Origin: an uncultured Solibacteraceae bacterium
GTDB lineage: Bacteria > Acidobacteriota > Vicinamibacteria > Vicinamibacterales > SCN-69-37
Length of the DNA: 64,000 nucleotides
Direction of reading: 5' to 3'
Assembly (NCBI GenBank): GCA_964471115.1
Contig: CAYYFE010000002.1
Span: 136,388-200,387, forward strand
A program made the translations under genes and the position numbers. Position 1 is the stretch's first letter. Every line of letters begins with the position of its first letter. This document shows, piece after piece, positions 1-64,000 of this stretch. The notes under the pieces are model-generated. The model searched no databases, was not told where the DNA came from, and saw nothing but the letters and a program-made list of their open reading frames with translations.

Positions 1-732
1 CTGTACCCAGTAGGGCGGATGGAAGTCGGCGGGCAACACGCCGATGACCGTACGGGTCGCGCCGTCCACGGTCAGCCCGCGGCCAATCGCCGTGGCGTCG
101 CCCTGAAGGGTCTCGACGAAGAACCGCCAGCTGACGACCGCCACCGGTTCCTGCGCGTGCGACCACAGGTGGCCCAGCGCGGGACGGACTCCGAGCAGTT
201 CGAAGTAGTCCGGCGTGACCAGGGTGGCGCTGACGCTCGTCGTGAGGCCGTTGGCCGACACCGCCGCATTCGCCGGCCGCATGGGGGCCAGACGGTCAAA
301 CGGCGCGTCGGCGCGCCGGAGGTCCTCGAACACGTGCGCCGAGACGGCCGACGTCGCGCCCTCGACCTGAGTCAGCAACGAGACGAGGCGATCGGGATGC
401 GGGTACGGCAGCGGGTCGAGGAAGGCCCGGCCCAGCACCACGCCGCTGGCCGTGACGGTGGCGACCGCCAGCGCCAGCGTGCCGCACACCGCCGCGACGT
501 ACATCGGCTGGTGGCGCAGCTGCCGCAGCGAGTTCAGCAGTGAGGCCATCACAACGGGGACGAGCCCGGCCAGGTGCGCGGCGATCGAGCGCAGCACCTG
601 CGCCCAGTACCACGCGGGTCCGCGGCCCTGCCGGTAGGCCTCTTCGAGGTCGCCGGCGACCACTTCGTACGCCGAACTGCGCAGCAAGAGCTGCAGCAGC
701 CGGGTGGCGGCGCGGGGTGGGGTGCCCGTCAT
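1..732 (-). CDS. FtsX/MacB-like ABC permease (ADOP-type), N-terminal part; 3' end runs off the window
   Basis: My own minus-strand translation from ATG 732..730 stays open to position 1: MTGTPPRAATRLLQLLLRSSAYEVVAGDLEEAYRQGRGPAWYWAQVLRSIAAHL...TLVTPDYFELLGVRPALGHLW...GVLPADFHPPYW. The start overlaps the padR stop (ATGA). The layout matches the permease at 55865..58462. It is absent from the ORF track because no stop lies inside the window. Confidence 0.75.
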   Translation of the reverse strand, partial: MTGTPPRAATRLLQLLLRSSAYEVVAGDLEEAYRQGRGPAWYWAQVLRSIAAHLAGLVPVVMASLLNSLRQLRHQPMYVAAVCGTLALAVATVTASGVVLGRAFLDPLPYPHPDRLVSLLTQVEGATSAVSAHVFEDLRRADAPFDRLAPMRPANAAVSANGLTTSVSATLVTPDYFELLGVRPALGHLWSHAQEPVAVVSWRFFVETLQGDATAIGRGLTVDGATRTVIGVLPADFHPPYWVQ

Positions 733-1064
733 GGCCGCTCCAGTCCCGGCAACTGATCCTCGAGGCCCTCGACCACCCGCCGCACCGTGTCGAGCGCCTG
801 CGCCAGCGCCCGGCGGCCCTCGGCTCTGAGCCGGTAATACCGCTTGCGGCGCCCGCCGCGTTCAGGTGTGGCCTCGCCGTACCGTGAACTCACCAGGCCG
901 CGGCCTTCCAGCCGCTCCAGGGTCGTGAACACGGCGCCTGGCGATACGTCCCGCCCGGCCCGGTCGAGCAGGTCCTGTCGAATCGACCCGGTATAGGCCT
1001 CATCGCCCAGCCGCAGCACGGTCAACATGACCAGTTGTTCAAATTCCCCGAGGCCCTCGCCCAT
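729..1064 (-). CDS. PadR-family transcriptional regulator
   Basis: 111-aa ORF with a winged-helix PadR-like sequence (LVMLTVLRLGDEAYTGSIRQDL...RRKRYYRLRAEGRRAL). It is translationally coupled to the downstream permease. Confidence 0.9.
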   Translation of the reverse strand: MGEGLGEFEQLVMLTVLRLGDEAYTGSIRQDLLDRAGRDVSPGAVFTTLERLEGRGLVSSRYGEATPERGGRRKRYYRLRAEGRRALAQALDTVRRVVEGLEDQLPGLERP

Positions 1065-1086
1065 GTGTCCGGCTCCTTCGTTTTAG

Positions 1087-1124
1087 TCCTACGTTGTAGG
1101 AATTGTTGATCCTACGACGTAGGA
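1087..1124. promoter_or_regulatory. Two 15-bp palindromes TCCTAC-N3-GTAGGA; candidate PadR operator
   Basis: TCCTACGTTGTAGGA (1087-1101) and TCCTACGACGTAGGA (1110-1124) are 8 bp apart. They lie in an AT-rich patch 22 bp upstream of the padR start. Confidence 0.5.
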
Positions 1125-1151
1125 AAAATAAAAAGGTTCCCAAACCGCCTG

Positions 1152-1232
1152 TCCGCACAGTAGGCATGTAGGCATGTAGACAGGCATTTCGAAGCCCGTC
1201 CGGACTACATGTCTACATGTCTACTGTGCGGA
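1152..1232. repeat. Long imperfect inverted repeat built from tandem octamers (AGGCATGT x2 / CTACATGT x2)
   Basis: The left arm is TCCGCACAGTAGGCATGTAGGCATGTAG. The right arm is CTACATGTCTACATGTCTACTGTGCGGA. The two mismatches would be G-U pairs in a plus-strand RNA. The loop is roughly 26 nt. Confidence 0.7.
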
Positions 1233-1344
1233 TCTTCAGGCGAAATTCGTAATGGCCACTGCGGCCACGGCGCGAGGAATGTCGTGTGGCGTCCCTTCAA
1301 GTGCCCTCGAAAAGATGGCCAGCGGTTTGCAGTAACGCGTGCGC

Positions 1345-1638
1345 ATGGCGGATATCGTCGCGGAATATCCCATGCCGGTGCCGGGGCCGGACGGGGAGCG
1401 CTTCAAAGCCCGGGCGTGTGCGTTGCCGATGCCGAAGGGGACCTGGCAGGGCTGGATCGAGTTCAACCCGCTCAACGGGGAGCCGACCTTCCGGTCGCCT
1501 CGTGAAACGGTGCAGCCGTCCAAACACGCGATCGTCGTGTGGGCGGATACGTTGACCCCGCCCGCGCTGATCCAGGCGCTGGATCGGGCGTTGGAGCGGA
1601 TTAAACCTCTCTCGTCATCTCGACCATCGTTGGTCTGA
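1345..1638 (+). CDS. Hypothetical small protein
   Basis: ORF track 1339..1638 (GTG); an ATG lies at 1345. Composition is non-degenerate (MADIVAEYPMPVPGPDGERFKARACALPMPKGTWQGWIEFNPLNGEPTF...) with high GC3. The 3' end overlaps the convergent GNAT gene. I recognise no family. Confidence 0.45.
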   Translation: MADIVAEYPMPVPGPDGERFKARACALPMPKGTWQGWIEFNPLNGEPTFRSPRETVQPSKHAIVVWADTLTPPALIQALDRALERIKPLSSSRPSLV

Positions 1639-2101
1639 AGCCTTCCGACTCGAACAACGCCCGCGCACGGGTGTTGGCGGCGGCGGTCCACAGCAACACA
1701 CGCGGCACGTCGTGGCCGCGCAGCCACGCGATGGCGGCGTCGAGCAGCCGCGTGCCCAGGCCGGTCCCCCTGGCCTCCTCGATGATCAGGATGTCGTGGA
1801 TGTACCCGGCGCGATCGCGGAGTTCCTTCCAGGACAGCGGCTCAACGGCCGCAAACACATAACCCACGATCCGGGCCGCCGCGCCCTCGCGCTGCTCCGC
1901 CACGAAGACACACGCTTCCGGGTTCCGCAGCTGCGCCTCGAGGAACGCCGCGTAGCCCGCTTCCGGGTTGTCGCCGGGCGCCAGGAACCGCCGGCTGTCG
2001 AAGGCGTAATGCGCGCGCATCAGCGCCGCGCCCAGCGCGCCCAGCGCCGGCACGTCGGCGGTTCGCGCCGGACGAATGGTGACGTCAGCGGTGGGATTCA
2101 C
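1601..2101 (-). CDS. GNAT-family N-acetyltransferase
   Basis: 166 aa with an acetyl-CoA-binding-type motif, IIEEARGTGLGTRLLDAAIAWLR, and a typical GNAT length. Confidence 0.85.
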   Translation of the reverse strand: MNPTADVTIRPARTADVPALGALGAALMRAHYAFDSRRFLAPGDNPEAGYAAFLEAQLRNPEACVFVAEQREGAAARIVGYVFAAVEPLSWKELRDRAGYIHDILIIEEARGTGLGTRLLDAAIAWLRGHDVPRVLLWTAAANTRARALFESEGFRPTMVEMTREV

Positions 2102-3452
2102 GCCAGCCTCCGAGCAGATACAGGATCACCGACACGGCCAGCGAGGTGATAAACGGATACGGCGCGCCCAGGGCACTGGCCGACGCATACACGACGAGAC
2201 CACCCAGCAACGTCAGCGCCGCGGCGCGCGGACCGCCGATCTTCGAGAACAAGCCGAACGAGACGACGACCAGAGTGCCGGCCGTGCCGAACGACGAGGA
2301 TTCCTCGACCAGCTCGGCCACGCCCCGTCCGCCCAGGGCCAGGAACAGGGCCACGCCGCCGAATACCAGGACGCCGGCGCGCGCCAATTGCAGCTTCCGC
2401 CGTTCAGACGTGACCCCCAGCCACGGGCCCACGAGGTTGTGCGCGGCCAGGCCGCCGGCCACCAGCAGGATCGTATCGACCGTCGAGAGAATGGCCGAGA
2501 TGAGCGCGCCAAGAAAAATGACGTAGCCGGCCGTCGGCAGCATCTGCATCGCCAGCGTCGGCAGGAACTGCTCCGCGTCATCCAGCGGTCCGACCAGCGG
2601 GGCCGCCACCAGTCCGAGCACGACCGGGATCGCGCCGATCAGCATGTACAGCCCGCCGGCCACGACCGGACCGTTGCGGGCCACCGACGGCGACCGCGCG
2701 GCGATGACGCGGCTGATGAGTTCCACGGCGACGACCGACCCGCCGATCGGGATGGCGTATTCCTCGAGGATGCCCAGCCACGTCGGCGTGACCTCCGGCC
2801 CCACCAGGCTCAGGCGCGTCGTGTCGATGGCCGCCAGCGTCGCCGATAGGCCGCCTTGGTTGCTCACCACCACCACCGCCAGCAGGCCGAGGCCGGCGAT
2901 GAGCATGGCGCCCTGGATGAGATCGGTGACCGCGTCGGCGAGCAGGCCGCCGAGCGTCGTGTAGAGCATGCAGAATGCCGCGGCCGCCATCGTGGCGGTG
3001 GCCAGGTCCACATCCGTCAGGGTCGTCAGCACCGTGCCGAAGCCACGCAACTGGGCGGCGGCCCACAGCACGCCAGGCGGGATGAGCATCAAGGCCGCCA
3101 GCCGCTCGACGCCCGGCGAGAAGCGGCCGCGGAAGAAGTCGGCCATGGTGGTCAGCTTCAACCGCCAGAGCGGCACGGCGAAGATCAGACCGGTCAGCAT
3201 CAGCGTGATGCCGTAGGCGAATGGTTCCGCCGTGGTCAACGAAAACCCTTCTTCGTACGCGCGGCCGGCTGACGAGATACACGTTTCGGCGCCGAACCAC
3301 GTGGCGAAGACCGAGAAGATCGTGAGCGGATACCCGAGCCGTCGTCCGGCGACCAGGTAGTCGTCTTCCGTGTGGATTCTCGGCGCGAGCCACGCGCCAA
3401 TCGCAAGCTGAATCGCCAGGTAGCCCGCCAGGGCCAGGAGGATGCCGTCCAC
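2085..3452 (-). CDS. Sodium:solute symporter (SSS) family transporter
   Basis: 455-aa polytopic protein. The N-terminus DDYLVAGRRLGYPLTIFSVFATWFGAETCISSAG is typical of SSS transporters. Confidence 0.85.
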   Translation of the reverse strand: MDGILLALAGYLAIQLAIGAWLAPRIHTEDDYLVAGRRLGYPLTIFSVFATWFGAETCISSAGRAYEEGFSLTTAEPFAYGITLMLTGLIFAVPLWRLKLTTMADFFRGRFSPGVERLAALMLIPPGVLWAAAQLRGFGTVLTTLTDVDLATATMAAAAFCMLYTTLGGLLADAVTDLIQGAMLIAGLGLLAVVVVSNQGGLSATLAAIDTTRLSLVGPEVTPTWLGILEEYAIPIGGSVVAVELISRVIAARSPSVARNGPVVAGGLYMLIGAIPVVLGLVAAPLVGPLDDAEQFLPTLAMQMLPTAGYVIFLGALISAILSTVDTILLVAGGLAAHNLVGPWLGVTSERRKLQLARAGVLVFGGVALFLALGGRGVAELVEESSSFGTAGTLVVVSFGLFSKIGGPRAAALTLLGGLVVYASASALGAPYPFITSLAVSVILYLLGGWRESHR

Positions 3453-3490
3453 GACACGGCATCCTATCCCGGTTGGCCCGTGGCGAGGAT

Positions 3491-4897
3491 TCAGGTACGC
3501 GTGAAGCGGAACACGCGCGCGCCGATGGCCACGGTCACGCGGGTGGCCGGCCCCTCGGCGGGCAGGTCGAAGGTCACTCGGATGCCAGGTTGCACCCGCA
3601 CGGTGAACCGGCCGTCGCCCGTCGGGAAGATCTCGGCTTCACCTTCACCCGGCAGCGACATGAACAGCCGGCCCTCGTGCTCGAAGACGCGGGTGATGAC
3701 CTCGGGGCGCACGGCATCGGCATACGCGCCTGCCACCCGAGCGATCAGCGCGGCCGTCACCGGCACGAACGTCTCGGCCGGCGGGGCGGGCAGGGTCGAC
3801 GTCAGTGGGCTCGCGGCCATCGGGACGAGCCGGGGCTGGGTCGCCGGCGTGCCGGTGCGCGCCGCCGCCAGACGTTCGACCAGTTGCCAGATGCGCGGCC
3901 CCTGTACGGAACGGCCGTTGTCCGTGTCGGCGCGATGGACGATGACCATGTCGAGCGACGGGATGACGAAGAGGGTCTGTCCGCCGGTACCGCGCGCCAG
4001 ATACACGGACGCGGCGTTCAGAGCCGGGTATGACGGCCCGAGCGATCCGGGCCCGAAGATCCACCAGAGGTAGCCGTAGCCGCTGCCGTCGGGCAAGGTG
4101 GTGTGCATCCGCCAGCTGTCGTCGATCCAGGAGGCCGGCAGGACCGTCCGGCCCTGCCACTGTCCGCGCTGCAGGTACAGCTGCCCGAATCGCGCGAGGT
4201 CGCGTGCCGAGATCCGCATCGTGTGAGCGGGCAGCCGCGACCGCGATGGTTCGAGCACTTCGAACTGCTGGCGCGGATCGAAGTCCTGCATGCCGAGCGG
4301 CCGCGCGATTCGTCGATCGAACGCCGCGTAGAGATCCTCGCCGGTGCGCCGTTCGAACACCTGCTCGGCGGCGTTGAAGTCCCAGTTGTTGTAGAAGAAA
4401 AACGTCCCCGGCGCGTGTGCGCCTCGCGCGGGCCGTTCGCGATCCTGGCCGGCATCGGCGTACGCCGCTGTGTGGTACACGCCCGATCGCGAGGCGATGA
4501 GGTGGCCAAACGTCGCAGCCTTCTCGGCGTCGGTCAACGCCGGCGTGTCGTCCACGCCCAGCGCCGCCAGCGTGTCGGTGAGCGCAATGCGGCCCTCGGC
4601 AATGGCCTGACCATACAGGGCGCCGGCCAGGCTCTTGCGGACGCTGTGCGCCATGAACGGGCGCGCCACGTCGCCCCACGCCGCGACGACGTGGCCCCGG
4701 TAGATCGCCATCACGGCGGCGGCGCGGTTCTCGTCGGCAAAGGCCCGGGCCGCGTCGAGCGCCTCGGCCGAGAACCCGGCCTCGGCGGGCGAGGCATAGG
4801 CCATCCACTCCGTCGTCTGGCTGCGCGCGGCCGGCGCCGCCAGGGTCACCGCCACGGCGAGCGCCGCCGGCACCAGCGTTCGTACGAATCGCATCAT
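3491..4897 (-). CDS. Secreted serine hydrolase, beta-lactamase/PBP-like (class C-type fold) with extra C-terminal domain
   Basis: I chose the start at ATGATG 4897, preceded by GGAGAG. It gives the signal peptide MMRFVRTLVPAALAVAVTLAAPAARSQ. An S-x-x-K motif (SVRK) lies near the N-terminus. The ORF-track start at 5116 adds an Arg/Cys-rich junk leader. Confidence 0.85.
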   Translation of the reverse strand: MMRFVRTLVPAALAVAVTLAAPAARSQTTEWMAYASPAEAGFSAEALDAARAFADENRAAAVMAIYRGHVVAAWGDVARPFMAHSVRKSLAGALYGQAIAEGRIALTDTLAALGVDDTPALTDAEKAATFGHLIASRSGVYHTAAYADAGQDRERPARGAHAPGTFFFYNNWDFNAAEQVFERRTGEDLYAAFDRRIARPLGMQDFDPRQQFEVLEPSRSRLPAHTMRISARDLARFGQLYLQRGQWQGRTVLPASWIDDSWRMHTTLPDGSGYGYLWWIFGPGSLGPSYPALNAASVYLARGTGGQTLFVIPSLDMVIVHRADTDNGRSVQGPRIWQLVERLAAARTGTPATQPRLVPMAASPLTSTLPAPPAETFVPVTAALIARVAGAYADAVRPEVITRVFEHEGRLFMSLPGEGEAEIFPTGDGRFTVRVQPGIRVTFDLPAEGPATRVTVAIGARVFRFTRT

Positions 4898-4911
4898 CAG
4901 CTCTCTCCTTG

Positions 4912-4927
4912 GTTTACAGGTGTAAAA
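4912..4927. promoter_or_regulatory. BlaI/MecI-type operator-like box GTTTACA-GG-TGTAAA
   Basis: The near-palindrome GTTTACAGGTGTAAA lies 15 bp upstream of the hydrolase start. It has the same core as the box at 6443-6458. Confidence 0.5.
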
Positions 4928-4979
4928 CATCATCGCGTGCGCCGTGTCCTCTGACCGATGGCCATTCATGGCGAAGCCG

Positions 4980-6053
4980 TCAGCGGAAGGTGCGGCGCAA
5001 GGTTTCGCGCCAGGCGCGGCTGGTCTGCCGCAGTTCGAGCAGGCGCGGGTGCGGGGTGCCGGGGCCGGGCGTGAGCCACGGCACCTGGTGCAGCACTTGT
5101 CGAGGCGAGGCCACAAGGCCCGGGCCGATGCCGATCAACGCAACCATCAGGGCGACGGCCACGAACCGGCGACGCCCACGACTCCACGCGGAAGGAGCCG
5201 CCGCATCGTCAAGCAGGCGTGTGACCCGCTGGACCAGCGGGGAACCCGTGGCGGCCACACCCAGGCCCGCGCCCTCGCGCCGTTCGGCCAGCGTCACCAG
5301 CGCCGAGGCCAGCGCGCCGGCGTCGCCCGTCACGGCCACGGCCACATCGTCGGCCGCTTCTTCGGCGGCGGCCCGCAGTCGACGCAGCGCCACGCGCGTC
5401 AGCGGCTGGAACGGCACCAGGCAGACAAGCCAGGTACAGAGCGCGAGCCACAGCGGGTCGCGGCGATCGAGGTGCGCCAGCTCGTGCGCGATGATGCCGC
5501 GCCGTTCCAGCGGGGTCCAGGTGTCGAGGTCCTGCGCCGGCAGACAGATCTCGCGCGAGCCCAGCGCGGCTGGGACGCCGGCGCGCGACGTGACGGTGAT
5601 CCGCGGCGCGCGACACGCCATCGTGGCCGCCAGGGCCAGCACCTCGTCGCGCAGTTCGTCGCCCGCGTCGACGCGGCGTCCGAACATCCGCCGCACGGTC
5701 AGCGTGGCGGCGATCGCGCGGATGCACAACAGCCCGGCCACCGCCAGGGAGAGGGCGGCGGCCAGTGCGCCCAGGCGCCAATCGATGAACGCGGCGGGAA
5801 AGAGCAGTGCAGGGTCCGGTCCGGTCAGGGGCCCGGCAAGCCACCCCGCGGTGTGCATCACTGACGTGATGAATGGCGCGATGATGGCCGTCCGCCAGAG
5901 CAGCACCCGGTCGATCGCGGCGGTGCGGCGATACCTGAGCCACACGAGAACGCCGGCGATCAGGATGGTAGAATGGGCCAGGTAGGTGAGGACCCAGCTC
6001 ACCAGGACCACCGCGATCGCGACAAGCGTCACTTCCGCCAGTGGCGGCATCAC
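4980..6053 (-). CDS. M56-family (BlaR1-like) membrane metalloprotease lacking a C-terminal penicillin-sensor domain
   Basis: 357 aa with N-terminal TM helices and the zinc motif HELAHLDRRD. The start overlaps the blaI stop. There is no PBP-like sensor domain after the protease region. Confidence 0.8.
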   Translation of the reverse strand: MMPPLAEVTLVAIAVVLVSWVLTYLAHSTILIAGVLVWLRYRRTAAIDRVLLWRTAIIAPFITSVMHTAGWLAGPLTGPDPALLFPAAFIDWRLGALAAALSLAVAGLLCIRAIAATLTVRRMFGRRVDAGDELRDEVLALAATMACRAPRITVTSRAGVPAALGSREICLPAQDLDTWTPLERRGIIAHELAHLDRRDPLWLALCTWLVCLVPFQPLTRVALRRLRAAAEEAADDVAVAVTGDAGALASALVTLAERREGAGLGVAATGSPLVQRVTRLLDDAAAPSAWSRGRRRFVAVALMVALIGIGPGLVASPRQVLHQVPWLTPGPGTPHPRLLELRQTSRAWRETLRRTFR

Positions 6054-6442
6054 GACGAGCGGCCTTTCCTGGCCTGATGGGCGTCAAGCATGCGGCGCAG
6101 TCGCGCCACATCGCCCGGCTTCGTCTCCGATTGCGAGACCGCAAAGGAGACCATCGCGGCCAGATCGCCCTGGAACAGTCCGCCCAGCAGGCCGTTGAGT
6201 CGCGCAGCCATCACGGCTTCGCGAGTCACCCGCGCGCGATAAAGAAACTCGCGGCCGTCGGCGCGATGGGCAATGACGCCCTGACGTTCGAGCCGGTGCA
6301 ACATCGTGCCGACGGTGCCGCGGGCCAGCCCCGTGCGTGCGGCCAGGGCCTCATGGACCTCGTTGGCCGTGACCTCGCCGCGTGTCCACAGGACATCGAG
6401 GATCGCGAGCTGCTGGTCGGTCAGGTCGTGCGGCCGTTTCAC
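6050..6442 (-). CDS. BlaI/MecI/CopY-family transcriptional repressor
   Basis: 130 aa: LTDQQLAILDVLWTRGEVTANEVHEAL...GTVGTMLHRLERQGVIAHRADGREFLYRA. This is the typical penicillinase-repressor winged helix. The start is GTG. Confidence 0.9.
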   Translation of the reverse strand: MKRPHDLTDQQLAILDVLWTRGEVTANEVHEALAARTGLARGTVGTMLHRLERQGVIAHRADGREFLYRARVTREAVMAARLNGLLGGLFQGDLAAMVSFAVSQSETKPGDVARLRRMLDAHQARKGRSS

Positions 6443-6458
6443 GTTTACAGTTGTAAAC
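6443..6458. promoter_or_regulatory. BlaI-type operator palindrome GTTTACA-GT-TGTAAAC
   Basis: A perfect 7+7 palindrome directly abuts the GTG start of the repressor gene. It contains the TACA/TGTA core known for BlaI/MecI operators. Confidence 0.55.
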
Positions 6459-6581
6459 GATCGTCAGCCTCCGGGTCAAGCCGCGGCCGGCCGTGACAAC
6501 TGTCACCAGGCTGGGGTGACGGCCGGCACTGCCAGCCCCGCCTCTTGGCCGCCATCATCGATGGCACAAGGAGATTCGACC

Positions 6582-7142
6582 ATGACCACTGCCGCCTACT
6601 CTCTCGAAGCTGCCAGACACGAAGTCACCGCCGCGTCCACCGGAGGCGCGCCGTTCCTGCTGGCCTTTGGCTTGACTCTGGGCCTGACCGGCCTGGCCGC
6701 ATTTTCACTGGACGTGCGCACGGTGGCGTTGATCACGCTCTTTCAAGGCAACGTCGCGCTGCCGCTCGCGTTCTGGCTCGAGCGCCGGATGAGCGACGTG
6801 CGCCTGTCGCCGGACAATCCGCTGCGGCCGCTGTCCATTCAGCTGGCCACCTCCCAGTTGCTTGCGTTACCGGCCGTGCTCTTCGTCTTTGGCCTGGCGC
6901 CCGCCGCCGTCCCCGCGGCGATGGCGGCCACCGGCGCCGCGCACTTCCTTCCGTATGCGTGGCTGCAGCGGACGAAGTTGTACGCCGGGCTCGCGGTGGC
7001 CGTGGCGATCGTGCCGTTCGTGATCACCGTGACGTTGCGCACCGCCGCGCCGCCCTGGGTCCTGCTGTTCCTCTCGGGCGTGTACTTCGTGATGGCTGTG
7101 CTGGTGCGCCGGCGCGCGCGCGCCCTCATAATGGCGGCCTGA
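6582..7142 (+). CDS. Hypothetical integral membrane protein, first gene of the two-component operon
   Basis: ATG 6582 is preceded by AAGGAG. The product (MTTAAYSLEAARHEV...) has several hydrophobic helices. The upstream part of track ORF 6306..7142 is Arg/Ser-rich junk. Confidence 0.6.
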   Translation: MTTAAYSLEAARHEVTAASTGGAPFLLAFGLTLGLTGLAAFSLDVRTVALITLFQGNVALPLAFWLERRMSDVRLSPDNPLRPLSIQLATSQLLALPAVLFVFGLAPAAVPAAMAATGAAHFLPYAWLQRTKLYAGLAVAVAIVPFVITVTLRTAAPPWVLLFLSGVYFVMAVLVRRRARALIMAA

Positions 7143-7145
7143 CGA

Positions 7146-8206
7146 TGCTGCCGTACCTCTGGCTGGTGTATGCGGCGTTTTATGCCGTGTATCCGTTCGT
7201 GTTCGGGCCCGGGCCACTGGGCTGGGCGCCGCATCTGGCCGGGCTGCTCGCGTTTCTCGCGCTGTACCTGATCGGGTTCCGCGCCTCCGGCCAACGGCGG
7301 CTGTTCTTCGTGGCCGCGCTCACCGTGCTGGGGGTGGTATCCGCCTGGTTCAACCCCGGCGGTCTGGTGTTCTTCATTTACGCCTCCTCGCTGGTCGGCG
7401 GCGCGGTGACCGGCTGGCCCATCGGCCTGTGGATTGGCGGCGTGACATTGGTGGGCGTCGTGACGGCCGCGTCCATCGACGGGTTCCAGTGGATGATGCT
7501 GGCGACCGTGGCGGTCTTCACGCCGCTCATCGGATTCGTCAATGTGCAGGCCGCCGCCGCGCGCCGGCGCGACGCGTCACTGCGTATGGCCCAGGAGGAA
7601 ATCGCGCGGCTGGCCGTCGTCTCCGAACGGCATCGCATCGCGGCCGACCTGCACGATGTGCTGGGGCACACCCTGTCGGTCGTGGTGCTCAAGGCTGAGC
7701 TGGCCGCGCGCCTGGCCGAGGCGGATCCGGCGGCGGCCCGTGCCGAGATGCTCGAAGTGGAACGTGTCGCCCGCGAAGCCCTGGCCTCCACGCGCAAGGT
7801 CGTGACGGGCATGGCGATGACGACGCTGGCCGATGAACTGCTGCGCGCGCGAACGGTGTTGGAGGGCGCGGGCATCGTGGTGACCACCGACCCGGCCGAC
7901 GGTCGTCCCGACCTGTCCGCGGTGGCCGGACCCGCCCAGCACGCGCTGGCGATGGTGCTGCGCGAGGCGGTGACCAACGTGTTGCGGCACGCAAGGGCCG
8001 CGCGGTGTCACGTGGCCGTTGCCGTGGCCTCAGGGACGGCGCGCCTTGAAGTGGCCGATGACGGCCGCGGCGCCGACCTGCGTGAAGGCAATGGCATGCG
8101 CGGCATGCGGGCGCGGCTGCAGGAAGTGGGCGGCGACCTGCAGGTGGCGGCCGGCGCGGGTGTTCGGGTGACGGCAACGGTTCCCGCGCGAGGAGTGGAC
8201 GCATGA
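7146..8206 (+). CDS. Sensor histidine kinase, HisKA_3 (DesK/NarX-type)
   Basis: The start at MLPYLWLVYAAF is followed by TM helices. The H-box is HRIAADLHDVLGHTLS and an ATPase region is present (ADDGRG...GNGMRGMRARL). The track ORF from 6545 is an artefactual 5' extension. Confidence 0.85.
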
Positions 8207-8805
8207 TTCGGGTGGTCGTGGCGGAAGACCAGGCCATGGTGCTGGGCGCCTTGTCGGCGCTGCTCGGCATGGAGCGCGATCTCGAGGTGGTGGGCCGCGC
8301 CGCCAACGGCACTGAGGCGCTGGAGCTGGCGCGCCGCCTGCGCCCCGACGTCATCGTGACCGACATCGAGATGCCCGAACTGTCGGGGTTGGACCTCGCG
8401 GCCGCGATTCGCACGGAGCGCCTGCCGTCGAAGGTCATCGTGCTGACGACGTTTGCGCGGCCGGGGTATCTGCGCCGCGCGCTTGACGCAGGCGCGGCGG
8501 CGTACCTGCTCAAGGACGCGCCGTCGCACCAGCTCGCGGATGCGATTCGCCGCGTGGCCGCCGGCGGCCGGGTGATCGATCCGGAACTGGCGGCCGACGC
8601 CTGGTCGGAGGCCGACCCGCTGACCGACCGCGAGCGGCAGGTGTTGCGGCTGGCGGCCGATGGGTTGTCGAGCGGCGAGATTGCCGCGGAACTCGCGCTG
8701 TCGGACGGCACCGTCCGCAACTACCTGTCGGAGGCCATCAGCAAACTCGGCGCGAAGAACCGCGTCGAGGCGGCCAATCTCGCGCGGGCGAAGGGCTGGT
8801 TGTAG
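8203..8805 (+). CDS. Response regulator, NarL/LuxR family
   Basis: 200 aa with a receiver domain (VIVTDIEMP) and a LuxR HTH (LTDRERQVLRLAADGLSSGEIAAELALSDGTVRNYLSEAISKLGA). The start overlaps the kinase stop. Confidence 0.9.
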   Translation: MIRVVVAEDQAMVLGALSALLGMERDLEVVGRAANGTEALELARRLRPDVIVTDIEMPELSGLDLAAAIRTERLPSKVIVLTTFARPGYLRRALDAGAAAYLLKDAPSHQLADAIRRVAAGGRVIDPELAADAWSEADPLTDRERQVLRLAADGLSSGEIAAELALSDGTVRNYLSEAISKLGAKNRVEAANLARAKGWL

Positions 8806-8810
8806 GCGCG

Positions 8811-9239
8811 CTACGCCGGGATGATGACGGGAAAACCTTCGAGCTGCGCGGCTTTCGCCAGCGTGTGGTCGCGCGTGACCACGGGAAGCTGATCCGGCTG
8901 GCCGTCGGCCGCCGCGATCGCCGCCGCCAACTGCATCGCATCGCCGGCCTTGAGTGGATGCATGGTCACGATGCGTTGTGCGTGGGGGCTGACACGCTGC
9001 CAGTCAGCCACTCGCAGCCAGGTGCGCCATTGCCGGATCATTTCAGCGCGGAGCCCCGGCCACAGATCGTCCATGTCCCGGCTGTGCCGTTGCCAGCGTG
9101 CCAGGACGGAGAGCAGTTCCACGCAGGTGCCCTCCCAGACGATCACGCCCGGGTCGTCTGCCATGTGCTGCCGGCAGGCCGGCGTGGAGGCCTCGTCGAG
9201 AAAGACAGGCAGGAGTGCGGACGTGTCCCAGAATTTCAC
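8811..9239 (-). CDS. vapC: PIN-domain toxin (VapC-like)
   Basis: 142 aa. The N-terminus MKFWDTSALLPVFLDE (conserved acidic D) is typical of PIN toxins. The gene overlaps the upstream antitoxin by 4 nt. Confidence 0.85.
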   Translation of the reverse strand: MKFWDTSALLPVFLDEASTPACRQHMADDPGVIVWEGTCVELLSVLARWQRHSRDMDDLWPGLRAEMIRQWRTWLRVADWQRVSPHAQRIVTMHPLKAGDAMQLAAAIAAADGQPDQLPVVTRDHTLAKAAQLEGFPVIIPA

Positions 9240-9568
9240 CAGGGCGCCTCTTCACGCATCTTCAACAGCAGGTCCGAGAGCGCCGGCGTTCCGGCCGGGC
9301 GCTTGAGGGGCTTCACGGATTTCGCCCATGCGGCCACTGCCGCCGGGTCGCCCCGATGCGAGATCACTCCCCGCTGGTAGAGGTCGTCGATCCGAGCCTC
9401 CTCGTCGGCGGCCGACGCACGGCGCCGCTTGGGACGGGCCTCCTCACGGTACGGCACCAGCCGCGCGACAGGCTGATTCCGGTCCATCACGATGACCTCC
9501 TCGCCCTCACGCACGGCCTTGACGTACTTCGAGAGGTTGTTCTTCAAAATAGCTATGTTGGCCACCAT
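9236..9568 (-). CDS. Phd/YefM-type antitoxin
   Basis: 110 aa: MVANIAILKNNLSKYVKAVREGEEVIVMDRNQPVARLVP. This is the classic Phd/YefM N-terminus. An imperfect palindrome, ATAGCTATGTTGGCCACCATACATGGCTAT, spans the start codon. Confidence 0.8.
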   Translation of the reverse strand: MVANIAILKNNLSKYVKAVREGEEVIVMDRNQPVARLVPYREEARPKRRRASAADEEARIDDLYQRGVISHRGDPAAVAAWAKSVKPLKRPAGTPALSDLLLKMREEAPW

Positions 9569-9676
9569 ACATGGCTATTATAGCTATGAATTCTCCCAGC
9601 CTTTCAGTGCTCCATGTGAACGTCCGTGCGTCCTTTTCCGGGGTCCTCCGTCTGTAGGGCCGAAAGGAGACGAACC

Positions 9677-9769
9677 ATGGCCAACAACAACGAGACAGTG
9701 ACCTGTTGCAGCAGCGGCTGCTGCGGCGGGGCGTGCAACTGCGGCGAAGGCACGGGCTGTTGCGGATAA
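9677..9769 (+). CDS. Unannotated 30-aa cysteine-rich peptide (metallothionein-like)
   Basis: My own translation gives MANNNETVTCCSSGCCGGACNCGEGTGCCG-stop, with 8 Cys in 30 residues. AAGGAGA lies 7 nt upstream of the ATG. The TAA stop is 1 nt before the ATG of the ECF sigma gene. The ORF is too short for the ORF track. Confidence 0.5.
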   Translation: MANNNETVTCCSSGCCGGACNCGEGTGCCG

Positions 9770-9770
9770 C

Positions 9771-10409
9771 ATGACGACGGTGGCGGACATCACGACGGAG
9801 GCGCTCTGGCGGCAGTTCCACGCGGACCTGCTGCGCTTCGTGGCCCGTCGTGTGTCCAACCCCGCGGACGCGGAGGACGTCGTGCAGCGCGTGTTTCTGC
9901 AGGTGCATCGCGCGTTGCCGACCCTCCGCGATTCCGACCGCCTCCACGCGTGGATGTATCAGACGACGCGGCGGGCGATCATTGATTTCTACCGGTCCGC
10001 GCCACACCGGCGCGAGGTGCCGGCCGGCGGCGCGGCCGAGGTGGAAGAGAGCCTGCCGCCGCAGGTGATTCCCGGCGACGAGTCGTCGGCCCTGTCGGAG
10101 CTGGCCTCGTGTCTGACGCCGCTCCTCGCGCAGTTGCCTGCGCAGGATCAGGAAGCGCTGGCGCTCGTCGAGTTCCACAACCTCACCCAGGCGGACGCCG
10201 CGCAGCGGCTGGGGGTGACGGTGTCCGGCATGAAGAGTCGCGTTCAACGGGCCAGACGACGCCTGCGCGACGTGGTCGACGCCTGTTGCCGGGTGGAATT
10301 CGACCGCCGCGGCGGCGTCATGGCCTACCAACGCCGCGCCGACGCCTGCCGCTGCTCATCCAATCCCCAATCCCAAATCCTCAATCCACAATCCTCAATC
10401 GGTGAGTGA
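9771..10409 (+). CDS. ECF sigma factor with C-terminal Cys-rich extension (CorE-like)
   Basis: Sigma region 2 is present (DAEDVVQRVFLQVHR, WMYQTTRRAIIDFYR), as is region 4 (LTQADAAQRLGVTVSGMKSRVQRARRRL). They are followed by DACCRVEFDRRGGVMAYQRRADACRCS. Confidence 0.85.
   Translation: MTTVADITTEALWRQFHADLLRFVARRVSNPADAEDVVQRVFLQVHRALPTLRDSDRLHAWMYQTTRRAIIDFYRSAPHRREVPAGGAAEVEESLPPQVIPGDESSALSELASCLTPLLAQLPAQDQEALALVEFHNLTQADAAQRLGVTVSGMKSRVQRARRRLRDVVDACCRVEFDRRGGVMAYQRRADACRCSSNPQSQILNPQSSIGE
10361..10402 (+). repeat. Six tandem heptamers CAATCCN, inside the 3' end of the sigma gene
   Basis: The units are caatccc caatccc aaatcct caatcca caatcct caatcgg. They encode the tail NPQSQILNPQSSIG. 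Confidence 0.9.
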
Positions 10410-10454
10410 ACCCCCCTGCCCCTCTTCCTCGTCAAAAGCCCCGGAGGTTTCTGT

Positions 10455-10877
10455 ATGAGACAGGGGATTGTGGCGGGGATGGCGGCGGTGGTCATGGGCG
10501 CGATGCTGGTGCTGCCCGGTTCCGCACAGGCGCCGACCTACAGCGTGTCGTGGCTGGCGGGCCCCCCGGGAGAGGAACAGACCTACACCGGGACGACCAC
10601 GTTTGCCGTCGACGCCAAGGGTGTGGTGAGCGGCAAGATGACGTTGACCAGCCCGGCGACCGTGACCGGCACGCTGGCCGGCACCGTGGCCAAGGACACC
10701 TGGACGTTTGAGTATCCGTACGAAATTCCCGAACAGCAGTGCTCGGGCACGGTGAAGGGGACGGCCAAGGTGGCGGCCGGCCGGAAGACGATTCAGGGCA
10801 CGGCGACGATCGGCGGCGGGTGTGTGCCCGAGCCGATGGCGTCGACGTTCACGTTCACCCTGCAGGAGAAGAAGTAG
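10455..10877 (+). CDS. Secreted hypothetical protein
   Basis: 140 aa with a signal peptide ending PGSAQA. The mature part is Thr/Gly-rich with two Cys. It lies directly downstream of the ECF sigma gene. Confidence 0.6.
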   Translation: MRQGIVAGMAAVVMGAMLVLPGSAQAPTYSVSWLAGPPGEEQTYTGTTTFAVDAKGVVSGKMTLTSPATVTGTLAGTVAKDTWTFEYPYEIPEQQCSGTVKGTAKVAAGRKTIQGTATIGGGCVPEPMASTFTFTLQEKK

Positions 10878-12099
10878 TCACGCGTGCGCCGTCGGTGAGA
10901 TCGCGCACGGTCTGAAACGGGCCGGTGACGATCGTGGCGCCTTCGGTGAGCCCGTCGACTTCAATCGACAGGCCGCCGATGATCCCGGTCGTCACCGGCG
11001 TAAACACGGCGCGATCGCCCTCCACGCGGAACACGCCGCTGCGGCCGTCGCGTTGCACCACGGCCTGCAACGGCACGGCCACCACGTTCGTGCGTTCGGC
11101 AACCAGGATTTCGGTGTCGCACGTCAGGCCCGGCCGCAACGTGGCCACATCGCCGTCGAGCCGTACCTTCACGCGGAACTCGCGCGCGGCAGCCTGGGCG
11201 CCGGTCTGCGGCAACGCACTGGCGCCGATTTCGACCACGCGGCCGGCAAAGGGCCGGCCCGCCAGCGCGTCGAGGGTGATGGTGGCGGGCTGATCGAGCG
11301 CCAGGCGCAGCACGTCGGCTTCGGCCACCTTGACCTCGGCGTTGAGTGCGCTGAGATCCGAAATCGTCATCAGGATCGTGCCGGGCTGATTCTGCACGCC
11401 CATCACGACCATTTCGCCCTCTTCAACATCCAGCCGCGTGACGACACCATCAATGGGTGAGGTGATCGCGGTCTTCGACAGCTGATCGCGCACGCGCGCC
11501 TGTTCGGCGCGTCCCTGTGACACCCGTTGCAGGGCGGCGTCGCGCGCCTGGCGGGCGCGCGCCACGGCCGCCTGCGCCGCCTGCACCTGCGCGTCGTTGG
11601 CGTCGGCCGCGGCGACGGCGGCGTCCAGCTCCGACTTGGGCAGCAGGCCCGAGGCCGACAGCTCCCGCGCGCGACGCACGGCTTCAGTGGTCTGCGCCTG
11701 GCGCGCCTGTGCGGCGCTCAGATCGGCTTCGGCCGATCGCACGGCGTTGGCCGTGCCGGCCGCGTCGGCTTCGAGCGCGGAAAGCGCGGCGGTGGCCGAG
11801 GCCACCGCGCTTTCGGCCTGCACCGGATCGATGCGCGCCAGCACCTGCCCGGCCCGCACGCGATCCCCTTCGCGCACCGACAGGCTGACCAGCCGTCCCA
11901 TCACCGACGACCCCAGGTCGGCGTATTTCGTTGCGACGATTTCTCCGGAGGCGGTGACGTACGAACGCAGCGTCTGCACGCGCGCCACCGTGGTGGTCTC
12001 GACCTCGATGGCCTCGCCGCCGCGACCCCTGCTCCAGAACCACGCGCCCGCCGCCACGACGACGAGCGCACCGATACCGACACTCCGCGAGATCCGCAC
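10855..12099 (-). CDS. Periplasmic adaptor (membrane-fusion protein), HlyD/MacA family
   Basis: I chose the start at GTG 12099, preceded by AGGAGG, giving MRISRSVGIGALVVVAAGAWFW (TM anchor). A coiled-coil Ala/Gln region follows, then a lipoyl/beta-barrel part (SPIDGVVTRLDVEEGEMV). The track start at 12342 adds Arg-rich junk. Confidence 0.85.
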   Translation of the reverse strand: MRISRSVGIGALVVVAAGAWFWSRGRGGEAIEVETTTVARVQTLRSYVTASGEIVATKYADLGSSVMGRLVSLSVREGDRVRAGQVLARIDPVQAESAVASATAALSALEADAAGTANAVRSAEADLSAAQARQAQTTEAVRRARELSASGLLPKSELDAAVAAADANDAQVQAAQAAVARARQARDAALQRVSQGRAEQARVRDQLSKTAITSPIDGVVTRLDVEEGEMVVMGVQNQPGTILMTISDLSALNAEVKVAEADVLRLALDQPATITLDALAGRPFAGRVVEIGASALPQTGAQAAAREFRVKVRLDGDVATLRPGLTCDTEILVAERTNVVAVPLQAVVQRDGRSGVFRVEGDRAVFTPVTTGIIGGLSIEVDGLTEGATIVTGPFQTVRDLTDGARVTTSSPAG

Positions 12100-12140
12100 G
12101 ATACCTCCTATACTGGCATGGTCCGCTTCCGGACGCCCGC

Positions 12141-13364
12141 ATGCTCGAATCTTTCCGCCAGGCCGCTGCGACACTCGCGGCCAACCGTCTCCGGTCCTCC
12201 CTCGGCGCGCTCGCGATTGCCGTGGCCGTCGCCACACAGGTGATCGTGACCACGGCGCTCGACGGCGTGGCCGCGTCGGCCGAAGCGACCTCCGCCCGCG
12301 CCTTCGGCACCGACACGTTCCTGCTCGCGCAGGTGGCGTCACCGGGCCGCGTCTCCCGTCGCGAGCTGCTCGATCAACTGCAGCGGAACGCGCCCATCAC
12401 CCGCGCCGACTGGCGCTTCCTCGAGCGCGTGGCTGACGGGCGCCTGCAGTACGCGCCCAACGTGTCCACCTCCGCGGACGTCACCGCCGGGGGCCGGACC
12501 TACGAAAACGCCGGCGTCTCCGGCACGACATCGGCGCTCGCGACAATGCGCGATCTCGACATTGCGACGGGCCGCTTCCTGACCGAAGACGATGACCGGC
12601 GCGGCTCAGCGGTAGCGATCATCGGCGCGGACATCGTCGACGCGTTGTACCCCGGCGTCGATCCGATGGGACAGACCGTACGCATCGCCGGCCGCGCGTT
12701 CCAGGTGGTCGGCGTGCAGCGTCGTCAAGGGACGGCCAACGGGGTCTCGCTCGATCGCTTCGTCTGGATTCCGCTGGCGGCGTGGGAACGCGCCTTCGGC
12801 GCGCCGCGGTCGCTGCCGATCTTCGCCCGCGCGCGGCCGGGCGTCGACGCCACGCGCGCGGAGGATCAGGCGCGCATCTCGATGCGCGCCCGGCGACAGC
12901 TGGCGCCGGCCGAGCCGGACCGGTTCGACATCCTGACACCGGATGCCGCGCGTGGATTCGTCGCCAACCTGACGCGGCGCATCGGCATTGCCGCGGGCCC
13001 GATTTCGCTGATGGCGCTGCTCGCGGCGATCGTCGTGGTGACCAACACCGTGCTGGTGTCGGTGACGCAGCGGACGCGCGAGATCGGCGTCCGGCGCGCG
13101 CTGGGCGCGACACAGGCTGCGATCGTGCGCGAAGTGCTCGCCGAATCGGCGCTGACGGCGGTTCTGGGCGGACTTGCCGGCCTGCTCGTGGCCTGGCTGC
13201 TGGTGGCCGCGCTGGCGGGCGGACTCGACCTGCCGCTGGAGATCCGCGCGATGACCGTGGCGCTGAGCGTGGCGGCGTCCGCGTTGAGCGGCATCGCGGC
13301 CGGCTGGTATCCGGCGCGCCGGGCGACACGGCTCACCGTCGTGGAAGCGCTGCGTGTCGAATGA
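12141..13364 (+). CDS. ABC transporter permease, MacB/FtsX-like (no ATPase domain)
   Basis: 407 aa: an N-terminal TM helix, a periplasmic domain and a C-terminal FtsX helix bundle (VTQRTREIGVRRALGATQAAIVREVLAES). Confidence 0.85.
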   Translation: MLESFRQAAATLAANRLRSSLGALAIAVAVATQVIVTTALDGVAASAEATSARAFGTDTFLLAQVASPGRVSRRELLDQLQRNAPITRADWRFLERVADGRLQYAPNVSTSADVTAGGRTYENAGVSGTTSALATMRDLDIATGRFLTEDDDRRGSAVAIIGADIVDALYPGVDPMGQTVRIAGRAFQVVGVQRRQGTANGVSLDRFVWIPLAAWERAFGAPRSLPIFARARPGVDATRAEDQARISMRARRQLAPAEPDRFDILTPDAARGFVANLTRRIGIAAGPISLMALLAAIVVVTNTVLVSVTQRTREIGVRRALGATQAAIVREVLAESALTAVLGGLAGLLVAWLLVAALAGGLDLPLEIRAMTVALSVAASALSGIAAGWYPARRATRLTVVEALRVE

Positions 13365-14638
13365 GTCCGACGGTTGAACTCCACCGGTGGCGATCGGCGT
13401 CGCGCGAAGCCGCCACACTCGCGCTCGAATCGATTCGTGTCGACACCTCCCGCTCCGTCCTCGCCATCGTCGGCCTGGTAATCGGCATCGTGACCGTCGT
13501 CCTGGTTGCGTCGACGCTGGTGGGGTTGCGCAACTCGGTGGCGCAGCTGTTCCGCGAGTTGGGCACCGAAAACATCTTTGCGTTTCACCGGGATGGTGAT
13601 CCGTACTCGCCGCTGTCGGACGAGGATGCGCGGCGTCGGACGCTGCGGCCGGCCGATGCGGACCAGGTCCTGCGGCTCGCGACCGCGGTCAGCGCGGTCG
13701 GTGTGCAGGTGCTGGTGCCGGCTGTCACCGGCACCCGTGTGTTGACCGCCCGGGCGGGCGGCAACGAGTCGGACACGGTGCTCATCGAGGGCGCGTCGCC
13801 GAACTACTTCGAGGTGACCGAAACGCCATTTGCGGCGGGCCGGCCGTTCACCCAGACGGAGAGTCTGGTGGCGGCGCCGGTGGCCGTGCTCGGCGCCAAC
13901 ATCGCCAAGGCGTTGTTCGGAGCCGCGTCCCCGGTTGGTCAGTCACTGCTGCTGGGCGGCGAGCGGTACTTCGTGGTCGGCGTGCTGGCGCCGCGGCAGG
14001 GGACGTTTTTCGGCGAGAACCGCAACGACAACGTGGTGTCGCTGCCGCTGGGCACGGTGACGCGACGGTTCCCCGAGGCGGAACAGACCGTGTTGTACGT
14101 GCGCGCGAAACCCGGCCTGCGCGCCCGGGCCCTCAGTGAGACCGAGACGATCCTGCGGCTCGTTCGAGGCGTCCGGCCCGAGGCCCCCAACGACTTCAAT
14201 CTGTCGACCGCGGATCAGATCATTGCGCAGTTCGATCGCATCGGCGCGCAGATCTTCCTCGCCACGGTCGCGCTGGCGGCCGTGTCCCTGGTCATCGGCG
14301 GCATCGGCATCGCCAACGTGATGGTGATCAGCGTGACCGAGCGCACGCGCGAGATCGGATTGCGGCTCGCCGTCGGCGCGCGGCGCGAAGACGTGCGCCT
14401 GCAGTTCCTGCTCGAGGCCGCCGTGCTGGCCGCCGCCGGCGGCATCATCGGTGTGACGATTGCGCTGGTGATCGGCGCCACGGCGGCCGCGCTGGCGCCC
14501 GCGTTTCCCGCCTTGCCGCCGCTCTGGGCCGTCGTCTCCGGCGTCGTCAGCGCCGTGGGCGTCGGGGTGCTGGCCGGTTACCTGCCGGCCCGCCGGGCCT
14601 CGCAGCTCGATCCGGTCGAAGCGCTGCGGTACGAGTGA
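13361..14638 (+). CDS. ABC transporter permease, MacB/FtsX-like (no ATPase domain)
   Basis: The start at ATG 13361 overlaps the previous stop (ATGA). The sequence runs MSPTVELHRWRSASREAATLALESIRVD...VTERTREIGLRLAVGARREDVRLQFLLEA. The track ORF from 12782 is a 5' over-extension. Confidence 0.85.
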   Translation: MSPTVELHRWRSASREAATLALESIRVDTSRSVLAIVGLVIGIVTVVLVASTLVGLRNSVAQLFRELGTENIFAFHRDGDPYSPLSDEDARRRTLRPADADQVLRLATAVSAVGVQVLVPAVTGTRVLTARAGGNESDTVLIEGASPNYFEVTETPFAAGRPFTQTESLVAAPVAVLGANIAKALFGAASPVGQSLLLGGERYFVVGVLAPRQGTFFGENRNDNVVSLPLGTVTRRFPEAEQTVLYVRAKPGLRARALSETETILRLVRGVRPEAPNDFNLSTADQIIAQFDRIGAQIFLATVALAAVSLVIGGIGIANVMVISVTERTREIGLRLAVGARREDVRLQFLLEAAVLAAAGGIIGVTIALVIGATAAALAPAFPALPPLWAVVSGVVSAVGVGVLAGYLPARRASQLDPVEALRYE

Positions 14639-14644
14639 GCGCGA

Positions 14645-15319
14645 TCACGGCCGGACGCTGATCACGTATCCCCGCCACATGCAGAGCAGGCCCAGCAGCT
14701 CCATCACGTACAACACCTCGGTGTAGCCGAAGCGGGTGGCTGCGCCGCCGATGCCGGGCAGGATGGCGCCGACGGCAATCCACACGTTGGCCCACATGCG
14801 GTGGCGTGTGGCCGCGTCACGGCTGTACTTGATGGCCGACGCGATGGCGCCGCCCACCAGGAAGATCACCGCGTAGAGGTTGATGAACGGGCTGAATCGG
14901 CGGACCCACGTCCACTCGAAGACACGTCCGGTCAACCGGTGTGATTCGACCTGCGCGTAGTCGATCGGCGACGACCAGACGGCCACCGAGGCGATCGCCA
15001 CGGTGACGATCAGGGCCGTCGTCAGCAGGTGCGCCGTGCGCCGGCGGAGCATCAGATACACGGTGCCCTGGGCCAGCGGCGCGCCGCCCAGCAGCGCGCC
15101 GGTGATGTACCAGAGGCGGAAGACCGGCTCCTGCCAGCCAAACAGCGCCGTGAGGGATTCCGTCAACGTGCCGGCGCCGTACGCCGTCACGCCGATGCCC
15201 CACCACAACAGGTGCAGACGTTCCGGATGCTGCCGCCATCTGCGAAAGATGGCGGCAGCAAACGGGATCGTCAGCAGCGTGGTGACGATGGGGATGTAAT
15301 GCACGAAGTTGGCGCTCAT
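14645..15319 (-). CDS. Hypothetical polytopic membrane protein
   Basis: 224 aa with about 6 hydrophobic helices and ordinary amino-acid usage. It lies 35 bp downstream of the TonB receptor gene on the same strand. Confidence 0.6.
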   Translation of the reverse strand: MSANFVHYIPIVTTLLTIPFAAAIFRRWRQHPERLHLLWWGIGVTAYGAGTLTESLTALFGWQEPVFRLWYITGALLGGAPLAQGTVYLMLRRRTAHLLTTALIVTVAIASVAVWSSPIDYAQVESHRLTGRVFEWTWVRRFSPFINLYAVIFLVGGAIASAIKYSRDAATRHRMWANVWIAVGAILPGIGGAATRFGYTEVLYVMELLGLLCMWRGYVISVRP

Positions 15320-15354
15320 CCCGCCACCTCGTCATCTCGCCATCGCGCCATCGG

Positions 15355-18018
15355 CTAGAAGGCTCCGATGGACAGGCCCAGCGTGAACGTCCGGCCGCGC
15401 GCGGGCGCGAACTGGAAGTGCTCGCGGTAGTACCGGTTCGCCAGGTTCTCGACGGCCAGCGTCAGGGCAACGCGGTCGCGGCCTCGCGTGAGGTTGACGC
15501 CCGCGGCGGCGCGATGCACGGTGAAGGCGTCAAGCGACAGCAGATCCTGCGCGATGAGGAACGGCGAGTCGAGCAGCGCCTTGGCCACGCGTGAGACCTC
15601 GCCCTGGTGGCGCACGCCGTACTCCACCCACCACCGGCCGGCAGACTGCGTGAAGCGCGCGTTGGCCAGTGCCTTCGACGGCGTGATGTTGTCGGCCGGG
15701 GTGTCGGCCAGTGAGTGACCGGTGCCCGGGTCGATGCCCTTGGTGATCGTGCCGCGCGTGAACGCCGCCGCGCCCGACAGCGTGACCACGCCGTAGCGGA
15801 AGGTCAGAGGCGCGTCAGCCGACAGCTCCACGCCGCTGATGCGGACGTCCGCGTAGTTGATCGCCTGCGCCAGCGGGCCGGCCGGGCTGGTGGCCACCAC
15901 CAGGTCCTGCGCGATGAAGTCCTGATACTGGTTGAGGAACGCATACGCGCCGCCGCTCACGCGGCCGAGGCGGAACTTGGCGCCGGCATCGAAGTTGTTG
16001 CCGATCTCCGGCTTCACCTGCACGTTGGGCAGCAGGGTGGCGACGGTCACGGGGCCGGCAAACAGCATCTCTTCCAGGTTCGGATGCCGGTAGGTGCGGC
16101 CGAAGCGGACGAACGGGCTCACGCGGCCGCTGGTGTTGGCCACCAGGCCGATGTCGCCCGTCAGCGCCTTGCGCGAGTAGGTCGCGCCGTCCGGGTCGGG
16201 CAGCGTGGCCGGATCGATCGCCGGCGTGGCGCCTGCCACAAGCGGCTCGACGGTGTAGCCGGCGGTCGCCTTCGTCTTCACGTCGTAGAAGTCGCCGCGC
16301 ACGCCCGCGATCAGCGCCAGGTTCGGACGGATGCGCCACTCATCCTGCGCGAACACCGCGATGTTCTGCAGGTGCGCGTCCGGGACGCGCACAGGGTTGG
16401 CCACCGACGGCGGACCCAGGACGACCGGGGCGGGGAAGACCACGGCCGACGGACCACGCGCGCCCATCACCACCTGTCCCACCATCGATGTCGTCGTGGT
16501 GGTGGTGCGGCGGTCGCTGCTGCGGTCGCGGTAGAACGTGACGCCGGTGGTCAGCAGGTGATTGGTCGCGGGCACCCAGACGGCCTGCAGGTCAACGCCG
16601 GGCGTCCACACGCGCTGCTCGGTCTCCGACAACACGTCGAGGCGCATGACGTTGATCGGGAAGAAGCGGACGGCCGTCGGCGCCGGGAACTGCACGGGCA
16701 GCTGGTTTTCGAGCAGCCGCAGTGTGCGCTGGTAGTACGCGTTCACCGACACGTTGGCCAGCCACGGTGTCACCGCCTGCGCTTCCCAGCGCACCGACCC
16801 GCGATCGAGGCGGCTGTAGGGCAACGACGTGGCGTTGAAGAAGTACGGCTGCGCGAAGTCGGCGAAGCCGATGTCTTCCATCCGCCGCTGCTGGTACCGG
16901 AACTTCAGCGTCTGGTTGTCGGCCAGTTTGACCAGCGCCGAACCGTTGACGAAGTAGCCGTTGGCCTGGGAGTTGGGCACCTGTGCGTCGGTGCGCACGT
17001 ACGGCGCGTTGAACGGATCGGGAAACGCGTTGAACCGGAACCCGAACGCATCGTCAATCGTGTCGGCCCGGCGCAACTGGCCGCTCGCGAAGAACGGGCG
17101 CGTGTCTTCCGTGTCGAGCGCGCCGGCGGAGTAGTTGCCGAACTCCTCGATGCCGCCCTGGACGCGGACCGCGTACCGCGGCGCCGTGACACCCAGCGTC
17201 AACGTGCCGCGCCGGCCGTCTTCGTTGCTGCTGTAGAAGCTGTTGAGGCCGTAGACGAACTGGCGCGTGGCCGAAAACGACGGTTCGTTGGTGATGATGT
17301 TGATCGTGCCCGCCAGCGCGTCGCTGCCATAGAGCAGCGTGCCGGCGCCGTTGACGATTTCCATGCGGGTGATGGCGTCAGGCGCGATCAGGCCCACTTC
17401 GGCGCCCGTGCGTTCGGTGGCCTGACGCGCCGTGTTGAGGCGTTCGCCGTCCACCAGGACCAGCAGTCGCGTGGAATCCAGGCCGCGCAGCCGCGGGCGC
17501 ACGCCGAACGGGCCGTTGCCCACCTGCGTGATGTTGGCGACTGACGCCAGCGCCTCACCCGTCGACAGCGGGTTGGTCTGTGCCAGCGCCGCGCCCGACA
17601 ACGTCTCGACGTGCAGCGGGATCTGACGAATCTCGCGCTCGGCGCGAGCGGCCGTGATGCTCACTTCGGTCGACAGCGCGCCCAGCTCGAGCTGCACGCC
17701 CAGGACGACCGGGGTTTCGCCGGCGTTCACCACCACCGTACGGGCGGCTTCGTTGAACCCCCGGCGCGTCACCAGCACCAGATACGTGCCCTCGGCCGGT
17801 GCGCTCACCGTGTACTTGCCGTCGGGCCCCGACGTGACGGTGGTCTCTTTCCCGGTGGCCACGTCACGCAGCACCACCGTGGCGCCCGGCAACGCGCCGC
17901 CGGTCGCATCCGTAATCGTGCCCGTCACCGTGATGGGCGAGGCCATGGGTTGGCCGGTGGCCGGCGCTGCCACGAGCAACGCCATCGCCAGAAACACTCC
18001 TCCTGCAAACGTACGCAT
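15355..18018 (-). CDS. TonB-dependent receptor with N-terminal carboxypeptidase-regulatory-like domain
   Basis: The start at MRTFAGGVFLAMALLVAAPATG gives a signal peptide. A CarboxypepD_reg-like segment follows (VTGTITDATGGALPGATVVLRDVATGKETTVTSGPDGKYTV). A plug and a long beta-barrel then end in ...FTLGLSIGAF (terminal Phe). Confidence 0.85.
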   Translation of the reverse strand: MRTFAGGVFLAMALLVAAPATGQPMASPITVTGTITDATGGALPGATVVLRDVATGKETTVTSGPDGKYTVSAPAEGTYLVLVTRRGFNEAARTVVVNAGETPVVLGVQLELGALSTEVSITAARAEREIRQIPLHVETLSGAALAQTNPLSTGEALASVANITQVGNGPFGVRPRLRGLDSTRLLVLVDGERLNTARQATERTGAEVGLIAPDAITRMEIVNGAGTLLYGSDALAGTINIITNEPSFSATRQFVYGLNSFYSSNEDGRRGTLTLGVTAPRYAVRVQGGIEEFGNYSAGALDTEDTRPFFASGQLRRADTIDDAFGFRFNAFPDPFNAPYVRTDAQVPNSQANGYFVNGSALVKLADNQTLKFRYQQRRMEDIGFADFAQPYFFNATSLPYSRLDRGSVRWEAQAVTPWLANVSVNAYYQRTLRLLENQLPVQFPAPTAVRFFPINVMRLDVLSETEQRVWTPGVDLQAVWVPATNHLLTTGVTFYRDRSSDRRTTTTTTSMVGQVVMGARGPSAVVFPAPVVLGPPSVANPVRVPDAHLQNIAVFAQDEWRIRPNLALIAGVRGDFYDVKTKATAGYTVEPLVAGATPAIDPATLPDPDGATYSRKALTGDIGLVANTSGRVSPFVRFGRTYRHPNLEEMLFAGPVTVATLLPNVQVKPEIGNNFDAGAKFRLGRVSGGAYAFLNQYQDFIAQDLVVATSPAGPLAQAINYADVRISGVELSADAPLTFRYGVVTLSGAAAFTRGTITKGIDPGTGHSLADTPADNITPSKALANARFTQSAGRWWVEYGVRHQGEVSRVAKALLDSPFLIAQDLLSLDAFTVHRAAAGVNLTRGRDRVALTLAVENLANRYYREHFQFAPARGRTFTLGLSIGAF

Positions 18019-18074
18019 ACACATCTCCCCTGAGCGAAGGCGCATGGGCCTTCGGAAACCAGAACCTGCGACGA

Positions 18075-18110
18075 ATGGATCGATGGATCGATGGATCGAT
18101 GGATCGATCC
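18075..18110. repeat. Tandem octamer (ATGGATCG) x4, in the 5' region of the TonB receptor gene
   Basis: The sequence aatggatcgatggatcgatggatcgatggatcgatcc lies between 18122 (stop of the upstream gene) and 18018 (receptor start). Each unit contains GATC and ATCGAT. Confidence 0.9.
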
Positions 18111-18121
18111 ACCGAGAGTCG

Positions 18122-18589
18122 TCAGGCGATCGGCGGTGGTCGGGGGAGGAAACGGACGCCCGTGTCGGGAACGACGACGGGGAGGACGGTCGCGGTGACG
18201 ACCGCGACGCGCGAGAACGTGGGCCGGCGGCGCAGGCGCGCCGCCAGAAGGAACCCGAGGCCCGTCAGGCCCACGAGGGTCAGCGTCTGCGTGAGCGTGA
18301 CGATGACCTCGGGGACTGCCGGGGTGCTCGGCGATTCGAGCCGGTTGGCGAGGGCCGGACCGTGCAGCAGCGCGGCCAGCACCCACAGGGCGATGGCCTT
18401 GCGGCTGAAGAGCAGTGATTCACCCTGGCGCCGCAGCAGGACCAGGCCGCCAATCAATCCGGCCGCGACGAGCCAGCGGAAGACCAGGCCTGGATCCGCG
18501 ATCGCGCCGCTCCACACCTGTCCGGCAAACAGCCAGACGTGGAATGCCGTCAGTACGGCTCCCGCAAGTGTGAGCGAGCGGCGAATCAC
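18122..18589 (-). CDS. Hypothetical membrane protein
   Basis: 155 aa with 4 predicted hydrophobic helices (LTLAGAVLTAFHVWLFAG..., WLVAAGLIGGLVLL...). I recognise no family. Confidence 0.5.
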   Translation of the reverse strand: MIRRSLTLAGAVLTAFHVWLFAGQVWSGAIADPGLVFRWLVAAGLIGGLVLLRRQGESLLFSRKAIALWVLAALLHGPALANRLESPSTPAVPEVIVTLTQTLTLVGLTGLGFLLAARLRRRPTFSRVAVVTATVLPVVVPDTGVRFLPRPPPIA

Positions 18590-18676
18590 GGTCCCAGTCT
18601 ATTGCACGAACCGTGCCTCGATCGAATCGAGCGATTTCGCCCCGAATTTGCTGGGGGAATCAGAAGGGTGGGGAAA

Positions 18677-18755
18677 AGTGCGCAGTGCGCAGTGCGGAGC
18701 TTGCCCGCCGGAGCCTTGGCGGAGGTGGGTGCGGAGTGCGGAGTGCGGAGTGCGG
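18677..18755 (+). repeat. AGTGCGG heptamer array flanking a REP-like hairpin module
   Basis: Three heptamers are followed by AGCTTGCCCGCCGGAGCCTTGGCGGAGGTGGGTGCGG and then three more heptamers. The element is intergenic between divergent genes. Confidence 0.9.
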
Positions 18756-18806
18756 AGAGGCTGCCGTGATCGCCGCGAGGCGGCCGCCAACGGGTAGAGT
18801 CTCGGC

Positions 18807-19259
18807 ATGTCGACGCTCTTCGACGTCACGACGCATCGCGAGATCCAACGGCGCCTCGACGGCCTGCGGCCAGATGCCCCGCGACAGTGGGGCACGATGA
18901 CGCCGGCGCAAATGATGGAGCATACGGCCCGCGCGCTCGAGATGGCGATGGGGCGGCGCGGTACGGGGCGGCAACTTTTGCTCGGGAAGCTCCTCAGCCC
19001 GTTCTTCTTCAAGAAGTTCGTCGGGCCTGCGCCGTTTCCGAAGGACGCGCCGACCGGGACCGAGTTCAAGATCACCGAGGAGCCGGACTTTGCCGCGACG
19101 AGGCGTCGGCTGGCCGGGCTGCTCCAGGAGTTTCACGAGCAGGGGCCCGACGCGTGCGACGGCCACGTCCACGGGTTTTTCGGCGCCCTGTCCGGCGCCC
19201 AGTGGGGCGTCACCCAGTTCAAACACGTCGATCACCACTTGCGTCAGTTCGGCCAGTGA
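18807..19259 (+). CDS. DinB-superfamily/DUF1569-like protein
   Basis: 150 aa: ...WGTMTPAQMMEHTARALEMAMG...HVHGFFGALSGAQWGVTQFKHVDHHLRQFG. The length and His pattern match my recollection of DUF1569/DinB-like proteins. Confidence 0.65.
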   Translation: MSTLFDVTTHREIQRRLDGLRPDAPRQWGTMTPAQMMEHTARALEMAMGRRGTGRQLLLGKLLSPFFFKKFVGPAPFPKDAPTGTEFKITEEPDFAATRRRLAGLLQEFHEQGPDACDGHVHGFFGALSGAQWGVTQFKHVDHHLRQFGQ

Positions 19260-19282
19260 GAACCCTGTTCGTGTCACAGGTG

Positions 19283-19312
19283 TTGACATGAAATACGCTT
19301 TGGTGTCATAAC
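19283..19312 (+). promoter_or_regulatory. Sigma70-like promoter TTGACA-N18-CATAAC with overlapping TGTCA/TGACA inverted repeat
   Basis: TTGACA lies at 19283-19288 and CATAAC at 19307-19312, only 8 nt before the GTG start at 19320. The element GTGTCACAGGTGTTGACA plus a second GTGTCA (19303-19308) could be TetR operator half-sites. Confidence 0.35.
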
Positions 19313-19319
19313 CCATGGC

Positions 19320-19925
19320 GTGAAACGCGCCTATCAGTCACCCCTGCGCGCGCAGGCCAAGCTCGAGACGAAGGACCGCATTCTCGACGCCATGGTCGAC
19401 ATCGTCACGCGCGAAGGCGTCCATGCGTTCAGCGTACCGAGTGTGGCGGCCGCGGCCGGCGTCGCGCATCGCACCGTGTACCGGCACTTCGCCACGCGCG
19501 AAGCGCTGCTCGACGGCCTCGACGACCTGCTGGAACGGCGCGCCGCCGCGGCGGGCATCGAGCTGCCCGATCTGTCGACGATCGAAGACCTGCCCGCCCG
19601 AGTCGCCGCGGTCTTTCGATCGTGCGATCGTTTTCGCGACGCGATGCGCGCGTACGTCGTCATTTCGGTGGCGCTGGGGCGCCGGGTGCCCAGTTTCGAT
19701 CGCCGGACGCGCATGTTCGCCGATGCACTGGCGCGCAGTTTTCCCGGACTCGGCCGCAAGGAGGCCAGGGCGACCGCCGCCGTGCTGCGCCTGCTGGTCA
19801 GCACGCGCGCCTGGTTCCACCTCACCACCGATCACGACATGACCACCGACGAGGCGGCGCGTGTCGTCGAGTGGGCCACCCAGACGCTGCTGGCCGACGT
19901 GGCCCGCCGATCGAGAAAACGATGA
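19320..19925 (+). CDS. TetR/AcrR-family transcriptional regulator
   Basis: 201 aa with the N-terminal HTH FSVPSVAAAAGVAHRTVYRHFATREALL. The start is GTG. Confidence 0.85.
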   Translation: MKRAYQSPLRAQAKLETKDRILDAMVDIVTREGVHAFSVPSVAAAAGVAHRTVYRHFATREALLDGLDDLLERRAAAAGIELPDLSTIEDLPARVAAVFRSCDRFRDAMRAYVVISVALGRRVPSFDRRTRMFADALARSFPGLGRKEARATAAVLRLLVSTRAWFHLTTDHDMTTDEAARVVEWATQTLLADVARRSRKR

Positions 19926-22258
19926 ACGCACCGACCCCCCTCGCCGACGCTCTTGATCCCTCCCGTTTCGGTCACAAGGCCGCGCACCTGGCCACCCTGC
20001 TGCGGGCCGGCTTCGATGTGCCCGACGGCGTAGTGGTCGGAGTGGACGATGTGCCCGAGTCCGCGGGGCTGGCCGGCGCCACGGGCGCTCTGGGAGAGGG
20101 GCCGTTCGCCGTACGGTCCTCGTCGGTGGCCGAAGACCTGCCGGACGCGTCGTTTGCCGGACAGTACGTGTCGGTGCTGGAGGTCCAAGGCGCGGCGGCC
20201 GTGCTCGAGGCGGTCGCGCAGGTGCGTCAATCCGCGTCGTCGCTGCGGGCACGCACGTACGCCGGACACCAGACCGCCGGCATGGCCGTCCTGATTCAGC
20301 CCATGGTGTTCGGTGAGGCCTCCGGAGTCGCGTTTTCGGCGAACCCGGTGACCGGCGATCGCGGCGAGGTCGTGATCACCGCGACGCGGGGCCTCGGTGA
20401 GGCGCTGGTCTCAGGCGAGGTCATGGGCGACGAATGGATCGTCGTGGGTGACGCTGCACGCCCGGTCGCCGAAACCCAGCGCGCGATCGATGCGGCCGCC
20501 GTTGTGCGGGTGGCCGCGCTCGCGCGGCGAGTGGAAACACACCTCGGGTGTCCAGCCGACATCGAGTGGACTCTGGCCGGCGATCGGTTGGTGTTGCTGC
20601 AGGCCAGACCAATCACCGTGTTACCCGTCCGCCCGGCGATCACCGCGCCAGCCGGCACCTGGCAGAAGGACACCACCCATTACCCGGAACCGACCACACC
20701 GTTTGGCGCCAGCACGTACCTGGTCTACAGCACGCCGGCGTTCGAGTCGCTGATTGCCCGGTGGGGGATGTTGCCGGACGGTGTGGAGGCCCGGGTGATC
20801 GGCCACGAGATCTACATGCGTGTCCTGCCCGATGACGGGGGCAAGACGCCGCCGCCGTGGTGGGTGCTCGGGGCGGTCGCGCGCCTGGTGCCGGCGTTGC
20901 GCCGGAAGCTGAGGCAGTCGCAACAGGTGATTGAGGCCGGATGGCTCGAGTCGATTCCCGCCTCATGGGAGTCGGTCGAACGTCCGCGGATTCTCGCCGA
21001 GGTGGAACGCTTCTCCTCCGTCGACCTGACGGCGCTTGATGACCTGGCACTCGCGTCGCATCTCGATCGCGTGATGGCGTTCGGCACCGAGGCGATGGCG
21101 CTCCATTTTCGGCTGACTGTGCCGTACATCGTGGGGGTGTACGAGTTTGTGACGGCCTGCGCCGACTTGCTCGGACTGGATCTGCCAGGCGCGATGCGGA
21201 TGCTGCAGGGGCTGTCGGTGGCCTCGGCGGCGCCCACACGAGAGTTGGCGGAGGTCGCGGCCCTGGTGCGTGCCCGGCCGGTGGCGCAGGCGGCGCTCGG
21301 TACGCCGGACGTGCTCGAGCGGCTGGGCGATGACCCGGTCGTGGGGCCGCCGCTGCGCGCGTGGCTGCAGCGCTGGGGGCTGCGGACGATTGGGTACGAC
21401 CCTGGACAGCCCAGCTTCGCCGAGCGTCCGTCGCTCGTCGTCGCGCTTCTGGCCGAGCTGGTCGACGGGCACCGGCAACTCGATCTGGAGGCCGGCCGGG
21501 CGAAGGCCGTGGCCGATGCGCGCAGCCGGCTGTCGGGCGCCGCACTCGAGCGGTTCAACCGGACGCTGGCCGTGGCCGAGGTCGTCTATCCCCTGCGCGA
21601 GGACAACGTCTTTTATACGGACAACCTGCCGGCAGGTCTTGTCCGGCTGGTCGGCCTCGAGATGGGGCGTCGCCTGGTGGCGAGGGGACGGCTGACGCGC
21701 GCCACTGACATGGCGATGCTCACGGTGGACGAAATGCGGTCGGAGGCCGACCTGAAGGCGCTGGTGGTGCAGCGGCGCGCGGAGATCGCCTGGGTGCGCG
21801 CGCATCCGGGGCCACCCTTCTACGGACCCAAGCCCGGCCCGGCCCCCGACCTGCGGGGACTTCCCGAGCCCTCGCGCCGGCTCAACGCCGCACTCATCTG
21901 GGCCATGGAGGAGGAGATCACGCCTGCCGCGCCCGCCGAGGGTGACGCGTTGGCCGGATTGGCCGCCTCACCCGGTGTGGTCACCGGACGCGTCCGCGTC
22001 ATTCGCTCCGCCAATGCCATTGAAGACCTGCGGCCCGGTGAAATCCTCGTCTGTCCGATCACGACGCCGGCCTGGACCCTGGTGTTCTCGCGAGCAGCGG
22101 GCCTTGTCACCGACGGTGGCAGCGTGTTGTCGCACGCCGCGATCGTCGCGCGTGAACATGGTCTGCCGGCCGTGGTCGCCACCGGCAATGCCACTCGCCG
22201 CCTTCGTGACGGTCAGGTGGTCACCGTCGACGGCACGAGGGGGATTGTGATCGAGTAG
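19922..22258 (+). CDS. PEP-utilising phosphotransferase, rifampicin-phosphotransferase-like architecture
   Basis: The start at ATG 19922 overlaps the tetR stop. An N-terminal ATP-grasp/PPDK_N-like region is present (FAVRSSSVAEDLPDASFAGQY). The C-terminus carries a swivel His domain (GEILVCPITTPAWTLVFSRAAGLVTDGGSVLSHAAIVAREHGLPAVV). The track start at 19622 is an over-extension. Confidence 0.8.
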   Translation: MNAPTPLADALDPSRFGHKAAHLATLLRAGFDVPDGVVVGVDDVPESAGLAGATGALGEGPFAVRSSSVAEDLPDASFAGQYVSVLEVQGAAAVLEAVAQVRQSASSLRARTYAGHQTAGMAVLIQPMVFGEASGVAFSANPVTGDRGEVVITATRGLGEALVSGEVMGDEWIVVGDAARPVAETQRAIDAAAVVRVAALARRVETHLGCPADIEWTLAGDRLVLLQARPITVLPVRPAITAPAGTWQKDTTHYPEPTTPFGASTYLVYSTPAFESLIARWGMLPDGVEARVIGHEIYMRVLPDDGGKTPPPWWVLGAVARLVPALRRKLRQSQQVIEAGWLESIPASWESVERPRILAEVERFSSVDLTALDDLALASHLDRVMAFGTEAMALHFRLTVPYIVGVYEFVTACADLLGLDLPGAMRMLQGLSVASAAPTRELAEVAALVRARPVAQAALGTPDVLERLGDDPVVGPPLRAWLQRWGLRTIGYDPGQPSFAERPSLVVALLAELVDGHRQLDLEAGRAKAVADARSRLSGAALERFNRTLAVAEVVYPLREDNVFYTDNLPAGLVRLVGLEMGRRLVARGRLTRATDMAMLTVDEMRSEADLKALVVQRRAEIAWVRAHPGPPFYGPKPGPAPDLRGLPEPSRRLNAALIWAMEEEITPAAPAEGDALAGLAASPGVVTGRVRVIRSANAIEDLRPGEILVCPITTPAWTLVFSRAAGLVTDGGSVLSHAAIVAREHGLPAVVATGNATRRLRDGQVVTVDGTRGIVIE

Positions 22259-22434
22259 TGCGGAGTGCGCAGTGCGGAGTGCGTAGTGCGGAGTGCGCAG
22301 TGCGGAGTGCGCAATGCTGAGTGCGGAGCTTGCCCGCCGGAGCCTTGGCGGAGGCGGGTGCGGAGCTTGCCCGCCGGAGCCGTGGCGGAGGCGGGTGCGG
22401 AGCCTGGCCCGCCGGCTACCGGGCGGCCGGTAGC
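22257..22434 (+). repeat. Composite repeat: 10 heptamers (AGTGCGG/AGTGCGC alternating), 2 REP-like hairpin modules and a terminator-like hairpin
   Basis: The heptamers run 22257-22326, and the first overlaps the TAG stop of the upstream gene. The modules AGCTTGCCCGCCGGAGCC(T/G)TGGCGGAGGCGGGTGCGG run 22327-22400. The hairpin GCTACCGG-GCGG-CCGGTAGC (22415-22434) spans the desaturase stop. Confidence 0.9.
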
Positions 22435-23564
22435 GGCACCGTCGCCTGCCGGGGCTGCGCACCGAGCGACTTGATGAACCGGTAGTGTGACCGGATCGCG
22501 GCGCCAAACGTCGGATGCTCGAAGTACTCCACGCCGTGTTCGTCGCACACGTCCTTGATGATGCGCGAGATGGCCGGGTAGTGGATGTGGTTGATGCGCG
22601 GGAAGAGGTGATGCTCGCGCTGGTAGTTCAGTCCGCCAAGGATGAACGTGAGGAAGCGATTCCCCGGCGCGAAGTTGGACGTCGTCCGAATCTGGTGGAC
22701 GGTCCATTCCTGATGCGGACTGTCGGCCACGCTCGGGTGGTCGACGTTGTCCACGGCGTGCGCCGACTGGAACACGAGTCCTGAGAACAGGCCGATCAGG
22801 CCCACCACGTAGAGGTAGCCGGCCAGCACCTGTCCCACCGAGTGCATCTGCAGCGGGACGATGAAGGCGAAGGTGAAGAAGAAGGCTTTGCCGCCCAGGA
22901 GCGCGACCAGGTGCCATCCGCGCGGATACGGCGCCGAGAGGCCGTCGGCCTTGCCGAACCACAGCCGCTGGAAGTCGCTGTAGAGGTAGCGGTAGTGGAT
23001 GGCGCAGTAGAGCGCCCAGAGATAGAGATGCTGGTAGCGGTGGAACGGCCGCCACTCGTGATCCTCGCTGAAGCGCACGAGGATGCCGGCCTGCAGGTCG
23101 GCGTCTTCCGTGGAGATGTTCGTGTAGACGTGGTGATTGTGATTGTGTTTGTCGGCCCAGAAATACGACGAGGCGCCGACCAGATCGAGCGTCAGGCCGA
23201 GGGCCTTGTTGATGGCCGGCACGCGCGAGAACCCGCCATGGTTGGCGTCGTGCTGCACGTTGAATCCGACGGCGGCGATCGAGCAGGCCAGCAGGAATCC
23301 GGCCAGCACGCCTTCCGTGAACGAACCGGCCCAGAACACGAGCCACGTGTAGGTGAGGCCGGTGAGGCCGATGGCCAAGGCGGCCTTGAGGTACATCACC
23401 GGGCAGTCGCGCGTCTGGCGTCCAGCGAGGTAGGCGCGCACGCGCTGGTCAATGGCAAGTTTGATGGAAGGGGGAGCGAACTCGGTCGTCGACGCCAACA
23501 GGACTCCTTCTGCGGGTCCTCGACCGAGGGGTCGACACATCCGATGCTGCGCCAAGGGTATCAC
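22416..23564 (-). CDS. Membrane fatty-acid desaturase
   Basis: Three His boxes are present: HDANHG, HNHNHHVYTN and QREHHLFP. TM helices are also present. The exact start is uncertain. Confidence 0.85.
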   Translation of the reverse strand: MIPLAQHRMCRPLGRGPAEGVLLASTTEFAPPSIKLAIDQRVRAYLAGRQTRDCPVMYLKAALAIGLTGLTYTWLVFWAGSFTEGVLAGFLLACSIAAVGFNVQHDANHGGFSRVPAINKALGLTLDLVGASSYFWADKHNHNHHVYTNISTEDADLQAGILVRFSEDHEWRPFHRYQHLYLWALYCAIHYRYLYSDFQRLWFGKADGLSAPYPRGWHLVALLGGKAFFFTFAFIVPLQMHSVGQVLAGYLYVVGLIGLFSGLVFQSAHAVDNVDHPSVADSPHQEWTVHQIRTTSNFAPGNRFLTFILGGLNYQREHHLFPRINHIHYPAISRIIKDVCDEHGVEYFEHPTFGAAIRSHYRFIKSLGAQPRQATVPLPAAR

Positions 23565-23565
23565 G

Positions 23566-23985
23566 TCAGAGGCGGGGGCCCAGCCGGATGTAGTTCACCT
23601 GCGCGACGGCCACCTGGGTACCCTGGGCGTCCCACAGGTCAACCGCCACCGGGCACAACGTGCGACCCAACTTGATGACGCGAGCCTCAGCTGTCAGATC
23701 CGAGCGGCAAGGCGCCAGAAACCGGATGTTCATGTCGGTGGTGGTCATCCGTTCGTCAGGACCCGTGCGCGTCATGATGGCGAAACACGCAATGCTGTCG
23801 GCCACCGTCATCAGGATGCCGCCGTGAAATGACTCGAACACGCCGTCAAACCGCTGGTCGTACGGCACCGTGGCTCGGCACAAACCGTCGCCAAACGTAT
23901 CGATGCGGAAGCGCAACGTCCCGAAGATCGGAATCCGGCGGATGCGCTCCAGGAGCGCGGCATAGGGCGACAGGTCGGACGACAT
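23566..23985 (-). CDS. PaaI-family (hotdog-fold) thioesterase
   Basis: This 139-aa protein is the C-terminal part of track ORF 23566..25584: MSSDLSPYAALLERIRRIPIFGTLRFRID...ESFHGGILMTVADSIACFAI. It ends 1 nt before the desaturase start. The rest of the track ORF is antisense junk. Confidence 0.8.
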   Translation of the reverse strand: MSSDLSPYAALLERIRRIPIFGTLRFRIDTFGDGLCRATVPYDQRFDGVFESFHGGILMTVADSIACFAIMTRTGPDERMTTTDMNIRFLAPCRSDLTAEARVIKLGRTLCPVAVDLWDAQGTQVAVAQVNYIRLGPRL

Positions 23986-24017
23986 GGAGAGACGGTAACA
24001 CCAGACAGCAGGAGCGG

Positions 24018-24152
24018 AGTGCGGAGTGCGGAGTGCGGAGTGCGGAGTGCAGGGCGCAGCGCACAGGGCGCAGGGCACAGGGCAGAGGGGAAAAGTGCGT
24101 GGGGCGCTGCGCGGAGGGCGGACCTTGCCCGCCGGAGCCCTGGCGCAGGCGG
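24018..24152 (+). repeat. Heptamer array that changes unit (AGTGCGG to CAGGGCG-type), followed by a REP-like hairpin module
   Basis: AGTGCGG x3 is followed by agtgcag ggcgcag cgcacag ggcgcag ggcacag ggcagag, all in 7-nt phase. The module CCTTGCCCGCCGGAGCCCTGGCGCAGGCGGGTGCGG comes after. The element is intergenic between divergent genes. Confidence 0.85.
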
Positions 24153-24210
24153 GTGCGGGGCCGCGCGACCGGCCCGGGCCTGGCGGTACGGGCATTGCTT
24201 TTCGTACCGT

Positions 24211-25500
24211 ATGCCCCCAGCCTCTTCGTCCCATCGTCGTCGCCGCGAGATCGGCGCGCATCGGCTGCGCCCCGAGAGTCTGATGTTGAGTTACGGCTAC
24301 GAGCCGCGCCTGTCGGAGGGCGCGGTGAAGGTGCCCATCTTCCAGACGTCCACCTTCGTCTTCAACACCGCGGAGGAAGGCAAGGCGTTCTTCGAGCTGG
24401 CGTACGGGCTGCGGCAGCGCCGGCCCGGCGAGGAGCCGGGGCTCATCTATTCGCGGATCAACAACCCCGACCTGGAGGTCCTGGAAGACCGGCTGACGCT
24501 GTGGAACGACGCCGAAGCGGCGCTCGTGTTTGCGAGCGGCATGGCGGCGGTGGCGACGACGCTGCTCACGTTCCTGCGGCCGGGCGACACACTGATCACG
24601 AGCGCGCCCGTCTACGGCGGTACGGAGTTTCTCATCACGCAGATCCTGCCGCAGTTCGGGATCGAGCACGTCAGCTTTCCGGCCGCCGGGCCTCAACCGG
24701 ATCTGGCCGCGCTGGCCGCCACGGTTCCGGCCGGCCGTCGCGTGCCGGTCATCTATCTGGAGACGCCCGCCAATCCGACCAACGCGCTGGTGGACATCGC
24801 CGCCACGGCCGCCGACGCGCGACGGCTGGAGGAAACGCGCGGACTGCGCCCCCTGGTCATCGTCGACAACACGTTCCTGGGCCCGCTCTGGCAGAACGCG
24901 CTCGCGCACGGCGCCGACCTCGAGGTGTATTCGCTCACGAAGTACGTCGGCGGCCACAGCGATCTGATTGCGGGAGGTGTGCTCGGACGCGGCGAACTCG
25001 TGGACTCGGTCCGCGGCATGCGCACGATTCTCGGAACGATGGCCGGTCCGCATACCGCCTGGCTGCTGATGCGCAGCCTCGAGACGTTGAAGCTGCGGAT
25101 GACCAGCGCGATGAAAAACGCGCGCTACGTCGCCGAGTTCCTCCAGGATCACCCGAAGGTCCGATCGGTCAACTACCTCGGCTTCCTCGGCGAGGACGAT
25201 CCCGACGGCCAGGTGTTCCGTCGCCAGTGCACGTCTCCCGGATCGACCTTCGCGTTCGAGCTGTACGGCGGCGAGGCCGAGGCGTTCCGCCTGCTCAACG
25301 CGCTGCAGCTCTGCAAGCTCGCGGTCAGTCTGGGCGGCACTGAAACGCTGCTCGAACATCCCGCCACCATGACGCACTCGGACATTCCACCTGAGGAACA
25401 ACTGCGCATGGGCATCACGCCGGGCCTCATCCGGATCTCCGTGGGCATCGAGCATCCGGAAGATGTGATCGCCGATCTCCGTCAGGCGTTGGAGAGATGA
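24211..25500 (+). CDS. Cys/Met-metabolism PLP-dependent enzyme (cystathionine gamma-synthase / methionine gamma-lyase family)
   Basis: ...[35 protein letters not shown]...[13 protein letters not shown]... with the PLP lysine in [11 protein letters not shown]. The start is ATG 24211, with ATG 24283 as an alternative. The track start at 24019 lies inside the repeat array. Confidence 0.85.
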
Positions 25501-25504
25501 ACCC

Positions 25505-25553
25505 AGCGCGGAGTGCGGAGTGCGAAGTGCGAAGTGCGGAGTGCGGAGTGCGT
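25505..25553 (+). repeat. AGTGCGG/AGTGCGA heptamer array (7 units)
   Basis: The units are agcgcgg agtgcgg agtgcga agtgcga agtgcgg agtgcgg agtgcgt. The array is intergenic between two plus-strand genes. Confidence 0.9.
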
Positions 25554-25574
25554 TGTCGGGTAACATCTCCGCCC

Positions 25575-27302
25575 ATGACCTCAAGAGTCACGCTTGTTGC
25601 CGCACTGATGGCCTCGGTCACGCTTGCAGCACAGCAGCCGGCACCGGCGCAGGTGACGCTGCCCTCGGGTCCGATGGTGTATGGCGCACTGTCGGGCCAG
25701 TTCAACGCTGACGGCACGTTCACGATGGGCGGGGGCGGTTGGCCCGTGCTCACCGGCACATGGAAAGCCGCGGCCGGTGAAGTCGCATTCGTGTTGACCA
25801 CGCCGCCCAACGGCTGCGCTGAACCGGGGCGGTATCGATTCCAGGTCGAGGGGCCGGCCGTGCGATTCACCGCCGCAAGTCCGGACGCGTGTCAGGCCCG
25901 CCGCTACATGCTGAGCGAGTCCGTGTGGCGGCCGGCGGGCGAGAAGCCCACGCATCCCCCACGCACCATCGCGCGTACCGGCCCGGCGCGAGCGCCCAGT
26001 CTGCCTCCGGCCACATCCGCCGCCGGCAGCTGGCCGTCGTTTCGCGGCGCACAAGCGGCGGGCATCGCTGACGGCCAGAACCTTCCCGATACGTGGAACG
26101 GTCCGAAGCGCGAGCACATCCGCTGGACGCGTGCGATTGCCGGCCTGGCGCACTCCAGCCCCGTGGTGTGGGGCGACACGGTGGTGGTGACGACCGCCGT
26201 CAGCGCGCGCGGCAACGCGACGTTCAAGCCAGGTCTGTATGGTGACGGCGATTATTCCGACGATCGCTCGCGTCATCAGTGGAAGGTGATTGCCCTCGAC
26301 AAGAACACCGGCGAGGTCAAGTGGGAGCGCATCGCGGTGGAAGGCGAACCGCGAGACAAGCGTCACATCAAGTCGACGTACGCCAGCGCGTCTCCCGCCA
26401 CCAACGGACGCCTCATCGTTGCCACGTTCGGGTCGATGGGCGCGCACGCGTTCGACATGGCCGGCAACCGGCTGTGGGAAGTGGACTACGGCCGGGTGGT
26501 CATGGGCGCGTACGACCTTCCCTCGTGGGAGTGGGGACCGGCCAGTTCCCCGATCATCTGGAACGACCTGGTGATTCTGCAGGTCGATACCCACGCCGAT
26601 TCGTTCCTGCTGGCGCTGAATGCGGTGACCGGCGCCACCGTGTGGAAGACCGAACGTGAAGAGATTCCCTCGTGGGGCACACCCACGGTGGCCGACACCC
26701 CGGCCGGACCGATCCTCGTGACGAACGCGTCGAATCTCATTCGTGGCTACGACCCGCGCACGGGCAAGGAACTGTGGCGGCTGGGACGCAGTTCGAAGAT
26801 CACCGCGCCGACGCCCATCTTTGCCGACGGCCTGTGGGTGATTGCCAGCGGCCGCGCGCCCGAGCGGCCCATCTTCGTCGTCAAGCCCGACGCCGCCGGC
26901 GATCTCACGCTGGCCGACGGCCAGACCGCCAACAGCGGCGTGGCGTGGAGCAAGACGGCGCGCGGTCCGTACATGCCCACGCCGCTGGCCTATCGCGGCC
27001 AGCTGTACGTATTGGCCAACAACGGCATCCTCGACGCGTACGATCTGCAGACCGGCAAGGAGATCTATCGCCAGCGGCTGCCCAACGTGGGCAGCGGCTT
27101 CAGCGCGTCACCGGTGGCCGCCGACGGCAAGATCTATCTGTCGAGTGAGGACGGCGACGTCCTCGTCATCAAGGCGGGGCCCGTGTTCGAACACCTCGCC
27201 ACCAACGCAATGGGCGATCTGCTGATGGCCACGCCCGCGTTGTCGGAGGGCGTCATGTACATCCGCGGCGCGACGACGTTGTTCGCGGTCGGAGGGAAGT
27301 AG
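25575..27302 (+). CDS. Secreted PQQ-like (BamB-type) beta-propeller repeat protein
   Basis: ATG 25575 gives the signal peptide [21 protein letters not shown]. Propeller-blade motifs repeat ([78 protein letters not shown]). Confidence 0.8.
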
Positions 27303-27305
27303 GGC

Positions 27306-27335
27306 GGAGCGCCGGACCTTGAGGCCCGGCGCTCC
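27306..27335. terminator. GC-rich hairpin between convergent genes (possible bidirectional terminator)
   Basis: GGAGCGCCGG-(10 nt)-CCGGCGCTCC is a perfect 10-bp stem, 4 nt after the stop at 27302. It has no U-tract. Confidence 0.45.
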
Positions 27336-27343
27336 CTCCGTCG

Positions 27344-27742
27344 TCAGTTGCCGCCGCGGCCTCCGCGCCGCTGCTTGAGCGTCGCCAGCTGTTCTGGTGT
27401 GAGCACGGCCTCGATGTCGGCGCGCAGCTTCTCGTGCAGCGCCTTCACCTGCGCCTGCTGTTCCTCGGTCAGGTTCAGTCCACGCAGCGCCATGCCGCGG
27501 CCCGGTCCGCCTCGCCGGAATCCCGGCCCCTGCCGGAGGCCCTGTCCCTGGCCGGGACCGAGGCCCTGACCGCGGCCAAAGCCGGGACCGCCGCGGCGCA
27601 TGCCCGGCCCCTGCGGGCCCGGGCCGCGCTGCTCGAAGCGCGGCCGCGCCTGGTCGGTATCGGACGTCTGCGCGGGTGAAGCGATCGTGGTGCCCCCGGC
27701 GGCGAGGGCGGCAATAGCAAGAGTCGTGAGCGCGAGTTTCAT
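27344..27742 (-). CDS. Periplasmic Spy/CpxP-family (LTxxQ-motif) protein
   Basis: 132 aa with a signal peptide and a Gly/Pro/Arg-rich linker. Two LTxxQ motifs are present (LNLTEEQQAQVKAL, LTPEQLATLK). Confidence 0.7.
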   Translation of the reverse strand: MKLALTTLAIAALAAGGTTIASPAQTSDTDQARPRFEQRGPGPQGPGMRRGGPGFGRGQGLGPGQGQGLRQGPGFRRGGPGRGMALRGLNLTEEQQAQVKALHEKLRADIEAVLTPEQLATLKQRRGGRGGN

Positions 27743-27796
27743 AGCGGCCTCCTTGTCTGAATGGTGAGACCCGCCAGCCCTCGAAAATATTCCCGC

Positions 27797-27810
27797 AGTG
27801 CGGAGTGCGG
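27797..27810 (+). repeat. Two AGTGCGG heptamers
   Basis: The sequence agtgcggagtgcgg lies in the divergent intergenic region. Confidence 0.8.
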
Positions 27811-27865
27811 GCGGGTTGGGGTGGCTGGCACAACTCTCGCAACGTGCCCCCGCCGGAGGTGACGA

Positions 27866-28627
27866 GTGCGTCCTCTTCTGGCAGCAGCACTATTGTGCAG
27901 TGTCTCGACCGCCGCGTTCGCGCAGACCGACGTGACGGTGTCGAGAGAAGTCTTCTCCCTTCGAGACATCGCCCGGACAACCACCCCTGTGGATGCCTCG
28001 CCGGTCAGTTGGCGGGGCGTCGGCCAGGGCATCGTGATCGCCAGGCGATTCGAGACACCACGCCGCACCCATCTCCTGCAACTGGGTGCGGCGACCGTTG
28101 GGAATTTTTCCTACGACAACGGAATCCGCCGTGTGGATCTGGCGGGCGCTGACCGCTTTCGCGCAGTCGAGGTGCGCTACGAATATCGTCGCTATCTGGT
28201 GACAAACCTCGTCGTCACCGGACTCGACGTGGGCGCCGCGCTGCGCGGCGGACTTGGCGGGACGAGCCTGACGCGCACGATCGCCGGCGGATTGGAGTCG
28301 GGCGAGCGCCGGCTTGGCAGCGCGGCGGCGCTGGTGTTGCTGGCCCGGTTCCGGCCGTCGCCGCGATTCCGCATCGAGGCCGGGTGGGCCAACGGCGTTC
28401 ACGTTGCGCGTGCGACCGATTGGCACTCCGCCTCTCCGCTCGCGGATCGCACACGGTGGGGCGGCGGCTGGCTCACGGATGTGAATGCGGCAGCCTCGGT
28501 TGGCCTGACCTCACGCGTCTCGTTGTCGCTGCGGTATGACCAGTGGGACGATGCGCAGTTGTCGTCGCACCGGCACCTGACGGCACGCCGGCACAGCGTG
28601 GGTGTGGGGGTGACGTATGCGCGCTGA
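27866..28627 (+). CDS. Hypothetical secreted protein, possibly an outer-membrane beta-barrel
   Basis: 253 aa with a signal peptide ending AAFAQ. Hydrophobic and polar residues alternate with many Arg/Tyr/Gly, consistent with beta strands. I recognise no family. Confidence 0.5.
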   Translation: MRPLLAAALLCSVSTAAFAQTDVTVSREVFSLRDIARTTTPVDASPVSWRGVGQGIVIARRFETPRRTHLLQLGAATVGNFSYDNGIRRVDLAGADRFRAVEVRYEYRRYLVTNLVVTGLDVGAALRGGLGGTSLTRTIAGGLESGERRLGSAAALVLLARFRPSPRFRIEAGWANGVHVARATDWHSASPLADRTRWGGGWLTDVNAAASVGLTSRVSLSLRYDQWDDAQLSSHRHLTARRHSVGVGVTYAR

Positions 28628-29414
28628 ACTTCGTCCTCGTGTCGTCGGCGCGATCGTGGCGCTGTCAATCGTGGCCGGCGCCGGCTGCGACATGCGGTAC
28701 GGTCCGACGCGGCCGGATGTCGACTGGCGCGTCGAGACCATCGGCCGGTTCACCTTCCACGTCCGCCCGGGATCATTCGCCGAGCAGCACACGGTCACGT
28801 TTGCGGCTGTGCTCGAGGATCAGCTGCAGGCCACCGTCCGGACGCTGAACCATCAGTACGACGGGAGGCTCTCGTTGTATCTGTATCCCAACGGCGCGGA
28901 GGCGGGGTTTGGCAACGATGGTGGCGGCGGCAACCACAGCGGCGTCGCGTATCCGGAGACCGAGACGGTGAAGGTCTCGGTGGTGGCGCCGCTCGACGGC
29001 AACCTGCTGTCGCTGCTGGCGCACGAGGCGAATCACGTGTACATCCGGAACGGGCTCGGCCGGCCGGGGACGTCGTTCATCAATGAGGGGCTGACCTCGG
29101 CGCTGGTGTCCGAGCGGCTGGGCGCGTACGGCCCGACGGTCTATCACCAGTGGGTGCGCGCGCGACTGACGCAGATTCCGTCGATCGCGGACCTGACCGA
29201 CGACACACGGTGGGGGCAGTACCACTCGTCGACGGCCTACACGGTCTCCGCGTCGTTTCTGGCGTACGTCTCGGACAGGTATGGTCCGACGCCGCTGCGG
29301 TTGATCTACTACGCCTCGTCGCGCGACTTCGCGCGGGTGTTTCAGCAGGCGTACGGGCGATCGCTGGCTGACGCGGAATCCGACTGGCGCGCGTTTCTCG
29401 CCAATCCCCAGTAG
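28617..29414 (+). CDS. Putative zinc metallopeptidase (HExxH), possible lipoprotein
   Basis: 265 aa. A Cys follows the N-terminal hydrophobic stretch (LSIVAGAGC). The motif HEANHVYIRNG is followed by INEGL, suggesting a gluzincin-like third ligand. Confidence 0.6.
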   Translation: MRAELRPRVVGAIVALSIVAGAGCDMRYGPTRPDVDWRVETIGRFTFHVRPGSFAEQHTVTFAAVLEDQLQATVRTLNHQYDGRLSLYLYPNGAEAGFGNDGGGGNHSGVAYPETETVKVSVVAPLDGNLLSLLAHEANHVYIRNGLGRPGTSFINEGLTSALVSERLGAYGPTVYHQWVRARLTQIPSIADLTDDTRWGQYHSSTAYTVSASFLAYVSDRYGPTPLRLIYYASSRDFARVFQQAYGRSLADAESDWRAFLANPQ

Positions 29415-29435
29415 CGCGGCCGGATCTCCGCGCGC

Positions 29436-29477
29436 AGTGCGGAGTGCGGAGTGCGCAGTGCGGAGTGCGGAGTGCGC
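29436..29477 (+). repeat. AGTGCGG/AGTGCGC heptamer array (6 units)
   Basis: The array follows the REP-like GTAGCGCGGCCGGATCTCCGCGCGC, which contains the TAG stop of the upstream gene. Confidence 0.9.
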
Positions 29478-29526
29478 ATGCACCCCTTGACCTTTCCAGT
29501 AAATATCCATATGGTTATGTAACGAT

Positions 29527-29913
29527 ATGGCTATTCACGGAACGCCTGATCCCCTGTCGGCCACGCTGCTCGCCCTGGCCGACCCGACGCGGCGGGCCAT
29601 CCTGGCGCGGCTGGCGCTGGGGGAGGCCTCGGTGGCTGAACTCTGTGAGCCGTTCGAGATCAGCCAGCCGGCCATCTCCAAACATCTGAAGGTGCTCGAG
29701 CGCGCCGGGCTCATCACCGCCGGCCACGATCGGCAGCGCCGGCCGCGGCGCATCGAAGGGGTGCGCCTGGCCGAAGTCCACGCGTGGCTCGAGCAGTACC
29801 GCGAGATCTGGGAGCACAGCTTCGGCCGACTGGACACGCTGCTGGAGGAACTGACCACAAGGTCCACAAGGTCCACAGGGTCCACAAGGTCCACAGGGAG
29901 GAAGAGACGATGA
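29527..29913 (+). CDS. ArsR/SmtB-family transcriptional regulator with a repeat-encoded C-terminal tail
   Basis: The HTH is LADPTRRAILARLALGEASVAELCEPFEISQPAISKHLKVLERAGLI. The tail TTRSTRSTGSTRSTGRKRR is encoded by nonamer repeats. Confidence 0.9.
   Translation: MAIHGTPDPLSATLLALADPTRRAILARLALGEASVAELCEPFEISQPAISKHLKVLERAGLITAGHDRQRRPRRIEGVRLAEVHAWLEQYREIWEHSFGRLDTLLEELTTRSTRSTGSTRSTGRKRR
29854..29897 (+). repeat. Tandem nonamer GGTCCACA(A/G) x about 4.5, inside the arsR-like CDS
   Basis: The sequence is accacaaggtccacaaggtccacagggtccacaaggtccacaggg. Confidence 0.9.
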
Positions 29914-30410
29914 CGGGATTTGAGAAGGCGGTAGTGACGTTGCCAAGTGATCGTGAAGTGCAGGTGGTGCGCAGTTTCAAGGCGCCGCGCGCGTTGGTGT
30001 GGCGCGCGTTCACCGATCCGGCGCTGGTCACGCGCTGGATGCTGGGGCCGCCCGGGTGGACGATGCCCGTGTGTGAGATGGATGTGCGCACCGGTGGGGC
30101 GTACCGCTGGCGCTGGCGCAGTGACGATGGCGGGATGGAGTTCGGCTTTTACGGCACGTTCACGGAGGTCGAGCCCGAGGTGCGCACCGTGCACGTCGAG
30201 CACTACGATCCGGGCACGACCGGTCAGGGCATGGGCGACGGATATTCCACCATCACGACGACCTATGCCGAGACCAACGGCGTCACGATCGTCACGATGC
30301 TGATGAACTTCGGGTCCAAGGCCAACCGCGATGCCGCCGTCGCCACCGGCATGACCGATGGCATGGAAATGGGCCACCAGCGCCTCGACGCACTGCTGCA
30401 GACGATGTGA
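29910..30410 (+). CDS. SRPBCC-superfamily protein (AHSA1/activator-of-Hsp90-ATPase-like)
   Basis: ATG 29910 overlaps the arsR stop (ATGA). The sequence is MTGFEKAVVTLPSDREVQVVRSFKAPRALVWRAFTDPALVTRWMLGPPGW...YRWRW. ArsR + AHSA1 is a classic pair. Confidence 0.85.
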   Translation: MTGFEKAVVTLPSDREVQVVRSFKAPRALVWRAFTDPALVTRWMLGPPGWTMPVCEMDVRTGGAYRWRWRSDDGGMEFGFYGTFTEVEPEVRTVHVEHYDPGTTGQGMGDGYSTITTTYAETNGVTIVTMLMNFGSKANRDAAVATGMTDGMEMGHQRLDALLQTM

Positions 30411-30459
30411 AGTGCAGAGTGCGGAGTGCGAAGTGCGGAGTGCGCGGTGCGGTGTGCGT
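30411..30459 (+). repeat. AGTGCGG-family heptamer array (7 units, degenerating)
   Basis: The units are agtgcag agtgcgg agtgcga agtgcgg agtgcgc ggtgcgg tgtgcgt. The array starts right after the TGA at 30408-30410, between convergent genes. Confidence 0.85.
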
Positions 30460-30478
30460 GTTTGTGGCGCGATGACGT

Positions 30479-31354
30479 TTACGGGGCCTGAACCTTGACA
30501 CCGGAACTGCAGCACGGGGCGGGCACGAAGCGAATCACCGACGACATCAGGTAACACATCGACGGGTCGCCGGGGTTCGGGTGCCCGGCGCGCACGAACG
30601 TGAAGGCGCGACAGGAGGCGTTCTGCGCGCAGTCGGCCCTGCAGCGATCGGCGGACCCGGCGGCGTACGTGGTCAGATACACGCCTTCGAGACTGGCCTG
30701 CGTGTTGTCGTTCCAACGCGTGGCGTCCTTGCGCCGGGCGGCATCGATGATGGCGAGCGCGCCGATGATCCCACCGAGGATGGCCTGGGTCTTGTTCGAC
30801 CGTGGCGCCGGTGGCGCAGCCGCCGGCGCGGGTGTGGGCGGTGCAGGCGCCGGGCCGGTGGCGGGCGGTGTCGTCGTGGGCTTGGGCAGGCCCGAGACCT
30901 CGTAAAACGCGGCCTCCGACAGGTGGGAGACACGTTCCACGCCGGTGGATTCGTCAGCGCCGGCGTAGACGAACGCCAGCCACGCGCCGGCTCCGAAGTA
31001 CTCCACGAGTCGATTGTCGCGCGCGGCCCGAAGGGCCGGCTCGGCAAGACCGTAACTGGAGGTCAGCGCCCGACGGGTGATGGGCGGCGCCAGCACCGCG
31101 TCGATCCGTCGCGTGCGTGCCTGGTCGCCGGCGCCGTCGAACTCGACCTCCACTCGTGTGATCCCGGTGACGCCGCGATACTCACTGAGCGTGGCCGACA
31201 CGACGCGGGACGGCGCCCCGAGGGCCGCGTCGACCTGACCTCGCGTGCTCACGCCGGGCGTCACATCCTGGTAGGACCGCTGTGCGTGTGCGGCACCGGC
31301 GAGCACGACGGCCAGGGCGGCGGCGAGTACGCACCTTCGTCGCGGCGTCATCAT
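30479..31354 (-). CDS. Secreted/membrane protein with Pro-rich linker, TM segment and C-terminal PAN/Apple-like Cys domain
   Basis: The start MMTPRRRCVLAAALAVVLAGAAHAQ is a signal peptide. A linker (TTTPPATGPAPAPPTPAPAAAPPAP) and a helix (AILGGIIGALAIIDAA) follow. The C-terminus reads CRADCAQNASCRAFTFV...SMCYLMS, a PAN-like C-x3-C-x5-C...C pattern. Confidence 0.6.
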   Translation of the reverse strand: MMTPRRRCVLAAALAVVLAGAAHAQRSYQDVTPGVSTRGQVDAALGAPSRVVSATLSEYRGVTGITRVEVEFDGAGDQARTRRIDAVLAPPITRRALTSSYGLAEPALRAARDNRLVEYFGAGAWLAFVYAGADESTGVERVSHLSEAAFYEVSGLPKPTTTPPATGPAPAPPTPAPAAAPPAPRSNKTQAILGGIIGALAIIDAARRKDATRWNDNTQASLEGVYLTTYAAGSADRCRADCAQNASCRAFTFVRAGHPNPGDPSMCYLMSSVIRFVPAPCCSSGVKVQAP

Positions 31355-31362
31355 CGACTCCG

Positions 31363-34302
31363 TCACTTGCACGCCTTGCGCGTCCACGTGCCCATTCGGG
31401 TGGTGCCCTCAGTGAACACCGCGCTGCCCTTGCCCTCCACCGTGGTGATCCGAATCGACTCCAGCCCGAGGCTGATCGTGATGGTGCCCTCGCGGCCCCC
31501 GGATTCGCCCTTGTTGCAGCTCAGGCAACCAGGGCTGTGCCAGGACCCTGTGAACGTCCCAGTCAGCTCGCCGTTCTTGTATGACGCCTGGAAGCTCCCC
31601 GATTCCTGATGCTTGATCTTGCCCGCATAACTCCAGCTGCCGGAGGCGTCACCGCCCGAAGCACTCAGGGTCAGGCTCCAGCAGACATCCGCATTGCCCG
31701 AGTACCAGGCCCCCGACATCTGTTGAAGCCGCGACGCGACGTCGGCGCTCACTGGCGTGGGCGACGCCGGTGGACCGCCCGCTGGTCCCGCACCGGCACC
31801 CCGCCCCCCGCCTGGTGGATCGCCCGGCGGGGGCGGAGGCGGCCCTCCGCGTCCGCCCAGGCCCGCCGGTACGGTCTCCACCGGCGCCGCCGCAGCGACG
31901 CTGATGGTGATCGAATCCGTGCCTTCGGGATGAATGGCCGTGACGACGATCCGGCGCCCGGCATCCGCAGCGGTCGTGGTGATTCGGTTTGACGGCGACC
32001 AGCGCACGTCGCCCGTCAGGTCGACCGTCGACGCGGGTGCGTTCGACCAGATGCCCAACGCGCGCAGCGTGATCGTCTCGCCGGCCTTCAGGGTCACATC
32101 GCGCGGCTCGATGCCGAACCGGCTCAGCGTGCGCGTCGGGCGGGGCGGATCCGGCGTCACCGGTGGTGGGACCGGCGGTCTGGGTGGGGTCGGCGGCGCG
32201 TTCGGCGGCGTCGGTGGTCCCGGTGGGTCCGTCGGCGGCGTGACTGTCGATCGGCAGCCGAGTTCGTCGTTGAAATACCGGCTGATTTGGTCGGCGCGCG
32301 CGCCCGCCTCACTCCGGCTCATGTTGGCGCCGATGAGCTCGTAGGGCGGTCCGTATCGTCCACACTGCGCGATCGCGACATGGAAACACCGCGGCGCGTC
32401 GCCCGTGAGTTTGTACCGCCACACACACAGGTCGCCGCCCGATCCGGCGGCGACCACCGCGGGAGGCACGGGTCCCCCCGATCCATCACCGTAGGGGGTG
32501 TTGGCCGGCACGACACTCAATTGAAGCGGCAGGACGACGCGGCCGTGGCCGGTCTGGCTCACGACAATCTGCGCCATCACCGTGGTGCCCGGCTTCGCGC
32601 GTTCCGACGCCGCGAAGCCCTGGTGGAAGACGTAGCGCTGCGGATAGTCGCTGGCGGCCGTCGAATGCATCGTACCCGGGTCACTCGCGGTGTTGCCCGG
32701 GGAGGCCGAGACCCCGGCCGAGGACGGCGTGAACGCGATATCGACTCGCACCGGCGCGCTGGTCGACGTCAGCCAGCCGGTGACGATGACGTCGCAGATT
32801 TCACCGGGACGACCGGGGCGCAGCTGCAGTGCCGGTCCGCAGTCGAGTGACGCGCGCAGCGGCGCCGCCGGCGCGTTTGGCGCCTGCCCATCGCCGATCA
32901 CCGGTGGCGGCGCCGGGACGGTGGTGCCCGCTGTTCCGGACCTGCCTCCGGATCGCGGCACAGGCGGCCTGGGGGTGGTTTCGGTGCCCGCGCCTGCGCC
33001 CGAACGAGGAACGGGCCGGGTCGGGGGGGCCGGCGCGGCGGGCGGCGGTGGCGCTCCGCCGCATGAGGACCGAAGCGCGTTCAGTTCGTCGCGGAGGGCC
33101 TCGATGCGGGGCGAGAGGCACGCAAAGGCCCCCACCGCCGTGTCGGCTCGGTGAAGTTCCGCTTCCGCCTGGGCCACGCGTGCCGTCACATCGGCGCACC
33201 GGGAGGCCCGCAGCGCGTCGGAGGCTCTGTCGGTGAGTGTGCGCGCCTGGGCGACGCGTTTGTCGACTTCCAGTTCGGCGGCGCGTCCGCGGCGCGCGTC
33301 AATGACGGCGTTGCTGATGGGGGCCTGCTGCCGGAACGATGCCGGCATCTTCTCGGCCAACGCCAGGGCGTCGGCGAACTGGCACTGGGCCACGGCGTTC
33401 AGAATGACCCGGCGCCCGTCGTGCAGCGTGCGGTGGTAGTCCAGCTGTGCTTCGGCGCCGGTCACGTCGCACTTCTGCGCTCGCGCCTGCGCGATGACGG
33501 TCTCGGCCTTGTCGAGATCGCCCGCGTCGAGCAATGGCTCCACCTGCCGGAGGAGCGGCCGGCAGGCCGCCTGGCGCGCGCAGGCGTCCGCCTCGGTGAG
33601 CAGGTCGCTCGCGAGCAGGAGCGAGCCGGCCATGCGTGAGGCGGCCTCGCCGATGGCCGTGACGTCTGCGTCAAGCGACGTCACCCGGCACGAGGGATTG
33701 GCCGCGGCCTCCTTGACTCTTGCGACGACCGCCTCCTTCTCCTTCAGCGCGGTCGCCTCCGCCTGCTGGAGGCTGGCGGCGGCACCGGTGCCGTCGATAC
33801 CGAAGTTGGCCGGGAGCGTGACGCTGCCAAACGCCGCGGCGGCGTCGAGGCGTGACTTGAGCGCCTGAGGCAGGTCATGGTCCGGGTGCTCGAATCCCGT
33901 CCCTGGGGCGTAGCTCAGTTTCCACTCAGCGCGGAGCCGATCGAGGTCCGACACGATGGTGTTGCGACTGCGGGTCAGTGTCGCGGCCGCCTGCGCGCCT
34001 CGCGCGATGAGCGCGTCACCCTTGCGGCGAAGGTCGGCGGCGGCCAGCCAGTGTTTCTCGGCCGTGGCCGCCACGGCGTCGAGGTCCTCCTGACTCGGCG
34101 CCCGTTCGGCCTTGCGCCGCGCGTCAATCTGTCGCACCAGACCGGCCAGACGCTGTTGGTCGGCCAGCGCCTGATCGCGGAGTTCGTTGGCCTGCGCGAC
34201 CAGGCGGGCCGCGGCGGCGTACGTCGCGCGCACGTTCTCCGCGTCCTCACGGGAGGCACAGGCCTCGGCCGCGGAGGCCCCAAATGACAGGACGCGGTCC
34301 AC
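31363..34302 (-). CDS. Large hypothetical protein: Ala-rich helical N-half, Pro-rich linkers, Ig-like (Big_2-type) domain, Gly/Ser-rich C-domain
   Basis: 979 aa from GTG 34302, with GGAGG 5 nt upstream. This start gives no signal peptide. The segment FGIEPRDVTLKAGETITLRALGIWSNAPASTVDLTGDVRWSPSN...TDSITISV resembles bacterial Ig-like domains. The reading frame stays open upstream as far as the TAG at 34459-34461 (see findings). Confidence 0.6.
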   Translation of the reverse strand: MDRVLSFGASAAEACASREDAENVRATYAAAARLVAQANELRDQALADQQRLAGLVRQIDARRKAERAPSQEDLDAVAATAEKHWLAAADLRRKGDALIARGAQAAATLTRSRNTIVSDLDRLRAEWKLSYAPGTGFEHPDHDLPQALKSRLDAAAAFGSVTLPANFGIDGTGAAASLQQAEATALKEKEAVVARVKEAAANPSCRVTSLDADVTAIGEAASRMAGSLLLASDLLTEADACARQAACRPLLRQVEPLLDAGDLDKAETVIAQARAQKCDVTGAEAQLDYHRTLHDGRRVILNAVAQCQFADALALAEKMPASFRQQAPISNAVIDARRGRAAELEVDKRVAQARTLTDRASDALRASRCADVTARVAQAEAELHRADTAVGAFACLSPRIEALRDELNALRSSCGGAPPPPAAPAPPTRPVPRSGAGAGTETTPRPPVPRSGGRSGTAGTTVPAPPPVIGDGQAPNAPAAPLRASLDCGPALQLRPGRPGEICDVIVTGWLTSTSAPVRVDIAFTPSSAGVSASPGNTASDPGTMHSTAASDYPQRYVFHQGFAASERAKPGTTVMAQIVVSQTGHGRVVLPLQLSVVPANTPYGDGSGGPVPPAVVAAGSGGDLCVWRYKLTGDAPRCFHVAIAQCGRYGPPYELIGANMSRSEAGARADQISRYFNDELGCRSTVTPPTDPPGPPTPPNAPPTPPRPPVPPPVTPDPPRPTRTLSRFGIEPRDVTLKAGETITLRALGIWSNAPASTVDLTGDVRWSPSNRITTTAADAGRRIVVTAIHPEGTDSITISVAAAAPVETVPAGLGGRGGPPPPPPGDPPGGGRGAGAGPAGGPPASPTPVSADVASRLQQMSGAWYSGNADVCWSLTLSASGGDASGSWSYAGKIKHQESGSFQASYKNGELTGTFTGSWHSPGCLSCNKGESGGREGTITISLGLESIRITTVEGKGSAVFTEGTTRMGTWTRKACK

Positions 34303-34458
34303 ATCGGCCTCCGCCTGTTCGACGGCTTTCCTGGAGGTGCTGATGCCTTGTGCGACGGTCGCGCCCTGGCTGCACAGACTCGCCAGGGTCTTCGACGGGG
34401 TCGTGTACTGGACGCCGAGCCGGCCGGCGGCCGCCGTGAGCCGCGCTTCCTGAGCCGC

Positions 34459-36177
34459 CTAGGTGCCGAGTCGCTTGAGATCGGTGGTCTGGCTGGTGAT
34501 CGTCTTGAACTGTTCCTGCCATGCCGCAATCCGCTTCTCGATCGCGGCCAGCGCCGTGTCGAGCGGTGTCCAGTCGGGCCCGGGCTTGTTCAGGTAGACC
34601 AGGAAGCGCGACGGCGTCGACGACGGCCGGAGCAGTGACGCGTCGACGACGACGTTGGTCCGCGGTTCGTAGCCTGGCCCCGCCAGATCGAGCTTGAGTC
34701 CGGCGCGCAACGTCTCGACCGGGAACGTGCCGGCCATCTGCAGGCCGCTGTTGAAGTCGCGTTCCCCTTGCGCGTTGGTCGCGGCCCCGTACAGCCAGTC
34801 GCCGGCCAGTGTGTAGAAGTCGACGCCGATGTCCTTCAGGGGAAGATTCGATCGCCCGTCTCGGACCTCCACGATGATGTTGAGGCGTCCCGCCGGATCG
34901 GCGCCGGCGTCACCCGGCTGCATGATGAGGGTGCCCGATGCCGACGCGTCGGTATAGATGACCCCACGCACGACCTTCAGCGCCGACGTCAGACGGTTGT
35001 AGCCGGCCGCTTCGGCGACGACCGTGACCGAGTCGGCGTCGCCCAGCGGCGTTCTGATCTCGACGCGGCCGCGTTCGTCGGTGTTCATGCTGCGGCCGCC
35101 CACCGTGACACGCGCCCCTGGAAGCGGTTGGTTCCCCTTGTCGCCGGCCAGCACGACGACGGTCACCGGATCGCCGCGCGGGGCCGGCGCGCGCGGTTTC
35201 TCCGTCAGCGAAAACGCCAGCGATTCGCGGATCGTGCCGTGTTTGATCTCGACCGTGGCTCTGTGCGTGTCGTAGAAATCCTGCGTCACTTCAACGCTGA
35301 ATTTCCCGAATTCGTTGACGACCAGCGACGCCTGACCCGACGTGTTGGTGTACACGCCATAGACGCCCGACGTGATGCCGCGCTGACCCGTCAACCAGAT
35401 TCGCGCGTCGGGCACGGGCTCTCCAGCCGGACCACCGGTGACCGTGACCAGAATCTCCACCTGCGTCCGGCCCAGCCGTCGCCGCATGGTGATCGGCACA
35501 TCCAGCTGTTTCCCCATGTCCCGGTCGGTCATCGCGACGCGACGTTCACCGCGGTCGTACCCTTCGCGATCGGCACGGACCAGCCGGGTGGAGTCGAGAA
35601 AGGAGACGGGAATCACCTGGCATCCGTCGGACCCCGTCGTGCCTGACTTTTCCCCTCCACGGGTCATCGATCCCACCTCGAGGCGGGCTCCCGCCACCGG
35701 CGTCCCTTCATCGTCCTTCGCGCAGATGTTCAGGCGGATGGCGCTATTTTCGCCGCGGTCGTTGAGGGAGCCCGGCTTGAACAGCACCGGCACGTGCACT
35801 TCGGCCGTGTCCTTGTCGACCGTGAACTGGATCGACTCCGCCCGATAGGACTCGTGTGTCAGTTCGACGTAGAACGACTCGCCCGGGCGAGTCCGCAGCG
35901 TGAGTTCGAGGTCGCCCGTGGAGTTGGTGTCCCCCTGGTAGTCGGGCGGGGTCACCGACGGGAGTGCGGGCCGGCCACGCCACACGTTGACGCGGGCGCC
36001 GTACACCGGGGCGCGCGCCCGGTCGTCGACCTTCGCGGACACGGTGAGTGTCACGGCCATCGGGGCCTGGGTTGCGCCCCGGCCCTGAGCCCCGAGCCAG
36101 GTGCCCGTCAGGAACAGGGCGGCCAGGGCGGCCGCGGTCAGCGGGCGTCGGGGAATTCGTCCGTGTGGGTGAGCCAT
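34459..36177 (-). CDS. Secreted protein with about 5 carboxypeptidase-regulatory-like (Ig-fold) repeats
   Basis: The signal peptide is MAHPHGRIPRRPLTAAALAALFLTGTWLGAQG. Repeats are of the type VSAKVDDRARAPVYGARVNVW, ICAKDDEGTPVAGARLEVGS, VTVTGGPAGEPVPDARIWLTG, VVVLAGDKGNQPLPGARVTVGG and IIVEVRDGRSNLPLKDIGVDFY. Confidence 0.7.
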   Translation of the reverse strand: MAHPHGRIPRRPLTAAALAALFLTGTWLGAQGRGATQAPMAVTLTVSAKVDDRARAPVYGARVNVWRGRPALPSVTPPDYQGDTNSTGDLELTLRTRPGESFYVELTHESYRAESIQFTVDKDTAEVHVPVLFKPGSLNDRGENSAIRLNICAKDDEGTPVAGARLEVGSMTRGGEKSGTTGSDGCQVIPVSFLDSTRLVRADREGYDRGERRVAMTDRDMGKQLDVPITMRRRLGRTQVEILVTVTGGPAGEPVPDARIWLTGQRGITSGVYGVYTNTSGQASLVVNEFGKFSVEVTQDFYDTHRATVEIKHGTIRESLAFSLTEKPRAPAPRGDPVTVVVLAGDKGNQPLPGARVTVGGRSMNTDERGRVEIRTPLGDADSVTVVAEAAGYNRLTSALKVVRGVIYTDASASGTLIMQPGDAGADPAGRLNIIVEVRDGRSNLPLKDIGVDFYTLAGDWLYGAATNAQGERDFNSGLQMAGTFPVETLRAGLKLDLAGPGYEPRTNVVVDASLLRPSSTPSRFLVYLNKPGPDWTPLDTALAAIEKRIAAWQEQFKTITSQTTDLKRLGT

Positions 36178-36223
36178 GGGTGTCCGGATAGCCCAGATGG
36201 CGCGCCGATGTCCTGATAAAATC

Positions 36224-36234
36224 CCGAAATTCGG
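36224..36234. promoter_or_regulatory. Palindrome CCGAA-A-TTCGG in the 65-bp divergent intergenic region
   Basis: This is the only AT-containing palindrome between the starts at 36177 (-) and 36243 (+). It is a candidate operator for the adjacent winged-helix regulator. Confidence 0.25.
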
Positions 36235-36242
36235 CTGAAATC

Positions 36243-38120
36243 ATGTCGGCTGATGCTGGACAGCGTCGGTTTCGCGTCGGGGCCGTGGAAATCGACCCCG
36301 GTCGAGGCGAAGTCCGTCGAGAGGGACGCGACGTCCCCCTGCGGGCCCAGTCGTTCCAGGTGCTGGTCTACCTGATCGAACACCGGGACCGGCTCGTCGG
36401 CAAGGACGAACTCCACGAGCAGATCTGGCACGGCGTGTCGGTGGGTGACGACGCGATTACCCAGTGTGTGGCGGACGTTCGACGCGCGCTGGGTGATGAA
36501 GTGAAGGCGCCGCGTTACATCCGCACGGTGCCCAAGCGAGGGTATCGGTTCGTCGCACCCGTCGAGGTGCTGGACGCACCGGGGCCCGTCGTCGCGGCTG
36601 GCGCGCAGGTGGCCGCGCCGGTTGTCCCGCGCGGGCGTATGCTGACGGCGGTGGCCCTCGCGACCGCGATGGTCCTCTTGGCGCTGGCGACGGGATCCAG
36701 CAGGCCGACGGCGGCGTCGCTCACCGAGGATCTCGAGGCGTTCCGCCACTACCTCGAAGGACTTGAACACAGCGAGGCGTTTCGAACGGCTGAGGCGATT
36801 GCCGCGTTCGAGCGCGCGATTGCGAAAGATCCCGAGTTCGCCATGGCGCACGCGCGGATCGGGCACGCGTACGCGGTTCGGCACGCGCAGTTGGATCTGG
36901 CGAAGCCGCACCTGGTCAAGGCGCTCGCCCTGCCCGAGCGCCTGAGCACCCGCGAGCGGCTGCGTGTCACGGCGTGGCTGGCGATTGCCAATCAGCGCTA
37001 CGACGAGGCCATCGCGGCCAGCCGCGCCTTGTTCGAGCGGGACGACACCGACCCGGAGGTGGCGGTGCAACTCATCACACTGCTGCACGGCGAAGGCCGG
37101 ATCGAAGAGGCGCTCGGGATTGCGCAGCGGGCATCGGCCACCGCGCCGGCCAGTGGCGCGGTCCTGAACGTCCTGGGCCTGAGTCACTCGTTGCTCGGCC
37201 GGCATGACGACGCCGTGGCGGCGCAGCAACGCCAGGTGGCGCTCGCCCCGGCCAGCGCCAATGCGCTCGACAGCCTTGGGTTGGCGTTGCAGTGGGCCGG
37301 CCGGTACGAGGAGGCGCTCGAGAGTTACCAGCGCGCGCTCGATCTCGATGCGGGCTTCGAGGTGGCGTGGTTCCATCGCGGCAACACGCTCGCGCAAGTG
37401 GGCCGTTACCGGGACGCGCGCGAGGCGTTCGAGCGCGCCGTGGCCGTGGCGGAGCACGACGCCGATCGCGCCCGCGGCCTGACCCTGGTCGGATTGGTTG
37501 AACTCGCGAGACGGGATCTGGCGGCGGCCGAGGGCGCCTTCGCGCGGGCCCGGGCGCTGACGGGTCGAACGCCGCCGGAGGCGGCGTTGCTCGCCGACGT
37601 CGGGGGAGATCGCACGGCGGCGATGGCCGTTGCGCGAGCCTCGGTCGGCCGCGGCGCGAACCGGGGTGCGGGGGCGACGCGCCGGTTCAACAGCTACCTG
37701 CGCGCGCGACTGGCGGAATTCGAAGGGCGTCCCGACGAACTCGTCGTCCAGCTCAGAGCGGCCTTGAGTCACCCGCCGCCGATCTTCGCGTTTGACACGT
37801 TCGAAGATGCGCTCGGCCAGGCCTACCTGCGAGTGGGACGCGTGCCGGAAGCGATCGCGGAATTCGAGCGCGTCCTCCGTCTCAATCCGCGGTACGCCTC
37901 CGCGAGGCTGGGTCTGGCGCAGGCGAGGGAACGTGCCAGCGAACCGGCGGCCGCACGGCAGGAGTACGCTGCGTTTCTCCAGATCTGGCGCGGGGCCGAT
38001 GCCGACGCTCCGGCGCTGCTCGAGGCTCGTCGTCGGCTCGATGCGTTGTCAGAGCGGGCAGGAACCAGGACCGGTGAACGTTCCGCAGGGCCAGTCAGCG
38101 GCCGCCGCGGATCTGTCTGA
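36243..38120 (+). CDS. ToxR/CadC-like membrane-anchored transcriptional regulator with TPR repeats
   Basis: The N-terminus is an OmpR/PhoB-type winged helix (FRVGAVEIDPGRGEVRREGRDVPLRAQSFQVLVYLIEHRDRLVGKDELHEQIW...PKRGYRFVAPV). One TM helix follows (MLTAVALATAMVLLALA), then multiple TPR-like repeats. Confidence 0.8.
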   Translation: MSADAGQRRFRVGAVEIDPGRGEVRREGRDVPLRAQSFQVLVYLIEHRDRLVGKDELHEQIWHGVSVGDDAITQCVADVRRALGDEVKAPRYIRTVPKRGYRFVAPVEVLDAPGPVVAAGAQVAAPVVPRGRMLTAVALATAMVLLALATGSSRPTAASLTEDLEAFRHYLEGLEHSEAFRTAEAIAAFERAIAKDPEFAMAHARIGHAYAVRHAQLDLAKPHLVKALALPERLSTRERLRVTAWLAIANQRYDEAIAASRALFERDDTDPEVAVQLITLLHGEGRIEEALGIAQRASATAPASGAVLNVLGLSHSLLGRHDDAVAAQQRQVALAPASANALDSLGLALQWAGRYEEALESYQRALDLDAGFEVAWFHRGNTLAQVGRYRDAREAFERAVAVAEHDADRARGLTLVGLVELARRDLAAAEGAFARARALTGRTPPEAALLADVGGDRTAAMAVARASVGRGANRGAGATRRFNSYLRARLAEFEGRPDELVVQLRAALSHPPPIFAFDTFEDALGQAYLRVGRVPEAIAEFERVLRLNPRYASARLGLAQARERASEPAAARQEYAAFLQIWRGADADAPALLEARRRLDALSERAGTRTGERSAGPVSGRRGSV

Positions 38121-39060
38121 TGGCGTCTTCGATCGCCTGCCGGCTGGCTCCGTCGGTTTCCGTCTTCAGTGCGGACTCGAGCGGCCGGAGGGCCCGCTCG
38201 TCCTTCAGCCGGCCCAGCGAGGACGCGGCGGCCCACCGCACCGGCGGCGTCACGTCGCGGAGCGCGGCGATGAGCGCCGGCACATCGCGGCGGTCGCCGA
38301 CGACACCCAGCCGTTCCACCGCCCGCATGCGAACGTAGGTGTCCGCGTCGCCGATCAGCAGACGGAGGCGATCGCGCACGTCCGGCGGCCGCAAGGCCGC
38401 CAGGTGACTGACCGCCTCCATCCGCTGCTGCGGGTTCGAGCCTGCGAGGACCTGCTCGACCAGCGGCAGCGCGCGCAGATCCCGCCGTCCGACCAGTGTC
38501 TCCATCACCCCGCGCCGCACATGCTCCGAGGGATCGTCGCGTCGCGCGGCCACGGCATCGGCAGCGCCCGGGACCGTCGTGGTGACCAGCATGGCCTGCG
38601 CCGCCTGGCTGGCCGGCCCACCCAACGCCGCGACGAGCGGTGGGATGATCCGCGGGTCGTCCATCTGGCCAAGCACCTCGACGAGGTGGACGGCACCCGC
38701 GGGGTCCCGCAACCCGTCGATCAGTGCCGGAATCGCCACTGGTCCGATCTTCAGCACCGCGAGCTTCGCGGCGTCGATGGCCTCCTGGTACCCAGGCGCC
38801 GGCGACATGACGTCACCGCCAACACGTGCGAATGGCTGCCGCAGCACACCGATGAGCGCGGGCACCGCGGGTGCGGCCGCGGGTCCGAACGTCGCCAGGC
38901 GGTCGGCGGCGCTTCGTTGACGTGTGTAGTCCCCGGCACGTTGCAACTCGACAATCGCGGCCTGCACCTGGCTGCTCACGTCGGTCGATTGCCACACAAG
39001 CCCCAGGCACGCCCAAAGGAGGCCCGTCACGAGATTCACGGCCATGGCTTGAGTATGCAC
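38095..39060 (-). CDS. HEAT-repeat protein with N-terminal hydrophobic anchor
   Basis: 321 aa with repeated units such as AVPALIGVLRQP, AIPALIDGLRDP, IPPLVAALGGP, DVPALIAALRDVTPPVRWAAASSLGRL. Confidence 0.7.
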   Translation of the reverse strand: MHTQAMAVNLVTGLLWACLGLVWQSTDVSSQVQAAIVELQRAGDYTRQRSAADRLATFGPAAAPAVPALIGVLRQPFARVGGDVMSPAPGYQEAIDAAKLAVLKIGPVAIPALIDGLRDPAGAVHLVEVLGQMDDPRIIPPLVAALGGPASQAAQAMLVTTTVPGAADAVAARRDDPSEHVRRGVMETLVGRRDLRALPLVEQVLAGSNPQQRMEAVSHLAALRPPDVRDRLRLLIGDADTYVRMRAVERLGVVGDRRDVPALIAALRDVTPPVRWAAASSLGRLKDERALRPLESALKTETDGASRQAIEDAIRQIRGGR

Positions 39061-39127
39061 CTGTCGCGCCGAGCAGCCCGTGCAGGACGCCCAGTGGGAC
39101 CTCGGACCCAGTCGCTTCGCGCCGTCG

Positions 39128-40162
39128 TCAGTGTCCGCGCTGGAGGTAGGTGAACCAGGTGGCCGCCGACAGCACCAGCACCGCGCCGGCCTGGTGGGCC
39201 ACGCCCAGGATCACGGGCACGCCGTGGATCACCGTGAACGCGCCGAGCGTGATCTGCAGCACCAGCGTCGCGCCCAGCAGCCCGGCCGCCGTGCGCAGCA
39301 GCGGCGGCGTGCCCGGGCGCCGGGCCGCCGCCAGGATGGCCAGGACCACCGCGGTGAAGATCCAGGCGCCCATCCGGTGGTGCCACTGCACGGCGGTCAT
39401 GTTCTCAAAGAGGTTCCGCCACCAGGGCTCGAGCGCGTACAGCCCGGGCGGAATGAAGTCGCCGTCCATGAGCGGGAACGTGCGGAAGACCTTGCCCGCC
39501 CGCAGGCCGGCCACCAGCCCGCCGGTGACCACCATGTACGCGGCGACCACCAACGCCAGTCGCGCGCCGCGGCGCAGCGGCGGCGCCGGGGCGCCGGCCG
39601 ACACGGTCGCCGGGGCCTCCGGCCGCAGCACTTCGAACACGGTCCACAGCAGCAGCACGAAGATCACGAGCGCGAGTGAGAGATGCGCGGTCAGGCGGAT
39701 GGGACTGACCATGGGCACGTCCTGCAATCCGCTCTGCACCATGAACCAGCCGAGCGCGCCCTGCAGGCCACCGAGCACGAAGATGCCCGCCAGCCGCCAG
39801 GCCAGCCGGCGCGGCAACGCTCCCCGCGCGAGGAACCAGAGGTACGGCACCAGCACCACCACGCCGATCAGGCGGCCGACCACGCGGTGCCAGAACTCCC
39901 ACCAGTAGATGCCCTTGAACTCGTCGAGCGACATCCCGCGGTTGACCAGTCGATACTCGGGCGTCTGCCGGTAGGCCTCAAACGCCGTCGTCCACGCCTC
40001 GTCGGACATCGGCGGGACGATGCCGCTCAGCGGTTTCCACTCGGTGATCGAGAGCCCCGAGCGGGTGAGACGTGTGGCGCCGCCCACGACCAGCGTGAGG
40101 GCCACCATGCCGCAGCAGGCCAGCAGCCACAGGCCGATGGCCCGGCGCACCTGCGGCGTCAT
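39128..40162 (-). CDS. ctaA: Heme A synthase (COX15/CtaA family)
   Basis: The start at MTPQVRRAIGLWLL overlaps the sco stop (ATGA). The segment GGATRLTRSGLSITEWKPLSGIVPPMSDEAWTTAFEAYRQTPEYRLVNRGMSLDEFKGIYWWEFWHR is highly characteristic of COX15. Confidence 0.85.
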   Translation of the reverse strand: MTPQVRRAIGLWLLACCGMVALTLVVGGATRLTRSGLSITEWKPLSGIVPPMSDEAWTTAFEAYRQTPEYRLVNRGMSLDEFKGIYWWEFWHRVVGRLIGVVVLVPYLWFLARGALPRRLAWRLAGIFVLGGLQGALGWFMVQSGLQDVPMVSPIRLTAHLSLALVIFVLLLWTVFEVLRPEAPATVSAGAPAPPLRRGARLALVVAAYMVVTGGLVAGLRAGKVFRTFPLMDGDFIPPGLYALEPWWRNLFENMTAVQWHHRMGAWIFTAVVLAILAAARRPGTPPLLRTAAGLLGATLVLQITLGAFTVIHGVPVILGVAHQAGAVLVLSAATWFTYLQRGH

Positions 40163-41037
40163 CGCGTCACCTGCGCGCGGATGAGGTCCATGACCTCTTC
40201 GAGTTTCCACGCGTTGCCCCGGAACAGGCCCGCCACCCGCCCGTCGGGTCCAATCACGACGGTCGCCAGCGTGTGGTCGAGAATGGCGTCGGAGGGCCGC
40301 ACGACCACCGTGAACGCGGCGGTCAACGCGTCAATCTCCTCGGCCGGCCCGGTGACCAGCCGGAATCGCGAGAAGTCGGCCTCCTTCGCGCGGCCGTACG
40401 CCTCGAGGATCTCAGGGGTATCAAAGGCCGGGTCGAGCGTAATCGCCATCAGCCGCGTGCGCGCGCTCAGCGCGGGGTCGGCAGCGGTGGCGCGCTGGAT
40501 GTCGATCAGCCGCTTCATGATCAGCGGACAGAACTCCGGCAGCGGGCACCGGGTGAAGATGAAGCTCACAACCGTGGTGACGCCCTGCAGGTCGGCTTCG
40601 GTGACGGCTGCGCCCGACTGATCGATCAGCCGGAACGGCGGCACCAGATCGCCCTCGCTCAGCCGGACGGCCTGCTCGGCGGCCTGCGCCGCCAGCAGCC
40701 GCAGCCCCACCGGATCCCGCCCCGTCACCGCGACATCGTCGATCCGCGACGTGTCCTGGCCCACCACAAGTGTGAACGTCACCCGGTCGCCGGGCGTGAG
40801 TTGCGCGACGGCCTCCGGCGTGGCCGCCGTGAAGGGCATGGTCATGGCCGGCATGAACCCCGGAATGTCGTCGTGCGCGATCACGACGGTGGCGCCATCG
40901 GGCGGCGCCGTCACCAGGCCGCTCACCGCGTATCGAAGCGAGGCGTCGGCGGGCGCAGCCGCGCGTTGCCAGAGCGTCGCACCCGTCACACCAACGATGA
41001 GCACCAGGAGACCGAGGACCAGGGACCGCGTGGTCAT
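40159..41037 (-). CDS. SCO1/SenC-family copper chaperone fused to an N-terminal CusF-like Met-rich domain
   Basis: This is the C-terminal 292 aa of track ORF 40159..41772, starting at MTTRSLVLGLLVLIVG. A CusF-like motif is present (HDDIPGFMPAMTMPF). A thioredoxin-like Sco domain follows, with C-x3-C (TRCPLPEFCP) and the downstream His (LDHT). Confidence 0.85.
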   Translation of the reverse strand: MTTRSLVLGLLVLIVGVTGATLWQRAAAPADASLRYAVSGLVTAPPDGATVVIAHDDIPGFMPAMTMPFTAATPEAVAQLTPGDRVTFTLVVGQDTSRIDDVAVTGRDPVGLRLLAAQAAEQAVRLSEGDLVPPFRLIDQSGAAVTEADLQGVTTVVSFIFTRCPLPEFCPLIMKRLIDIQRATAADPALSARTRLMAITLDPAFDTPEILEAYGRAKEADFSRFRLVTGPAEEIDALTAAFTVVVRPSDAILDHTLATVVIGPDGRVAGLFRGNAWKLEEVMDLIRAQVTR

Positions 41038-41078
41038 GATCGCTATTATGGCGCGTCCCCAGAACCCCTCGGCCGATG

Positions 41079-41092
41079 TTGCGCTGGCGCAA
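41079..41092. promoter_or_regulatory. Crp/Fnr-type box TTGCGC-TG-GCGCAA (NnrR/Dnr-like TTGCG-N4-CGCAA)
   Basis: A perfect 14-bp palindrome lies in the 102-bp divergent region between sco (start 41037) and azurin (start 41140), centred about 55 bp upstream of the azurin ATG. Confidence 0.4.
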
Positions 41093-41139
41093 CGACGGGT
41101 GAACACCGGTGGGCCAGACTGGGCGCGAAAGGACTGGTT

Positions 41140-41646
41140 ATGCGACTGATGAGACACAACGTGATGGGTGTGGTTCTGGCGGTGGGCGTGCTGGCGGCGG
41201 GCTGCGGGCAGTCCGAGCCGGCGCCGGCTACGCCGGCACCGGCCGCGGCTCCGGCGGCGCATGACGGCCGGCCGATCGCCATCGAGGCCAACGACACGAT
41301 CAAGTTCAACGTCACGGAAATTCGCGCGACACCCGGCGAACGGCTGAGCGTCACGCTGGTCAACGTCGGCAGCATGCCGAAGTTCTCGATGGGCCACAAC
41401 TTTGCGCTGCTGGCCGGGGGCACCGACGTCAAGGCGTTCATCAAGGTGGCGGCCGAAGCGCCGACCACCGACTACATTCCGGCGTCGATGAGCAGCGCCG
41501 TGCTGGCGCATACCAAGCTGCTGGGCCCCGGCGAACGCGACACCGTCACGTTCACCGCGCCCACGGCGCCGGGCCGCTACGAGTTTCTGTGTTCGTTTCC
41601 CGGGCACTACCAGGTCGGCATGAAGGGTGTGCTGATCGTGGAGTGA
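41140..41646 (+). CDS. azu: Azurin (type-1 blue copper protein), exported, possibly lipid-anchored
   Basis: The sequence is MRLMRHNVMGVVLAVGVLAAGCGQ...MGHNFALL...AHTKLLGPGERDTVTF...YEFLCSFPGHYQVGMKGVLIVE. The Cu ligand pattern G-H...C-x-F-P-G-H-x3-M aligns with Pseudomonas azurin as I recall it. Confidence 0.85.
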   Translation: MRLMRHNVMGVVLAVGVLAAGCGQSEPAPATPAPAAAPAAHDGRPIAIEANDTIKFNVTEIRATPGERLSVTLVNVGSMPKFSMGHNFALLAGGTDVKAFIKVAAEAPTTDYIPASMSSAVLAHTKLLGPGERDTVTFTAPTAPGRYEFLCSFPGHYQVGMKGVLIVE

Positions 41647-41674
41647 GGGCCCGGACTTGCTGGAGGGATGACCG

Positions 41675-43540
41675 ATGAAGGTACGAAGCTGGTTACTGGC
41701 GGCTGCCGGTGTGGCGTTGGTGGGAGTGCTCGTGGGGGCGCCCGCCTGCGGCGGGGGCGAGGGAGGTGGCACGGACAGCCTGGCGGAGCGCAGCTTCGTG
41801 CCGCCCGGCAGCCTGGATGAGTACTACCTGTTTTATTCGGGTGGGCACTCGGGCCAGGTGTATGTCGCCGGACTGCCGTCCATGCGGCACATCGCGACGA
41901 TTCCCGTGTTTGCGCCGTATCCGGCCACGGGGTACGGCTTCGACGAGGAATCGCGGGCGATGCTCGGCGACTACCGGTGGGGCGACGTGCACCATCCGGC
42001 CCTGTCGCAGACCGACGGCAAGTATGACGGCCGCTGGCTGTTCGTCAATGACAACGCCAACAGCCGCGTGGCGCGCGTCGACCTGCGCGACTTCAAGACC
42101 AAGCAGATCTTCGGTCCCATCCCGAACTCGAGCGGCACCCACGGGTCGTCGTTCGTGACCGAGAACTCCGAGTACGTGCTGGTGGCCACGCGGTTCTCCG
42201 TGCCGCTGCCCAAGGGCCGGTACGCGCCGCCCGCCAGCTACGAACAGGAATTCTCGGGCATGGTCAGCGGCCTGCAGGTGGACCAGGCCACCGGCACGTT
42301 GTCGACGGGCTGGCAGATCAAGACGCCGCCGTTCAACTGGGACCTGGGATCCACCGGCAAGGGGCCCAGCTCGGGCTGGGCGTTCTGGACGTCCTACAAC
42401 ACCGAAATGGCGCACACGCAGCTGGAAGCGACGTCCACGCAGCTGGACCGCGACCTGGCGGCGTTCGTCAACTGGAAGGCGGCGGCGCAGGCCGTCGCCG
42501 ACGGCAAGATCTCGATGGTGGGCGGCGTGCCGATGATCGATCCGGCCGTGACGCCCGGCATCCTGTATTTCGTGCCGGTGCAGAAGTCGCCGCACGGCAT
42601 CGACACCGACCCGAGCGGCCGCTGGGTGATCACGGGCGGCAAGCTGGCGCCGATCGCCACGGTCTTCGACTTCGAGAAGGTGCTGGCGGCCATCGAACGC
42701 CGCGACTTCGAAGGCGAGATGCGGGGCGTCCCGATCATCCGGTACGAGTCGATCGTCGAAGGCGAAGTGCCCGTCGGCCTGGGCCCGCTGCACACGCAGT
42801 TTGACGGCAAGGGCAACGCGTACACGTCGCTCTTCATCGAGTCGGTCGTGACCAAGTTCCGCCTGCCGCCGTGGTCGGCCGAAGATCGCGCGGACCTGAA
42901 CCGCGTCGTCCTGCAGAAGATTCCGGTGCATCTGAGCATCGGGCACCTCGTGGTCGGCGGCAGCGACACGAAGGAGCCGTACGGCAAGTACCTGGTGGCG
43001 ATGAACAAGCTGTCGAAGGGGCGGCACGTCAATGTGGGGCCCTCACAGCCGGAGTCGAGTCAGCTGATCGACATTTCAGGCGAGAACATGGTGATGCTGG
43101 CCGAGGCGTTCACCGAACCGGAGCCACACTTCGCGCAGATTCTGAAGGTGGATGCGATCCAGCCGATCGAGGTCTACCCGAAGGAAGAGAACAAGCACCC
43201 GCACGCCGTGTGGAGCGAGGCGGAGACCAGCATCGTGCGCAACGGCAACAAGGTCGAGGTCAAGATGGTGGCCATCCGGTCGCGATTCCTGCCCGACATC
43301 ATCGACGTGCGGCAGGGGGATGAAGTCACGATTCACGTGACCAACGTGGAGCAGACCACCGACATGCTGCACGGGCTCGGGATCGTCGAGCACGATGTGA
43401 ACGTCGTGATCGACCCCGGCGAGACCAAGACCGTGAAGTTCGTCGCCAACAAGACCGGGGTGTTCCCGTTCTACTGCACGAACTTCTGCTCGGCCCTGCA
43501 CCAGGAGATGCAGGGATACCTGGGCGTTCGCCCGCGTTAA
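41675..43540 (+). CDS. nosZ: Nitrous-oxide reductase, Sec-dependent (clade II-type)
   Basis: 621 aa. The N-terminal signal has no twin-arginine (MKVRSWLLAAAGVALVGVLVG). Propeller His motifs are present (GDVHHPALSQTDGKYDGRWLFVNDNANSRVARVDL). The C-terminal CuA motif is FYCTNFCSALHQEMQGYLGV. Confidence 0.95.
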   Translation: MKVRSWLLAAAGVALVGVLVGAPACGGGEGGGTDSLAERSFVPPGSLDEYYLFYSGGHSGQVYVAGLPSMRHIATIPVFAPYPATGYGFDEESRAMLGDYRWGDVHHPALSQTDGKYDGRWLFVNDNANSRVARVDLRDFKTKQIFGPIPNSSGTHGSSFVTENSEYVLVATRFSVPLPKGRYAPPASYEQEFSGMVSGLQVDQATGTLSTGWQIKTPPFNWDLGSTGKGPSSGWAFWTSYNTEMAHTQLEATSTQLDRDLAAFVNWKAAAQAVADGKISMVGGVPMIDPAVTPGILYFVPVQKSPHGIDTDPSGRWVITGGKLAPIATVFDFEKVLAAIERRDFEGEMRGVPIIRYESIVEGEVPVGLGPLHTQFDGKGNAYTSLFIESVVTKFRLPPWSAEDRADLNRVVLQKIPVHLSIGHLVVGGSDTKEPYGKYLVAMNKLSKGRHVNVGPSQPESSQLIDISGENMVMLAEAFTEPEPHFAQILKVDAIQPIEVYPKEENKHPHAVWSEAETSIVRNGNKVEVKMVAIRSRFLPDIIDVRQGDEVTIHVTNVEQTTDMLHGLGIVEHDVNVVIDPGETKTVKFVANKTGVFPFYCTNFCSALHQEMQGYLGVRPR

Positions 43541-43566
43541 GAGCCATCTTCAAAGGAGCCAGTCCC

Positions 43567-44184
43567 ATGACCCGTCTGGTGAGATTTCACGCGTGGCTGG
43601 ATCGGCCGGTGTCGGCGTCCGCACGTGTCGTGTTGCTCGCCGGCGTGGCCGTGCTGCTGGCCGGGGCCCTCCTGCCGCTGTGGCGCATCCATCTGGTGGC
43701 GCCGCAGTATCAGGAGGGCCTGACGATCGACATGTATGCCTACAAGATCGTCGGCGGCAACAACGGACAGGACCTGGCCGAGATCAACACCCTCAATCAC
43801 TACATCGGCATGCAGGCCATCGAGCCGTCCGACTTCGTCGAGATGAAGTGGATCCCGTTCGCCATCGGCGTGTTCGTGCTGATGACCATGCGCGCCGTGG
43901 TGATGGGACACATGCGCAGCCTGGTGGACCTGGCGGTGATGTTCGCGTATTTCGGCGCGTTTTCGATGGCCAGCTTTGCCTACCGGCTCTACACGTACGG
44001 CCACCACCTGGATCCCAGGGCGCCGATGGCCGTCGAGCCGTTCATGCCCGTGGTCGTTGGCCGGCAGCAGATCGCGAACTTCGTGCAGACCAGCCTGCCG
44101 CTGGCCGGGTCGGCGTGTATGGCGGTGTTTCTGCTGTCGGTGCTCGGCGCGATGTGGATGTCGCGGCGCGAGGTGCGGGGATGA
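43567..44184 (+). CDS. NosB-like integral membrane protein
   Basis: 205 aa with a TM helix at the N-terminus and 3 near the C-terminus. Its position between nosZ and nosD matches the nosB slot of clade II clusters. This is a context-based call. Confidence 0.55.
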   Translation: MTRLVRFHAWLDRPVSASARVVLLAGVAVLLAGALLPLWRIHLVAPQYQEGLTIDMYAYKIVGGNNGQDLAEINTLNHYIGMQAIEPSDFVEMKWIPFAIGVFVLMTMRAVVMGHMRSLVDLAVMFAYFGAFSMASFAYRLYTYGHHLDPRAPMAVEPFMPVVVGRQQIANFVQTSLPLAGSACMAVFLLSVLGAMWMSRREVRG

Positions 44185-45548
44185 CCCGCGGACGCGTGAT
44201 TCGGGTGGCCGCGGCCGTCCTCACCGTCGTGACGCTCCTGCGTCTGGCCGTGACCGCCGGCGTGGATGCGTCCACCGCCGTGGAGCTGACCGCGCCCGAA
44301 CCGGCCTCGTTGCCCGAGGGGGACGCCGCGTGGCTGCGGGCGCAGCTGGCCGCCGGTCCCGACGGCGTGGTCATCGACGTGCCCCCGGGCGTGTATCAGG
44401 GACCGTTTCTCGTCGAACGGCCGCTGACACTGCGTGGCGGCGGCGCGGTCGTGTTGCGCGGCGACGGCACCACCCATGTGGTGAAGGTGACGGCGCCGGA
44501 CGTGACCCTCGACGGATTTCACATCCGCGGGTCGGGCATGAACCTGAGCCGCGATCACGCGGCGGTGCACGTGTCGGCGCCCCGCGCGGTCATCCGGCAC
44601 AACGTGGTGACCGACAGCCTGCACGGGATCTACATTCGCGGCGGCCAAGGGGCCAGGATTGAGGACAACACCATCGTGGGCCGCACCACGACGTTCGAGA
44701 TGGTGAATCCCGACACGCTGGAGCCGGATCCCGCCGGGGGCGAGATGTGTGAGGTCTCCCTCAACGAAAGCCGCCGGGGCAACGGCATTCACATCTGGAA
44801 CTCCACCGGACACGTCATCGAGCGCAATCACATCCGCCAGACGCGCGACGGCATCTATTTTTCGTTCGTCAAGAACAGCGACATCCGCGGCAACCGGATC
44901 AGCCGCGTCCGGTACGGCCTGCACTACATGTACTCGGACGGCAACCGCTTCGAAGACAACATCTTCACCGAGAGCGGCGCCGGCGCGGCGCTGATGTTCT
45001 CCAAGGAACTGGCCCTGCGCCGGAACCGGTTCGAGGCCAACCGGAACCAGCGGGCGTACGGCCTGCTGCTGCAGTCCATCGATCGGTCGACGGTCGCCGG
45101 CAACTCCATCTCGGGCAACAGCATCGGGCTGTTCCTGGAGGGCGGGTCGACCAACCGGGTGGAGGACAACCGCATCGCCCGGAACCACGTCGGCATCCGC
45201 GTCAGCGACAGCTCCGATCACAACGTGTTTGCCGGCAACGCGTTCGTCGGCAACCTGCACACCGTGGAAACCGATCGCGCCAACCGCATGAGCCGGTGGA
45301 CCGACAGCGGCCGCGGCAACTACTGGGATGGCGCGCTGAAACTCGACCTCGATCGCAACGGCATCGCCGACCTGCCGCATCGCGAGCTCGACCTGTTCGG
45401 CGCCCAGCGACGTGACGTGCCGATGATTGGCCTGCTGATGGGCAGTCCCGGCGACATGTTGCTGCGTTTCGTCCATGCGCGATCCGGACTCACGCGCCTG
45501 CCCGGCGTGACCGATGCGTCGCCGCTTGTCTCACCGGAGGTCCGATGA
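44181..45548 (+). CDS. nosD: NosD, periplasmic parallel beta-helix maturation protein
   Basis: ATG 44181 overlaps the preceding stop. Beta-helix units repeat (NGIHIWNSTGHVIERNHI, RDGIYFSFVKNSDIRGNRI, YGLHYMYSDGNRFEDNIF, GAALMFSKELALRRNRF, NSIGLFLEG). The track ORF from 43593 is over-extended. Confidence 0.9.
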   Translation: MTRGRVIRVAAAVLTVVTLLRLAVTAGVDASTAVELTAPEPASLPEGDAAWLRAQLAAGPDGVVIDVPPGVYQGPFLVERPLTLRGGGAVVLRGDGTTHVVKVTAPDVTLDGFHIRGSGMNLSRDHAAVHVSAPRAVIRHNVVTDSLHGIYIRGGQGARIEDNTIVGRTTTFEMVNPDTLEPDPAGGEMCEVSLNESRRGNGIHIWNSTGHVIERNHIRQTRDGIYFSFVKNSDIRGNRISRVRYGLHYMYSDGNRFEDNIFTESGAGAALMFSKELALRRNRFEANRNQRAYGLLLQSIDRSTVAGNSISGNSIGLFLEGGSTNRVEDNRIARNHVGIRVSDSSDHNVFAGNAFVGNLHTVETDRANRMSRWTDSGRGNYWDGALKLDLDRNGIADLPHRELDLFGAQRRDVPMIGLLMGSPGDMLLRFVHARSGLTRLPGVTDASPLVSPEVR

Positions 45549-46258
45549 TCGCCGCACGCGCCATCACGAAGTCGTATGGGAACCGCACGGTCCTGGCCGA
45601 TCTGGAGTTCGAGGCCCGTCGCGGCGAGGTCACGCTGCTGGTCGGCGCGAACGGGTCAGGCAAGTCCACGACCTTGCGGGTCATCGCCGGTCTCAGCGCG
45701 GCGGACGCCGGTCAGGTGGTCATCGATGGGCAGGCCTGTGACGCCCGCCGCACGGGCGCCAGGGGCGCCGTGACGTTTCTGCCGCAGTCGCCGCGGTTCC
45801 ATCCGCGCCTGACCATCGCCCAGGTCCTCGCGTTTTATGCCGGACTGCGCGGGTTCGGCGCCGCCGACATCGAGCGCGTGACCAGCCAGTGGGCGCTGGC
45901 CGATCGTCTGGCCACGCCGACGGCCGCGCTCTCGGGCGGCACACGTCAGCGTCTGGCGCTGGCGATCTTCAGCCTGCCTCAGGCGCCCGTGCTGACCCTG
46001 GATGAACCCGGCCTGAGTCTGGATCCGGATTGGCGGCGGTTCCTCCAGGACGAACTGCGCGCCGCCGCGGCCGCCGGGCACAGCGTGCTCGTGGCCACGC
46101 ACCTGCTGGGGGAGTGGGAGGGCCGCGCCGACCGGTGCCTGGTGCTCGAACACGGCCGGGTCACGCGCGAACTGGCGCCCGATCGGCTGCGTCAGGCCTT
46201 CCCGTTTGCCGTGACACACGCCGCGCCGGCGCCGGCGCCGGCCAGAATGGGGGCCTGA
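45545..46258 (+). CDS. nosF: NosF, ABC transporter ATP-binding protein
   Basis: Walker A is GANGSGKST, the signature is LSGGTRQRLALA and Walker B is VLTLDEP. The start overlaps the nosD stop. Confidence 0.9.
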   Translation: MIAARAITKSYGNRTVLADLEFEARRGEVTLLVGANGSGKSTTLRVIAGLSAADAGQVVIDGQACDARRTGARGAVTFLPQSPRFHPRLTIAQVLAFYAGLRGFGAADIERVTSQWALADRLATPTAALSGGTRQRLALAIFSLPQAPVLTLDEPGLSLDPDWRRFLQDELRAAAAAGHSVLVATHLLGEWEGRADRCLVLEHGRVTRELAPDRLRQAFPFAVTHAAPAPAPARMGA

Positions 46259-46259
46259 C

Positions 46260-47045
46260 ATGTGGAGACACGCCGTTGCAGCCGCGTGGAGGCGTGAACT
46301 CGCCTCACACCAGGTGAATCGATTCCTGCAGGCGCATCTGACGCTGGCGGTGGTGGCCGGTCTGCTGCCGCTGATGACGATGGGCAGCGAACTCACGGCC
46401 GCGCCCTGGTGGTTACTGCAGGCCGTGTTGTACGGGCTGTCCTTGTCGGCGCTGCTGCTCGGCCTGAGCTCCGCGCATGGTGAAGCCGATGAACTCGGGC
46501 TGATCTTCGCGCAGCCGATTCCGCGCGCCGCCTGGCTGGCCGGCAAGGCGCTCGGGCTGGCCGCCGTGTTGATTCCCGCCGCGTGCCTGCTGGTGCTGCC
46601 GGTCGTCCTGCGGCATGGGCTGACGTGGTCGCTGGCCGCCGTCGCGGCGGCTGCCGCCGGCGTCACGCTCGTGATGGCGTTGCTGGGCCTCGCGCTCGGC
46701 TGCCGCGTACGCGACGGGGTGCGAGGGTTGATCGCGGGCATGGGCGCCTGGCTCGTGTTGCTGGCCGGCATCGACCTGGTCGCCATTGCGCTGGCCGCCA
46801 CGCCGGTCGGCCCCAACGCCCCCGACCTCATCGTCGCGCTGATGATGGTCAATCCCCTCGACGCGTTGCGCGTCGGGTACCTGTTCGCGCTCGAGCAGGC
46901 CGCGCCCGCGGGACTCGACACGGGCGGTCTGTCGGCGTGGTGGGTGGCCAACAGCGTGTTGTGGCTCGCCGTCGTGCTGGCGATCTGGTGCGCCGGCGCC
47001 TTTGCGACGGGACTGGCCAGTCTGAAGCGATCGATCGACGCCTGA
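46260..47045 (+). CDS. nosY: NosY, ABC-2-type permease
   Basis: 261 aa with six hydrophobic helices, immediately after nosF. Confidence 0.85.
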   Translation: MWRHAVAAAWRRELASHQVNRFLQAHLTLAVVAGLLPLMTMGSELTAAPWWLLQAVLYGLSLSALLLGLSSAHGEADELGLIFAQPIPRAAWLAGKALGLAAVLIPAACLLVLPVVLRHGLTWSLAAVAAAAAGVTLVMALLGLALGCRVRDGVRGLIAGMGAWLVLLAGIDLVAIALAATPVGPNAPDLIVALMMVNPLDALRVGYLFALEQAAPAGLDTGGLSAWWVANSVLWLAVVLAIWCAGAFATGLASLKRSIDA

Positions 47046-47225
47046 GGCACGTAGCGCGGCCGGACCTGCTCGGCCGCGGTCACGGCGGCCCGGCAGATCG
47101 GGCCGCCCTACGTATCCCGGCGACAGTGCGGAGTGCGAAGTGCGGAGTGCGGAGTGCGAAGTGCGGAGTGCGAGGTGCGGAGTGCGGAGTGCGGCCGGAT
47201 CTGGCGGCCGCGGTCGAGCGCGCGG
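47046..47225 (+). repeat. Composite REP region: GC hairpins, 10 AGTGCGG-family heptamers (47125-47194) and a further GC hairpin
   Basis: The region reads GTAGCGCGGCCGGACCTGCTCGGCCGCGG, then GGCGGCCCG-gcagat-CGGGCCGCC, then the heptamer array, then GCGGCCGGATCTGGCGGCCGC. It lies between convergent genes. Confidence 0.9.
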
Positions 47226-47245
47226 GGGCTGGCGAGGTGCTGACG

Positions 47246-48220
47246 TCAGCGCGCGCGGCGCGGTCCGGCCGGCAGGGTGACCGTGGCCACGGTGCCGCCG
47301 GTGTCGGGAAAGGTGAACGACACGCTTCCCTCAAGTGCCGCCAGCAGGCGGCGGGCGGTCGCCAGGCCCAGTCCCGGCCCGTCGGCTTTCGACGTGAAGA
47401 ACGGATCGCCGAGACGCGCGCGGTCGGCGGGCGGGATGCCCGCGCCGTTGTCCGCCACGCGCAGCTGCCAGAACTCGCCCTCGCGTTGTGCCGACAGGAC
47501 GACCCGCGTGGCCCGGGTGGACGGATGGACGGCATTCCGCAGCAGCGCGGACAACACGGTCGCGACGTGGGCCGGGTCGGTGCGGACCTCGCCGTGGACC
47601 GGGATGACCTCCACGGCGATGGCGGCGGATCGCGCGTCGGTCGCGACCGCGGTCCGGGCATCGGCCAGCAGGTCCGTGACCGCCACGGTGGACAGCGTCA
47701 CGTCCACCGGCCGGACGTAACTCAGCAGGGATTCGACGATGCCGGCGAGCCGGTCCAGCCTCGCGATCATCGTCGTCACGACCGCGCCACGGGCATCGCC
47801 GGCAAGCCGGATGTCGAGGACCTGCAGCGCGGCGCGAATGCCGGCCAGCGGGTTGCGCAGTTCGTGCGCCATCACGGCCGTCATCCGGCCCAGTTCGGCG
47901 TCGGCCTCCTGGCGGCGCAGCGCGGCCTGCAGGCGTCGGTGCCGCGTCACGCCGGCCGCGGTAATCCAGACGGCCACCAGCGCCAGACCACGGTTGAACA
48001 GGCCGATTTCGGCGTTGGCCCCGCCGTGAATGATTGGCGCTTCAACGATGGTGAGGACGGTGGCCACCGAGGCGACCAGCGCCGCATAGTCACGGGGGCC
48101 GACGCGCAGCGTGGCGACGACCAGCGGGATGTAGAGCAGCGGAACCGCATACCCGACCGGAAACGGCAGGTCGAGGGCAAACACGCCGGCTGCGAGCAGC
48201 CAGATCCGCCCAAGCGTCAT
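47246..48220 (-). CDS. Membrane sensor histidine kinase (HisKA)
   Basis: 324 aa with 4 N-terminal TM helices. The H-box is MAHELRNPLAGI and the ATPase boxes are LLRNAVH, ADNGAGIP and GPGLGLATARR. No response regulator is adjacent. Confidence 0.8.
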   Translation of the reverse strand: MTLGRIWLLAAGVFALDLPFPVGYAVPLLYIPLVVATLRVGPRDYAALVASVATVLTIVEAPIIHGGANAEIGLFNRGLALVAVWITAAGVTRHRRLQAALRRQEADAELGRMTAVMAHELRNPLAGIRAALQVLDIRLAGDARGAVVTTMIARLDRLAGIVESLLSYVRPVDVTLSTVAVTDLLADARTAVATDARSAAIAVEVIPVHGEVRTDPAHVATVLSALLRNAVHPSTRATRVVLSAQREGEFWQLRVADNGAGIPPADRARLGDPFFTSKADGPGLGLATARRLLAALEGSVSFTFPDTGGTVATVTLPAGPRRAR

Positions 48221-48298
48221 TCTGCGTGAAGGGTACCACCACCACGCGCATGATGGTGGTCATATGATGGAGAGCAGCCGACTGCTAGGGTCGAACCG

Positions 48299-49546
48299 AT
48301 GGTCGACATCCAGGCGCTTCGCGCCTCCCCCGCGCTCCTCAAGCTGGATCTCTATTGTCGCGGGGCGCGCCTCGACGAGTCGTGCCTGGTGGAAGAAGAC
48401 GGCGGCCGCGGCCTGCGCCGGACGCGCGCCGGTCTGGGCAGCGGGTTGGAACTGATCCTGCCCGGCGGCTTGTGGACGAACGTGCCGGTGGTGGAGTCGT
48501 TCGCCGCCGCGTCGCCCTACACGATCGCGCGCGCCAAAGGGCGGTATCTGCTGACCTATCGAGGCGAGTTGATTGACGCCGTGACGTTGTCCCCGCGGCC
48601 CGGCTGGTACGAACGGCGGACGACGGCGGGCACGGTGATGTCGCGCGTGGGCACGCTGCAGGGCACCTACCTGGGCGTGTACCCGGCGCGCGTCTGCGAT
48701 TTCTGGACCGAGAAGCCCGACCGCGTCAACTGTGGCTTCTGCTCCGTCGGCCTCAATCTCGGTGTTGATGAAGCGACGGAGAAGTCGGTGGCCGACGTCC
48801 TCGACGTGGTGGCGGCCGCCCGCGCGGAGTCGTCGATCACATACGTGGATTTCAACACGGGCCACTACGACGGCGACACCTATCTGGACATCCTCGAGCC
48901 GTACGTGCGGGCCGTGAAGTCGCGGTTTGGTCTGCTGGTGGGTGTGCAGACGCCGCCGCACCACGACCTGTCGCGCTACGACGCGCTGCGCGCGATGGGC
49001 GTCAACCGCGTGTCGTTCTGTTTCGAGGTGTGGGATCGGCAGCGGTTCGTGGAGGTGTGTCCCGGAAAGGCCCGCACCTACGGGCTCGATCGCTACCTCG
49101 ACGCCATCCGCTACTGTGCGTCCCTCGCGTCGCGGGGGCCGAAGACCGAGCCGTGGGTGACCAACGGCGAGATTATCGCGGGCCTTGAACCGCCCGACTC
49201 GTCGATTGCCGCCATCAACTGGATGACGTCGGTCGGGGCGATTCCGACCGTGTGTGTGTTCCGCCCGCTGCGCGGCACGGACTACGCGCACCTGCCGCCG
49301 CCCGACACCGAGGCGCTGGTGCCCGTGTTCCGGCGCCTCTACGAGGCATGCATGGAACAGGGGCTGCCCATCGGCTGCGCGCCCAACGTCCATGTCTCGC
49401 TGGTGCTCCTGCCTGAGGAGTGCGCCAGCCTGTCGACCCGCCGGTTCAGGGCCACCCGCCTGAAACTGGCCGTCCAGAAGCGCGTGTTCGCCGCGGTCTT
49501 CGACCGGCGCCTCCAGCGGCTGGCGTCCGATCAACGCGCCCACTGA
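48299..49546 (+). CDS. Radical-SAM-like protein with a non-canonical Cys motif (C-x11-C-x2-C)
   Basis: 415 aa. The Cys motif is VCDFWTEKPDRVNCGFCSVG. Later elements resemble radical-SAM TIM-barrel features (VSFCFEVWD, NGEIIAGL). Family assignment is tentative. Confidence 0.55.
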   Translation: MVDIQALRASPALLKLDLYCRGARLDESCLVEEDGGRGLRRTRAGLGSGLELILPGGLWTNVPVVESFAAASPYTIARAKGRYLLTYRGELIDAVTLSPRPGWYERRTTAGTVMSRVGTLQGTYLGVYPARVCDFWTEKPDRVNCGFCSVGLNLGVDEATEKSVADVLDVVAAARAESSITYVDFNTGHYDGDTYLDILEPYVRAVKSRFGLLVGVQTPPHHDLSRYDALRAMGVNRVSFCFEVWDRQRFVEVCPGKARTYGLDRYLDAIRYCASLASRGPKTEPWVTNGEIIAGLEPPDSSIAAINWMTSVGAIPTVCVFRPLRGTDYAHLPPPDTEALVPVFRRLYEACMEQGLPIGCAPNVHVSLVLLPEECASLSTRRFRATRLKLAVQKRVFAAVFDRRLQRLASDQRAH

Positions 49547-49597
49547 TCGTTGCGCTCGCGCAAAGACGCCGCCGCCGGTCCCGGCTATCGTCAACCC

Positions 49598-49798
49598 ATG
49601 CCCATCGTCCCCGAGTCGGCGAAGCAGCGGTCCTGGCCGGCGCGTCCGGCCTTTCCCGAGCGCGTCTGCTGGGGGTGTGACCAGTACTGCCCGGCCGACG
49701 ACCTGCGATGTGGCAATGAGGTGACGCGCGCCATGCACCCGATCGAGTTGTTCGGGCCCGAATGGTGCGCCCTTCCCGAAGGACAGGCGCATGACTGA
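49598..49798 (+). CDS. Small Cys-rich protein (DUF3079-like)
   Basis: 66 aa from ATG 49598: MPIVPESAKQRSWPARPAFPERVCWGCDQYCPADDLRCGNEVTRAMHPIELFGPEWC. The CWGCD-YC...CGN motif matches my recollection of DUF3079. The 3' end overlaps the ric start. Confidence 0.5.
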   Translation: MPIVPESAKQRSWPARPAFPERVCWGCDQYCPADDLRCGNEVTRAMHPIELFGPEWCALPEGQAHD

Positions 49799-50492
49799 AG
49801 TGACTCCGCAAACCCACGTGTCCGACGTCGCCGCCGCCGCACCGGCGACGATCAAGGTGTTCCAGCAGTACGGCATCGACTTCTGTTGCGGGGGCCATCG
49901 GCCCATCGCCGAGGCGGCCAGTGAACATCAGGTGGATGTGCACCGCCTGATGGCGGACCTGGCGCGTTCGTTGGACGCGCCGGCCGGCGAACGCGACTGG
50001 CGCGGCGCGCCGATGGCCGATCTGGTCGACTACATCCAGGCACGGTTCCACCGGCCGCTCCGCGAGGAACTGCCGCGGCTGTCGGCGATGGTGGACAAGG
50101 TGGTGAGCCGCCATGGCGACCGCTACCCGGACATGCTGCTGCCGCTGCAGCGCGAATTCCGCGGTCTGATGTCCGAACTGATCGACCACATGGCCAAGGA
50201 AGATCAGGTGCTGTTTCCGGCCATCGTCGCGGTGGAACGCGGCGGTGCGTCGTCACCGGCGGCCGGGTTCATCGAGGGCCCCGTGGGCGCGATGGAACAC
50301 GAACACGAGCAGGCCGGCGCGGCGCTGGCCGCGATGCGCACGATCACCGGCAACTACACCTGCCCGCCGGGCGCCTGCCCGACCTTTCAGGGCTTGTTCT
50401 GGGGCCTCGACCAGCTCGAGCGTGAGATGCACGTGCACATCCACCTCGAGAACAACATCCTGTTTCCGCGCGCCCTGGCGGCGACGGTGTAG
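49791..50492 (+). CDS. ytfE: Iron-sulfur cluster repair di-iron protein (RIC/YtfE/ScdA family)
   Basis: The N-terminal ScdA_N motif is FQQYGIDFCCGG. Hemerythrin-like His/Glu motifs follow (MAKEDQVLFP, MEHEHEQAG, HIHLENNILFP). Confidence 0.9.
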   Translation: MTEVTPQTHVSDVAAAAPATIKVFQQYGIDFCCGGHRPIAEAASEHQVDVHRLMADLARSLDAPAGERDWRGAPMADLVDYIQARFHRPLREELPRLSAMVDKVVSRHGDRYPDMLLPLQREFRGLMSELIDHMAKEDQVLFPAIVAVERGGASSPAAGFIEGPVGAMEHEHEQAGAALAAMRTITGNYTCPPGACPTFQGLFWGLDQLEREMHVHIHLENNILFPRALAATV

Positions 50493-50493
50493 A

Positions 50494-51180
50494 TCAGGCC
50501 TCGTCGGCCAGCCGCGCCAGCGCCCTGGGCGATCGCAGAACCAGCTGGCGCCGCTCGGATCGCAGGACGCCGTCGGCCTCCCACTGCGACAGGGTGCGGC
50601 TGACCGTGTAGAGCGTCGTGCCGACCAGGTCCGCCAGCTCCTGACGCGTGAGCGGGTGGGTGATGAGAATGCCGTCCGGGGTCTGCCGGCCGCAGTGGCG
50701 GGCCAGGCGCATCAGCGTGATGGCCAGCCGCTGGCCCACCCGAAGCGTCGTCAACTCGCGCACGCGGGTGAGCGCGTCGGTCATGTGGGCCGTCATCTCG
50801 CGCATGAGGTTCGCGCGCACGGCCGGGTGCGCGTCGAGCATGCCGCGCAGCTCCGGCGCCTTCCAGGCGAACAGCTGGGTGGGTTCCACCGCGAGCGCGC
50901 TGACCGGGTAGGGCGCCGACTCGAGCGCCACGACGCCCCCGAAGGGATCACCCGGGCCGACGAATCGGACGATGAGTTCCTGGCCCTGTGCGGTTTCCTG
51001 CAGAATCTTCAGCGCGCCGTCGTCGACGAGGCAGAATGTGGTGGCCGGTTCGCCCTGGCGGGCCACCCAGTGGCCGCGACGGACCGTCTGCCGGGCGCCC
51101 CGCGCCAGGCAGTCGCGACGGGCGGTCTCTTCAAGGCCGTCAAAGACGCGGCTGTGCAGGGCGTCGCGGCGGGTATCCAT
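50494..51180 (-). CDS. Crp/Fnr-family regulator without an FNR-type N-terminal Cys cluster (Dnr/NnrR-like)
   Basis: 228 aa with a cNMP-binding-like barrel (GEPATTFCLVDDGALKILQ...GPGDPFGG). The C-terminal HTH is LTRQELADLVGTTLYTVSRTLSQWEADGVL. No C-x2-C-x5-C is present. Confidence 0.9.
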   Translation of the reverse strand: MDTRRDALHSRVFDGLEETARRDCLARGARQTVRRGHWVARQGEPATTFCLVDDGALKILQETAQGQELIVRFVGPGDPFGGVVALESAPYPVSALAVEPTQLFAWKAPELRGMLDAHPAVRANLMREMTAHMTDALTRVRELTTLRVGQRLAITLMRLARHCGRQTPDGILITHPLTRQELADLVGTTLYTVSRTLSQWEADGVLRSERRQLVLRSPRALARLADEA

Positions 51181-51193
51181 CGAGCGATTGTAA

Positions 51194-52480
51194 ATGCTTC
51201 ACCCGTCTTCGCCCTCGTCGCGCCTTCCGGTGGCGTATTTCGCCACGGCCCACCTGAGCCTGGCCGGTGCCCTGCTGACGCTGGCGCTGCGGCCGGAGAC
51301 GGCCGGCGCCTTTTTCTTTCATCCGAAGATGGTGGCGCTCGTCCACCTGCTGACGGTGGGATGGCTGACCGGATCCATCCTGGGCGCGTTCTACATCGTC
51401 GCGCCCCTGAGCCTCCGCTTGCCGCTGCCGGTGGGGCGCGGCGACTGGTGGGCGTGGGCCGCGTTCACGGCCGGCCTGTCGGGGGTGGTGTCGCACGCGT
51501 GGCTGGCGCTGTACGACGGCATCGCCTGGTCCGCGCTACTGGTCGCGTGGCCGATCGTGCGTCTGGCCGCGCGCGTCGCGCGTGGTCTCCGCGGCGCCGT
51601 GGCGCCGTGGCCGGTGTTGCTGCACATCGGGTTCGCCTTTGCGAACATCCTCGGCGCCATGGTCTACGGAGCGGTCGTGGCCTGGGACCGCGCGCGCGGC
51701 ACGCTGCCGTATTCGCCGATGCTGCTCGCGTTTGCGCATGCGCACCTGGCCGCCATCGGCTGGGTGCTGATGCTGATTGTCGGCTTCGCGTACCGGCTCG
51801 TGCCGATGTTCATCCCGTCGGCCATGCCCACGGGATGGACGATGGCGATCAGCGCGGTGCTGCTGCAGGCGGGGGTGATCACCCTCGTGGCGGCGCTGCC
51901 GGCCGGCAGCGAATGGGCAGCGGTGGGCGCGGCCGTGATGGTCGCGGGCCTGGCCAGCGCGATGGCGCACATGGCGTGGTCGGTGCGGCGCCGGTTGCCG
52001 CGGCCGCCCGCGCTGCCCGCGGTTGACTGGTCGATGTGGCAGACCGCGTCGACCGCGGTGTGGCTGGGGGTCGCCGCGATCACCGGCCTCTGGCTGGCGA
52101 TCGCGCCGGCGTCCGAGTCGACCGTGCCGTTGATGTGGGTCTACGGCGTGGCCGGACTCGTGGGTGGCTTGGGGCAGATGGTGGCCGGGATGGCCGGGCG
52201 TGTCATTCCGCTGCATGCCTGGTATGCCGCGTGGGCGGCTCACCCCGGCCCGCCGCCGCAGGTGGCGGCCAACGCGCTGCCCTCCGCGCGCTGGGCGTTC
52301 GCCGTGTTCGTGTTGTGGCAGGTGGCGGTGCCGTTGCTCGCGTACGGCGTCATGACGCATCAGCCCGCGATCACCTCTGCCGGGGCGGGGCTGCTGTGCC
52401 TGGGCGTGTGCGCCGGCGGTGGCTATCTGATCTGGATGTGGCGCCGCGCGATGTCGCCTACCGCTGAGGTCTCCGGCTAG
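51194..52480 (+). CDS. Polytopic membrane protein (about 12 helices) with conserved-looking His pairs; function unknown
   Basis: 428 aa. Helices carry His pairs (FFFHPKMVALVHLLTVGW, LAFAHAHLAAIGWV). The annotated start is only 13 bp from the divergent crp/fnr start, so the true start may lie downstream. Confidence 0.55.
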   Translation: MLHPSSPSSRLPVAYFATAHLSLAGALLTLALRPETAGAFFFHPKMVALVHLLTVGWLTGSILGAFYIVAPLSLRLPLPVGRGDWWAWAAFTAGLSGVVSHAWLALYDGIAWSALLVAWPIVRLAARVARGLRGAVAPWPVLLHIGFAFANILGAMVYGAVVAWDRARGTLPYSPMLLAFAHAHLAAIGWVLMLIVGFAYRLVPMFIPSAMPTGWTMAISAVLLQAGVITLVAALPAGSEWAAVGAAVMVAGLASAMAHMAWSVRRRLPRPPALPAVDWSMWQTASTAVWLGVAAITGLWLAIAPASESTVPLMWVYGVAGLVGGLGQMVAGMAGRVIPLHAWYAAWAAHPGPPPQVAANALPSARWAFAVFVLWQVAVPLLAYGVMTHQPAITSAGAGLLCLGVCAGGGYLIWMWRRAMSPTAEVSG

Positions 52481-52899
52481 GCCGGCTTGCTCTTCAGGAC
52501 GCCCACCTGGATGAGCAGGCCGGTGAAGTCGTACATGCGCCGTTCGTGCAGAATCAGGCCGTCGGCCATCGTGAACAGGCGGACGCCCACCACCTTGAAG
52601 CGCCGGTTGGTGCCCGCGTGCCCCATGAACGTGCCGACGTGGGTGGCCGCGACGCTGAACGGCTCGCAGACCCGATCGCCATCGATGAGCAGTGGCTCTC
52701 CCTGATAGTCCCAGTCAGGGAAGATCTCGAACAGGGACTGATACGACTGCCGGATGGCGGCCCGTCCCTCGCGGCGGCCGAACATCGGGCTGTCGAGCGT
52801 GCCGTGTTCCGCGTGACACGCCGCAAGCCCCTCGGCATCACGCGACGACCAGACGTGCCGGCGGCTCGTGAAGAAGGCTTCGATCTCGGCGCGCGTCAT
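52477..52899 (-). CDS. SnoaL-like (NTF2-fold) ester cyclase family protein
   Basis: 140 aa: MTRAEIEAFFTSRRHVWSSRDAEGLAACHAEHGTLDSPMFGRREGRAAIRQSY...THVGTFMGHAGTNRRFKV. Confidence 0.7.
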   Translation of the reverse strand: MTRAEIEAFFTSRRHVWSSRDAEGLAACHAEHGTLDSPMFGRREGRAAIRQSYQSLFEIFPDWDYQGEPLLIDGDRVCEPFSVAATHVGTFMGHAGTNRRFKVVGVRLFTMADGLILHERRMYDFTGLLIQVGVLKSKPA

Positions 52900-52907
52900 G
52901 GCCGGGA

Positions 52908-53729
52908 TTATAACGACGTGGGGTGGGCCGCAGCCAGAACGTCAGCGCGGGTCCAACCGGCCGCCCGCAGGTCGCGAACGCCGGTCGCTCCGTCCGATTT
53001 GCTGAGCTTTTGCGTGGGCGTTTTCATGATCAGGTCGTGATGCGCGAACGTGGCCGGTGTCTGACGGCCGATCAACCGGCCCAGCAGAATCTGGCGGCCG
53101 GTCGACTCGAGCAGATCGCGGCCGCGAATCACGTCGGTGATGCCCTGCAGATGGTCATCCACCGTCGCGACGAACTGATACGTCCAGTTGCCCAGCCGAT
53201 CGCGAATCAACAGGTCGCCACACTGCCGTGACGGCTGCTGCCGCTGCGGACCGCACCACCGATCCTCGAACTCGATCACATCGTCAGGCAACCGGACACG
53301 CCAGCCCAGACCCTCATCAAGCCCGAGCCGCGCATCCCGGCACGTCCCGTCGTACGGCGTTTCGGACCCCGGACCCTCGCCGGACCTCGGACCCTCGTCG
53401 GACCTCGGACCCCGGACCCTGGACCCCCTCCGACTGCACGCACAGCCGTAGACCAGTCCCTGGTGGTCGAGCTCGCGCGCCACACGCAGATAGATCTCGT
53501 GCCGCTCGGACTGCCGGACAGCCACGCCATCCCACTCGAAGCCGAGCCACGCCAGGTCCTCCAGCAGTGCCGCATCGTACTCGGGCCGGCACCGCTCGCG
53601 ATCGTGATCCTCGATGCGCAGCAGCACCTGACCGCCGCGTGTACGCGCCTCGCGCCACACGAGGATTGCGTTGAGCACGTGGCCCAGGTGCAGGTATCCG
53701 GTGGGCGCCGGCGCAAATCGCGTGATCAT
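52908..53729 (-). CDS. gluQ: Glutamyl-Q tRNA(Asp) synthetase (GluQRS, truncated GluRS paralog) with a repeat-encoded insertion
   Basis: The start MITRFAPAPTGYLHLGH carries the HIGH-type motif. Also present are RIEDHD, the Zn loop C-A-C...Y-D-G-T-C, and LSKSDG (KMSKS-like). At 273 aa it has no anticodon-binding domain. The start overlaps the ligD stop. Confidence 0.85.
   Translation of the reverse strand: MITRFAPAPTGYLHLGHVLNAILVWREARTRGGQVLLRIEDHDRERCRPEYDAALLEDLAWLGFEWDGVAVRQSERHEIYLRVARELDHQGLVYGCACSRRGSRVRGPRSDEGPRSGEGPGSETPYDGTCRDARLGLDEGLGWRVRLPDDVIEFEDRWCGPQRQQPSRQCGDLLIRDRLGNWTYQFVATVDDHLQGITDVIRGRDLLESTGRQILLGRLIGRQTPATFAHHDLIMKTPTQKLSKSDGATGVRDLRAAGWTRADVLAAAHPTSL
53363..53428. repeat. 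GGACC(C/T)C / GGACCCT heptamer-based tandem repeat (18-nt super-unit) inside gluQ
   Basis: The sequence is cggaccccggaccctcgccggacctcggaccctcgtcggacctcggaccccggaccctggacccc. On the minus strand it encodes GSRVRGPRSDEGPRSGEGPGSE. Confidence 0.9.
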
Positions 53730-55723
53730 CGCGAGGCCAGGATGCGCTTGAGGTCCACCGTGGGTCCGGTACGGATGGGCGCCCACAGGTCGCCGACGTC
53801 GCGAAAACGCGCGGGCGCCGTGCGAATCGTGAAGTCGCGCGGGTCCACGCCTTCGGCCACCTCCGCCCACGTGAGCGGCGTCGACACCCCGGCGTAGTCA
53901 CTCGCGCGCGCCGAATACGCGGCCGCCAGCGACTTGCCGAGGATGTTCTGCAGGTAGTCGACGTAGACCGTGCCCGTAGGCCGCTTCTTCACCATGCGCT
54001 CGATCGTGGCCACGCGCGGGTGCTTCGACGACACCAGCGTGGCGACCAGATGGCAGAGCAGTTGACCCGTTTCGTACGAGGTGCGCTTCGGCAGGCGGAT
54101 GTAGATGTGCATGCCGGAGGATCCGGACGTCTTTGCCACCGCGGGAATGCCCAGCCGATCGAGTTCCTCTTTCACCCAGCGAGCCACGTCGAGCACACGC
54201 GTGAACGGGACGCCGTCGCCCGGGTCCAGGTCGATGGCCGCAAAGTCCTGATGCAGCGGATCCGACACCCGCGAGAACCACGGGTCAAGCGAGATCGACG
54301 CCAGCTGCGCCATGTACAGCAGCGTCGTGAGCGATCCGCCAATCAACCGCTCGCGTCCGCTGTCGCCGGGATCGATGGGATCGACGTCTTCATCCAGGAT
54401 CTCGCGACGGACGCCGCGTGGCACGGCCTCCGGATGCCGCTGCTGATAAAACGCGTGTTGCGCGATGCCGTTGGGGAACCGGCGCATGATCATCGGCCGG
54501 TCCTCGATCACCGGCAGCGCCAGCGGCGACACCTCCACGTAGTACCGCAACAGGTCGCCCTTGGTGTATCCGAGCGCCGGCCAGAACACCTTCGCGAGGT
54601 TGGTGACGCGCAGCCGGTCGCCGTTGGGCAGCGTCAGTTCGCCGTCCTTCCGCGCTTCCTCGAGCGCATGCAACCGCGACACGAGCGCGGTCAGCGGATC
54701 GTCGGGCGCCGCGTCGGCGGGCCTGCGCACCGCCCGCACCTTCACATCGTCGCGTTCCCCGACGTAGACGGGGTGGCGCACCATCCCGTCCTCGGTCATC
54801 TCGGTGAATCGCACTTCCACGGTCATCCGGGGTTTCACCCAGTGCGCTTTCGCAATCGCCCGCGGAGGATCGGCGAACGGGCACGTGTCGGTCGCCAGCG
54901 ACTCGAGGCGCGCGGCCACGCGCGTGAGCTCCGCCTGATCGAAGCCCGTCCCGACGTTGCCCACCCAGCGCAGCCGGCCGGCTTCAGGCACACCCAGCAC
55001 CAGCGAGCCGAAATGGGCGCGTGTGTTCTGCGGATCGGTCCAGCCGCCGACGACAAACGTGTCGCTCTTGAGGAGTTTCAGCTTGCGCCACGCGGGCGAT
55101 CGCCGGCCCGAGTGATAGACCGACCCGCCGTCCTTGCCGATCAGCCCCTCCCAGCCCTCACGCTCCGCGCGCGCCAGCATGGCGCGGCCATCATCGGCCA
55201 CCAGTTCGCTGAGCCGCACGAGTGCGGTGCCGCCCACCTTGACCGGCAGCGCGTCCTGCAGGCGCAGGCGTCGCGCGGCCAGCGACAATCCGCGCACGTC
55301 GCGGTCGTTGTCGCGCAGCAGGTCAAAGACGATCAGCGCGGCGGGCTGCGCTTTCTCCGCGCGCGCGATGTCGGTGGCCGCCGTCAGGTGAATGCGCCCC
55401 TGCAGGCGGCCGAACGGCAGCGGACGGCCCCTGGCGTCGGTCGCCACGATTTCGCCGTCGAGCAGCAGCGGTCCCTCGAGTCGCGCCGCGATCTTGCGAA
55501 GCGCCGCCACGATGGCGGGGAACTGATGCGCCTTGGCGTGGCCGTTGCGCGAGTACATCTCGACGTGCGCCGGCTGGTCGCCGTCGGGCGGCCGCACATC
55601 GATCAGCGCGCGGATGCCGTCGTATTTGGGTTCATACACGAAGCCCGGCTGCACGACCGGCGGCGGGTCGAGCGAGGCAAGCATGGGACGGACCTTCGCG
55701 GGATCATCCCGCCACTTCGGCAC
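53726..55723 (-). CDS. ligD: ATP-dependent DNA ligase LigD (ligase + primase-polymerase domains, no phosphoesterase domain seen)
   Basis: 665 aa. The N-terminal ligase has motif I EPKYDGIR. The C-terminal LigD Pol domain carries FPNGIAQHAFYQQRHP, AAIDLDP and SGSSGMHIYI. Confidence 0.9.
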   Translation of the reverse strand: MPKWRDDPAKVRPMLASLDPPPVVQPGFVYEPKYDGIRALIDVRPPDGDQPAHVEMYSRNGHAKAHQFPAIVAALRKIAARLEGPLLLDGEIVATDARGRPLPFGRLQGRIHLTAATDIARAEKAQPAALIVFDLLRDNDRDVRGLSLAARRLRLQDALPVKVGGTALVRLSELVADDGRAMLARAEREGWEGLIGKDGGSVYHSGRRSPAWRKLKLLKSDTFVVGGWTDPQNTRAHFGSLVLGVPEAGRLRWVGNVGTGFDQAELTRVAARLESLATDTCPFADPPRAIAKAHWVKPRMTVEVRFTEMTEDGMVRHPVYVGERDDVKVRAVRRPADAAPDDPLTALVSRLHALEEARKDGELTLPNGDRLRVTNLAKVFWPALGYTKGDLLRYYVEVSPLALPVIEDRPMIMRRFPNGIAQHAFYQQRHPEAVPRGVRREILDEDVDPIDPGDSGRERLIGGSLTTLLYMAQLASISLDPWFSRVSDPLHQDFAAIDLDPGDGVPFTRVLDVARWVKEELDRLGIPAVAKTSGSSGMHIYIRLPKRTSYETGQLLCHLVATLVSSKHPRVATIERMVKKRPTGTVYVDYLQNILGKSLAAAYSARASDYAGVSTPLTWAEVAEGVDPRDFTIRTAPARFRDVGDLWAPIRTGPTVDLKRILASR

Positions 55724-55751
55724 GCAGTGATCTTTTCACAACAGACCTTGA

Positions 55752-55855
55752 TCACCATGGAGGACACGAAGGGCCATGAAGGAATACGTAGCCGGGCCCC
55801 CAACCCCGGACACGTCTACGCATTCCTCCATGGATCTTCATGTGCTCCATGGTGA
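55752..55855. repeat. Long imperfect inverted repeat (about 40-bp arms, about 24-nt GC loop) rich in CCATGG
   Basis: The left arm is TCACCATGGAGGACACGAAGGGCCATGAAGGAATACGTAG. The reverse complement of the right arm is TCACCATGGAGCACATGAAGATCCATGGAGGAATGCGTAG. It lies between the permease stop (55865) and the ligD start (55723). Confidence 0.8.
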
Positions 55856-55864
55856 ACAGCTCTG

Positions 55865-58462
55865 CTACTCCCGTAAGGTCACGGCCGGGTCGATGCGGGT
55901 GGCGCGGCGCGCCGGGATGAGGCAGGCCAGCGTGGCGCACACGAGCAGTGCGGCAGCCGCCGACGAGAACGTCGGCAGATCAAGCGGCGTCACCTCGAAG
56001 AGCAGCGACGACAGCGCGCCTGTCGACAGCGAGGCCAGCGCCAGGCCGGCCAGTAGGCCGAGGGCGACCGGTTGCAGGCCCTGCGACAACACGAGCCGTC
56101 GGATGCCGCCCCGCGGGGCGCCCAGGGCCAGACGCAGCCCGAGTTCGCGGCGGCGTTGCGCCACCATCACCCCGACGCTGCCGTAGAGCCCGACGATGGC
56201 GAGCGCGAGACTGCAGAGGCCGAACACCGTCAGCAGCGTCGCCGCGAACCGCCGGGTGCCTGTCGTGCCGCCGATGATCGCGTCGTAGGTCCGGACGCGG
56301 GTGATGGGCTGATGGCGATCCAGCGCCCGCGCCGCTTCTCGCGCGGGTCCGGCCAGCGCTGCCGGCGTTCCGGTGGTGCGGACCACCACGGCCATCGCGG
56401 TTTCCGCCCACGCCCACTGCGCATGGGGCACGTACACCTGCGGGCCCACCTCGGCGTCGAGTCCATGGTGCGCCACATCGTTGGCGATTCCGACGACCGT
56501 GCGAGGCCGCGCGCTGGGCGGTCCCAGCATCACGCGCATGCCGATGGGATCGTCGCCCCCGAACAACGTGCGCGCGGCCGTCTGGTTGATGACCACCACC
56601 GCCTCGCCGGCCTGCTGATCCTGCGCGGTCAGCAGACGGCCGGACACGGCGCGAATGCCCATGGTCTCGAAGTACTCGGGCGTCACGGCAAAACGATCGG
56701 CGCTGGGTGCGGCCTCGGGATTGGCCGCAGGCCGCCCTTCGATGTGGAAGCCGTAGCCATCGACGTTGCCGCCCAGCGGCAGCGTGGTGGTGGCGGCCGC
56801 GTGCGTCACCCCGGGGATCGCGCGCAGGCGCGTCAGCAGGTCGTCGTAGTACCGCACGGCCGCGCCAATCTGATCGGCCGGTTCGCCGGTGCGGAATCGT
56901 TCGCCGGAGGCCCAGACCTCGAACGTCAACAGGCCCGACGGCGTGAACCCCGGCGCCACCGACAACAGGCCCGAGAGACTGCGCACGAGCAGGCCCGATC
57001 CGACCAGGAGCAGCACCGCAAACGCCACGTTGGCGCTGACCAGCACGTGGCGTGATCGCCACGCCGCGCGTGAGTCCGTGCCGCGTGCGCCCGACCCCAG
57101 CCGAAGACTCCGCGAGGAGCGAAGCACTTGGCTGATGGGCGCCAGCGCGATCAGCACCCCGCTGGCGGCCACCAGCGCCGCGGCGATCGCCAGCACCGCA
57201 GGGGTGATGGCGACATCCGCCAGCCGCGGAATCTGTTCGGGGCCGTTGATCGCGACCAGTTGCAGAACGGCCCACGCCAGGCCCACTCCCGCGATGCCCC
57301 CGGCCAGCGCCAGCAGCCACGTCTCGGTCAGGAACTGTCGAATCAGGCGCCCGCGTGTCACTCCGAGCGCGGTGCGCACGGCGACTTCCTGCACGCGTTC
57401 ACTGGCCCGCAGGAGCAGCAGGTGCGCGACGTTGCCGCACGCGACGAGCCACAGCAGTCCCACCCCGGCCCACAACGCGACCAGCACGGGACGCACGGGA
57501 CCCAGAAACAGATCCGGCAGCGAGTGCGTGGCGATCGTCGCGTTGTCGTATTCGGACGGATGCTCGCGTTCAATCGCGGCCATTGTCTCGGCGAGTTCGC
57601 GCTGGGCCTGCGCCTCCGTGGCGCCGGGGGCCAGCCGGCCGAACACACGCAGGTGACGGCACGTGCGGCAGGCGAACGCCGCGGCCGGGTCGTAACCCAG
57701 CGGGGTCCACAGTTCCGCGCCGTTGTACAGACGCGCGGCCACCAGATCGGAAAATTCGCGCGGCATCACACCAACGATGCGGAAGGGTGTGCCGCTGATG
57801 TCGAGCAGGCGGCCCACCACGCCGGGGTCGGCCTGGAAGCGGCGTCGCCAGAGCGCATCACTGAGAATCACCACGCGCCGCGCTTCTCCCGGCGCGTCCT
57901 CGGCCGGTAGAAACACCCGGCCCAGCGCGGGCGACGCGCCGACCATCGCGAAGTACTCGTGTGACACCCGCATCGCGCTGACGCGTTCGGCGTCGAGGTT
58001 GGGCGCCGTCAGTGTGGCGGTGGATTGGGTGGCCGCCACCATGGGCTGCACCGACTGCACGCGGTCCTTCAGATCGCTGAACGTGAGATACCCCAGGTTG
58101 GTGGGGGCCTCGCCGCGCCGCTGCTCCTGGATCACGAGCAGCCGGCCCGCTTCGTGGTACGGCAGCGGCGACCACACGACCGTGTCCATCACCGCGACCA
58201 TCGCCACGTTGGCGCCAATCCCCAGCGCCAGCGTCACGGTCACCGCCGCGGTGCCCATCGGACGCGCGCTCAAGGTCCGCAGCGCCAGCCGGCCGTCGCG
58301 CTGCAGGATGTCCCAATGCAGCCCCGGCGCGCGGCGAAGCACATCGATGATGGTGCCGGCCGCGCCTTCGGTGCGCGCCGTGATTTCGAGCTCACGTCCG
58401 TACGAGGCCCGGAATTCCTCGGGCAGGAGGCGAATCGCCAGGCGCAGCAGCCGCGGTCGCAT
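55865..58462 (-). CDS. Duplicated FtsX/MacB-like permease (ADOP family)
   Basis: 865 aa with two MacB-periplasmic + FtsX units (RASERVQEVAVRTALGVTRGRLIRQFLTE and VAQRRRELGLRLALGAPRGGIRRLVLSQG). The N-terminus MRPRLLRLAIRLLPEEFRASYGRELE is typical. Confidence 0.85.
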   Translation of the reverse strand: MRPRLLRLAIRLLPEEFRASYGRELEITARTEGAAGTIIDVLRRAPGLHWDILQRDGRLALRTLSARPMGTAAVTVTLALGIGANVAMVAVMDTVVWSPLPYHEAGRLLVIQEQRRGEAPTNLGYLTFSDLKDRVQSVQPMVAATQSTATLTAPNLDAERVSAMRVSHEYFAMVGASPALGRVFLPAEDAPGEARRVVILSDALWRRRFQADPGVVGRLLDISGTPFRIVGVMPREFSDLVAARLYNGAELWTPLGYDPAAAFACRTCRHLRVFGRLAPGATEAQAQRELAETMAAIEREHPSEYDNATIATHSLPDLFLGPVRPVLVALWAGVGLLWLVACGNVAHLLLLRASERVQEVAVRTALGVTRGRLIRQFLTETWLLALAGGIAGVGLAWAVLQLVAINGPEQIPRLADVAITPAVLAIAAALVAASGVLIALAPISQVLRSSRSLRLGSGARGTDSRAAWRSRHVLVSANVAFAVLLLVGSGLLVRSLSGLLSVAPGFTPSGLLTFEVWASGERFRTGEPADQIGAAVRYYDDLLTRLRAIPGVTHAAATTTLPLGGNVDGYGFHIEGRPAANPEAAPSADRFAVTPEYFETMGIRAVSGRLLTAQDQQAGEAVVVINQTAARTLFGGDDPIGMRVMLGPPSARPRTVVGIANDVAHHGLDAEVGPQVYVPHAQWAWAETAMAVVVRTTGTPAALAGPAREAARALDRHQPITRVRTYDAIIGGTTGTRRFAATLLTVFGLCSLALAIVGLYGSVGVMVAQRRRELGLRLALGAPRGGIRRLVLSQGLQPVALGLLAGLALASLSTGALSSLLFEVTPLDLPTFSSAAAALLVCATLACLIPARRATRIDPAVTLRE

Positions 58463-58463
58463 C

Positions 58464-58823
58464 TCAGCCTCGTTTCAACGGGAGGGCCAGCTTCGTGCGG
58501 GCTTGCGCCAGCGTATCGCTGAGCCGTTCGGTCTCGGCCAGGGCGACCGCGCGCCCCTGGTCGGTCAGCCGGTAATACCGCCGCCGTTCATCGTCGAGCG
58601 CGGGGTCGGGCCGTTCGTCCGACTCGGCAATCAGCCCGTCGTCGACGAACCGGCGGATGACGGTGTACAGGGTGGCCGCGCGCAGCGTGACCTTGCCGCC
58701 CGTACGGCGCGCCACCTCCTTGAGGATGGCGTAGCCGTGTTTTTCGCCGTCGGCGAGCGACAGCAGCACCTGGAACATCGCCGGGGTCAGCGGAAGGAAC
58801 GGAGACGGGTCGAATCTAGCCAT
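58464..58823 (-). CDS. PadR-family transcriptional regulator
   Basis: 119 aa: LTPAMFQVLLSLADGEKHGYAILKEVARRTGGKVTLRAATLYTVIRRFVDDGLI...RRRYYRLTDQGRA. Confidence 0.9.
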   Translation of the reverse strand: MARFDPSPFLPLTPAMFQVLLSLADGEKHGYAILKEVARRTGGKVTLRAATLYTVIRRFVDDGLIAESDERPDPALDDERRRYYRLTDQGRAVALAETERLSDTLAQARTKLALPLKRG

Positions 58824-58975
58824 GACGGAGCAACTATATCAACGATGGGAATATGCGAAAAGTTCCCCCTGTGTCCCCCGCTGTCACGGGTTGCACGGAT
58901 CTTCACTCGTGGATGGTGCAATGGGCCCGACCGGCCGATAATGACGGGTCCAGCATCTTTCCCGAGGAGACGACG

Positions 58976-59836
58976 ATGGCCGCGCGCGCGACGTGGAAGG
59001 GGTATCTGAAGATCAGCCTGGTGAACATCCCGATCCGGGTGTTTCCGGCCACCGATGCGGCGGCGACGGTCAGCTTCAACCAGTTGCACCGCGAATGCCG
59101 GTCGCGCATCCAGCAGAAGAAGTGGTGCCCGACCTGCCAGACCGAAGTCGCCAACACGGACCTGGTGAAGGGCTACGAATTCGAAAAGGGCAAGTACGTC
59201 GTGATCGAAGAAGACGATCTGGCCAAGGTGCGCACCGAGTCGACGCGGGTGATCAACGTCGTGCAGTTCGCCGAGGCCTCGGTGATCGATCCGGTGTACG
59301 TCGAGCGGCCGTATTACCTGGCCCCGGATGGGCAGGTGGCGGCCGACGCGTTTGCCGTGATGCGCGAGAGCATGCAGGACAAGGCGGCGGTGGGGAAGGT
59401 GGCGTTGTACGGCCGCGAGTACCTGGTGGCGATTCGCCCGCGCGAGAACGGCCTGGTCATGTACACGCTGCGGCACGCCGCGGAAGTGCGGGCCATGAGC
59501 GAGATCGATGAACTGAAGACCGTGCCGGCGAAGATCAAGCCGGATGAACTCAAGCTGGCGCGGCAGGTGATTGGCAACTTCGAGGTGGGCGGCGACCTGA
59601 CGCAGTACAAGGACGCGTATCAGGAAGAGCTGCGCCGTATCATCGACGCCAAGGTGGCCGGCGAGGAGATCGTCGCGCCGATCGACGAAGCGCCGCCGAA
59701 GGTGGTCAATCTGATGGAGGCGCTGCGGCAGAGCCTGGAACGCGTCTCGGCCAACAAGAAGAAGGCGGCCAAGGCGGTCTCCGCCAAGGCCACCGTCAAG
59801 GCCGCCGCGGCGCCGCGCAAGCGCGCCCGCGGCTAG
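58976..59836 (+). CDS. ku: Ku protein (NHEJ DNA-end-binding)
   Basis: ATG 58976 is preceded by GAGGAGA. The sequence is MAARATWKGYLKISLVNIPIRVFPAT...YEFEKGKYVVIEEDDL...RPYYLAPDG, with a Lys/Ala-rich C-terminal tail. The track start at 58853 is over-extended. Confidence 0.9.
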   Translation: MAARATWKGYLKISLVNIPIRVFPATDAAATVSFNQLHRECRSRIQQKKWCPTCQTEVANTDLVKGYEFEKGKYVVIEEDDLAKVRTESTRVINVVQFAEASVIDPVYVERPYYLAPDGQVAADAFAVMRESMQDKAAVGKVALYGREYLVAIRPRENGLVMYTLRHAAEVRAMSEIDELKTVPAKIKPDELKLARQVIGNFEVGGDLTQYKDAYQEELRRIIDAKVAGEEIVAPIDEAPPKVVNLMEALRQSLERVSANKKKAAKAVSAKATVKAAAAPRKRARG

Positions 59837-59851
59837 ACGGGAGCATACGTC

Positions 59852-62224
59852 GTGGACTTCGAGAAGCTGGGACTGTTCTACCTCGGCCGGCCCGTGGATT
59901 CCGCCACAGGCGAGACCCGGCCCGAGCCGTACCTGCTGGATTCACGTGACCTGACGACCCACGCCGTGTGTGTCGGCATGACCGGCAGCGGCAAGACCGG
60001 CTTGTGCCTCGACCTGCTGGAAGAAGCGGCGATCGACGGCATTCCCGTCATTGCGATCGATCCCAAGGGCGACGTCGGCAACCTGCTGCTCACGTTTCCG
60101 GCGCTCGACGCGGCGTCGTTTGCGCCGTGGGTCAATCCCGAAGATGCCGCGCGCGCGGGTGTCTCCGCCGACGCGTTCGCGGCGCAGGAAGCTGAAAAAT
60201 GGCGCGCCGGTCTGGCAGCCTGGGGGCAGGACGCCGCGCGTATCACCCGTCTGCGCTCGGCCGCCGAGTTCGTGATCTACACGCCGGGCTCAAACGCCGG
60301 ACGGCCGCTGTCGATCCTCGACAGCCTGTCGGCGCCGCCGCCCGCCGTGCGCGACGACGCGGAACTGCTGGGGGATCGCGTGTCGAGCACGGTCGGCAGC
60401 CTGCTTGGGCTGCTGGGCCTGGACGCCGACCCGCTGACCAGCCGCGATCACATCCTGCTGTCGACCATCCTCACGCAGACGTGGCAGGCGGGGCAGTCGC
60501 TCGATCTGGGCGCGCTGATTCACGCCATCCAGACGCCGCCGGTGACGCGTGTCGGTGTCCTCGACCTCGAGGCGTTTTATCCGCAGCAGGATCGGTTCGC
60601 GCTGGCGACCCGCGTCAACAACCTGCTGGCGTCTCCGGGGTTTGCCGCGTGGCTCGCCGGCGATCCCCTCGACGTCGGCCGCCTGTTGTTTGGTCCATCC
60701 GGGCGTCCGCGCGTGTCGGTCATCTCGATCGCCCATCTGTCAGACGCCGAGCGCATGTTCGTCGTCGCGCTGTTGCTTGGCGAAATCGTCTCGTGGGTGC
60801 GCACGCAGAGCGGGACGACCAGCCTGCGCGCGCTCATCTACATGGACGAAGTGTTCGGATATCTGCCGCCGACGGCCAATCCGCCCAGCAAGCAGCCCCT
60901 GCTGACGTTGTTCAAACAGGCGCGGGCGTTCGGGGTGGGCGTGTGCCTGGCCACGCAGAACCCGGTCGATCTCGATTACAAGGCTCTGGCCAACGCGGGG
61001 ACGTGGCTCATTGGCCGCCTGCAGACCGAACGCGACCGGCTGCGCCTGCTCGACGGGCTGGAAGGCGCCGCGGGTGGCGCCTTCGATCGCGCGTCGGCGG
61101 AGGCGACGATCACGGCGCTGGGCAAACGCCGGTTCTACGTGCACAACGTCCACGCCAAAGCGCCGGTCGTGATCGAGAGCCGCTGGGCGATGTCGTACCT
61201 GCGCGGCCCGCTCACGCGCGAAGACATCAAGCGGCTGTCACAGGCCGACGCGGCCGTGACACCAGCCGCGGTCTCACCGGCCGCGGCCCCGCCGGTGGCG
61301 CCGGCACCGTCACCCGTCTCCTCCGCCCGACCGCTGCTGCCGCCAGAGATTCCGCAGTTCTTCCTGCCGGGCGTCGCGGGTGCCACGTGGGTGCCGCACC
61401 TGTACGGCGCGGCCGAGGTGGATTTTGTCGACAGCCGCAAGGCCATCAACGAACGCCGGCAGGTGCGGGTGTGGTTGCCGCTCTCGGGCGCCGCGGCCGT
61501 CGTCGACTGGGAACAGGCGCAGCCGGTCACCGTCGAGCCGGCCGATCTGGACTCGAGTCCGTCAGCCGAGGCCGCCTGGGCGCCGTTGCCCGCGCAGGCC
61601 AGTCAGATCAAGACGTTCGCCAAGTGGTCGAAGGATTTCGATCGATGGGTCTCGCGCAGTCAGCGACTCGAGTTGTGGCGGCATCCGGCCAGCGGACGCC
61701 AGTCGCGGCCTGCTGAGGACGAACGCGCCTTCCGCATTCGACTGGCCGAGGAACTGCGTGTCGACCGTGACGCCGCCGTCGACAAGGTCAGGACCCGATA
61801 CGCCTCGAAGCTCGCGGCGGCTTCGGAGAAGGTGCGCAAGGCTGAACTCGCACTGGGCAAGGAACAGCAGGACGTGTCACAGCATCGTGTGCAGGCGGGC
61901 CTGTCGACAGCCGGCACGATTGGCTCGGCCGTGCTGGGCGCCTTGTTCGGCCGGCGCGGTGGCGTGACCGCGACGACGATCGGCAAGGCGACGACGGCGG
62001 CGAAGTCGTGGTCGCGCGGCGGCAAGGAGGCCGAGGATGTGCGGCGCGCCGAGCAGAATCTGACGGCCGCGCAGGAGGCGCTGGCCGCCCTCGAGTCAGA
62101 GGTGGAGGCGGCCATCACGACGGTCGAACAACCCGCGACCGTCGAGACGCTGGAGCCGGTCGCGCTGCAGCCCAAACGCGGCGGCGTGCATGTGCACCTC
62201 GTCGCGCTGGTGTGGAAGCGCTAG
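59852..62224 (+). CDS. HerA/FtsK-superfamily P-loop ATPase (DUF87/DUF853-like) with long C-terminal extension
   Basis: 790 aa from GTG 59852, 15 bp after the ku stop. Walker A is VCVGMTGSGKTG and Walker B is RALIYMDEVFGY. The segment VCLATQNPVDLDYKALANAGTWLIGRLQTERD is present. The C-terminal 330 aa include a Pro/Ala linker and a coiled coil. Confidence 0.75.
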   Translation: MDFEKLGLFYLGRPVDSATGETRPEPYLLDSRDLTTHAVCVGMTGSGKTGLCLDLLEEAAIDGIPVIAIDPKGDVGNLLLTFPALDAASFAPWVNPEDAARAGVSADAFAAQEAEKWRAGLAAWGQDAARITRLRSAAEFVIYTPGSNAGRPLSILDSLSAPPPAVRDDAELLGDRVSSTVGSLLGLLGLDADPLTSRDHILLSTILTQTWQAGQSLDLGALIHAIQTPPVTRVGVLDLEAFYPQQDRFALATRVNNLLASPGFAAWLAGDPLDVGRLLFGPSGRPRVSVISIAHLSDAERMFVVALLLGEIVSWVRTQSGTTSLRALIYMDEVFGYLPPTANPPSKQPLLTLFKQARAFGVGVCLATQNPVDLDYKALANAGTWLIGRLQTERDRLRLLDGLEGAAGGAFDRASAEATITALGKRRFYVHNVHAKAPVVIESRWAMSYLRGPLTREDIKRLSQADAAVTPAAVSPAAAPPVAPAPSPVSSARPLLPPEIPQFFLPGVAGATWVPHLYGAAEVDFVDSRKAINERRQVRVWLPLSGAAAVVDWEQAQPVTVEPADLDSSPSAEAAWAPLPAQASQIKTFAKWSKDFDRWVSRSQRLELWRHPASGRQSRPAEDERAFRIRLAEELRVDRDAAVDKVRTRYASKLAAASEKVRKAELALGKEQQDVSQHRVQAGLSTAGTIGSAVLGALFGRRGGVTATTIGKATTAAKSWSRGGKEAEDVRRAEQNLTAAQEALAALESEVEAAITTVEQPATVETLEPVALQPKRGGVHVHLVALVWKR

Positions 62225-63546
62225 CCCCCAGGTTTCCAGCCGGTCGCCTTCTCGAGTTCCTGCATCAGGTAACGCTCTTCGGCGGGGCCGGGCACGAACG
62301 TCTTGGTGGGCACGGGCACCGACAGGTCGGGCCCTTCCGGCAGTATGGGGACGGGCGGCGTGGCGTTGGCTTCGATCCAGATCCAGCCGGCGAGCGCGCC
62401 CACGCCGGCCGCGGCCACCAGGAGCGTCAAGATCAGGATCACGCCGCGGCGGCCCCGTCGCGGGGCCTCTTCCTCGGCCGGCTGGCCAAATGACAGCGAG
62501 AACTCCGGGTGGGTCGCGCGGTCGGACACCGGCGCCAGACCTTCGTCGAGATTGAGCGTGAGGTCGTCGAGATCGAGCACTGCCGGCGCCGCTGTTGCCG
62601 CTGCGGCTGGCGTCGGGGCGGCCGTCTGGGCCGCGGCCGGTGGCGGCGCGACGGGGACCGGCTCTCCCTGGTCGGCGACACGCGCGACGAGGGAGGGCGT
62701 GATGACATTGGTGCCTTCCACCCGGCCGGCCTCGAGCGCCCGGTCGCAGATCAGGTTGATGCGGCGCGGCACGCCGCGCGCGAGCTCGGCGACGCGGTTG
62801 ACGGCCTCGGCCGTGAACTCCACGGCGTCCTTGCCGCCGGCGACGCTCAGGCGATGCTGGATGTACGCGTCGACTTCGGCCGGCGGCAGGGGACCCAGCA
62901 CCGACCGGCGCGACACGCGTTCGTTGAGCGCCCGCAGCGGCTCGCTCTCCACCATCGTCAGCAGCGAGGGCTGGCCGACGAGGATGATCTGCAGCAGGCG
63001 CTGTCCCTCGAACTCGAAGCCGCCCAGCACCCGAATTTGGTCGAGCACCTTCGAGGCCAGGCTCTGCGCCTCGTCGATGATGACCACCGCGTAGGAGTTG
63101 AGCGGCACGAGCGAGGTGAGGAAGCCTTCGAGCGTGTCGAGCAGCTGCGGCATGTCGGCCTTGGCGAAGGCCCCTTTGCGGATCTCGTCGCGGCTCACGA
63201 GGCCGAAGTCACGCAGGATGACCCGCAGGACTTCGGCGTCGGACATGTACGGATTGAGGATCAGCGCCGAAAACGTGCGCGTGCCCAGCGCGTCGATGAC
63301 CGCCCGGCACAACGTGGTCTTGCCCATGCCGGTCTCGCCGGTCAGCAGCATCAGGCCTTCGCGGCGGCGCAGGCCCGTCAGCAGTTCCTCGTACGCGCGA
63401 CGATGGGCGTCGCTCATGTACAGGAACCGCGGGTCGGTCGTCAGCGCAAACGGCTGCTCGCGGAGGCCATAAAACGCCTCGTACAGCGGCTCGTCCGGCG
63501 CCGCGGGCTCTGCGGGCGGTTGCACGCGCAGATTATAGACGCTCAC
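62221..63546 (-). CDS. ExeA/GspA-like AAA ATPase with C-terminal TM segment
   Basis: 441 aa: YEAFYGLREQPFALTTDPRFLYMSDAHRRAYEELL...LTGETGMGKTTLCRAV...VVIIDEAQSL...LQIILVGQPSL...RINLICDRAL. A Pro/Ala linker and a TM helix (GVILILTLLVAAAGVGALAGWIWI) follow. Confidence 0.8.
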   Translation of the reverse strand: MSVYNLRVQPPAEPAAPDEPLYEAFYGLREQPFALTTDPRFLYMSDAHRRAYEELLTGLRRREGLMLLTGETGMGKTTLCRAVIDALGTRTFSALILNPYMSDAEVLRVILRDFGLVSRDEIRKGAFAKADMPQLLDTLEGFLTSLVPLNSYAVVIIDEAQSLASKVLDQIRVLGGFEFEGQRLLQIILVGQPSLLTMVESEPLRALNERVSRRSVLGPLPPAEVDAYIQHRLSVAGGKDAVEFTAEAVNRVAELARGVPRRINLICDRALEAGRVEGTNVITPSLVARVADQGEPVPVAPPPAAAQTAAPTPAAAATAAPAVLDLDDLTLNLDEGLAPVSDRATHPEFSLSFGQPAEEEAPRRGRRGVILILTLLVAAAGVGALAGWIWIEANATPPVPILPEGPDLSVPVPTKTFVPGPAEERYLMQELEKATGWKPGG

Positions 63547-63564
63547 CGGGGGGCGCGATTAAGA

Positions 63565-63722
63565 GATGGCGAGGTGGCGAGGTGGCGAGATGGCGAGGTG
63601 GCGAGTCACGCGTAGCGCGGCCGGCTCTGGCGGCCGCGGGCTTGCCGAGGTGGCGAGGTGGCGAGGTGGCGAGTCACGCGTAGCGCGGCCGGCTCTGGCG
63701 GCCGCGGGCTTGCCGAGGTGGT
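63565..63722 (+). repeat. Octamer (GGTGGCGA-type) runs alternating with two copies of a 41-bp GC hairpin element (68-bp period)
   Basis: TCACGCGTAGCGCGGCCGGCTCTGGCGGCCGCGGGCTTGCC occurs at 63606 and 63674. Each copy is flanked by (G/A)TGGCGAG repeats. The stem CGCGGCCG/CGGCCGCG has a 7-nt loop. Confidence 0.9.
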
Positions 63723-63744
63723 AAGATGAGGGTCCGGCCGTTGT

Positions 63745-63820
63745 GGTGGGTGTAGCTCAATGGCAGAGCACTGGTCTGTGGCACCAGTTGTTGCGGGTTC
63801 GATTCCCGTCATCCACCCCA
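63745..63820 (+). tRNA. tRNA-His (anticodon GTG) with encoded G-1 and 3' CCA
   Basis: I folded this by hand. G-1 (63745) pairs with C73. The acceptor stem is GTGGGTG/CATCCAC and the D arm is GCTC-AATGGCA-GAGC. The anticodon stem CTGGT/ACCAG has loop CTGTGGC. The T arm is GCGGG-TTCGATT-CCCGT, followed by C-CCA. Confidence 0.9.
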
Positions 63821-63840
63821 TTTCTCATCCAGTTACTTCG

Positions 63841-64000
63841 GCATCTCGCCAGGGCTCGCGGCCGCAAGAACCGGCCGCGCTACGAGCGCCTCGCCACCTC
63901 GGCATCTCGGCAGGGCTCGCGGCCGCAAGAACCGGCCGCGCTACGAGCGCCTCGCCACCTCGCCATCTCGGCAGGGCTCGCGGCCGCAAGAACCGGCCGC
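63841..64000 (-). repeat. At least 2.7 tandem copies of a 60-61-bp unit, the inverted version of the left-flank hairpin element; continues past the window end
   Basis: The unit is GCATCTCG(C/G)CAGGGCTCGCGGCCGCAAGAACCGGCCGCGCTACGAGCGCCTCGCCACCTCG. It is similar to the reverse complement of GTAGCGCGGCCGGCTCTGGCGGCCGCGGGCTTGCC plus the octamers. Confidence 0.85.

Follow-up and report, generated by a model that had tools for sequence, protein, structure and literature searches.

The SigZ family of ECF sigma factors (TIGR02959) corresponds to group ECF238, which also holds CorE2 and is characterized by the lack of an anti-sigma factor and by a cysteine-containing extension (PMC7826278). Sigma factors of this type are common, but for most of them signal and regulon have not been described, and only the divergent CorE and CorE2 of Myxococcus xanthus have been studied. 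The latter proteins require cysteines for metal sensing and work with no anti-sigma factor (PMC4937300; PMC8999054); a CxC motif between sigma2 and sigma4.2 is present in all CorE-like factors and essential, while their cysteine-rich C-terminal domain has 28-38 residues and six cysteines (PMC4937300). For SigZ of Bacillus subtilis, which belongs to subgroup 9 of ECF238, a functional role of the C-terminal cysteines is suspected (PMC7826278). No report of SigZ with a cysteine-rich co-cistron, or with a link to arsenic, was found in the searched literature.

The sigma factor is of SigZ type

The gene considered here (9771-10409 of the window, by which we mean the whole 64-kb stretch of DNA analysed; the features described by their coordinates lie on its forward strand) encodes an ECF sigma factor of 212 residues, which matches Pfam Sigma70_r2, Sigma70_r4_2 and Sigma70_ECF and contains only the sigma2 and sigma4 domains. 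Its score of 174 bits for the NCBIfam model TIGR02959, above the curated cutoff of 168.65, places it in the SigZ family, and the cysteine-containing C-terminal extension of about 20 residues that is typical of ECF238 (PMC7826278) is present. One of its cysteines, Cys114, lies just before sigma4 (codon at 10110-10112) and is conserved in 120/120 homologs. The others form a C-terminal domain (10284-10355) with four cysteines in a stretch of 24 residues, CC-x19-C-x-C; the first-pass annotation had described it as CC...CRC, and there is indeed CC at 172-173 and C-R-C at 193-195. Among homologs, the pair at 172/173 is retained in 120/120, C193 in 114/119 and C195 in 105/115. In the AlphaFold2 model, residues 173-188 form a beta-hairpin that follows the final helix of sigma4; a sequence search of the PDB for a solved structure of SigZ or CorE type returned ordinary ECF sigma factors only, with matches ending near residue 170-175.

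The protein thus resembles CorE and CorE2 in its short cysteine-rich C-terminal extension, in having cysteine between sigma2 and sigma4, in the lack of an anti-sigma gene, in its membership of the enlarged group ECF238 (PMC7826278) and in the metal(loid)-related neighbourhoods of its family. It differs from them in having no CxC in the linker, a motif that was found between residues 80 and 140 in none of 120 close homologs and is replaced by the single invariant Cys114, and in having four C-terminal cysteines instead of six. Moreover, no cysteine-rich ORF has been reported upstream of corE or corE2, the latter being preceded by a gene for a lipoprotein (PMC4937300), and the genes adjoining the present sigma family encode ArsM, ArsI/CadI and DUF2703 proteins, not Cu/Cd efflux pumps. 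The earlier assignment to the CorE type therefore does not hold in the strict sense (ECF44), whereas the kinship with CorE2 within the group that has a cysteine extension and no anti-sigma factor is retained.

No earlier in-frame start of the sigma gene appears in the list of open reading frames, and the 15 nt before its ATG (GGCTGTTGCGGATAAC) contain no GGAGG-like site, in keeping with the previous remark that it has no obvious ribosome-binding site.

A cysteine-rich mini-ORF directly upstream

A reading frame of 30 codons plus TAA, absent from the annotation, occupies positions 9677-9769, with its ATG at 9677-9679, and has MANNNETVTCCSSGCCGGACNCGEGTGCCG as its product. Eight of the 30 residues are cysteine (27%), none is aromatic, and Gly, Ser and Asn abound; the cysteines are spaced as CC-x3-CC-x3-CxC-x5-CC-G, which amounts to three vicinal CC pairs and one CxC within 22 residues. 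The length, the cysteine count and the gap of one nucleotide to the sigma gene are as first described: the junction TAA-C-ATG (9767-9773) consists of the stop codon at 9767-9769, a C at 9770 and the sigma start at 9771. A Shine-Dalgarno sequence, AAGGAGA, can be read directly at 9664-9670, although its spacer to the ATG is 6 nt and not 7 nt as first stated; its counterparts in the orthologous loci L161 and L164 are GAAAGGAGA and GAAGGAGA.

Searches for relatives of the peptide gave zero matches in Pfam and NCBIfam at E <= 0.1 and 0 matches with phmmer against 1.84 billion representative proteins; a profile that included it retrieved the three-CC family described below and no peptides of the window type, while Rfam had no match in 9300-10100. 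Its cysteine-rich composition alone is not beyond chance, because cysteine-dense frames are frequent in the GC-rich window: about 20 six-frame segments have at least 6 cysteines per 25 residues, and another out-of-frame stretch has 8 in 22 residues. What is beyond chance is the comparative evidence: the conservation of orthologs, the conserved promoter and the positional enrichment of cysteine-rich coding sequence before this sigma family.

The label of metallothionein suits the composition, although no Pfam or NCBIfam family supports it. Like the small metallothioneins (the fungal Cu-thioneins of about 25 residues, SmtA/BmtA, MymT), the peptide is very short and rich in Cys as well as Gly, Ser and Asn, and combines CxC with CC; unlike them, it falls in no sequence family, is dominated by vicinal CC pairs and is the probable first cistron of a sigma factor operon. 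The cysteine pairs of ArsD are vicinal-cysteine sites for metalloids, and such sites in ars systems, including the cysteine-rich ends of ArsM, share with the peptide the presence of CC pairs a few residues apart. The peptide differs from them in being free-standing and shorter, in its spacing (CC-x3-CC-x3-CxC-x5-CC) and in its context: tblastn of ArsM, ArsI, DUF2703, MIP and a three-CC protein against the 64-kb window gave no match, and hence the window has no ars gene.

Conservation of the mini-ORF

A metagenome scan with a sigma profile was successful (a scan with the single sigma protein had confirmed none), and about 170 related loci were compared. Two orthologous loci, L161 and L164, with sigma factors 83% and 65% identical to that of the window, retain the mini-ORF with all 8 cysteines and 6 glycines; its products there are MANPQTTTCCSNGCCGGTCTCGDGTGCCG (29 residues) and MACCNNGCCGGSCSCGDGTGCCG (23 residues). 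The three independent lineages (sigma identity 100/83/65%) share the core CCxxGCCGGxCxCG[DE]GTGCCG-stop, in which Gly and Thr are conserved besides Cys, while the N-terminus varies in length, always in frame. Differences among them fall mostly on the third codon position: between the window and L164, the 22 core codons differ at 13 nucleotides, distributed over codon positions 1/2/3 as 2/3/8, with 6 codon changes synonymous and 5 non-synonymous; the changes of the TGC/TGT and GGN kind among the orthologs are synonymous. The cysteine pattern with synonymous drift that the first-pass annotation had proposed to look for at related loci is thus seen in both orthologs. The junction with the sigma gene is TAA-C-ATG in L161, as in the window, and TAG-TGTG-ATG in L164.

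No peptide of the window type was found beyond these three independent lineages. Other relatives, equally close, have the same promoter and Shine-Dalgarno sequence followed either by arsM or directly by the sigma gene, so that the peptide is dispensable for the sigma factor as such. Two of them, L167 and L168, have an arsM-sigma junction, GGATAACATG, that is identical to the junction of the mini-ORF with the sigma gene in the window. From these comparisons, the mini-ORF is very likely a genuine gene that is coupled to the sigma gene.

A promoter motif common to the sigma family

Upstream of the mini-ORF lie a -35-like element, TGCGTCC (9627-9633), recognized by pattern and PWM matches as part of a conserved ECF-type promoter, and a -10-like element, CGTCT (9649-9653), recognized from the consensus of related loci. 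Together they form the motif TGCGTCCTTT-N12-CGTCT, which lies 24 nt 5' of the ATG and is identical in L161 and L164. The pattern GCGTCCTT-N13-CGTC has a single match in the window (9628-9652), and across the 64 kb the PWM scores a single site, this one, at 10 bits or more, its value being 42 bits; there are no further copies by the PWM or by the pattern with one mismatch. A scan of 9200-11200 for sigma-70 promoters and terminators found none.

The consensus, TGCGTCCTTT-N9-C-NN-CGTCT-N-T, was derived from 89 unique sites. Related loci, 909 kb in total, contain 97 exact matches where composition would predict 0.2. Of these, 80 precede the sigma gene on its own strand at a distance of up to 1.5 kb, in 78 of the 157 loci that were eligible for this count; the motif there stands before the operon whose last gene is the sigma gene. 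Transcription in the window would start near 9660, and the promoter at 9627-9653 would be driven by the sigma factor itself.

Cysteine-rich partners and arsenic genes across the family

Across the approximately 170 loci, the gene behind this promoter usually encodes ArsM, ArsI/CadI, a DUF2703 protein with a cysteine-rich tail or a stand-alone protein of 50-80 residues with three CC pairs. The counts are 20 for ArsI/CadI, 16 for ArsM, 12 for DUF2703, at least 6 for small cysteine-rich proteins and 20 for other genes, with the sigma gene itself following directly in 17 cases. The context of the family points to genes for arsenic or thiophilic metal(loid)s (ArsM, ArsI/CadI, DUF2703) and not specifically to Cu, Zn or Cd, as was initially suggested. 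In Rhodococcus, the context also includes P1B ATPases of Cu/Cd type and CsoR.

The association with cysteine-rich coding sequence is broad. A six-frame search for CC-x(2-8)-CC in 864 kb gave 112 matches, of which 42 are on the sigma strand and precede the start of the sigma gene by no more than 120 nt; about two in three of the loci with such an upstream match have the stop between -7 and +9 nt relative to the predicted start of the sigma gene. Rhodococcus, Nocardia and Pseudonocardia have a protein of 57-68 residues with three CC pairs plus CGC, encoded convergently to the sigma gene or, in some loci, divergently, and in Rhodococcus the minimal unit at the locus consists of just the sigma factor and this small protein. 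All six actinobacterial loci that were checked (L018, L020, L022, L025, L026, L030) have a separate copy of the promoter before the small gene and a motif-like site about 100 nt upstream of the sigma gene. Among 34 codon columns of the actinobacterial protein, those with variation at positions 1/2/3 number 14/19/33, which speaks for a function at the level of the protein. The three-CC module, unnamed and defined here as CC-x5-7-CC-x5-7-CC-x5-12-CxC[QRT], is also fused to DUF2703, ArsM and ArsI/CadI proteins; the longer three-CC proteins belong to no family in Pfam or NCBIfam, and one public database labels a homolog 'Metallothionein'. Cysteine-rich modules hence accompany the sigma family in no fewer than four ways: as a coupled upstream frame, in fusion with the tail of the upstream enzyme, and as a convergent or a divergent gene. 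No such module lies nearby in 42 of about 157 loci, and the ArsI or ArsM forms are often tail-less.

How does the window peptide fit into this picture? It has neither the spacing of the three-CC module nor its conserved P/E/Q/K residues, and aligns with it through cysteines only; yet it shares the location, namely behind the TGCGTCCTTT...CGTCT promoter and adjacent to a SigZ-type sigma gene. Position and composition may therefore link it to the CC-x6-CC-x6-CC...CGC module as an analog, homology being unproven. The pairing of a SigZ-type sigma factor with a cysteine-rich partner, thought at first to be undescribed, has no published description in the searched literature; it is not a one-off, however, but one local form of a broad association that extends over several phyla, often with genes for arsenic detoxification alongside, which suggests that the two components constitute a module for sensing metals or metalloids.

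Neighbouring genes

The sigma gene is followed, 45 nt after its stop, by a gene for a secreted 140-residue beta-barrel protein (10455-10877), with no terminator-like site in between. The model of this protein has a pLDDT of 87 and an 8-stranded barrel; its homologs are found directly downstream of the sigma gene in L164 and L165, and also on the L001 and P0024 contigs. Since its position downstream of the sigma gene is conserved, it is a plausible member, and probably the last gene, of the operon. A Phd/PIN toxin-antitoxin pair, a protein of HlyD/MacA type and permeases of MacB type make up the other neighbours; none of the neighbouring products, the secreted protein included, has an anti-sigma domain, consistent with the absence of an anti-sigma gene noted originally. 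The regulon proposed at the same time remains plausible for the secreted protein and not for the MacA and permease genes, which are unsupported as direct targets because the window has only one promoter site; MacAB synteny, besides, occurs also in relatives without the mini-ORF.

A proposed function and its alternatives

We favour, with a probability of about 0.55, the explanation that the mini-ORF is the first cistron of an operon for peptide, sigma factor and secreted barrel protein, and that its product serves as a thiol-rich binder of metal(loid)s, acting as buffer or donor of the inducer. This operon, with the cysteine-rich peptide, the SigZ/ECF238-type sigma factor and the beta-barrel protein in that order, would have a promoter of the kind that its own sigma family apparently recognizes, and would thereby be positively autoregulated, with the mRNA starting about 17 nt before the mini-ORF. 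Ribosomes loaded at the strong Shine-Dalgarno sequence would translate all 30 codons and stop 1 nt short of the sigma ATG; as the sigma gene lacks such a sequence, its translation would depend on re-initiation, and peptide and sigma factor would thus be produced jointly. The peptide may bind thiophilic metal(loid)s, among which As(III) or MAs(III) are favoured by the gene neighbourhoods of the family, with Cd, Cu and Zn also possible. By analogy with CorE2, the five-cysteine site of the sigma factor (C114, C172/173, C193, C195) would sense the metal directly, while the peptide would either buffer the inducer or hand it over, thus setting the threshold of the response and its shut-off. In short, the comparisons establish the anatomy of the sequence, the conservation of the ORF, the promoter motif and the association across the family, and from these we infer transcription from this promoter by this sigma factor, translational coupling, metal(loid) binding by the peptide and any effect of it on the sigma factor.

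The locus has features in common with coupled operons for sigma and anti-sigma factors, as the presumably autoregulated promoter and the tight cistrons would give a fixed ratio of products; here, however, the small partner comes first, has 23-30 residues and contains neither an anti-sigma domain nor a transmembrane segment. Could the peptide nevertheless be a dedicated regulatory partner, for instance with a metal(loid) bridging cysteines of both proteins, and thus a small anti-sigma factor or co-sensor instead of a general buffer? The various arrangements in which cysteine-rich modules adjoin the sigma family, the minimal unit of Rhodococcus, the stoichiometry that tight coupling would fix and the lack of any other anti-sigma candidate at the locus all point in this direction, but we consider it unlikely, given the loci with no module nearby, the frequency of tail-less ArsI and ArsM forms, the presence of the module on ArsM N-termini apparently independent of the sigma factor, and the capacity of CorE and CorE2 to function without a partner (PMC4937300). 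More doubtful still is that the mini-ORF merely delivers ribosomes to the sigma gene, encoding a functionless peptide whose cysteine codons might tie sigma translation to the supply of cysteine or Cys-tRNA. The sigma gene without Shine-Dalgarno sequence starts 1 nt past the stop of the mini-ORF, a GC-rich hairpin is predicted just before that start, and relatives without the ORF must handle sigma translation differently, because their promoter lies 8-25 nt from the sigma ATG in a leaderless-like fashion. Pure ribosome delivery, on the other hand, does not need amino acids that persist through synonymous changes, nor a Cys/Gly core that stays fixed behind a variable N-terminus, and the analogous cysteine-rich proteins of other phyla cannot be leaders because they are separate transcription units or enzyme tails. 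Neither the alternative RNA structures of an attenuator nor a peptide free to vary except at sensed codons was observed. Consensus folding of the three orthologous leaders gave hairpins that arise from TGC/GCA codon repeats, without covariation (term -0.43 kcal/mol), several pairs being broken in L164 and Rfam giving no match; a conserved leader RNA structure was consequently rejected.

It is very improbable that the mini-ORF is an evolutionary relic of the cysteine-rich loop or tail of an arsM gene, kept only for bringing ribosomes to the sigma gene. The closest clade does have arsM exactly at the site of the mini-ORF, with the same promoter and the same GGATAACATG junction, and its ArsM N-termini carry loops resembling SGCCSSDCCG- or GGCCGGGSGCG; moreover, in local DNA alignments the window ORF scores highest with the CCSSDCC codons of the L002 arsM, a score that 0/200 codon shuffles reach. 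This similarity, however, is not reproduced across arsM genes or with the ORF of L164, most comparisons falling within the range of shuffles, and the origin by deletion within arsM was set aside as unsupported; a neutral remnant, furthermore, would not retain 8 cysteines and 6 glycines at 65% sigma identity. The slightest chance is given to an accidental ORF, or to the precursor of an exported or modified (RiPP-like) peptide served by the adjoining transporter of MacAB type. Cysteine-dense frames are frequent by chance in the window, and HlyD/MacA and MacB-type genes are adjacent; yet the orthologs are conserved together with Shine-Dalgarno sequence and promoter, no maturase gene is nearby, the peptide has no leader or signal, the MacAB synteny extends to relatives that have no ORF, and the transporter genes have no promoter motif before them.

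Beyond the inducer-binding role that we prefer for the window peptide, a wider proposition may be advanced tentatively: SigZ/ECF238 sigma factors could be the sensor-effectors of an undescribed stress system for arsenic and soft metal(loid)s that extends over Acidobacteriota, Actinomycetota, Nitrospirota, Myxococcota, Chloroflexota, Cyanobacteria and Gemmatimonadota. An obligatory partner with vicinal cysteines, either free with 23-80 residues or fused to ArsM, ArsI or DUF2703, would present the metalloid to the five-cysteine site or withhold it, as a minimal thiol-based anti-sigma factor or co-sensor, of which the 30-residue window peptide would be the smallest known form.

Implications

For SigZ-type sigma factors, the locus and its relatives offer candidates for the promoter motif, for the regulon (ArsM, ArsI/CadI, DUF2703 and small cysteine-rich proteins), for the class of signal, namely arsenic or other thiophilic metal(loid)s, and for a partner protein, which gene callers overlook since it has only 23-30 codons. 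Should the peptide tune or gate the sigma factor, it would represent a new and very small kind of sigma factor regulator; a role confined to buffering metal(loid)s would make it a new minimal bacterial thionein with expression wired directly to the sensor. ECF sigma factors, rather than ArsR, may also control the genes for arsenic methylation and demethylation in many of the uncultured bacteria of soil.

A Cysteine-Rich Mini-ORF Ahead of the Sigma Gene

The ECF sigma gene of the window (212 aa, 9771-10409, plus strand) is preceded on the same strand by a mini-ORF of 30 codons, which runs from 9677 to its TAA at 9767-9769 and by direct reading encodes MANNNETVTCCSSGCCGGACNCGEGTGCCG. The first-pass annotation had described this ORF as containing eight cysteines and ending one base ahead of the sigma ATG, exactly as we find; its strong AAGGAGA element is also in place (9664-9670, plus strand), but lies six bases from the ATG, not the reported seven. 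The claimed lack of a ribosome binding site for the sigma gene is borne out by its start region, which has neither an SD-like sequence nor an earlier in-frame start, as is the claimed lack of an anti-sigma gene by a domain search of the neighbors, none of which resembles one. Divergent from the mini-ORF operon, on the minus strand, are genes for a Phd/YefM antitoxin (9236-9568), present in the equivalent place in the related locus L161, and a PIN-domain toxin (8811-9239). Just upstream of this pair, a HisKA_3 histidine kinase and a LuxR-type response regulator (6545-8805) have overlapping stop and start codons (8203-8206). The sigma gene is followed by genes for a secreted protein of 140 aa (10455-10877, plus strand) and, further downstream, a HlyD/MacA-type protein and two MacB-type permeases; no ars homologues were found in the 64 kb.

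High cysteine density by itself proves nothing in the window: over the six frames, about 20 segments reach six or more Cys per 25 residues, and a second, out-of-frame stretch has eight Cys in 22 residues. We fetched 173 related loci (80 genomic, 80 metagenomic, and 13 via exact-protein look-up); L172 and L173 were retrieved with a small Rhodococcus protein, not the sigma, leaving 171 for sigma-based counts. Besides identical copies of the window locus (L162 and L163), there are two independent orthologous loci of the mini-ORF, L161 and L164, making with the window a small sample of three lineages. Their sigmas are 83% and 65% identical to that of the window, and their peptides read MANPQTTTCCSNGCCGGTCTCGDGTGCCG and MACCNNGCCGGSCSCGDGTGCCG, respectively. 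The three peptides have in common eight Cys, six Gly and their GTG-CC-G end, and the N-terminus varies in length in frame, with 2, 8 or 9 residues ahead of the first CC. Over the 22-codon core, the window and L164 differ by 13 bases (2/3/8 at codon positions 1/2/3), which amount to six synonymous codon changes, TGC/TGT included, and five replacements confined to five variable positions. The SD is conserved in L161 and L164. The stop/start junction of the window, TAA-C-ATG, recurs in L161, and that of L164 reads TAG-TGTG-ATG. The conserved Cys pattern with synonymous drift that the first-pass annotation had proposed to look for in relatives is present in these loci. Predicted RNA hairpins over the mini-ORF arise from TGC/GCA codon repeats and display no covariation, with several pairs disrupted in L164, and the region has no Rfam match. 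From the third-position bias, the synonymous changes, the missing covariation and the broken pairs, we conclude for these three lineages that selection appears to act on the peptide sequence, not on RNA structure. A phmmer search of 1.84 billion representative proteins with the peptide gave 0 matches, as expected for an ORF under gene-caller size limits.

A Probable Promoter Motif Recurring in the Sigma Family

The leader alignment revealed the motif TGCGTCCTTT-N12-CGTCT, the window copy of which (9627-9653) ends 23 nt before the mini-ORF ATG. The window has a single match to the pattern GCGTCCTT-N13-CGTC, which is also the sole PWM match in the 64 kb. Over the 909 kb of related loci, base composition would predict 0.2 matches to the motif, but 97 are found. 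Of these, 80 share the strand of the sigma gene and precede it by no more than 1.5 kb, spread over 78 of the 157 loci with sufficient upstream sequence. From 89 unique sites we derived the extended consensus TGCGTCCTTT-N9-C-NN-CGTCT-N-T. The motif has two blocks at a fixed spacing, the second of CGTC type, is strand-specific and stands before the sigma operon, all of which suggests an autoregulated ECF promoter.

The first gene behind the motif, named via NCBIfam and Pfam, encodes an ArsI/CadI-type metalloenzyme in 20 cases, the sigma itself in 17, the arsenite methyltransferase ArsM in 16, a DUF2703 thioredoxin-fold protein in 12 and a small Cys-rich protein in at least 6; the other 20 include PIG-L/LmbE-type deacetylases, ABC ATPases, a tautomerase and methyltransferases. 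The genes immediately upstream of the sigma give a similar picture, with about 40 ArsI, about 24 ArsM, about 16 DUF2703 and about 14 small Cys-rich ORFs, to which the three window-type loci are added. Actinobacterial ars clusters are known to contain DUF2703 (PMC6514093). In three loci a second motif copy lies downstream of the sigma, ahead of a PIG-L/LmbE-family deacetylase gene (L032 5181-5984, L047 from 5180, L155 1193-1969). This is the family of mycothiol-related amidases, a hint that the actinobacterial regulon may reach into thiol metabolism.

Among the closest relatives, at 55-70% sigma identity, three states are found behind the common promoter, from which it follows that the mini-ORF fills the slot taken by arsM in sister lineages. 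The sigma is preceded by the mini-ORF in L161, L164 and the window (in L004 by another small ORF, containing CCGSSCC), and by arsM in L001-003, L165, L167, L168 and others; the arsM-sigma junction of L167 and L168, GGATAACATG, is identical to the mini-ORF-sigma junction of the window. The third state has the sigma directly behind the promoter (L170 2467-2503, L171 815-851, L091 692-741, L093 214-275); with only 8-25 nt between the -10 block and the sigma ATG, the sigma mRNAs of these relatives, which lack the mini-ORF, may be leaderless or nearly so. L161 also has, on the minus strand, a MIP/aquaporin-family gene (1270-1932) convergent with the sigma and overlapping its 3' end, which may encode an aquaglyceroporin-type metalloid channel.

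Cysteine-Rich Modules Elsewhere in the Family

Many of the proteins encoded upstream of the sigma carry a C-terminal Cys-rich tail, CC-x6-CC-x6-CC-G-x7-9-CGC[RQ] or CC-x3-CC, and the tail module also occurs free-standing, as a protein of 50-80 aa. Such modules are placed far from randomly relative to the sigma. A six-frame search of 864 kb for CC-x(2-8)-CC gave 112 matches, 42 of them on the same strand as the sigma and at most 120 nt ahead of its start; a further 15 are on the other strand, 650-1500 nt past the start. These 15 belong to actinobacterial loci (Rhodococcus, Nocardia, Pseudonocardia) and correspond to a protein of 57-68 aa (M..PTCCSTERQTTCCDHSEKSTCCGPAATAGGGCGCQ) with three CC pairs and CGC, encoded convergently with the sigma or, in some loci, divergently. 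In the six loci checked (L018, L020, L022, L025, L026, L030), its gene stands behind its own motif copy, on the minus strand about 800-1000 nt past the sigma start; in L172/L173 it occupies 6001-6177. Across 34 codon columns, variation affects position 1 in 14, position 2 in 19 and position 3 in 33. Public databases label the protein 'hypothetical protein', once 'Metallothionein', and it has no Pfam domain. In Rhodococcus its gene is flanked by P1B-type ATPase/CsoR genes on one side and by the sigma on the other. The three-CC module also forms an N-terminal extension of actinobacterial ArsM (MAELT..CCAPEAQAACCEPSAKAECC..CGC..) in six entries of the homologue search (P0144, P0147, P0178, P0185, P0198, P0214); occurring at either end of ArsM, it appears to be a mobile module. 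An 84-aa protein behind the motif in L152 (1862-2116), with a CC...C.C segment, a hydrophobic membrane-like C-terminus and no Pfam family, may represent a further type of Cys-rich protein in the regulon.

Class of the Sigma Factor and Its Downstream Neighbor

The sigma contains the domains Sigma70_r2, Sigma70_r4_2 and Sigma70_ECF, and scores 174 bits against the SigZ model TIGR02959 (curated cutoff 168.65). C114, C172 and C173 are invariant in 120 homologs, C193 is present in 114/119 and C195 in 105/115; none of the 120 has a CxC at residues 80-140. The first-pass annotation had rightly seen a Cys-bearing sigma, but its assignment to the CorE type does not stand in the strict sense: CorE-like (ECF44) factors are defined by a six-Cys C-terminal domain with an essential linker CxC (PMC4937300), and CxC is restricted to the former ECF44 portion of the merged group ECF238, which also includes Bacillus subtilis SigZ (PMC8999054; PMC7826278). 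The window sigma is thus of SigZ/ECF238 type, resembling CorE in its working by analogy only. An AlphaFold2 model (pLDDT 75) predicts a beta-hairpin at residues 173-188, past the last sigma4 helix; no solved structure covering such a C-terminal extension was found. The 3' end of the gene contains a heptanucleotide tandem repeat (CCAATCC, 5.9 copies, 85% matches, 10360-10400) encoding the tail SNPQSQILNPQSSIG, beyond the last Cys. The tails of L161 and L164 are unrelated to it, and a change in copy number would alter the frame of the final codons only.

In the closest clade, conservation extends to the secreted protein of 140 aa, encoded immediately after the sigma. It has two invariant Cys (C96, C123), and its family, about 100 clusters in size, carries no annotation. 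Its AlphaFold2 model is an eight-stranded beta-barrel (pLDDT 87) with weak matches to lipocalin-, nitrobindin- and avidin-like barrels.

Proposed Mechanism and Alternatives

How could so small a peptide serve the sigma encoded behind it? The layout of the locus, its conservation, the motif and its association across the family are seen in the sequences themselves; beyond these, we infer that the sigma would transcribe its own operon from 9627-9653, and that ribosomes entering at the strong SD would make the peptide and then, one base past its stop codon, start again at the sigma ATG, which has no SD. The vicinal Cys pairs of the peptide may bind thiophilic metal(loid)s, the five Cys of the sigma sensing the same species, and the peptide would buffer the inducer or pass it on, shaping the response threshold and shut-off. 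For the inducer, arsenic comes first among the candidates, because the motif most often drives genes for ArsM, ArsI/CadI and DUF2703; it stays a candidate since the Rhodococcus island also holds Cu/Cd-type ATPases and CsoR, and CorE2 senses Cd/Zn.

A direct action of the peptide on the sigma, as anti-sigma or co-sensor, seems to us unlikely, although worth keeping in mind. Somewhat less probable still is that the mini-ORF is a leader only, for elsewhere in the family the Cys-rich proteins are separate transcription units or enzyme tails and so cannot be mere leaders for the sigma there. Its place in the arsM slot would suit an arsM relic, but descent from arsM, tested by DNA similarity, gave an inconsistent result, and we regard this origin as improbable; a chance ORF or a RiPP precursor is more improbable again.

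Our literature searches turned up no link of SigZ/ECF24/ECF238 sigmas with arsenic genes, DUF2703 or a Cys-rich co-cistron, in line with the first-pass annotation, to which no description of the pairing was known; a brief mention is still conceivable in the supplement of an ECF classification paper, which may list neighborhoods. We rate as known the Cys-based ECF sensor working without an anti-sigma, and as new its previously unnoticed Cys-rich partner, the smallest form of which would be a peptide of 23-30 aa.
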